DNA of 32,000 nt, taken from Candidatus Helarchaeota ASGARD archaeon Hel_GB_B. GTDB lineage: Archaea > Asgardarchaeota > Lokiarchaeia > Helarchaeales > HEL-GB-B. Position 1 is the first letter of the stretch, and each line of letters opens with the position of its first letter. The stretch covers positions 6,447 to 38,446 of the forward strand of contig SUPR01000024.1 in assembly GCA_005191425.1 (NCBI GenBank), in the 5' to 3' direction. Positions 1 through 32,000 of this stretch are shown piece by piece. The notes under the pieces were generated by a model. That model worked only from the letters and a program-made list of their open reading frames with translations. It searched no databases and was not told the DNA's origin. A program made the translations under genes and the position numbers.

Positions 1-358
1 ATAAATGTGTAATCTTATTTTTTTTAATAATATGAGTTCCCATTATAAGTGAATACAATATCCAACTAACATATTGATCTGGAAACAGTAAGTGCCGAAA
101 TATAACTCTAAAAATTTTGTAGCGTCGTAAAAATTTTATGATGAAAAATTCTCTTATCCTAAAAATCATTTTGTTATGCAATTTATTGTCTCTTATATAA
201 TTTTCATAAAAATCAAGTTTACTCGTTATTACATAAGATTTTATCCGTAATTTATCAAAATTTTTAAATAATGATGAACAAAAGTCGGCATCTCGACCAT
301 TTAAAGGAGGAAACCTATACGACAATATACCAATTTTCTTTTCAACTATTATTATCAC
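1..358 (-). CDS. GT4-family glycosyltransferase, N-terminal part (runs off the window; not in the ORF track)
   Basis: Manual translation from GTG at 358 is open to the window edge: MIIIVEKKIGILSYRFPPLNG...SYVITSK...LFPDQYVSWI...IIKKNKI. This fits a typical GT4 N-terminal (SYxFPP) domain. The start overlaps the stop of the upstream GT4. Confidence 0.7.
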   Translation of the reverse strand, partial: MIIIVEKKIGILSYRFPPLNGRDADFCSSLFKNFDKLRIKSYVITSKLDFYENYIRDNKLHNKMIFRIREFFIIKFLRRYKIFRVIFRHLLFPDQYVSWILYSLIMGTHIIKKNKITHL

Positions 359-1547
359 CAGTTCTTATTTTTTTGTATACCTCCAGTAATTTTACTGCTT
401 GTTTTTCCCAATTATATTTGATTTGAGCATTTTTCGATATTTCGTCTCTGTTCCAATTCATTTTTAGTCCCTCAACGATTTTTAAAAACATATCCTCAAG
501 GTTATTGATTTTAAATAATAGACCATTTTTATATTCTTTAATATGATATCTGAAAATTGGAATATTAGGACAAATACATGGTGTTCCACATGAAAGCGCC
601 TCGATAGTAGTCATTGACCAGCTCTCATCAATTGATGGATTGATATAGAGATCTGCCAAATTGTAATAATAAATTAAATTTAGACGGGATATCCAACCAA
701 AAATATGAATATTTTTAGTTAATTGTTTGAGTTCTCTTTTTAATTTTAATCTTAATTTTTTATTTTTTATCCCAATTATAATGATATTAACTATAATACC
801 TCTATCAATTAATAGTTTGCAAATTTTTATGAATTTGTAGAATCCTTTCTCTTCTATTGGTAATCCTACGTATAAAATTGTCTTACTCATATTATTAAAT
901 AATTTATAAGTAGAATTATTTAATTTTAATATGTGAAATCTTCTTGGATTAATCCCAATTCCTATTATTTCCATTTTTTTATCTGAGATCCTAAATTTTT
1001 TATTAAGAATATATTGATGATAATTACTAAAGCACAGAAATTTATTACATGGTAATCGAGATATGATAAGATCTCTTATAAAAAATTTAATGTTTGAAAG
1101 TTTGGATATATTCTTAAAGATTAAATTTTTAGATGGAATGGCGTTTGGACCAATTATACACGGTAAATTTAATAATTTACATGTTAATGCCCCAAAAAAG
1201 CTCGTGATGAAGCCAGAAAATAAATGTACTACTGTTTTTTCTTGTTTCAATTGTATTAATTTTTTAACTAAATAAATAGGAGATCCTTTAATCAAGAAAA
1301 TAATAAACTTTTGAAGTCTACTAAATCTATTTTTATTTGAATCATTATAATATTCTTTTTCAAATATAAAATAATTTGGAACTTGCTTTTTTTTAGCTCC
1401 TTTTATAATAAGTTTAAGAGTAATTATGATAATTTCCAATTCTCTCTTATCTATATACTCAATTATCTCCATAAAAGGATAATTTTTTGTAAATTTGTCC
1501 TTTACTATAAAATCATTTATCCAAATAATATTCATCAATAAAATCAA
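342..1547 (-). CDS. GT4 (GT-B fold) glycosyltransferase
   Basis: C-terminal ADLYINPSIDESWSMTTIEALSCGTPCI contains the E-X7-E motif; 401 aa. Start position uncertain. Confidence 0.9.
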   Translation of the reverse strand: MILLMNIIWINDFIVKDKFTKNYPFMEIIEYIDKRELEIIIITLKLIIKGAKKKQVPNYFIFEKEYYNDSNKNRFSRLQKFIIFLIKGSPIYLVKKLIQLKQEKTVVHLFSGFITSFFGALTCKLLNLPCIIGPNAIPSKNLIFKNISKLSNIKFFIRDLIISRLPCNKFLCFSNYHQYILNKKFRISDKKMEIIGIGINPRRFHILKLNNSTYKLFNNMSKTILYVGLPIEEKGFYKFIKICKLLIDRGIIVNIIIIGIKNKKLRLKLKRELKQLTKNIHIFGWISRLNLIYYYNLADLYINPSIDESWSMTTIEALSCGTPCICPNIPIFRYHIKEYKNGLLFKINNLEDMFLKIVEGLKMNWNRDEISKNAQIKYNWEKQAVKLLEVYKKIRTGDNNS

Positions 1548-1693
1548 ATTCTGTAAATATTAATAAATTTTTTAATCTAAAATTATTCTCAATATCTACA
1601 AAAATAATCTATTTTAAAAAAAATTGATTGAATCAAAAGAATTAACAGTCTTAAAAAAAATTATTTTATTATTATAGATTTTGGCAGCTTGAA

Positions 1694-3844
1694 ATGATTA
1701 ATAACAAGAAATCCATTGTACATTATTCAAACTATTCATTCAATATGCTTTTTATGTTAATTTCCTATTCTATTGCTTATTTATCAAATTTTTTTCTCGA
1801 TATTTTTACTTCTTGGATTGGAGGGCCAACATTACTTGGAACAGTTAATTTGACAAGAAAATGGGCATTAATTATCGCTACAATTTTAGAACTTGGAATC
1901 GTAAGCACAATTCCAAAATTTATAGCAGAAAATAGAAAAGGAAATTTTATTAAAATTTCAGTTATAATTTTAATATTAGATACATTCACTTGTTTAACAT
2001 CTGGGATTCTTTTATACTTTTTATATCCATTTAATAATTTTTTAATAATAGAATTTGGGCTGATATCTGCGTCTTCAATAATATTTCATGGACTTTTTTA
2101 TTCAATATCCAGGGGAAGAGAAAGAATTAAACAAATGTTTTACCTACAATTTTCACTAGCTACCATCCGTTTAATTAGTTTTATTGTATTAATCATAGTT
2201 GGATTTGATTTATTTTTAGTAATTCTTTTAAGTTTTGCTATAATTCCAATTATTGCAATCCTATTAATCATTCCATTTATGAATTTCAAACAACTGCTCT
2301 CAAAAAATCCTAAAATTATGAACAATAATAAATTGTCATTTACAAGTTATTTTAAATTCACAATGCCGGTTTATGGTTCTACGATTATTGCAATTGTTGC
2401 CTCTCAGATGGACATAATATTCATTGGTTTCTTTTTTACGCCTAATGAATTTGGACTTTATTTAGTCGCCGTTTCTATTACAGGTGTTTTAAGCGTCATC
2501 AATAACGCAGTCAATATACTTCTTTTACCAAAAATTTCCAAAATTTCTAATGATAAATCAAAAGTTATTTCCTTAATGAACCAATCTTTAAAATTCTTTT
2601 TCTTAATTTATATTCCTATTTCACTTATTATATTATTTTATCCAGATATTATCATCCATTTTTTATATGGCCCAGGATATTCAGCAGCGACCTTTATCAG
2701 TATGAGAATTTTAATTATTTCATCTATTTTTACCCAAATTAGTTCCATTTTTATTGAATTTTTTATCGCATTAAATAGACCTACCTATAAATTATATGGA
2801 CTTATTTTATTATTAATTTCTAAATTTTCTTTTTTATCAATTTTTATTCCAATAAATGGTATCTATGGTATAAGCCTTGCTGTTATTTTATCAGAATTAA
2901 TTCAATTTACTTTTCTTTTTATCTTATTCAAAAAATTATTAAAACAGAAATATTCTAATAATAAAATTTATTTTAAACGTTTGGACTTCCGGTTCTGGAT
3001 TTTATCAATAACCATTCCTTCAATAATTTTTGGATCGGGACTTTTTATTCCAAATTATTTTTTTAAATTGCTAATCATTGGAGGGGGATTACTGATAATT
3101 TTTATACTCTATTTATTTACAGGAAAACTATTTTTCTTATCTAATTTATTTAGGAATGGAATTCAAAAGTATTCTACTCAGAGAACTCAAATAATTTCTT
3201 CCCGTATTCATTATATCCTATCTAAATTACTACATAAAATACCAGTTATATTAGATGATGGATGTGGAAGGGGTAATATTACCTTAGAACTTGCTAAATA
3301 TTATTATATTGTAGCAATCGAGCCCATGGCCAAAAATTTTAAAAATAATTTAAAATTAAAAAGGAAAAATCTAATGTCTAATTTCATTGTTAGTTCCGGA
3401 GAAAATCTACCATTTAAAAATAATACCTTCGATTTCATACTTTCTCAAATGGTCCTGGAGCATTGTGATTCTTCCGAAAAATATATAAAAGAAACATCTA
3501 GAATACTTAAAAATCAAGGCTTTCTATATATCTCAATTCCAAATCGTTTATTCCCTATCGAGCCACATACTAAATTACCTTTTATCTCATATTTACCAGT
3601 AAAGTTTCAACCATATCTTAGAAAATTAGTTAATTTCCAATTTACTTTTCCCCGAATTATTAATTTACTTAATTTATTCTATAATAAAGTTTATGATATT
3701 AATTTATTTATTCTAAAAAATAAATTTTATTACTCAAATTATTTCCTTTTATTTTATATTTCTCACAATTTCAAATATATTAAATTTTTTTACCCTTTAA
3801 TTAAATTTATTATTCCTTCTTGGGCATTTTTAATCAAAAAGTAG
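1694..3844 (+). CDS. Wzx/MATE-like oligosaccharide flippase fused to a C-terminal class I SAM-dependent methyltransferase
   Basis: About 480 aa of multi-TM flippase-like sequence (LELGIVSTIPKFIAE; IVASQMDIIFIGFFFTPNEFGLYLVA), then LDDGCGRG (motif I at about 3254), GENLPFKNNTFDFILSQMVLEH and GFLYISIPNRLFPIEPH, all in one open frame. Confidence 0.85.
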   Translation: MINNKKSIVHYSNYSFNMLFMLISYSIAYLSNFFLDIFTSWIGGPTLLGTVNLTRKWALIIATILELGIVSTIPKFIAENRKGNFIKISVIILILDTFTCLTSGILLYFLYPFNNFLIIEFGLISASSIIFHGLFYSISRGRERIKQMFYLQFSLATIRLISFIVLIIVGFDLFLVILLSFAIIPIIAILLIIPFMNFKQLLSKNPKIMNNNKLSFTSYFKFTMPVYGSTIIAIVASQMDIIFIGFFFTPNEFGLYLVAVSITGVLSVINNAVNILLLPKISKISNDKSKVISLMNQSLKFFFLIYIPISLIILFYPDIIIHFLYGPGYSAATFISMRILIISSIFTQISSIFIEFFIALNRPTYKLYGLILLLISKFSFLSIFIPINGIYGISLAVILSELIQFTFLFILFKKLLKQKYSNNKIYFKRLDFRFWILSITIPSIIFGSGLFIPNYFFKLLIIGGGLLIIFILYLFTGKLFFLSNLFRNGIQKYSTQRTQIISSRIHYILSKLLHKIPVILDDGCGRGNITLELAKYYYIVAIEPMAKNFKNNLKLKRKNLMSNFIVSSGENLPFKNNTFDFILSQMVLEHCDSSEKYIKETSRILKNQGFLYISIPNRLFPIEPHTKLPFISYLPVKFQPYLRKLVNFQFTFPRIINLLNLFYNKVYDINLFILKNKFYYSNYFLLFYISHNFKYIKFFYPLIKFIIPSWAFLIKK

Positions 3845-3877
3845 TAATAAAAGCTATGAAGCAACCTTCAATTCGTA

Positions 3878-5077
3878 TTATCTCATTATTTTTTTGTATT
3901 CTGTGTAATAATTTTTTACCATTTTTTCCAGGGTAAATCGAGTTGAATTAGACAATGAATTTCGACTAAATTTTTCGTATATATCTTTATTTGAATATAT
4001 AGTTTCAATTTTTTTCACAATATCTTCAATTTTTATTGGTTCTTTAAGATATAACCCATTATAACCATTTTTAATAATTTCATTAGCAAATCTGGAGTTT
4101 GGGACTATTACTGGGAGACTCGCAAACTGGCTTTCTATTAATGATAGAGACATACCTTCTTCAGTTGATAAATGAACAAATATGTCTGAAATGCCTAGAA
4201 AGTCTCTTTTATCTTCCTCTGAGACCCATCCAGGGATAATTATATTTCCCTCAACACCTAATTTTTTTGCCAATTTAAATAAATTTTGTCTTTCTCTTCC
4301 CTCACCCAAAATTATTACTTTTACACCTGGAAATTTCGTACTAAGCCTTGGAATTGCTTTAATTAATAAATCGTTTCTTTTGCTCTTTATTAACCTACCT
4401 GTCATTATTATTATTGGTCTATTAATTTCCTTATTTAATTCATATTTTCTAAACATTTTTTTATTTCTATAATATGAATAATCTACTTTTGGTGTCCCAT
4501 TTAATATCATGTTTGTATTTTTAATTCTTAATTCTTTTTTAATATCTTTTTCCAATCTCTTGCTTACGCAAATTACTTTATCGGCTCTTTTTAAGATATA
4601 TCGGAATGTCTTCCTTAATATTTTTTGTATATTATAAAAATCCGCTGGACCATGAACTGTAATTATTAAAGGTATCTTTAATAACTTCTTAATTATAATT
4701 CCTATTAATCCTGTTGGAACAATAAATGAAGAATGTATTAACGATATCTTTAACTTTCTACAAATCTTAAATAAGATTATTAATTCCCCTAAAAGATCGC
4801 CCAATGCAACTAGCATTCTTAAATATTTTGATTTTACATTTATTCCAATTCCCAACTTTTTTATTTTTTCTGGCAGATAATTTTCAAAACGCCTAACAGT
4901 TAGTCCATTTATTATTTCTTTTTTCTTTAAATTTTTATATCGCCTTGTAATTATAATTGACTCTATTTGATATTTTTTTAATCCTTTACATAAATTTAAA
5001 ACAAAATATTCTGCACCACCACCAGTAATAGGAAAAAAGCCTGGAATTAAATGAATTACCCTTTTACTTTTTATCAT
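3878..5077 (-). CDS. GT4 glycosyltransferase
   Basis: N-terminal FFPITGGGAEYFV; C-terminal SDIFVHLSTEEGMSLSLIESQFASLPVI (E-X7-E). Confidence 0.92.
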   Translation of the reverse strand: MIKSKRVIHLIPGFFPITGGGAEYFVLNLCKGLKKYQIESIIITRRYKNLKKKEIINGLTVRRFENYLPEKIKKLGIGINVKSKYLRMLVALGDLLGELIILFKICRKLKISLIHSSFIVPTGLIGIIIKKLLKIPLIITVHGPADFYNIQKILRKTFRYILKRADKVICVSKRLEKDIKKELRIKNTNMILNGTPKVDYSYYRNKKMFRKYELNKEINRPIIIMTGRLIKSKRNDLLIKAIPRLSTKFPGVKVIILGEGRERQNLFKLAKKLGVEGNIIIPGWVSEEDKRDFLGISDIFVHLSTEEGMSLSLIESQFASLPVIVPNSRFANEIIKNGYNGLYLKEPIKIEDIVKKIETIYSNKDIYEKFSRNSLSNSTRFTLEKMVKNYYTEYKKIMR

Positions 5078-5358
5078 TTTTATCTATTTCTTATCATTTC
5101 TTAATTTCTAATTATTACAATTAACTAGTGTTATTTTTTATATCAAATCCTTTTTTTTAACTTATTATTCAATGAATTTCTCTTTAATATCAATTGATTT
5201 TCGATTTATCACTATATTGATTATGTATTTTTAATCATTCTTAAAATCGAAAATTTTATTAATTCAATAAGTAACTTTCTATCACCTTATTCCTTACTTT
5301 TTTGAGGAATAAGATATATCCATTATTTATAATTTATAAACTAAGAGTGAAATATATT

Positions 5359-5724
5359 ATGGCTAAAGATAAAATTTATGGCGCTTTGATCCTTGTGATT
5401 GCTTTAATAGCACTAATTTGGTATTTTCTCTATGCAGTTATATACGGTGGATTCTATGGATGGTACCTCACTAAGACAGCTGCAATAACGGCTATGATCA
5501 ATGCAGGATGGCCATCTTGGCTTGTCGCTGGAATTACCCTTGGTGGACTTTCATGGCGTTGGGCTGTAATAGGGCCAATGTTTATTATGGCGGCAGTTAT
5601 CCTTGGAATCGCAATGTGGATAGGCTTTACAATGCTTACAACTCCACCTCCAGTACCTCTTGAAGAGCTTGAAGAGTTAGGGCTCGAAGAGGAAGGCGAG
5701 GAAGAAAATAAAGAAGAAAAATAG
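5359..5724 (+). CDS. Small two-TM membrane protein with acidic tail (DPM2-like by eye)
   Basis: Likely start is ATG 5359 (MAKDKIYGAL). Two hydrophobic segments, then TTPPPVPLEELEEL and a Glu-rich tail. Coding status is well supported; the DPM2 similarity is inference. Confidence 0.75.
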   Translation: MAKDKIYGALILVIALIALIWYFLYAVIYGGFYGWYLTKTAAITAMINAGWPSWLVAGITLGGLSWRWAVIGPMFIMAAVILGIAMWIGFTMLTTPPPVPLEELEELGLEEEGEEENKEEK

Positions 5725-5768
5725 ATTATATCATAAATAATGCCATTTAACAATAAATAACCTTTCAC

Positions 5769-5791
5769 TCGTTAGAGCTAAGCTCTAACGA
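5769..5791. terminator. Perfect 11-bp-arm palindrome followed by a T-tract (terminator-like hairpin or operator)
   Basis: TCGTTAGAGCT-A-AGCTCTAACGA, then ATTTTTTG, 45 nt after the stop at 5724. Confidence 0.45.
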
Positions 5792-6410
5792 ATTTTTTGT
5801 TAAATTTTTAATTTTTTAAATTCACCCTTATTTTTGTTTAAAAATAGTAATTTAATTCCTCAGATATATAATTTTGTCTAATAAAATAGTTAATTTATTT
5901 TTAATGAAATATTTGTATTAATAATCTAAACTAAAATTTCGATTTTATTCATATTAATGGAGCCATTTTCACATAATATTTGAATATTTTTCCCGTCAAA
6001 TACTTATACCTCTATACTTCTTTTCTATATAAAATTTGAGTAAAGAAAAAAAAATGAGAGAATAAAGATTATTAGAAATTATAAAAATTAAAGCAAAATT
6101 CTTGTTTTAAAAAGAACAGAAATACCACATTAAATAAACTTCTTGATAAAAAATAACAAAATTTTTGTATCACTTAATTTTTAAAAATGGTAGAACAAAT
6201 ATTTATAAACCCAAATTAAATATTGAAATATCACATAGAATTAATTTGAATATTAAGAAAACAATTTTAAATTATTTATTTGGGAAAAACGAATTGAATA
6301 AAATTTAGAAAAAAGTTGATTTTGATTTTTAAATAAACAAATGTTTAAAATATGAATTCGAACTAAAAATGAGTTATAATAATATTAAGATGTACAAGTG
6401 AAAAGACTAG

Positions 6411-7541
6411 ATGTTAGATAAAGAAGAGATATTAAAGTTAGATAAATTAAATATATCGAAAGATATTTACAAATTACCGGAAAGTATGATCCAAGCAAGA
6501 AATAGTTGCAAGACGATAGATTTTTTATCGATAAAACAGATAATAAACTCAAGAGAATTTCCCAATTTTCCTAATTGTTGTATAATATGTGGAATGGGAG
6601 GTTCGGCGATTAGTGGAGACATTTTACACGATTATTTAGCAATGAAAGTAAAGTTTCCGATTATTACATTAAGAAATTATGAGCTCCCAACATATGTAAA
6701 TGAAAATTCATTAGTTTTTATAATAAGTTATTCAGGAAATACAGAAGAAACATTAAATGCCTTAAAGGAGTCATTAGAAAGGGGAGCATTAATAATAGGG
6801 ATTTCTTCAGGAGGAAAATTGAAGGAATTTTGTAAGAAATTACAAATACCGTTAATATTAGTACCTGCAAATTTAGCGCCAAGAGCTGCTTTGGGATATT
6901 TATTTACGTCATTATTAATAACTTTACAAGAGCTTGGATTAATAGAACCGATTGATGACGAAATTTCAGAAATGATAGAAGTAATGAAGGTATTAAGAGA
7001 GGAAATTTCAATAAAAGTTCCATTAGAAAATAATATTGCAAAACAAATAGCACTTAAATGTATCAATAATATTCCAGTAATTTATATAGATAATAATTAT
7101 AAGTCAGTAGCTAAAAGATTTAAATCGCAAATTAATGAAAACAGTAAGATGCCATGTAAAATTGATGAGTTTCCAGAATTAAATCATAATGAAATTGTAG
7201 GTTGGGAATGCTCACTTGAAATGTCTAAAAAATTTATATGTTTATTATTAAGGACTTCTAATGAGATAGAGCCAATTAAAACAAGGATAGAATTGACCAA
7301 ATCGATTATTCTTAAGGAGAAATTAATAGATGTAATAGAGATTTACGCTAGAGGCGAATCCAAATTAAGTCAAATTTTTTCGTTAATTCTTATTGGCGAT
7401 TATATCAGTTTATATTTAGCTATACTAAATAATCAAGACCCATCACCTACAGAATCAATTGCTCGTTTAAAGACCGAACTAAAAAATCAATTAAATCTTG
7501 TCCAGAAAATTGAAAATGACCTATTTGCAAAAGAAGCATAG
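6411..7541 (+). CDS. Bifunctional phosphoglucose/phosphomannose isomerase (SIS fold)
   Basis: Motifs CGMGGSAISGD, SYSGNTEETL, RFKSQINENSK and FPELNHNEIVGW. Confidence 0.92.
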   Translation: MLDKEEILKLDKLNISKDIYKLPESMIQARNSCKTIDFLSIKQIINSREFPNFPNCCIICGMGGSAISGDILHDYLAMKVKFPIITLRNYELPTYVNENSLVFIISYSGNTEETLNALKESLERGALIIGISSGGKLKEFCKKLQIPLILVPANLAPRAALGYLFTSLLITLQELGLIEPIDDEISEMIEVMKVLREEISIKVPLENNIAKQIALKCINNIPVIYIDNNYKSVAKRFKSQINENSKMPCKIDEFPELNHNEIVGWECSLEMSKKFICLLLRTSNEIEPIKTRIELTKSIILKEKLIDVIEIYARGESKLSQIFSLILIGDYISLYLAILNNQDPSPTESIARLKTELKNQLNLVQKIENDLFAKEA

Positions 7542-7736
7542 AATTTTCTTTTTAATTATCAAACAAAAATTTATTTTCCAATTATTTTGAAATTAAATCA
7601 AGATAGAAAATTTTTAATAGAATTATGGTTTCAATCATTTTAACTTTTAACAAATAGAAATAATAATAATTCAAATAAAATTTTTAATATTTCAATGAAA
7701 TCTTTAAATTAAATTATAACTTGTTGGTGAATAAAT

Positions 7737-8141
7737 ATGCCTCGGAAATTTACATATCGTGGTTATACAGTTGAAGAGTTACAGTCAATGCCAATGGACG
7801 AGTTTATAAAGATTTTACCGTCCAGACAAAGAAGGTCGTTATTAAGAGGGTTACCAAATAGACAGAAAAAGTTTTTAGAGAAATTGAGACGGGCTAGACG
7901 AGCCCTAAAGAAGGGTAAAAAGATAATAGTTAGAACACATAATCGTGATTCAATAATTACACCAGAGATGATAGGGCTTACAGTAGCTGTCCATAATGGG
8001 ATTGAATTTATTGAATTTACAATAACACCAAATCATATAGGACATTATTTAGGAGAATTTGCACCAACAAGAAAAAAAGTAGTACACGGTAATCCGGGTA
8101 TAGGAGCGACTAAAAGCTCTCAATATGTTCCATTAAAATAA
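7737..8141 (+). CDS. rps19: 30S ribosomal protein uS19
   Basis: [33 protein letters not shown]; GGTGA RBS upstream. Confidence 0.97.
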
Positions 8142-8153
8142 TTGTGATAAAAA

Positions 8154-8621
8154 TTGGGTAAACATAATTATGCAATTTTAGGATTAGACCCTGATAAGAC
8201 CGCTAAGGCAGTAGGAAGAGATGTAAAGGTATCGCCAAAGCCGGTCCGGGAAATTTGTAATTGTATCAAGGGTATGATGCTAGATAAAGCAAAAACATTT
8301 CTTGAAAATGTAGTAGATATGAAACAGGCTGTACCATTTAAAAGACATAATAAACATCAAGGACATCGGAAAGGACTTGATAAATTTAAATGGGATGCAG
8401 GAAGATATCCAGTTAAAGCGGCACGTGAAGTACTTGCAGTAATAGAAAATGCTGAAAATAACGCAGAGTATAAGGGTTTAGATATTGATCGCGTTAGAAT
8501 AATACATGCGATAGTACATAAGGCGCCACCTATTAAAAAATATATACCAAGAGCTTTTCGACGTTCTACACCATATTTTAAGAGATTATCACATATTGAA
8601 ATTGTAATAGAGGAAGAATAA
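8154..8621 (+). CDS. rpl22: 50S ribosomal protein uL22 (TTG start)
   Basis: VSPKPVREIC, AVPFKRHNK, GRYPVKAA, NAENNAEYKGLD. Confidence 0.97.
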   Translation: MGKHNYAILGLDPDKTAKAVGRDVKVSPKPVREICNCIKGMMLDKAKTFLENVVDMKQAVPFKRHNKHQGHRKGLDKFKWDAGRYPVKAAREVLAVIENAENNAEYKGLDIDRVRIIHAIVHKAPPIKKYIPRAFRRSTPYFKRLSHIEIVIEEE

Positions 8622-8641
8622 AAAGTAGAGGTAAAGAATTC

Positions 8642-9352
8642 ATGCCGGCAGTAGAACATTTTATCAAAAAAAGAATAGAAAAAGTTCAAATTGATGAATT
8701 TCTTGCCAAAGAATTAAAAAAAGCATGGTATGGAAAAGTCGAAATTCAGAAGACTCCACTTGGGACAAGAATTGTAATTCATGCAGCCCGCCCAGGACTT
8801 GTAATAGGACGTCATGGAAAAAATGTAAAATATTTAACAAATATTATGGAAGAGCGATTTGGACTTGAAAACCCACAAATAGAAGTATCAGAAATTGATG
8901 AACCCGAATTAAATGCACGAGTTATGGCAGAACGATTAGCATCTCGTTTTGAGCGAGGGACACAATATAGAAGAGCGACTTATTCTATTTTACGAAGGAT
9001 AAAAGATGCAGGTGCTAAAGGGGTAGAAATTGTAGTCAGTGGAAAATTAACAAGTCATAGAGCACGTTATAAGAAATTTAGACATGGATTTGTTGCTAAA
9101 TGTGGCGATCCTGCTAATTTATATGTCGATTCTGCTGTGGCTTATGCAATATTAAAGAAGGGAGTAATTGGGATCAATGTAAAAATTATGAGAAATCCGG
9201 ATTTACTTCCAAATGAAATTAAATATAGAAAAAATATCGATGAATCCAAATTAAACGAAATAATAGGTATTGAAGAAATTCCAGAAGAAGAGATTGAAAA
9301 AGAAGAAACTGATTTAGAACAAATTATTGATGAAGAAAAAAGTGAAGATTAA
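8642..9352 (+). CDS. rps3: 30S ribosomal protein uS3
   Basis: KTPLGTRIVIHAARPGLVIGR, GAKGVEIVVSGKL; acidic C-terminal tail. Confidence 0.97.
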   Translation: MPAVEHFIKKRIEKVQIDEFLAKELKKAWYGKVEIQKTPLGTRIVIHAARPGLVIGRHGKNVKYLTNIMEERFGLENPQIEVSEIDEPELNARVMAERLASRFERGTQYRRATYSILRRIKDAGAKGVEIVVSGKLTSHRARYKKFRHGFVAKCGDPANLYVDSAVAYAILKKGVIGINVKIMRNPDLLPNEIKYRKNIDESKLNEIIGIEEIPEEEIEKEETDLEQIIDEEKSED

Positions 9353-9373
9353 TTTATATGGAGTGATTTTTTA

Positions 9374-9583
9374 ATGCCAATTCTGCGTAAAAAACAAATT
9401 CGAAAAATGTCAAATGATGAAATCAAGAAAAAATTAAACGATTTGAGAAATGAACTAGCTAAAGAACGTTCTTTAGTCGCTGGTGGTGGAGCTATAGAAA
9501 AGCCAGGTAGAATTCGGGAACTTAGAAGGACAATAGCAAGATTATTAACTTACCGAAATTTAAGAAAATTAGGAAAAATATAA
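9374..9583 (+). CDS. rpl29: 50S ribosomal protein uL29
   Basis: LRNELAKER...EKPGRIRELRRTIARLLT. Confidence 0.95.
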   Translation: MPILRKKQIRKMSNDEIKKKLNDLRNELAKERSLVAGGGAIEKPGRIRELRRTIARLLTYRNLRKLGKI

Positions 9584-9586
9584 TAT

Positions 9587-9865
9587 ATGAAAATTAAACC
9601 AACAAATATTATTAATCAAAAATTAATTGGATTAAAAGTTAAAATTGTTTCATTATATGATAATCTTCCTAAATGGAAAGGAAAAATTGTTGATGAAACA
9701 TATAATATGTTTATAATTTCCGATGAAACTTCAAAAAAATTAAAAAAAATTCCAAAAAAAGGAAATTTGTTTGCATTTTATGTTGATAATAAAATAATAG
9801 AAGTTAACGGAAAAATTCTAATTGGACGACCTGAAAATCGAATTAAAATGAAAAGAAAGTATTAA
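9587..9865 (+). CDS. rnp1: RNase P protein subunit Rpp29/Pop4
   Basis: LIGLKVKIV, GKIVDETYNM, GKILIGRPENR; canonical position between L29 and S17. Confidence 0.9.
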   Translation: MKIKPTNIINQKLIGLKVKIVSLYDNLPKWKGKIVDETYNMFIISDETSKKLKKIPKKGNLFAFYVDNKIIEVNGKILIGRPENRIKMKRKY

Positions 9866-9873
9866 GTGAATAA

Positions 9874-10209
9874 ATGATGGTTAGAAATATAGGTATAGGA
9901 GTCCCACCTCCAAAGAGAGAGTGTAACGACCCGAAATGCCCATTTCATGGCAATTTATCAATTAGAGGACGTATTTTTGAAGGAAAAATAGTAAGTACAA
10001 AAATGAGGAACACAGTTGTTGTAAGACGTGATTATCTTCATTATTTAAAAAAGTATAAGAGATATGAAAAAAGACATGGTACAATTTCAGCTCATTTACC
10101 TCAATGCTTTGAAAACATTGAAGTGGGCGATATTGTAAAAATTGCTGAATGCAGACCTTTAAGTAAAACTATTTCATATGTAGTAGTACAAATTAAATCT
10201 AAAGAGTAA
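9874..10209 (+). CDS. rps17: 30S ribosomal protein uS17
   Basis: [36 protein letters not shown]. Confidence 0.97.
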
Positions 10210-10405
10210 TTTTAAATTTAGTCTTAGTATTAATATAATTAGCTTGGGTTCTTATTTTATTTTTATTTAAATTTATCTTACTTTTTCTGAAAAAATATTT
10301 ATAAATTATTTGATTTAGATTTTTAAGTAAAAATATATTCAAATATGAATAATAATTTATTACAATTATAAAATAATATAGATAACATTTTTAATGGAGA
10401 TAAAA

Positions 10406-11275
10406 ATGGCGAGCAAACCAAAAACAATCTTTGAGCGATTAGAAGAGCGTATGGAAAAATTAGAACAAATTATTAATACAATTGTTCCTGGAATTTTGGA
10501 CCAAGTTATTCCTGCATTGGATAAAGTAAAAGAAGATCTTCCAGCTTCTATTGGGCCTAATTTAATGAATTTTGCAGATATGATAGGAGAACAGATAGAA
10601 AATGTTTCGAAATCGGTTTCTAGTATTTCTTCTCCAGGTGGAGGAGGACCTGTAAATGTTGATTTATCTGAAGTTACTGCATCTTTGAATAAAATATTAG
10701 ATAGTTTTAATGTATTATTAAAAGGTTTTGACCAAGTAAATTCAAAAATAGACAATTTAACCAGTGAAATTTCATTATTAAAGAACGATGTTAATCAAAT
10801 CAAAGCAATAAGTAGTTCAGTAGCACCAGTAACACAAACTGCTCCACCAGTAAATGTAAGACCTCAAGTCACTGCCCAACCAGCAACACCAGCTCCTGCA
10901 AGCTTTCAAGCCACTGCGCAACCTAAACCTACACCAACAATTAAAGCAGCTCCAGCACCTACTATTACTCCGCAAGAAAAAATTCCAACGATTACCACTG
11001 AATCATCAGTAGTTCCAACAGAGGTTTTTGACCTTTTTGATTCAATTACTGAGAAACTTAAATCCGGAATGTTGGCACAACAAATGGCACAACACATGGA
11101 ACAAGTCCGTGATAAAATCGTAAATATATATAAATGGCACCCTACCTTATATGAATTAGCGTCTCAGGCAAGAAAACTTAAAAAAGCAGGAGTTGAAGAC
11201 CCAGTCGATGCTGATACATATCAATTATTACTAGAAAAAGTACAAGAGTGGAAACAAAGAATAAAAACAGGCTAA
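10406..11275 (+). CDS. Hypothetical protein: helical/coiled-coil N-terminus, Pro/Ala/Thr-rich linker, C-terminal helical bundle (possibly Vps28-CTD-like)
   Basis: Long ORF; ATG 10406 follows GGAG (alternative start 10394). Architecture is read from amino-acid composition; the fold is inferred. Confidence 0.8.
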   Translation: MASKPKTIFERLEERMEKLEQIINTIVPGILDQVIPALDKVKEDLPASIGPNLMNFADMIGEQIENVSKSVSSISSPGGGGPVNVDLSEVTASLNKILDSFNVLLKGFDQVNSKIDNLTSEISLLKNDVNQIKAISSSVAPVTQTAPPVNVRPQVTAQPATPAPASFQATAQPKPTPTIKAAPAPTITPQEKIPTITTESSVVPTEVFDLFDSITEKLKSGMLAQQMAQHMEQVRDKIVNIYKWHPTLYELASQARKLKKAGVEDPVDADTYQLLLEKVQEWKQRIKTG

Positions 11276-11588
11276 TTTCCTTTTTATCAATTTTTAAAAT
11301 TACCAGATCAATTTTCATTCAAGATATTTTAAATTAGAAAAAATTTTTTAATCATCATATTTTTTAATTCCTATCACAAGAAAATTTTTAAACAAATTTT
11401 CAAGTTAAATTTTTACTACAAATCACAATGATTTGTAAAAAAAATAAATGAGACGATTCATTCTTATCGTGACATTAATAAAAAATCACATATAATTTCA
11501 TATAAATTTAATTTATTAAAATTAGACATAATAATAAAAATATAAAGATAGAAAGATACAAAATAAAATAAATAAAAGGTTGAATATC

Positions 11589-12014
11589 ATGGGTAAAGCG
11601 CGTATAAGACGAAGCGGTGCGTTATATTTACCATACATTACCAAAGGAATTCAAAATGAGACTGTATTAAAATGTAGCGATAATAGTGGCGGTAAGTTTT
11701 TGCGAGTAATTTCAGTGATAGGATATAAAGGACGTTTAAATAAGATACCGAAAGCATCTATTGGACAAATGGTGGTAGTATCAGTAATTAAAGGTAGCCC
11801 AGAATTACGGAGACAGGTTGTCCGTGCAATAATTATAAGACAAAAAAAAGCATATAGGCGTCCAAATGGTCAATGGGTAAAGTTTGAGGACAATGCAGCA
11901 GTAATTGTAAACCCAAATGGAGATCCAAAAGGCTCAGAAATAAGAGGCGCAGTAGCTAAAGAAGCTGCAGAAAGATGGCCCAGATTGTCTGCTGTAGCAT
12001 CAATGGTTGTTTAG
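11589..12014 (+). CDS. rpl14: 50S ribosomal protein uL14
   Basis: LKCSDNSGGK, FEDNAAVIV, GSEIRGAVAKEAAERWPR; likely ATG at 11589. Confidence 0.97.
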   Translation: MGKARIRRSGALYLPYITKGIQNETVLKCSDNSGGKFLRVISVIGYKGRLNKIPKASIGQMVVVSVIKGSPELRRQVVRAIIIRQKKAYRRPNGQWVKFEDNAAVIVNPNGDPKGSEIRGAVAKEAAERWPRLSAVASMVV

Positions 12015-12026
12015 AGGTGTTAAAAA

Positions 12027-12407
12027 ATGCGTCAAAAAACTAAATCACCAAGAAAAAATAGAAAAAGATTGTATAAAGCACCAAATCATAGAAGAAATAA
12101 ATTTTTTCATGCAAAATTAATTGATGACTTACGTGCAGAATATGGTATTCGAAGGTTAGGTATCCGTAAAGGAGACCATGTGATGGTAATCAGAGGCGAG
12201 TTCAAGGATGTTGAAGGAAAAGTCTCAAGGGTCGATAGACAAAATTATAAAATATATATAGAAGGCGTCCAGATCGAAAAAACAGGTGGAGCTTCTTATG
12301 ATTATCCTATTAACCCAAATGATGTTATTATAACAAAATTAAATCTAAAAAAAGATAAGTATAGAAAGAATATTATTGATAGAAAAGAAAAAATTGAGTT
12401 TGAGTGA
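12027..12407 (+). CDS. rpl24: 50S ribosomal protein uL24
   Basis: IRKGDHVMVIRG (KOW motif), INPNDVIITKL; GAGGTG RBS. Confidence 0.95.
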   Translation: MRQKTKSPRKNRKRLYKAPNHRRNKFFHAKLIDDLRAEYGIRRLGIRKGDHVMVIRGEFKDVEGKVSRVDRQNYKIYIEGVQIEKTGGASYDYPINPNDVIITKLNLKKDKYRKNIIDRKEKIEFE

Positions 12408-12415
12408 TCAAATAT

Positions 12416-13177
12416 ATGACAAGAAGAGGTAAAAGTAGACATCAAAAACGATTAGCAGCCCCAAAATATTGGCCAATTAAAAGAAAAGAACACAAATTTA
12501 CTGTAGCATCTAGGCCAGGACCACATTCTGTTAAAAATAGTATACCTTTAATTATTGCAATCAGAGATATTTTAAATTTGTGTAAAACTAGGAAGGAAGC
12601 TAAATATATAATAACAGAAGGCAATGTTATAGTTGATGGAAGGGTTAGAAAAGATCCACGCTATTATGTTGGATTAATGGATGTTTTAGAGATCCCTAAA
12701 CTTAATAAATGCTACAGAATTTTACCAATACCACTGCATGGATTAATCTTACACGAAATTGAAGAAGATGAAAAAGATTTTAAATTATGTAGGATCGAAA
12801 ATAAGACTACACTAAAAAAGGGTAGAATCCAATTAAATTTACATGATGGTAGAAATATCATCATAGATGTTAAGGATCCAGAAAACCCAATAGAAGATGT
12901 TTACAAGACCCAAGATGTTTTAAAAATAGCGATCCCAAGCCAAGAAATTTTAGAACACCTAAAATTTGATGATGATGTATTAGCAATAATAATAGCAGGA
13001 AAGAATTTGGGTTATGTCGGAAAAATAATCAACATTGAAAGAAGTGAAGGACCCTTTCAGAATATTATTAAAATGCAGTCAAAAGATGAAGAATTACAAA
13101 CTGCATTAGAATATGCGTTTATGATAGGTATAGAAAAACCATTAATTTCCCTTCCAGAAAAAAGACAAGGTTTGTGA
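12416..13177 (+). CDS. rps4e: 30S ribosomal protein eS4
   Basis: HQKRLAAPKYWPI, PGPHSVKNSIPL, VDGRVRKD, VGLMDV, GRIQLNLHDGRN. Confidence 0.97.
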   Translation: MTRRGKSRHQKRLAAPKYWPIKRKEHKFTVASRPGPHSVKNSIPLIIAIRDILNLCKTRKEAKYIITEGNVIVDGRVRKDPRYYVGLMDVLEIPKLNKCYRILPIPLHGLILHEIEEDEKDFKLCRIENKTTLKKGRIQLNLHDGRNIIIDVKDPENPIEDVYKTQDVLKIAIPSQEILEHLKFDDDVLAIIIAGKNLGYVGKIINIERSEGPFQNIIKMQSKDEELQTALEYAFMIGIEKPLISLPEKRQGL

Positions 13178-13182
13178 TATAA

Positions 13183-13791
13183 ATGAGCTATGACGAAGAC
13201 GAAATAAGGAAAGAATTTTTCACCGAAGAGCAGAAAGAAATGATATTGAAGAAATGGGAATCAAATAGAATGTTAAGACCAAAAATATCGAAAGTAACAG
13301 TCAATATAGCGGTCGGGACGAGTGGAGAAAAATTAAAAAATGCAATGACTGTACTAGAATCAATTAGTGGACAAAAGCCGGTTCAATGTACTGCAAAGAA
13401 AACTATTAGAGATTTTCATATCAGAAAAAATGAACCGATCGCAACAAAAGTAACACTTCGGGGTAAAAAAGCGGAAAGATTTCTTGAAAAAGCTTTTGAT
13501 GTTATGGACTTTAAATTAAAATATTCATCCTTTGACAAATTTGGAAATGTATCTTTCGGAATAAAAGAACATATAGAACTCCCTGAAACAGAATATGACC
13601 CAAATTTAGGGATTTTTGGAATGGATATTAATATTTCAATTGAGAGACCTGGTTCAAGAATAAAGAATAGATATAGATTGAAGTCCAAGATCTCTCATAA
13701 ACATAATATGAACATTTTAGAAAGTATGATATTTTTGAATACAAAGTTTAATATCAAAATTGTTGAAAAATATCTAATTCATTATTATTAA
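13183..13791 (+). CDS. rpl5: 50S ribosomal protein uL5
   Basis: KVTVNIAVG, AKKTIRDFHIRKNEPIATKVTLRG, FDKFGNVSFGIKEH, YDPNLGIFGMD. Confidence 0.97.
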   Translation: MSYDEDEIRKEFFTEEQKEMILKKWESNRMLRPKISKVTVNIAVGTSGEKLKNAMTVLESISGQKPVQCTAKKTIRDFHIRKNEPIATKVTLRGKKAERFLEKAFDVMDFKLKYSSFDKFGNVSFGIKEHIELPETEYDPNLGIFGMDINISIERPGSRIKNRYRLKSKISHKHNMNILESMIFLNTKFNIKIVEKYLIHYY

Positions 13792-13803
13792 TTGATGGTT
13801 ATT

Positions 13804-13950
13804 ATGGTTAAAAGAAAAGTTGGAAAAGGAAGTCGTGTATGCCGTAGATGTGGTTCACATAGAGGTTTAATACGACGATATAAATTAAATTATTGTAGAA
13901 GATGTTTTAGAGAAACTGCAAAAAAATTAGGTTTTAAAAAATATTCATAG
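13804..13950 (+). CDS. rps14: 30S ribosomal protein uS14 (Zn-binding; missed by the ORF track)
   Basis: Manual translation: [48 protein letters not shown] (48 aa, two CxxC pairs), located between L5 and S8. Confidence 0.97.
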
Positions 13951-13959
13951 ATGGTTATT

Positions 13960-14352
13960 ATGACATTAATGGACCCTTTAGCTAATGCATTAACAAATAT
14001 ATTAAACCACGAAAGAATAGGTAAAAACGAAGTATTACTTCGACCTGCTTCAAAAATGATTTCGGCTACCCTTCGCTTAATCCAAAAAGCAGGTTATATC
14101 GGTGAGTTCGAATACATAGATGATGGAAGGTCTGGACAATTTAAAGTTCAATTATTAGGTAGAATTAATAAAACAGGTGTAATAAAACCAAGATATCCCG
14201 TTAAAAAAGATGAATTTCAGAAATGGGCAAACTTATATCTTCCTGCCTACAATTTTGGTTTATTAATTGTATCTACATCCGAAGGTCTAATGACACACAA
14301 TGAAGCTATTGAAAAAGGAATTGGAGGAAGACTAATCGCATACATTTATTAA
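13960..14352 (+). CDS. rps8: 30S ribosomal protein uS8
   Basis: [48 protein letters not shown]. Confidence 0.97.
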
Positions 14353-14371
14353 GATTGATTGGTGTAAAAAA

Positions 14372-14941
14372 ATGAGCGAAGCTTATGAAAAAAGCATAAA
14401 TATCACGGATAATGTCTCTGTGGAAGTCAAAAATAAGATAGTAAAAGTAAAAGGACCCCATGCAGAGTTGACAAGAGATTTTAATCATGCCATGCGAGTA
14501 GAACTAAAAATAGATGGAAATTCAATATTAATTCGCGGTGATAATTCAAGAAAAAAGATAAAAGCATTAGTAGGGACTATATATTCTCATATTAATAATA
14601 TGATAAAAGGGTCATTAGGTGATTTTAAGGTCATATTAAAAATTGTTTATGCACATTTTCCAATTAACGTTAAAGTCGAAAAAAATTTGATTTTCATTGA
14701 AAATTTTTTAGGTGAACGAAGACACAGAACAGCTAAAATTATTGGTAAATCCACAAAAGTAGAAGTTGTTGGCGATGACGTAATAGTTTCAGGGCCTAAT
14801 ATAGAATATGTTACTCAAACTGCAGCTAATATAACTAAAGCTACAAAAATAAAAAATAAAGACCCACGAATATTTCAAGATGGTATATATAAATATAAAA
14901 AATTGTATAATGATAATATAATTTGGGAACTTAAAATTTAA
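14372..14941 (+). CDS. rpl6: 50S ribosomal protein uL6
   Basis: VKGPHAELTRDF, VYAHFPINV, NFLGER, KDPRIFQDGIY. Confidence 0.97.
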   Translation: MSEAYEKSINITDNVSVEVKNKIVKVKGPHAELTRDFNHAMRVELKIDGNSILIRGDNSRKKIKALVGTIYSHINNMIKGSLGDFKVILKIVYAHFPINVKVEKNLIFIENFLGERRHRTAKIIGKSTKVEVVGDDVIVSGPNIEYVTQTAANITKATKIKNKDPRIFQDGIYKYKKLYNDNIIWELKI

Positions 14942-14952
14942 CAGTGAATAAT

Positions 14953-15405
14953 ATGAATATGAGTAGAAAAGAAAAAAAACATTATCTCAAAGTACGAAAT
15001 AAAATCTCCAATAATAGGCCAAAATTCCGAAGATGTGAATCATGGAGATATAAAAGAGTTAAACCAAATTGGAGAAAATCTCGCGGCATAGATAGTATGG
15101 TTAGAAGAAAAGAAAAAGGAGTCATAAAATCTCCAAATATAGGATATAGAGGTCCAAAAAAGGTTAGAGGTTTACATTCATCTGGTTTAAAAGAAATTTT
15201 AATCCATAATGTAAAAGAATTAGATAATATTAATCCTAAACTTGAAGCTATCAGAATTGGTAGAACCGTTGGAATTCTTAAAAGAATTGCAATTTTAGAT
15301 AAAGCTTATGAATTAAATATTAAAGTTTTAAATGTTGGAAAAGCCTTAATAAAAGAAGAAGAATTAATAGATTTAACTACTATTGAAGGAGAAGAAACCA
15401 GTTAA
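14953..15405 (+). CDS. rpl32e: 50S ribosomal protein eL32
   Basis: RPKFRRCESWRYKRVKPNWRKSRGIDS, PNIGYRGP, RGLHSSG. Confidence 0.96.
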   Translation: MNMSRKEKKHYLKVRNKISNNRPKFRRCESWRYKRVKPNWRKSRGIDSMVRRKEKGVIKSPNIGYRGPKKVRGLHSSGLKEILIHNVKELDNINPKLEAIRIGRTVGILKRIAILDKAYELNIKVLNVGKALIKEEELIDLTTIEGEETS

Positions 15406-15417
15406 AAGGTCAATAAA

Positions 15418-15867
15418 ATGAATTTAAAATCGCAACGAAGAATTGCAGCAGAAATTTTAAAAGTAGGTATTAACCGGGTTTGGATTGACCCTGAAAGAAT
15501 TGATGACGTATCACTCGCAATTACTCGAGATGATATTAGAGCATACATTAAAGATGGTACTATAAGGCCTAAATACAAAAAAGGTATAAGCCGAAGTAGA
15601 GCTCGAATAATACACATTAAAAAGAAGATGGGTAGAAGAAGAGGACCCGGTAGCAGAAAAGGAAAAAAATATTCAATAGTATCTCGAAAAAGAAGACATA
15701 TACTAAAGGTCAGACCAATCAGAAAACATATTAAAAAATTGAGGGCAAGACGTATAATAACACCTTCAGTTTATAGGAAACTTTACCGCTGGAATGATGG
15801 TAATATGTTTCGTAATGTAGCACATGTTGATCAATTTATTAAAGATAAAAAATTAACTAGAAGATAA
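15418..15867 (+). CDS. rpl19e: 50S ribosomal protein eL19
   Basis: QRRIAAEILKVGINRVWIDP, AITRDDIR, GRRRGPGSRKG. Confidence 0.97.
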   Translation: MNLKSQRRIAAEILKVGINRVWIDPERIDDVSLAITRDDIRAYIKDGTIRPKYKKGISRSRARIIHIKKKMGRRRGPGSRKGKKYSIVSRKRRHILKVRPIRKHIKKLRARRIITPSVYRKLYRWNDGNMFRNVAHVDQFIKDKKLTRR

Positions 15868-15885
15868 ATTTTATGGAAGATTAAA

Positions 15886-16482
15886 ATGGCAAAAGGTCCG
15901 AAATATCGCGTTAGATTTAAAAGACATAGAAATGGAAAAACTAATTACTATTTAAGAAAAAGATTGATTCAATCTAATTTACCAAGAATTGTTATACGTA
16001 AATCTAATAAATATATTTTAATTCAATTAATAGAAGCTCAAATTGAAGGCGATAGAATCTTATCAAGCACAAATTCTAAAGAATTAATCAAAAAATATGA
16101 CTGGGGCGGTAGTTGTAATTCAATACCTACTGCATATCTCACTGGTTATTTAGCAGGTTTGAAAATTAATGCAAGTAATAACATAGAAAAAGCAATTTTA
16201 GACCTCGGGCTCCAAAAAATAACTTATGGTTCAAAATTATTTTCTGCCCTGAAAGGGCTTGTTGATGCAGATATTAATATCCCCCATTCAGATAAAATTT
16301 TCCCCCCAGAAGAGAGAATTTCAGGGGAGCATATTCAATCAATTGCAAATTCACTTTATGATACAGATCCAGATAGATATAAAAAACAGTTTTCCCTTTA
16401 TTTGAAAAATAATTTTGACCCTAGAAATTATGTTGAATTATTTAATAAAACTTTAAAAAAGATACAAAATAGTTTTAATTAA
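15886..16482 (+). CDS. rpl18: 50S ribosomal protein uL18
   Basis: GPKYRVRFKRHRNGKTNY, PTAYLTGYLAG, AILDLGL. Confidence 0.96.
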   Translation: MAKGPKYRVRFKRHRNGKTNYYLRKRLIQSNLPRIVIRKSNKYILIQLIEAQIEGDRILSSTNSKELIKKYDWGGSCNSIPTAYLTGYLAGLKINASNNIEKAILDLGLQKITYGSKLFSALKGLVDADINIPHSDKIFPPEERISGEHIQSIANSLYDTDPDRYKKQFSLYLKNNFDPRNYVELFNKTLKKIQNSFN

Positions 16483-16499
16483 GTCTAATGGTGAATAAA

Positions 16500-17132
16500 A
16501 TGGCTCAAAGAGACATTGAAGAATGGGTACCTAAAACAAGAGTAGGTAAATTGGTAAAAGAGGGTTTTATTACATCGATAAATGAATTATTTCAAAATGT
16601 GATGCCAATAAGAGAACCGCAAATTGTTGATATTTTACTTCCTAATTTAAAAGAAGAAGTATTGGATATTAATCTAGTCCAAAAACAAACAGATGCTGGA
16701 GAAAAATCTCGATTTAAAGCTACCGTTGCTGTTGGAACAGCTGGATTTCTAGGAATTGGAGAAGCAAAAAACCTCGAAATCGGCCCAGCAATTAGACAAG
16801 CTATTATACACGCTAAATTAAATATTGCACCAATTAGAAGAGGATGCGGTAGTCATGAATGCAAATGCGGAGGACTACATTCTCTTCCTTTTAAAGTCTC
16901 TGGAAAATGTGGGTCAGTCCGAGTTTTTTTAAAACCTGCACCACGAGGACTTGGTATCGTCGCAGCAAAAACGGTTAAAACAATATTTAAACTTGCAAAA
17001 ATTGAAGATGTTTGGTCTTGGACTAAAGGACATACCAAAACTACAGTAAACTTCGCAAAAGCGACCTTTTACGCCCTAAAAAATACCTATAAAGTTATGA
17101 GTCCTGTTTGGGATTGGACAAGAAGAGAATAA
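16500..17132 (+). CDS. rps5: 30S ribosomal protein uS5
   Basis: WVPKTRVGKLV, VQKQTDAGEKSRF, RRGCGSHECKC, PAPRGLG; GGTGA RBS before ATG 16500. Confidence 0.97.
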   Translation: MAQRDIEEWVPKTRVGKLVKEGFITSINELFQNVMPIREPQIVDILLPNLKEEVLDINLVQKQTDAGEKSRFKATVAVGTAGFLGIGEAKNLEIGPAIRQAIIHAKLNIAPIRRGCGSHECKCGGLHSLPFKVSGKCGSVRVFLKPAPRGLGIVAAKTVKTIFKLAKIEDVWSWTKGHTKTTVNFAKATFYALKNTYKVMSPVWDWTRRE

Positions 17133-17190
17133 ATAGCATAAAAAACAATTTATTTTTAGATTTTTAATCTTTATTTCAATTGATTAAAAT

Positions 17191-17631
17191 TTAAAATTTC
17201 CAGTAATGGTCTATCACATTTTTTCTGGATAAATAGTTTAAAAAGAATATACCAATGATAAATATTATTAATGGAATAGATGTTATGAATAAAAATATCC
17301 AGCCGATTTTTCTGCTCTTTTTAAAATAATAAATACCACTTAAAATGACTATTGAATAAATTAAGAATATAACACCAAGTGCTAATGATAAAGCGTTTAT
17401 ATTCGTATTAGACAGGCCAAACTGTGCTAAAAAAGTATTTCCATTTCCCATCAAATTATCAAGACCAAATTGCTGGAAAATCCAACCTATCAAATTATTT
17501 ATTAGGGGTGTTAGAATTTCAATAACTAAATAGCTAAACAATGAAGTGTAATTTGGAAGAGGTGATGGTATAAAGTTCAAAATAGAAATTATGAGTCCAA
17601 TTATAATTATAAGAATATAAAAATAAATCAT
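17191..17631 (-). CDS. Hypothetical membrane protein (about 3 TM)
   Basis: 146 aa hydrophobic ORF co-oriented with and downstream of rpl30; no family recognised. Confidence 0.65.
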   Translation of the reverse strand: MIYFYILIIIIGLIISILNFIPSPLPNYTSLFSYLVIEILTPLINNLIGWIFQQFGLDNLMGNGNTFLAQFGLSNTNINALSLALGVIFLIYSIVILSGIYYFKKSRKIGWIFLFITSIPLIIFIIGIFFLNYLSRKNVIDHYWKF

Positions 17632-17733
17632 TAAATCAGGAAAATATCCTTTATTATTTTGAATTTTAATCTACCGACCAAAATCATTTAATTTAAAATG
17701 AATAGGATTATCTATAATAGAAAAATATTAAAT

Positions 17734-18228
17734 TTAAATCATTTTCATTATTAAATCATTTATTTCCGTATTTCTATTTCCGAGTACGCCTCCTGCTTTA
17801 TAGTGCCTTTTAATTTTACCATGATGTCCACCTTTTGGAGGTCTTAATCGGAAAACAGGTTTTATTTTCTGGATATCATGAATATTTATTTCGTTAGAAA
17901 TTATTGCCTTAGACAAATCTTTGATGGATTGATATTCAGTGTATTTTTTCAGATATTGGTCAGTTAATTTTTTGCGGCCTTCCAGTCTACCTCTCTTTTT
18001 TAGTAGTAATTCCAGAGTATCTTCGTTTATTTCGCCCCATGTTGTATAATCTTTTACTTTTTGGAGCATTCCTAAATAAGATTTGCGGTCATCAATTAGT
18101 ACAGCGTGGTTTATTCGGTTTAATCTTAACATCTTTAATGTGTCTTTAACTTCTTTTCTAACATTTACATTTCCGCGGATTCTTACAACTATAAGCTTTT
18201 TATTTCCTTTTTCATTAACTTGGGACAT
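17734..18228 (-). CDS. rpl30: 50S ribosomal protein uL30 (long archaeal form), inverted relative to the operon
   Basis: LIVVRIRG, DTLKMLRL, GMLQKVKDYTTWGEI, KPVFRLRPPKGG. Confidence 0.96.
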   Translation of the reverse strand: MSQVNEKGNKKLIVVRIRGNVNVRKEVKDTLKMLRLNRINHAVLIDDRKSYLGMLQKVKDYTTWGEINEDTLELLLKKRGRLEGRKKLTDQYLKKYTEYQSIKDLSKAIISNEINIHDIQKIKPVFRLRPPKGGHHGKIKRHYKAGGVLGNRNTEINDLIMKMI

Positions 18229-18490
18229 TGTGTTCACTAATTGCCTAAAATAATTAATAATTTTAAAAATCTATATTTTGTTTTAAATTTTATGATAGTG
18301 ATTAATAAAATTTTTAAACAATAAATATGCCATATTTCTGATACAATTATATTATAAAAATTGTAAATAAAAGTTCTTTTTATTTACTATTATTTCAATT
18401 AAATTTTTTTAATTATTATTTAAATTATATTTTTAAATAATGGTTTGAGATTATTAGATAGAATTAATCTCTTTTTAAGATGAAAAAACA

Positions 18491-19084
18491 ATGGAAAAAA
18501 GAAAAATTAAAAAAGATAAAAAAAAGAAAATATTGGATGATTCTAATCTCGAATCAGATAAAAATAAGAAAATATTGGATGATTCTAATCTCGAATCAGA
18601 TAAAAATAATAATGAGGATGATAATGAAATTAAAATTAATGAGATTAAATTTTCCAAATTGGATAATATTATAGACCAAATAATGGATAAAGAATTAGAA
18701 AACTTGGATTTTTTCAATGATAAGGAAAATACGGATAGACAGTATATTTGGGGGTTTTCATTAACCGTTACACCGGATAGTAAACCAATTATAAGAGAAT
18801 TTGAGAAAAAGCGTGAGAATTTTATAAATAAAGAGGACGAAAATGTATGGGAACCATTGATTGAAGTTATGGAACAAGATAATGGATTATTAATAATAAT
18901 AGAAATACCAAATACTACTGAAGACGAGATTAAATTAACTTCATATGAAGATTATTGTGAGTTATCAATAAATTCATCAAAAAATCTTCATAAACAAATT
19001 AATTTCCCATTTAAAGTCGACCCTAAATCTGAAAAAATGAAATATAAAAATGGTATTCTGGAAATTTTATATTCAAAATTATAA
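18491..19084 (+). CDS. Archaeal small heat-shock protein (Hsp20, alpha-crystallin domain), divergent
   Basis: YIWGFSLTVTPDSKPIIREF, EPLIEV, EIPN, FPFKVDPKSEKMKYKNGILEI. Confidence 0.8.
   Translation: MEKRKIKKDKKKKILDDSNLESDKNKKILDDSNLESDKNNNEDDNEIKINEIKFSKLDNIIDQIMDKELENLDFFNDKENTDRQYIWGFSLTVTPDSKPIIREFEKKRENFINKEDENVWEPLIEVMEQDNGLLIIIEIPNTTEDEIKLTSYEDYCELSINSSKNLHKQINFPFKVDPKSEKMKYKNGILEILYSKL
18524..18607 (+). repeat. Perfect 42-bp in-frame tandem duplication (KKILDDSNLESDKN x2)
   Basis: AAGAAAATATTGGATGATTCTAATCTCGAATCAGATAAAAAT at 18524-18565 and again at 18566-18607. Confidence 0.95.
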
Positions 19085-19306
19085 TGTTGATTTAGAATTG
19101 ATTGGGTTAATTGATATAATCTTTTAGAATATATTTTGTAATTAAAAATAAATAATAAATACAAAAAAGTATTTACTTGTTTTTTAATATGATTGATAAA
19201 TATTATTTACATTAAAAAACTTTATTTTATTGAGTTTAGAACAAACTTTAAAAATCAAATTTAGAAAAAAACACACACAAATTATCTATTTTAAAAAGTG
19301 TTTCAA

Positions 19307-19759
19307 ATGGCTCAGATACGAGATGAGAAAAAGATAAAGAAAAGAAGAGGATCCCGGACTTGTGGTTACGGGACACAAGGCCAACATAGAAAAAGTGGTC
19401 AACGTGGTGGTAGAGGTAATACTGGTGGAAAAAAGCATAAATGGACATATATTGTAAAATATGATCCAGACTATTTTGGAAAAAAAGGATTTAAAAGGCC
19501 CCCAGATAAACAAATTAAAATCAAAACAATTAATGTTGGAGAAATTAACCAGTTAATAGAGAAAAACTTAATTGAAAAAGAAGAAAAATTTTTTACGTTA
19601 AACGTAGTAGAATTAGGTTTTGGAAAGGTGCTTGGAAAAGGGACTTTAAATTTTCCTGTTAAAATCACTGCCAAAAGTTTTTCAAAAAAAGCTGTTGAAA
19701 AAATAAATAATGCTGGAGGTCAAATTAATATTTTAAATGAAAATAAAATAAGTGAATAA
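19307..19759 (+). CDS. rpl15: 50S ribosomal protein uL15
   Basis: RGSRTCGYG, GQRGGRGNTG, DYFGKKGF, KVLGKG. Confidence 0.96.
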   Translation: MAQIRDEKKIKKRRGSRTCGYGTQGQHRKSGQRGGRGNTGGKKHKWTYIVKYDPDYFGKKGFKRPPDKQIKIKTINVGEINQLIEKNLIEKEEKFFTLNVVELGFGKVLGKGTLNFPVKITAKSFSKKAVEKINNAGGQINILNENKISE

Positions 19760-19825
19760 AAGAAATAAAATTAAACAATAATATTTTTCTTAATGATGAT
19801 TTGAGGTTTATGGAATAGACTAAAA

Positions 19826-21454
19826 ATGACGAGTACATTCCTCCGCGCTATGAGTCCATTTTGCCGGGTCATGCCGGAAATAAAGCAACCAAATCGAGAT
19901 GTATCATTTAAAGAAAAAGCTATATGGACAATTGTAGCTTTGCTTATTTATCTTGTTATGTCTAATATGACCTTAATAGGAGTAAAAGCTCAGCAGAGTG
20001 GTGTAGATTATTTTTATTGGTGGAGGGTACTTCTAGCTTCAAATAGATTTACATTAGCAGAACTAGGAATTGGCCCCATTGTAACTGCTGGATTGATTAT
20101 GCAACTGTTAGCAGGTTCCAAAATAATTAAGGTAGATTTTTCAGATCCCACAGATCGTTCTTTATTTACTGGTGCCCAAAAAGTTTTTGCAGTTTTTTTA
20201 ACTACGGTTCAAATTATTGCATATATTGGCGCAGGGGCTTATGGACCAATTGGAGGTGAAGGACTCCAACTTATGGATATAGTATTAATTTTTGTCCAAT
20301 TGATGATGGCAGGAATTATAATTATCTTATTAGATGAATTATTACAAAAAGGCTGGGGACTTGGGTCAGGAGTTTCTCTTTTTATATGTGCAGGAGTTGC
20401 AAGACGGATTATCTGGCTAAGTTTTTCTCCAATTCAAGGTGGAGATGGACTAATGTATGGTATAATAATAGCTTTTGTTCAGACAATTATTTCAATGAGT
20501 ACTGGAAATGTTGGAAAATTTCAAATTTCACCAAGTGAGACAGAAAAATATTATTTTTTAAGACCAAACGATTTCAGTTCAATTTGGATACAAAGACCAG
20601 TTGGTATTCCCTCAGATATTAATGGTATCCCAATAACTCCGGGGACTGCTGATTACAATAATGCAATGACAGCATTAATGAATTCTCAAAAATCATCATC
20701 TGCGCCTACATTAATAGGGCTGATAACAACTATTGTAATTTTTTTGGTTGTAATATTTATAGAGACAGTTCGAGTAGAAATTCCACTACAATATTCGCGG
20801 TATCGTGGTTTTAAAGGAAAATATCCAATAAAATTATTATATGTATCAAATATACCTGTTATTTTAGTCCAAGCATTATATGCTAATTTATTATTCTTTG
20901 GGCAATTATTAGGTACTCAGTTTCCTACAAATCCATGGGTACAAATATTTGCAAAATTTGACCAACAACAATTACTTCAAGGTGGGGCATTTCTTCGCCC
21001 GCAATTTCCATGTATTCTGTATTTTCTTTCACCGCCGCGGGGGCTGTATGAATTGATTTATTATCCTGGACAGTGGGTTATACATATAATAGTATATACA
21101 ATTATTTTAATAATTTTATGCGTTTGGTTTTCTAAAATTTGGGTAGATGTAAGTGGAATTGCGCCTAGAGATATTTCTCAGCAGATTTTAAATTCTGGAC
21201 TGATGGTACCTGGGTTCAGGAGAAACCCTAGAATCATCGAAAAAATTTTAAAGAGATACATTCCAACAGTTACAACTCTTGGTGCAATTTTGGTAGGACT
21301 AATAGCTGCTATAGCTGATTTTATGGGTGCTTTAGGTACAGGAATGGGTGTATTATTAACAGTAGGTATTTTATATCAATATTACCAGATTCTAGCCCAA
21401 GAACAACTTGCATCTATGAACCCTGCGATGCGGAGTATTCTAGGATTGGATTAA
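19826..21454 (+). CDS. secY: Preprotein translocase SecY / Sec61alpha
   Basis: LASNRFTLAELGIGPIVTAGLIMQLL, KGWGLGSGVSLFI, YPIKLLYVSNIP, GTGMGVLLTV. Confidence 0.98.
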   Translation: MTSTFLRAMSPFCRVMPEIKQPNRDVSFKEKAIWTIVALLIYLVMSNMTLIGVKAQQSGVDYFYWWRVLLASNRFTLAELGIGPIVTAGLIMQLLAGSKIIKVDFSDPTDRSLFTGAQKVFAVFLTTVQIIAYIGAGAYGPIGGEGLQLMDIVLIFVQLMMAGIIIILLDELLQKGWGLGSGVSLFICAGVARRIIWLSFSPIQGGDGLMYGIIIAFVQTIISMSTGNVGKFQISPSETEKYYFLRPNDFSSIWIQRPVGIPSDINGIPITPGTADYNNAMTALMNSQKSSSAPTLIGLITTIVIFLVVIFIETVRVEIPLQYSRYRGFKGKYPIKLLYVSNIPVILVQALYANLLFFGQLLGTQFPTNPWVQIFAKFDQQQLLQGGAFLRPQFPCILYFLSPPRGLYELIYYPGQWVIHIIVYTIILIILCVWFSKIWVDVSGIAPRDISQQILNSGLMVPGFRRNPRIIEKILKRYIPTVTTLGAILVGLIAAIADFMGALGTGMGVLLTVGILYQYYQILAQEQLASMNPAMRSILGLD

Positions 21455-21545
21455 AAAAATCAAATTTTATTTCTAAAAATAATGATGAATAAATTTTTAA
21501 TATAACCATTTTATTCTATACTATAAATTTTTAAATGTGGTCTAA

Positions 21546-21815
21546 ATGCCAGAACCGAGATATCGTTCACGATCAAAAGCAAGAAAAATAATAAAAACAC
21601 CTGGAAAAAGAATAAAAATACATTATAGACGTAGAAGATATAGTACAGATAAATGTGCAATTTGTAAAAAAGAATTACATGGTATGGCTTCAAGAGTTCC
21701 TAAAAAAAGAAGAAAATATGCAAAAACACGCAGAAGACCTAATAGAATTTATGGCGGTAATTTATGTCCCGCTTGTCTAAAGTCTGCATTAATAGAAAGT
21801 GTAAGATCGCAATGA
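21546..21815 (+). CDS. rpl34e: 50S ribosomal protein eL34
   Basis: KTPGKR, CAICKKELHG, RRPNRIYGGNLCPAC. Confidence 0.96.
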   Translation: MPEPRYRSRSKARKIIKTPGKRIKIHYRRRRYSTDKCAICKKELHGMASRVPKKRRKYAKTRRRPNRIYGGNLCPACLKSALIESVRSQ

Positions 21816-21841
21816 TAAATTCCCAGAATGGGGTTTAAATT

Positions 21842-22387
21842 TTGGTGGAGCTTCTTATTACAATTACAGGACTTCATGGTGTCGGAAAAACATTAATTGG
21901 AAAAAAATTATGTGAATATTTTAATTTGGGTTATAGTTCAGCGGGCATAATTTTTAGGAACATTGCAAAAGAGTTTAACATGTCATGTGCTGAATTTAAT
22001 GAATACGCATTGACTCACCCAGAAATTGACAAGAAAATAGACGGAATTACTCTAGAGTTAGCAAAAAAAGGTAACATTATAATAGAAGGTATACTAAGTT
22101 CATGGATTACCCGTGAATTAAATCCATTTAGAATATTATTAATAGCACCATTGGAAGTCCGAATTCAACGAATTGCCAAAAGAGATAATATCACATTTGA
22201 TGAAGCTATGGAAATTACAACAGCTCGAGAAAAATCTGAAAGAACTCGGTTTAAAAGATTATATAATATTGACATTCTTGAAAAAAATATTTATGATATT
22301 TCAATCAATACATATTCATTTGATATAGATAGTATGATTAAAATTTTAACAACAGCAATTAATGAACATAAAAATAAAAAAGAATGA
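21842..22387 (+). CDS. cmk: Archaeal cytidylate kinase
   Basis: P-loop ITGLHGVGKT, SAGIIFR, EIDKKID, RIQRIAKRD, RFKRLYNID; canonical position between L34e and L14e. Confidence 0.9.
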   Translation: MVELLITITGLHGVGKTLIGKKLCEYFNLGYSSAGIIFRNIAKEFNMSCAEFNEYALTHPEIDKKIDGITLELAKKGNIIIEGILSSWITRELNPFRILLIAPLEVRIQRIAKRDNITFDEAMEITTAREKSERTRFKRLYNIDILEKNIYDISINTYSFDIDSMIKILTTAINEHKNKKE

Positions 22388-22433
22388 TTTGGTTATTTAG
22401 AACAATTATAAGTTTTTGAGGAAGGATTTCAAA

Positions 22434-22715
22434 ATGCCAGCAATAGAAATTGGACGTATTTGTTTAAAACTATCAGGGCGAGAAGCAGGTCGAAAGTGTG
22501 TAATTTTAGATGTAATTGATAAGAATTATGCACTTATTACTGGTCCTAAAGACCTTACTAAGGTTAGAAGAAGACGTACTAATATTAGACATCTTGAACC
22601 TTTTAAATATAAGATATTTATTGAAAAGAATGCAAGTGATTCAGATGTTATTGAAGCATTGAAAAAAGAAAATTTATATGAATTTATGCAGACCCACGTT
22701 AAATTGGATATTTAA
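22434..22715 (+). CDS. rpl14e: 50S ribosomal protein eL14
   Basis: MPAIEIGRICLKLSGREAGRKCVILDVID, LITGPK, VRRRRTNIRHLEP. Confidence 0.96.
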   Translation: MPAIEIGRICLKLSGREAGRKCVILDVIDKNYALITGPKDLTKVRRRRTNIRHLEPFKYKIFIEKNASDSDVIEALKKENLYEFMQTHVKLDI

Positions 22716-22761
22716 TTAATTCTTTTTAATTTAATAATTCCTTTATTTATTTCAGTTAAGT

Positions 22762-22770
22762 GGTGAATAA
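22762..22770 (+). promoter_or_regulatory. Shine-Dalgarno-type motif GGTGAATAA (recurrent operon RBS)
   Basis: GTGAATAA also precedes the S19 (7727), S17 (9866), L32e (14944) and S5 (16491) starts. GGTGA is complementary to the archaeal 16S 3' end. Confidence 0.7.
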
Positions 22771-22773
22771 CTT

Positions 22774-23772
22774 ATTTCTAAAAACAAGCTTCCTTGCGAT
22801 ATAGAAGATAAATTTTTAATTAAAGCAGAAAGTTATACAGACCCAAATTTTGGGGTTATTCCAGAAAAAAGGCCAATTCATCAATATATTAACTTCGGGA
22901 TAATTAATTTAGACAAACCAGCAGGTCCTACATCTCATGAAGTAGCATCATGGGTAAGAAAAATTCTTAACATAAAAAAAACAGGGCATTCAGGAACTCT
23001 TGACCCACGTGTAACTGGTGTACTCCCTATTGCTCTGAATGATGGCTGTAAGATCCTTCAGACCCTTTTAAAAGCTGGTAAAGAATATGTTTGTGTAATG
23101 CATTTGCATAAACAAATATCTGAACAGAAAATAAGAGATATTATTTATGAATTTAAGGGAAAAATTTACCAACGTCCTCCACTACGCTCCTCTGTTAAAC
23201 AGAGACTACGTATTCGAGAAATTTATTATATAGATATCCTTGAAATTGAAGATAGAAATGTTCTTTTTATCATAGGATGTCAGGCAGGGACCTATATCAG
23301 AAAATTTGTATTTGATTTGGGGTTAGCCTTAGGTTGTGGAGCGCATATGCGAGAACTTAGACGTACTAGAGTTGGTCCTTTTAAAGAAAAAGATAATCTA
23401 TTTAATCTCCAAGATATAAAAGATGCTTATGAATTTTATATTGAAGAAGGAGATGAAACATATCTTAGAAAAATTATTTTACCTATGGAATATGCATTAA
23501 CAGGTATGCCAAAAATTATTGTAAGAGATTCTGCTGTTGATGCACTATGTCATGGCGCTAAATTAACAGCACCGGGTATTTTAAAAGTGAGTGCGCATCT
23601 GAAGAGTAATGATTTAGCTTGTGTTTTAACGCTTAAAAATGAGTTAGTTGCACTTGTAGAGCCAAAATATTCAGCTTCTCAAATTGTTAAGATAGACCAC
23701 GGAGTTATTGGGAAAGTTAACCGTGTTATTATGCCGATTAATACTTATCCTTCGTGGAAATCATATAAATAA
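22774..23772 (+). CDS. cbf5: H/ACA RNP pseudouridine synthase Cbf5 (TruB family, with PUA domain); probable ATT start
   Basis: The frame of ORF 23098-23772 is open upstream to 22771 and encodes INLDKPAGPTSHEV and TGHSGTLDPRVTGVLP (catalytic Asp). There is no ATG/GTG/TTG in frame before 23098. Confidence 0.93.
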   Translation: MSKNKLPCDIEDKFLIKAESYTDPNFGVIPEKRPIHQYINFGIINLDKPAGPTSHEVASWVRKILNIKKTGHSGTLDPRVTGVLPIALNDGCKILQTLLKAGKEYVCVMHLHKQISEQKIRDIIYEFKGKIYQRPPLRSSVKQRLRIREIYYIDILEIEDRNVLFIIGCQAGTYIRKFVFDLGLALGCGAHMRELRRTRVGPFKEKDNLFNLQDIKDAYEFYIEEGDETYLRKIILPMEYALTGMPKIIVRDSAVDALCHGAKLTAPGILKVSAHLKSNDLACVLTLKNELVALVEPKYSASQIVKIDHGVIGKVNRVIMPINTYPSWKSYK

Positions 23773-23794
23773 AAAATTAATTTACGACCTCATT

Positions 23795-24421
23795 ATGAAT
23801 TCTAAGAAATTAAATTCGGAACATTATTTTACTAAGCATCCTACATCGAAATTAAAATTATATAAAATTACTGGGACATTTTTGAGTAAATCATTTAACT
23901 TTTTCACATCTACAGGAGTCTTTTCCTATAAAAAAGTAGACAAGGGTACTTCTTTGTTACTAAATTCTTTAATACTACCAAAAAATAAAAAAATTGAAAT
24001 TTTAGACCTTGGATGTGGGTATGGTATTATAGGAATAGTTTTGGCATCTCTATTGCCCGAATCGCACATTACTATGATTGATATTAATTCACGCGCTATT
24101 TGGTTAAGTAAGAAAAACATTACTATTAATAATCTCAAAAATATTGAGGTAAAATATGGTGATTTTTTACAAATAATAAATAATAATTTTGATTTAATTT
24201 TAACTAACCCACCAATATCTCTTGGAAAATCAATATTATTTAAATTATTTAGAAAAAGCTATGAGGTTTTAAATAATGGTGGCACACTTCAACTTGTCAT
24301 TAAAACTAAACAAGGCGCCAAATCTACATATAATGAATTAAAGCAGATCTTTGGTGAAAATAATGTTAAATTACTTAAAATAAAAAGTGGATATAGAGTA
24401 TATCAAGCTCATAAAATTTAA
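23795..24421 (+). CDS. RsmC/MTS-family class I SAM methyltransferase
   Basis: EHYFT, SSTGVFS-like TSTGVFSYKKVDKGT, LDLGCGYG, ILTNPPI; likely ATG at 23795. Confidence 0.9.
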   Translation: MNSKKLNSEHYFTKHPTSKLKLYKITGTFLSKSFNFFTSTGVFSYKKVDKGTSLLLNSLILPKNKKIEILDLGCGYGIIGIVLASLLPESHITMIDINSRAIWLSKKNITINNLKNIEVKYGDFLQIINNNFDLILTNPPISLGKSILFKLFRKSYEVLNNGGTLQLVIKTKQGAKSTYNELKQIFGENNVKLLKIKSGYRVYQAHKI

Positions 24422-24503
24422 AAGATTCAATTTAATTTATTTGTAAAAGGCAAGTTTCATATTTATTTGAACTTTTGTTCGTCAAATTAAATTTTTATTA
24501 AAT

Positions 24504-24605
24504 GCCGGGATAGCCAAGCGGATTACGGCGCAGGCCTGGAGTTATTTCGTTGCTTGAGAGCCTGTGACACTCTGTGTCGCGTGAGTTCGAATCTCACTCC
24601 CGGCG
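24504..24605 (+). tRNA. tRNA-Ser(GGA) with a 17-nt intron at 37/38 (24542-24558)
   Basis: Acceptor GCCGGGA/TCCCGGC with discriminator G; D stem GCC/GGC; anticodon stem CAGGC/GCCTG; long variable arm GACAC/GTGTC; T arm GTGAG-TTCGAAT-CTCAC. CCA is not encoded. The BHB is relaxed. Confidence 0.92.
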
Positions 24606-24638
24606 CTATAATTATTATAAAAAAATTTGGTGTTAAAA

Positions 24639-25691
24639 TTGGCTAATGTCGGGATTATATATGATGATATTTATTTAGAACATGATACCGGGAACCATCC
24701 AGAATCTGCAGATAGATTGGTCGAAACTATGAAATTAATCAATGAAAAAAAGGTGCTGGAATATCAAAATGTGTTTTTAATTAGTCCAAGACCTGCTACA
24801 ATTGATGAGATTGCTATTGTTCATAAAAGAGATTATATAAAATATATTGAAGATTTTTGTAAAAAAGGCGGAGGATATCTTGATGGTGATACGCCTTGCT
24901 CAAGCCGATCTTATGAAGCAGCATTATATGCAGCTGGGGGAGGTCTTGCTGCTGCCGAAAAAATTAAAGAAGGTAAAATTGATTATGCTATTGGTTTAAT
25001 AAGACCACCAGGACACCATGCAGGGAGATATACAGCTCGCGGATTCTGCATTTTCAACAATATTGTAATACTTGCTGAATTTCTTTTAAAAGATTTTAAT
25101 AAAATAATGATCCTTGATATTGATGCCCACCATGGAAATGGCACACAAGATATGACATATGATAGAAAAGATATTTTGTATTTTGGGATACAACAAGATG
25201 GTAGGACATTATATCCAGGATCAGGTTATCCTGAAGAAATTGGTATGAAGGAGGGAAAAGGGTACAATATTAATGCACCTTTAGCCCCTGGGTCAGGTGA
25301 TAAATCATTTAATAATATTATTGATGAGGTTTTTATTCCGATAGCTAAACAATATAGACCGGATTTTGTTTTAATGTCTGTCGGTTTTGATTCTCATTTT
25401 TCAGACCCTCTTACAGATCTTCGACTAACGACTCAAGGGTATAGAAATATCATACATAAAGTAAAGAATTTTGTTAATGAATACTGTAATAAAAATCTTA
25501 TAATTTTACTGGAAGGGGGCTATAACCTCAGAGCTATATCTCGTTCAATTGTCAATATAATTTATGAACTAGCCGATATACCCGAAGAGATCCATGATGA
25601 AGGAGACCATGAGGACGAAAAAATAGTAAGATATACAGGCGAATTGATTAAACGTATTAAATCAGAACTAAATAATTATTGGAAATTCTAA
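24639..25691 (+). CDS. Zn-dependent histone-deacetylase-family protein (HDAC/AcuC-like)
   Basis: HPESADRL, RPPGHHA, GFCIFNN, DIDAHHGNGTQ, GFDSHFSDPL, LEGGYN. Start is TTG at 24639 or 24627. Confidence 0.93.
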   Translation: MANVGIIYDDIYLEHDTGNHPESADRLVETMKLINEKKVLEYQNVFLISPRPATIDEIAIVHKRDYIKYIEDFCKKGGGYLDGDTPCSSRSYEAALYAAGGGLAAAEKIKEGKIDYAIGLIRPPGHHAGRYTARGFCIFNNIVILAEFLLKDFNKIMILDIDAHHGNGTQDMTYDRKDILYFGIQQDGRTLYPGSGYPEEIGMKEGKGYNINAPLAPGSGDKSFNNIIDEVFIPIAKQYRPDFVLMSVGFDSHFSDPLTDLRLTTQGYRNIIHKVKNFVNEYCNKNLIILLEGGYNLRAISRSIVNIIYELADIPEEIHDEGDHEDEKIVRYTGELIKRIKSELNNYWKF

Positions 25692-25763
25692 ATTTTTTCT
25701 ACTTTTTCCAAAAATAATGTTTAATATAAATAATTTTAATGGATAAAAATTTTTAAAAATAAT

Positions 25764-26078
25764 TTATTTGTTCGTTAATTCAATTTCAATATAAACATCT
25801 TCAGGAACTCTAATCCGCATTATCTGTCGCATCGTCCTTTCATCTGCATCTATATCTATTAGCCTTTTATGTATTCTCATTTCGTAATGTTCCCAAGTTT
25901 GTGTGCCTTCTCCACATGGACTTTTTCTGGTCGGTACTCGTAATCTCTCTGTTGGTAATGGTATAGGGCCAGACATTCTTACACCTGTTTTTTTGACCAT
26001 ACTTTTTACTTCATCACAAATTTTATTCAAATTTTTTCTATTTATACTGGAAAGTCTTATTCTAGCCTTTTGTACCAT
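25764..26078 (-). CDS. rps10: 30S ribosomal protein uS10
   Basis: [34 protein letters not shown]. Confidence 0.97.
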
Positions 26079-26310
26079 TTTGATCATTCATCTAATTTTT
26101 TCTAAATAAATTTCGTAAAATTATTTTTATAAATTTTTCTTAATTATTGATAACTTTTTAAGTAAATACAATTATTTTAAAAATTTTTCTCTAAATATTA
26201 TCTTTTTAAGTTTTATAATTTTTAATTTAGACATTTCTAACCATAAAAAAACAATAATGAGGGGTTAATTATTAAAAAATAAGTAAAATAAAATAAAAAA
26301 AATTAGTAAA

Positions 26311-27627
26311 CTATTTTTTACCCGCTTTTAAGGGGACTTCTTTGGCTTTAATCTCCTTTACTACCCCAACTGCTATAGTACGTCCCATATCTCTTACAGC
26401 AAAACGACCTAACTGTGGAATTTCTGCGTATTTTTCTAATACAAGTGGTCTTAATGGCTTAAATTCAACAACAGCGGCATCACCTTGTTTAATATAGTCT
26501 GGGTTTTCTTGTGAAACTTGACCAGACCTAGGATCAATTTTTTGTTTTATACTGACGAATGTGCACGCTTGTTGAGCAGTGTGTGCATGTATTACAGGAG
26601 TATAACCGGGCGATACTACAGTTGGGTGATAAATTACAATTATTTGACCTGTAAATTCTTCAACTGTTGATGCAGGTTTATCAGTAGGACTTAATACCAT
26701 ACCCCGTTTAAGTTCTTTATGAGAAATACCCCTTAATGCTACACCAATATTATCTCCTGGAATTGCTTCTGGTAATTCTTCATAATGCATTTCTATAGAC
26801 CTAACTTCTGATGTAAAACCGGGAGGTAATATTGCTACTTGCTGTCCTTTTTTAATTTTTCCTGTTTCCACTCGTCCCACTACAACGGTACCAATACCTT
26901 TAATTGAATAGACATCTTGGATTGGTAACCTAAATGGTTTATCAACTGGTTTAGGTGGTAATTTGATATTATCTAATGCTTCTAATAATGTTGGGCCATC
27001 ATACCATTTGAGATTGCTGGATCTTTCCTTTAGATTGTCTCCAGTCCAACCTGAACCGGGTATAAAAGGTACATCTTTAACGGGATATCCTACTTGCTTG
27101 AGTAAATCGGTGATTTCATCTTTGATTTCGTTATATCTCTCTTGGGACCAATCAACGGTGTCCATCTTATTAACTAAAACGATCATCTGATTAACACCAA
27201 GAGTTCTCGCAAGAAATGCATGCTCTCTCGTTTGACCACCAGCGGATATTCCTGCTTCAAATTCTCCTTTTTTAGCTGAAACGACTAAAACTGCAGCATC
27301 TGCTTGACTACTTCCAGTGATCATGTTTTTTATAAAATCACGATGTCCAGGTGCATCAATAAGTGTGAAATAGAATTTTGGAGTTTCGAATTTCCTAAAG
27401 GCCAAGTCAATTGTTAAACCTCTCTCTCGTTCTTCTTTTAATCTGTCAAATACAAATGCATATTTGAAAGATGATTTGTCTAACTTCTGAGCCTCAGCTT
27501 CCATTTCTCGCATTTCTCTATCAGTGATTGCTCCCGTTAAGATAAGCAAATGCCCTGTAGTGGTACTTTTACCGGCATCTACATGGCCTATTATTACGAG
27601 ATTTACGTGTTCTTTTTTACTACTCAT
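26311..27627 (-). CDS. tuf: Translation elongation factor EF-1alpha
   Basis: GHVDAGKST, ERERGLTID, DAPGHRDF, NKMD, LGRFAVRDMG. Confidence 0.99.
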   Translation of the reverse strand: MSSKKEHVNLVIIGHVDAGKSTTTGHLLILTGAITDREMREMEAEAQKLDKSSFKYAFVFDRLKEERERGLTIDLAFRKFETPKFYFTLIDAPGHRDFIKNMITGSSQADAAVLVVSAKKGEFEAGISAGGQTREHAFLARTLGVNQMIVLVNKMDTVDWSQERYNEIKDEITDLLKQVGYPVKDVPFIPGSGWTGDNLKERSSNLKWYDGPTLLEALDNIKLPPKPVDKPFRLPIQDVYSIKGIGTVVVGRVETGKIKKGQQVAILPPGFTSEVRSIEMHYEELPEAIPGDNIGVALRGISHKELKRGMVLSPTDKPASTVEEFTGQIIVIYHPTVVSPGYTPVIHAHTAQQACTFVSIKQKIDPRSGQVSQENPDYIKQGDAAVVEFKPLRPLVLEKYAEIPQLGRFAVRDMGRTIAVGVVKEIKAKEVPLKAGKK

Positions 27628-28533
27628 TACCTATTCACTAACTCCTTTTGTACTTATAAAATATTGAATGAATTTTTTGGAATTGTCTATTTTATTTTTT
27701 TTCCAAATTTAGAATATAATTTAAACGTAGTTGAATTTCATTTAAATTTATGACTTTATATAAATTTTTAATCAATATAAAAATTTATAATGTGGATACT
27801 CAATAGAACCATTATATTTAAATTTTTAGAGTAGAATTCTTTACCAAATTAAAAAGTTTTTTTGGAGGATTAAGGAAATTAAAAATACATAACGAAATTT
27901 ATAAATATTATTATAAAAGGGAGAGAATAGATAAATAGAATAGATAGTTATAATAGTAATTCGCAAGTTAGATCTTTTTAAAGAAATAAAAAATAGTCTT
28001 TTAATAAAATTTTTTTATTTTAAATTATGATTATTGTATTTCAACCAAATTATAATTATAATTGCGGGAATTGGTTTAAAAATAAATTTCTTAAATATAA
28101 CAAACTAAACATCATTCAAATTTTATCATTTAATTTTACCAAATTTCTCATTAAACACATTTTTATAAAAATTTTCAAAGCAAAATAAATGCAATAAACT
28201 GTTGTTCTGCTTTTATTAAAGTGGAAGGGCAGTATTTCTCTGGATATCTTTTTATATTTTGGGGGTTTATTATAGCTAGGATGTGAGCTTTGCCTATTTG
28301 GTAAGTAATTCCTTAGTTTTATCTTCTCTATGAGTTTGTCTATCAAGTCATATCGTCCCTATGACAAAAACTTTTTAATATTCAAATTCATAAACAAAAG
28401 TACGACTATAGGAGTTATAAAGTTCGCTTTAACACCTATTTGCAAGGTTATACGAATTAAAAAATGTATGAAATACTCTTTAAGCAAAAGGCGCAAGTCT
28501 TTTCATAAAAAATTGTAATAGGTGATAATAAAT

Positions 28534-28869
28534 ATGGCATTTAAAGTATTATTCCTTGCCCACGCTCCTGATGCAGATGCTGAGAAGCATCGATGTATTA
28601 TTGAAACGCCCAAGTATTATAAGCTTTTTGTAGTAGCAGTCAAAAATCAAGAGCAAGCAATTGAAGTATGTAAAAAATTTGTAAAAGAGGAGGGCATTCA
28701 GTCAATTCTTCTCTGTCCAGGATTTACACATAAAGATATTGCGGAGATATCAGAAGCGGTTGGTGAGAATGTCGGAGTTTCTGTAGCCAGGGGAGATGGT
28801 CCGAGTAATAGGAATTCAATGGAAGTGATGAGAAGAGAAGGCTGGTTTTCAGAAAAAGAGAGAAAATAA
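28534..28869 (+). CDS. DUF6506-like protein
   Basis: FKVLFLAHAPDAD, GIQSILLCPGF, VARGDGPS (family recalled from memory); AGGTGAT RBS before ATG 28534. Confidence 0.7.
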   Translation: MAFKVLFLAHAPDADAEKHRCIIETPKYYKLFVVAVKNQEQAIEVCKKFVKEEGIQSILLCPGFTHKDIAEISEAVGENVGVSVARGDGPSNRNSMEVMRREGWFSEKERK

Positions 28870-29046
28870 AATTCCCTTTTTTTTGTTCACTTCAAGATCA
28901 AAATAAAGAATGTAAAGTTGGGCTTGGGCACTCTGCAGTACTTTGCTCTTTGCCCCATACTATTTCAATGGTTCATTAACTAAATTATCTTTTAAATATT
29001 ATTTAATAAAATAGATAAAAACACTAATTCATTTAATTATATTAAT

Positions 29047-29505
29047 ATGAAAACTTCTGAAGTTTTAAAAATTTTGGATATTTCAAGACCGACTTTATAT
29101 CGGTATCGAAAAAAAATCTTATTAAAGCAATACGATTCCCTAAATCGGTGGGATTATGGTGAGAAATCGGTCTATAATCTCTTTAACAAGGATATTCTAC
29201 GAAAAGTTTATATTTATGCAAGGGTCTCTACGAGAAAGCAAAAAAAAGAATTAGAAAATCAAATCTTATTACTAAAAACTTAGCGTTTTCAAAACGGACT
29301 ATAAATAAATTGTATTTTTTCTGATATAACTTCAGGAATATCGTTTGAAAAAAGACCTAGTTTCTTTCAAATGTTAGATGATATATTTGATAAGAAAGTC
29401 GAGAAAGTAATCATTATGTATAAAGATAGGATAAGTAGAGTTGGTCTTGAATTATTTTATTACTTGTTTAAGAAGTTTGGAATAGAAATTGTTGTAATAG
29501 TTTAA
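29047..29505 (+). pseudogene. tnpA: IS607-family TnpA (MerR-HTH plus serine recombinase), disrupted and truncated
   Basis: HTH followed by IYARVST. The same frame continues past stops at 29281 (TAG) and 29302 (TAA): SDITSGISFEKR...YKDRISRVG...FGIEIVVI. The C-terminus is missing. Confidence 0.88.
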
Positions 29506-30033
29506 GTCAATAAAAGACAAGCAAAAATATAAGTTTGAGACCAAGCAATTACAACGGTTGACTTTAAAAAGAAATAATAAGATAAAAGACATTATTCATA
29601 AAGTTTCTCGTAAAATAATTAATTACTGTAAAGAGTATGACATAGGGACAATAGTTTTTTGTTATAATAACGGGTGGAAACAGACCATAAAAATTGGAAA
29701 AAGAAATAACCAAAATTTTGTGCAAGTTCCTTTTTCAAAATTGCTCCAAGTGGTGCAGTATAAAGCAAAATTAGTAGGAATTGAAGTGAAAATAATTAAT
29801 GAAAGTCATATTTCTAAATGTAGTTTTTTAAATGTGAGCCAATTGAACACCATGACCACTACTTAGGAAAGAAAATAAAGAGAGGGTTGTTCAGGACAGC
29901 CAATGGGAAGATAATAAATGCAGATGTGAACGTAGCTTACAACATAATAAAAAAAGCAGTCCCGAAAACTTTTGATAAAGTGGACGGGATAGAGGCGTTT
30001 GGGGTCACGCCAATATCTGTTCGTATTGAATAG
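29504..30033 (+). pseudogene. tnpB: TnpB (RuvC) C-terminal fragment with a frameshift
   Basis: KRNNKIKDIIHKVSR...GWKQTIKIGKRNNQNFVQVPF...ESHISKCSFL. After a frameshift near 29835 it reads EPIEHHDHYLGKKIKRGLFRTANGKIINADVN...GVTPISVRIE*. Confidence 0.88.
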
Positions 30034-30260
30034 ATATAAAATTTATTCTCCTATTATTAGCATAGGAAAATGAATAAACCCTTTTTACATAAAATTTAAA
30101 CTTTTTTTTTCTCTCACTTTTTTTCTAAATTTTTTTTCATCTCAACTTTTGTAATAATCACAATCATTGTTTTTTAAAGTTATTTATGCAAATATTTTAT
30201 TTACAACAAGAACTTGGAATATTTATAAAATAGAATAAATAAAACACATAAAATTAAAAT

Positions 30261-30692
30261 TTACTTTGTATAATTTCTCAGTGCTTCTTTTAAAGAATTT
30301 ATTGCAAGAATAGCACAGTGTTTATGTTCTTCAGGAAGACCACCTAATGCATCTTCGATATCAGTGGGGTTTAGATTAAGAGCATAATTAACAGATTTTC
30401 CTTTTATCATGATAGTGGTCATAGACCCAGCGGCAACAGTAGCTCCACATCCATCAGTTAAGAATTTAGCGTCTTTAATAATATTATCTTCAATTTTAAT
30501 AAAAAATTGAATAGTATCACCACATGGACCTTTATAACTAGATTTATTGACTTTCCAATCGTCCATTGAACCCCAATTTTGTGGATTATAAAACAACTCT
30601 ACTACTTTTTTTGAGTATACTTTTAGATCTTCTTCGATTATTTCCTTCTGTATTTGATCAACCCAATCATCGAAATCAGATTTTTCTGACAA
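30261..30692 (-). CDS. IscU/NifU-like Fe-S cluster scaffold protein
   Basis: Three conserved Cys: GPCGD, TDGCGA, EHKHCA; TTG start. Confidence 0.92.
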   Translation of the reverse strand: MSEKSDFDDWVDQIQKEIIEEDLKVYSKKVVELFYNPQNWGSMDDWKVNKSSYKGPCGDTIQFFIKIEDNIIKDAKFLTDGCGATVAAGSMTTIMIKGKSVNYALNLNPTDIEDALGGLPEEHKHCAILAINSLKEALRNYTK

Positions 30693-30936
30693 TTAATCAA
30701 CACCTCTTTTAATGAATTGAGGACTACTTAATTTATTCAAATGGCATATAATAATAATTAAAAAATGTATTAAGAATTTTGTGTAAAATAAAAGTTTATA
30801 ATGTTCTAATATTTGTAAGAATTTATTATAGGGTTAAGAAAACAATAAATAATACAATTATCATTTCTAAATAAGAACTAAAAATTTATTTAGATAAAAT
30901 TAATAATGACTAGAAATTACATAAACTGAACTGAAG

Positions 30937-31539
30937 TTATCTTGTAGAAGCAGCTATTCTTTCTTTTTCTTCTTTTCTTTTAATCGCACCACTATTAGAG
31001 TCATTATAAGCAGCAAGAATTAGTTCATTTGCAATACATTCCTCGATAGTTAATATATTATTAAAAGATGCTTTCCAACATTCTTCAACAAGATATTTAA
31101 GAGCTAGGTCTAACCTTCTTTGAGGGGATACATCAACAGCTTGACTATAAGCAATTCCACCATAGCTTACTCTGGTAGTCTCTTCTCTAGGAGCACAATT
31201 TTCTATGGCGTTAATAAGAATTTGAACAGGATTTTTTCCAGTCTTTAAATGAATTATATCAAAAGCTCGTTCGACAATTTTTATTGCTTTCTCCTTTTTT
31301 CCAGAAATATGGCGGGTTTGTCTACCACTATGACGTCTGGAAGCAAGTCCGGGAACCATTAACCTATTAATATACCTTTCTACAATTGGTATATTACTTT
31401 TCCTGAATCTTTTGTGTTCATGGCGTCCATGTGTATGTGGTATTATAATTGGGTCTAGATTAATATACCGTGCCAGACCCGGGTCGCTAATTTTAATATT
31501 AGATTGGTCCCATTTATGGAATAGTTTTAAGTTATACAT
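30937..31539 (-). CDS. rps7: 30S ribosomal protein uS7
   Basis: [49 protein letters not shown]. Confidence 0.97.
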
Positions 31540-31752
31540 TTAAGTTTCACAAATTCTAATGATTAATATTAATTTTTTAATAATGAATAGATAAATCGAT
31601 AACACTTTTTTTCTTACTTGATAACTTTTAAAGATTGTGATAATTGGAAAAGAGTAGTTAAAAAGTTTGTGGTAAACAATATGAGAAAAAGATTTAAGAA
31701 ATTAATTAACAAATTCGGAAATTAAAAAGATTAAGAAATATAAATAGAGCGA

Positions 31753-32000
31753 TTATCCTTCCAGTAGAGCGCGACATCTAGAACAGTACTTTTCTCCAGG
31801 TGGGTTCATGAATTGGCAGTTTGGACACTCTTTCCAAGTAGGATACCATTTAAAAATATTTAACAATAATCTAGAGTTATCTTTTTTTGATATGCCCGTA
31901 ATTTCATCATTAGTGAAAATTCCTTCGCTACCAAAAAATACAATCTTACCTTTTCCATAATTAAAAATTGCAAGAATAGGTACACAAGGGGGGTCACTAT
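31753..32000 (-). CDS. C-terminal end of a protein with a GATase-like/DUF4350-type segment and a terminal zinc ribbon (partial; not in the ORF track)
   Basis: Manual translation: SDPPCVPILAIFNYGKGKIVFFGSEGIFTNDEITGISKKDNSRLLLNIFKWYPTWKECPNCQFMNPPGEKYCSRCRALLEG*. Confidence 0.7.
   Translation of the reverse strand, partial: SDPPCVPILAIFNYGKGKIVFFGSEGIFTNDEITGISKKDNSRLLLNIFKWYPTWKECPNCQFMNPPGEKYCSRCRALLEG

Follow-up and report, generated by a model that had tools for sequence, protein, structure and literature searches.

What does a gene encode that stands between rps17 and rpl14 in a ribosomal protein cluster of an Asgard archaeon, and how does its C-terminal domain relate to that of the ESCRT-I subunit Vps28? 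The question arises from the window, i.e., the whole stretch of 32,000 nucleotides analyzed here, which has a low GC content of about 29% and in which the gene order is S19, L22, S3, L29, Rpp29, S17, the extra open reading frame (ORF), L14, L24, S4e, L5 onward. No known organisms are more closely related to eukaryotes than Asgard archaea, and the Vps28 tail links ESCRT-I to ESCRT-II/III. A preliminary description of the ORF, based on the DNA letters and their translation, had proposed a coiled-coil N-terminal half, a linker and a C-terminal bundle resembling the Vps28 tail. We examined the gene and its setting, the predicted fold of the encoded protein, the distribution of its tail, and the ESCRT genes of the genomes in which it occurs.

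Gene, spacers and conservation of the insertion

The open frame covers 10394/10406-11275 on the + strand, with two possible ATG codons, at 10394 and 10406. We took ATG 10406 as the start, yielding a product of 289 aa (10406..11275, +, stop codon included), because the homologs begin with MA.KPKT and because a Shine-Dalgarno-like GGAG (10397-10400) is located 6-9 nt 5' of this second ATG. It should be noted that the residue numbers of the domains given below count from ATG 10394, and not from the start at 10406. The upstream neighbor, rps17 (uS17; 9874..10209, +), recognized from its ORF and from Pfam Ribosomal_S17 matches of the syntenic genes, ends with its stop codon at 10209 and is separated from the gene by an AT-rich spacer of 196 nt (10210..10405, +). 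The downstream neighbor, rpl14 (uL14; 11589..12014, +), recognized from its ORF and synteny, begins 313 nt after the gene if its ATG at 11589 is used, or 304 nt after it if the alternative TTG at 11580 is used. The originally reported layout, an ORF of 289 aa separating S17 from L14 with gaps of about 200 and 310 nt, is thus correct.

The upstream spacer (10210-10405) contains the motif GGAGATAAAAATGGC, which is largely kept in three of four aligned relatives, and may harbor a promoter. Inside the 313-nt spacer, the alignment of four relatives revealed a conserved non-coding block (11337..11421, +) that comprises GAAAAAATTTTTTAATCATCAT, GAAAATTTTTAAACAAATTTTC and TTTTTACTACAA and lies about 170 nt 5' of rpl14; this block is kept among the four relatives even though their ORF proteins share only 51-60% identity. 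It is possibly the promoter/leader region of the L14 operon, and the Rfam search detected an RNA family in neither spacer (upstream 196 nt, downstream 313 nt). Taken together, the long spacers and the conserved block suggest that the gene is a separate transcription unit.

Database homologs (n = 5), which are named in NCBI as Helarchaeota, Lokiarchaeota or Promethearchaeota archaeon, show 51-60% identity across 99% of the length; in their alignment, invariant blocks are located in the N-terminal K.PKT.FERLE.R, in the segment P.SIGPNLM.FADMIGEQI and over the last 90 residues, and the middle is variable. On two homolog contigs (L001 and L002), the gene is located between Pfam-identified Ribosomal_S17 and Ribosomal_L14 genes, with similar spacers on both sides. 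This is a genuine protein-coding gene. Whole-genome searches detected the same S17-ORF-L14 order in genomes G001, G002, G005 and G006, which represent families f1, f2 and f3, i.e., all three families of the order to which the window belongs. S17 and L14 adjoin in five genomes from sister families f4 and f5, where the aligned parts are at most ~80 nt apart. A survey of the S17-L14 interval in Asgard genomes, which the preliminary description had recommended, therefore identifies the insertion as an order-level, vertically kept feature, because it is present in f1, f2 and f3, while the two ribosomal genes adjoin in f4 and f5.

Architecture of the protein

In the full-length AlphaFold model, which rests on 6 sequences, the N-terminal half is formed by long helices predicted with intermediate pLDDT values. 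The first helical region (residues 12-76; 10427..10621, +; pLDDT about 65-75) is strongly amphipathic, as judged by its amphipathic moment, and holds the invariant FERLE.R and the near-invariant P.SIGPNLM.FADMIGEQI (about 10541-10597). After a variable Gly/Ser-rich break (residues 77-91; 10622..10666, +), in which pLDDT falls below 50 for residues 80-86, there is a second long helix (residues 92-141; 10667..10816, +; pLDDT about 65-75) with heptad periodicity, which is likely to be a coiled coil. A poorly conserved linker of 63 residues follows (residues 142-204; 10817..11005, +), predicted to be disordered from its pLDDT of 31-39 and its P/T/A/Q-rich composition (P14, T12, A11, Q6), and the protein ends with a predicted four-helix bundle that resembles the Vps28 C-terminal domain (residues 205-293; 11006..11272, +). 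The proposed succession of an amphipathic/coiled-coil N-half, a P/A/T/Q-rich linker and a C-terminal domain was therefore borne out, with a domain of 89 residues and four helices.

No transmembrane segment was predicted (the maximum Kyte-Doolittle 19-residue mean is 0.97). Pfam searches with the whole protein and with its halves returned only sub-threshold coiled-coil noise (Baculo_PEP_C, NPV_P10), plus DUF1706 with an E-value of 0.0024. No significant match came out of PDB sequence searches with the protein and with the tail profile; YopM and a 'CAP repeat' protein appeared in these results, but their rows lacked a passing stretch and were rejected as repeat artefacts. The N-half produced no usable match in the ESM Atlas feature search, and shape searches with it recovered generic coiled coils only. 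By eye, the N-terminal FERLEERM..L (10430-10465, residues 13-24) is partly like the ESCRT-III MIM1 motif (L..R[LM]..L); the flanking acidic and basic positions of MIM1 are missing, and this incomplete resemblance is not claimed here as a motif.

Fold of the C-terminal domain

The C-terminal domain was modeled using an alignment of 101 tail sequences (A2). Residues 205-293 are predicted to form an up-down four-helix bundle with a pLDDT of 95 and a pTM of 0.86, and the consensus of the tail family in A2 includes one invariant Trp and the motifs HP.L.E, AR.LK and L..KI..WK. When the model was compared to the PDB using Foldseek, entries of the Vps28 C-terminal domain (Vps28-CTD) ranked 1, 2, 3 and 5 (2j9w, 2g3k, 2j9v), with TMq of 0.70-0.73, rmsd of 2.0-2.6 A and probability of 0.97-1.00, and with E-values of only 0.1-0.7; Foldseek E-values overall were only 0.1-1. 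Among Swiss-Prot models, Vps28 proteins of animals, plants and an amoeba (Dictyostelium) were matched at TM 0.66-0.75, and the ESM Atlas contains a eukaryotic VPS28 cluster at TM 0.74. VIA-align, too, placed Vps28-CTD first among solved structures, ahead of generic and designed bundles. Foldseek pairs residues 7-84 of the domain model with residues 130-211 of human VPS28 (12% identity), a span that covers the segments aligned by eye in the preliminary description. In terms of the predicted structure, the closest known fold of the bundle is the Vps28 C-terminal domain. The fold guess has thus held up in structure prediction and Foldseek, with VIA-align in agreement; the domain did not turn out to be anything other than an up-down four-helix bundle of the Vps28-CTD kind, and Vps28-CTD came out ahead of generic bundles.

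At the level of sequence, the support is weak. The Pfam VPS28 family (PF03997) has no match to the protein or its halves at E<=10, and it is absent among the families listed for the 101 tails, nine full-length relatives and the paralog described below. The search of PDB sequences with the tail profile returned 2j9w only at an E-value of 0.74, and the eukaryotic Vps28-CTD structures (2J9U, 2J9V and 2G3K from yeast; 2J9W from Xenopus) have only 10-14% identity to the present tail. In hhalign comparison with a set of 14 canonical Asgard Vps28 proteins (A3), the tail family aligned in the helix 3-loop-helix 4 portion, in structural register, with a score of 20.5, E-values of 0.0023-0.0089 and a probability of 4.5-12.6%; one of 100 column permutations reached this score. 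We consider this match to be suggestive of homology, but not proof of it. The tail of the canonical Vps28 encoded in the same genome is like the present tail in the helix 3-loop-helix 4 pattern (L-K..P...D......L......W).

Together, these comparisons suggest that the bundle may be homologous to Vps28-C. The main rival explanation is that the tail is a generic up-down bundle, which came to resemble Vps28-C by convergence, and that the protein is a structural coiled-coil or membrane/lipid-surface protein with no ESCRT link, its N-half being comparable to phasin-, perilipin- or apolipoprotein-like amphipathic helices. Convergence would be in line with the marginal sequence evidence for Vps28; however, the one sequence signal obtained maps to the helices that correspond in the Asgard Vps28 tail. 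The N-half has sub-cut-off Pfam matches to Apolipoprotein, DUF948, DUF1664 and NPV_P10, and is weakly like Phasin_2 by shape (TM 0.31-0.41), whereas for the bundle, Vps28-CTD is the top named match in five independent libraries and leads by 2 Z units, with full-domain coverage and the lowest rmsd. Finally, the gene never adjoins ESCRT genes in the loci examined, yet the same tail is fused to published partners of Vps28-C, as detailed in the next section. We regard convergence as a possible but less likely explanation, and favor a bundle of the Vps28-C type.

Distribution of the tail and published carriers

When 1.84 billion representatives were searched with a profile of the family, 112 cluster representatives were recovered at E<=1e-3. 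The tail profile matches 107 of the 112; the distance from the end of the match to the C-terminus has a median of 0 and a maximum of 9 residues, and the tail is usually preceded by a P/T/A/S/Q-rich stretch. The same profile matches 720-aa DUF11/Ig-like proteins at 7e-10; proteins of this type with the same tail are found at loci L010, L011 and L014 (Lokiarchaeia genomes G032, G026 and G010). By shape, the same fold is present in ESM Atlas clusters of Promethearchaeota that contain DUF11, TrmB or PCI/DDRGK/E3_UFM1_ligase (TM 0.70-0.79). The genome under study encodes one paralog, a 416-aa protein (G000 contig C121:19919-21169; L027:523-1773) recognized by its tail at an E-value of 6e-27, in which a repetitive coiled coil of far greater length precedes a P/T/S/A linker, and whose gene context is unrelated; genomes of f2 and f3 have 3-11 family matches each. 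Short family members of about 230 aa are present in the Lokiarchaeia genomes G024 and G040. As a separate observation, at the three DUF11 loci a gene of ~370 aa with a basic, K/T-rich C-terminus adjoins the DUF11-tail gene on the opposite strand; a by-eye suspicion that this neighbor is gelsolin-like was dropped, as it has no Pfam match.

Proteins of this general kind have been described. A preprint (Liu et al. 2020, 10.1101/2020.10.19.343400) reported numerous Asgard proteins in which Vps28/Vps23 domains are fused to appendage domains of the adaptin/COPI type or to UFM1 ligase, and the Vps28 C-terminal domain was found in many Asgard multidomain proteins, where its partners are adaptin appendage, longin, TPR, Ig-like and HTH/PCI domains, with the proposal that such proteins may connect to ESCRT-II independently of ESCRT-I (Makarova et al. 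2024, PMC10936438). What the present protein has in common with those described in these two sources is the Asgard-specific re-use of Vps28-C on a non-ESCRT-I scaffold, and the occurrence of the tail on Ig-like/DUF11 proteins (by sequence) and on HTH/TrmB and PCI/UFM1-ligase proteins (by shape). Because the tail is found on fusion partners published for Vps28-C, the present protein belongs to the published kind: it is a further Asgard carrier of the Vps28-C module, and not a new class. The expectation that an ESCRT-adaptor-like protein at this locus would be new does not stand, given that Asgard Vps28-C carriers had already appeared in the text of both publications (Liu et al. 2020; Makarova et al. 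2024, PMC10936438). What we did not find in the text examined of these two publications is a plain carrier consisting of a coiled coil and a P/T-rich linker, or the rps17-rpl14 position.

This position raises the second rival explanation, namely that the protein serves the translation/secretion machinery, e.g., as a ribosome- or SecY-associated scaffold, and that the locus reflects its function. Ribosomal clusters rarely tolerate insertions, and this one is kept between rps17 and rpl14 in three families, upstream of spc-type genes and secY; nevertheless, the gene is flanked by long AT-rich spacers and followed by the conserved non-coding block, which suggests a transcription unit of its own, and the sister families f4 and f5 manage without the insertion. 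Moreover, paralogs of the same architecture are found in unrelated contexts, and Pfam, PDB sequence and shape searches revealed no similarity to ribosome- or translocon-binding families. A role in translation or secretion appears improbable to us, and we continue with the reading of the protein as a carrier of a Vps28-C-type bundle.

ESCRT genes in the genomes that carry the family

Vps22 and Vps25 were not found in three f2 genomes (82-88% complete) searched with Pfam models and with the Vps22 of the genome under study. The f2 genomes possess ESCRT-III and Vps4, and the present tail family occurs in all three of them; therefore, ESCRT-II cannot be the only partner of the tail family. If the protein is an ESCRT adaptor, ESCRT-III would be at least as likely a partner as ESCRT-II. 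The primary paper of PDB entry 2G3K reportedly describes a surface of Vps28-CTD that is needed for recruitment of Vps20. Co-folding of the tail (A2) with Vps22 of the same genome (A4) gave a score under the mark, which speaks neither for nor against binding.

The ESCRT clusters of f2 encode a Vps28 of 147-159 aa that consists of the N-half only, as detected with an Asgard-specific Vps28 profile; this profile overturned, for f2, the Pfam-based result that Vps28 is missing from f2 and f3. In G002, the N-half-only Vps28 is located next to UEV-Vps23, Vps4 and ESCRT-III. The existence of an N-half-only Vps28 in f2 agrees with an earlier statement (Makarova et al. 2024, PMC10936438) that separate genes may encode the two halves of Vps28. 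Two side observations belong here. At locus L060 (G002:C243:33500-43500), an ESCRT cluster of a sister family, two ESCRT-III genes flank a gene for an 817-aa HerA-like ATPase, and the locus also includes Vps4, the 156-aa N-half-only Vps28, UEV-Vps23 and a 136-aa gene of no named family; neither Vps22 nor Vps25 was found in this genome. At L059:1884-2702 (G004:C125), a 272-aa protein has, close to its N-terminus, a Vps28-C segment of the canonical type (residues 29-88) that matches the Asgard Vps28 profile with an E-value of 1e-7; the ~180 residues after it have no Pfam match.

The genome under study has a canonical Vps28 of its own, a 319-aa protein on contig C128 (G000) that matches PF03997 with 61.7 bits; it lies between UEV-Vps23 and Vps22, and Vps25 follows closely on the far side of Vps22. 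At E<=0.01, this protein is missed by the profile of the present family, and the gene studied here, at its rps17-rpl14 locus, is not encoded with the ESCRT-I/II genes, which are clustered on contig C128. The canonical protein has a Vps28 N-half and an ESCRT-cluster location, both of which are absent from the present gene. Whereas the N-half of Vps28 is a steadiness-box hairpin, that of the present protein is a long coiled coil/amphipathic region, and hhalign comparison with the N-halves of the 14 canonical Asgard Vps28 proteins gave a score of 10.7 with an E-value of 0.45, and 45 of 60 column permutations reached this score; Foldseek matches of the full model included no ESCRT-I headpiece. Because the N-half is unrelated and a canonical Vps28 is encoded elsewhere, we conclude that the protein carries a Vps28-C-like module without being a Vps28. 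Sequence-level membership in the Vps28 family is accordingly not upheld. A divergent true Vps28, i.e., an ESCRT-I subunit replacing or duplicating the canonical one, is barely credible: its layout of helical N-half, linker and four-helix tail is superficially alike, and the N-half-only Vps28 of the f2 ESCRT cluster might receive a tail in trans, but neither the Vps28 N-half nor the steadiness box resembles the present N-half, there is no Pfam VPS28 match, and the genome has the complete canonical protein beside UEV-Vps23, Vps22 and Vps25.

Discussion

The interpretation that we prefer, with roughly even confidence, is that this is a vertically kept gene of one Asgard order, a separate unit between rps17 and rpl14, that codes for a carrier of a Vps28-C-type bundle with a coiled coil and a linker. 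With such a protein, the N-half would oligomerize or lie on a surface, self-association being probable, and the flexible linker of ~60 residues would let the bundle reach and dock onto a partner. By analogy with Vps28, this partner would most likely be an ESCRT component, and the protein may function as an ESCRT adaptor.

A more far-reaching proposal is that the carrier, as an oligomer encoded in the ribosomal cluster of this order, provides a Vps28 tail in trans, linking ESCRT-III/Vps4 membrane remodeling to translation/secretion and replacing the tails that are missing from the f2-type Vps28. We consider this very improbable; if true, the protein would be a substitute in lineages that have an N-half-only Vps28 and in which no ESCRT-II was found.

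For the preferred reading, the carrier of a Vps28-C-type bundle, the implications are of two kinds. The conserved insertion interrupts an S17-L14 junction that is otherwise rigid, and is a convenient synapomorphy of the order to which the window belongs. For the study of how ESCRT is wired in Asgard archaea, the gene contributes a carrier of the Vps28 tail that is well defined and easy to express; the carrier part is a simple coiled coil, the orthologs span the order, and the domain is modeled with very high confidence. Because the family persists where ESCRT-II is undetected, the partner of the tail, whether ESCRT-II, ESCRT-III or something different, is directly testable.
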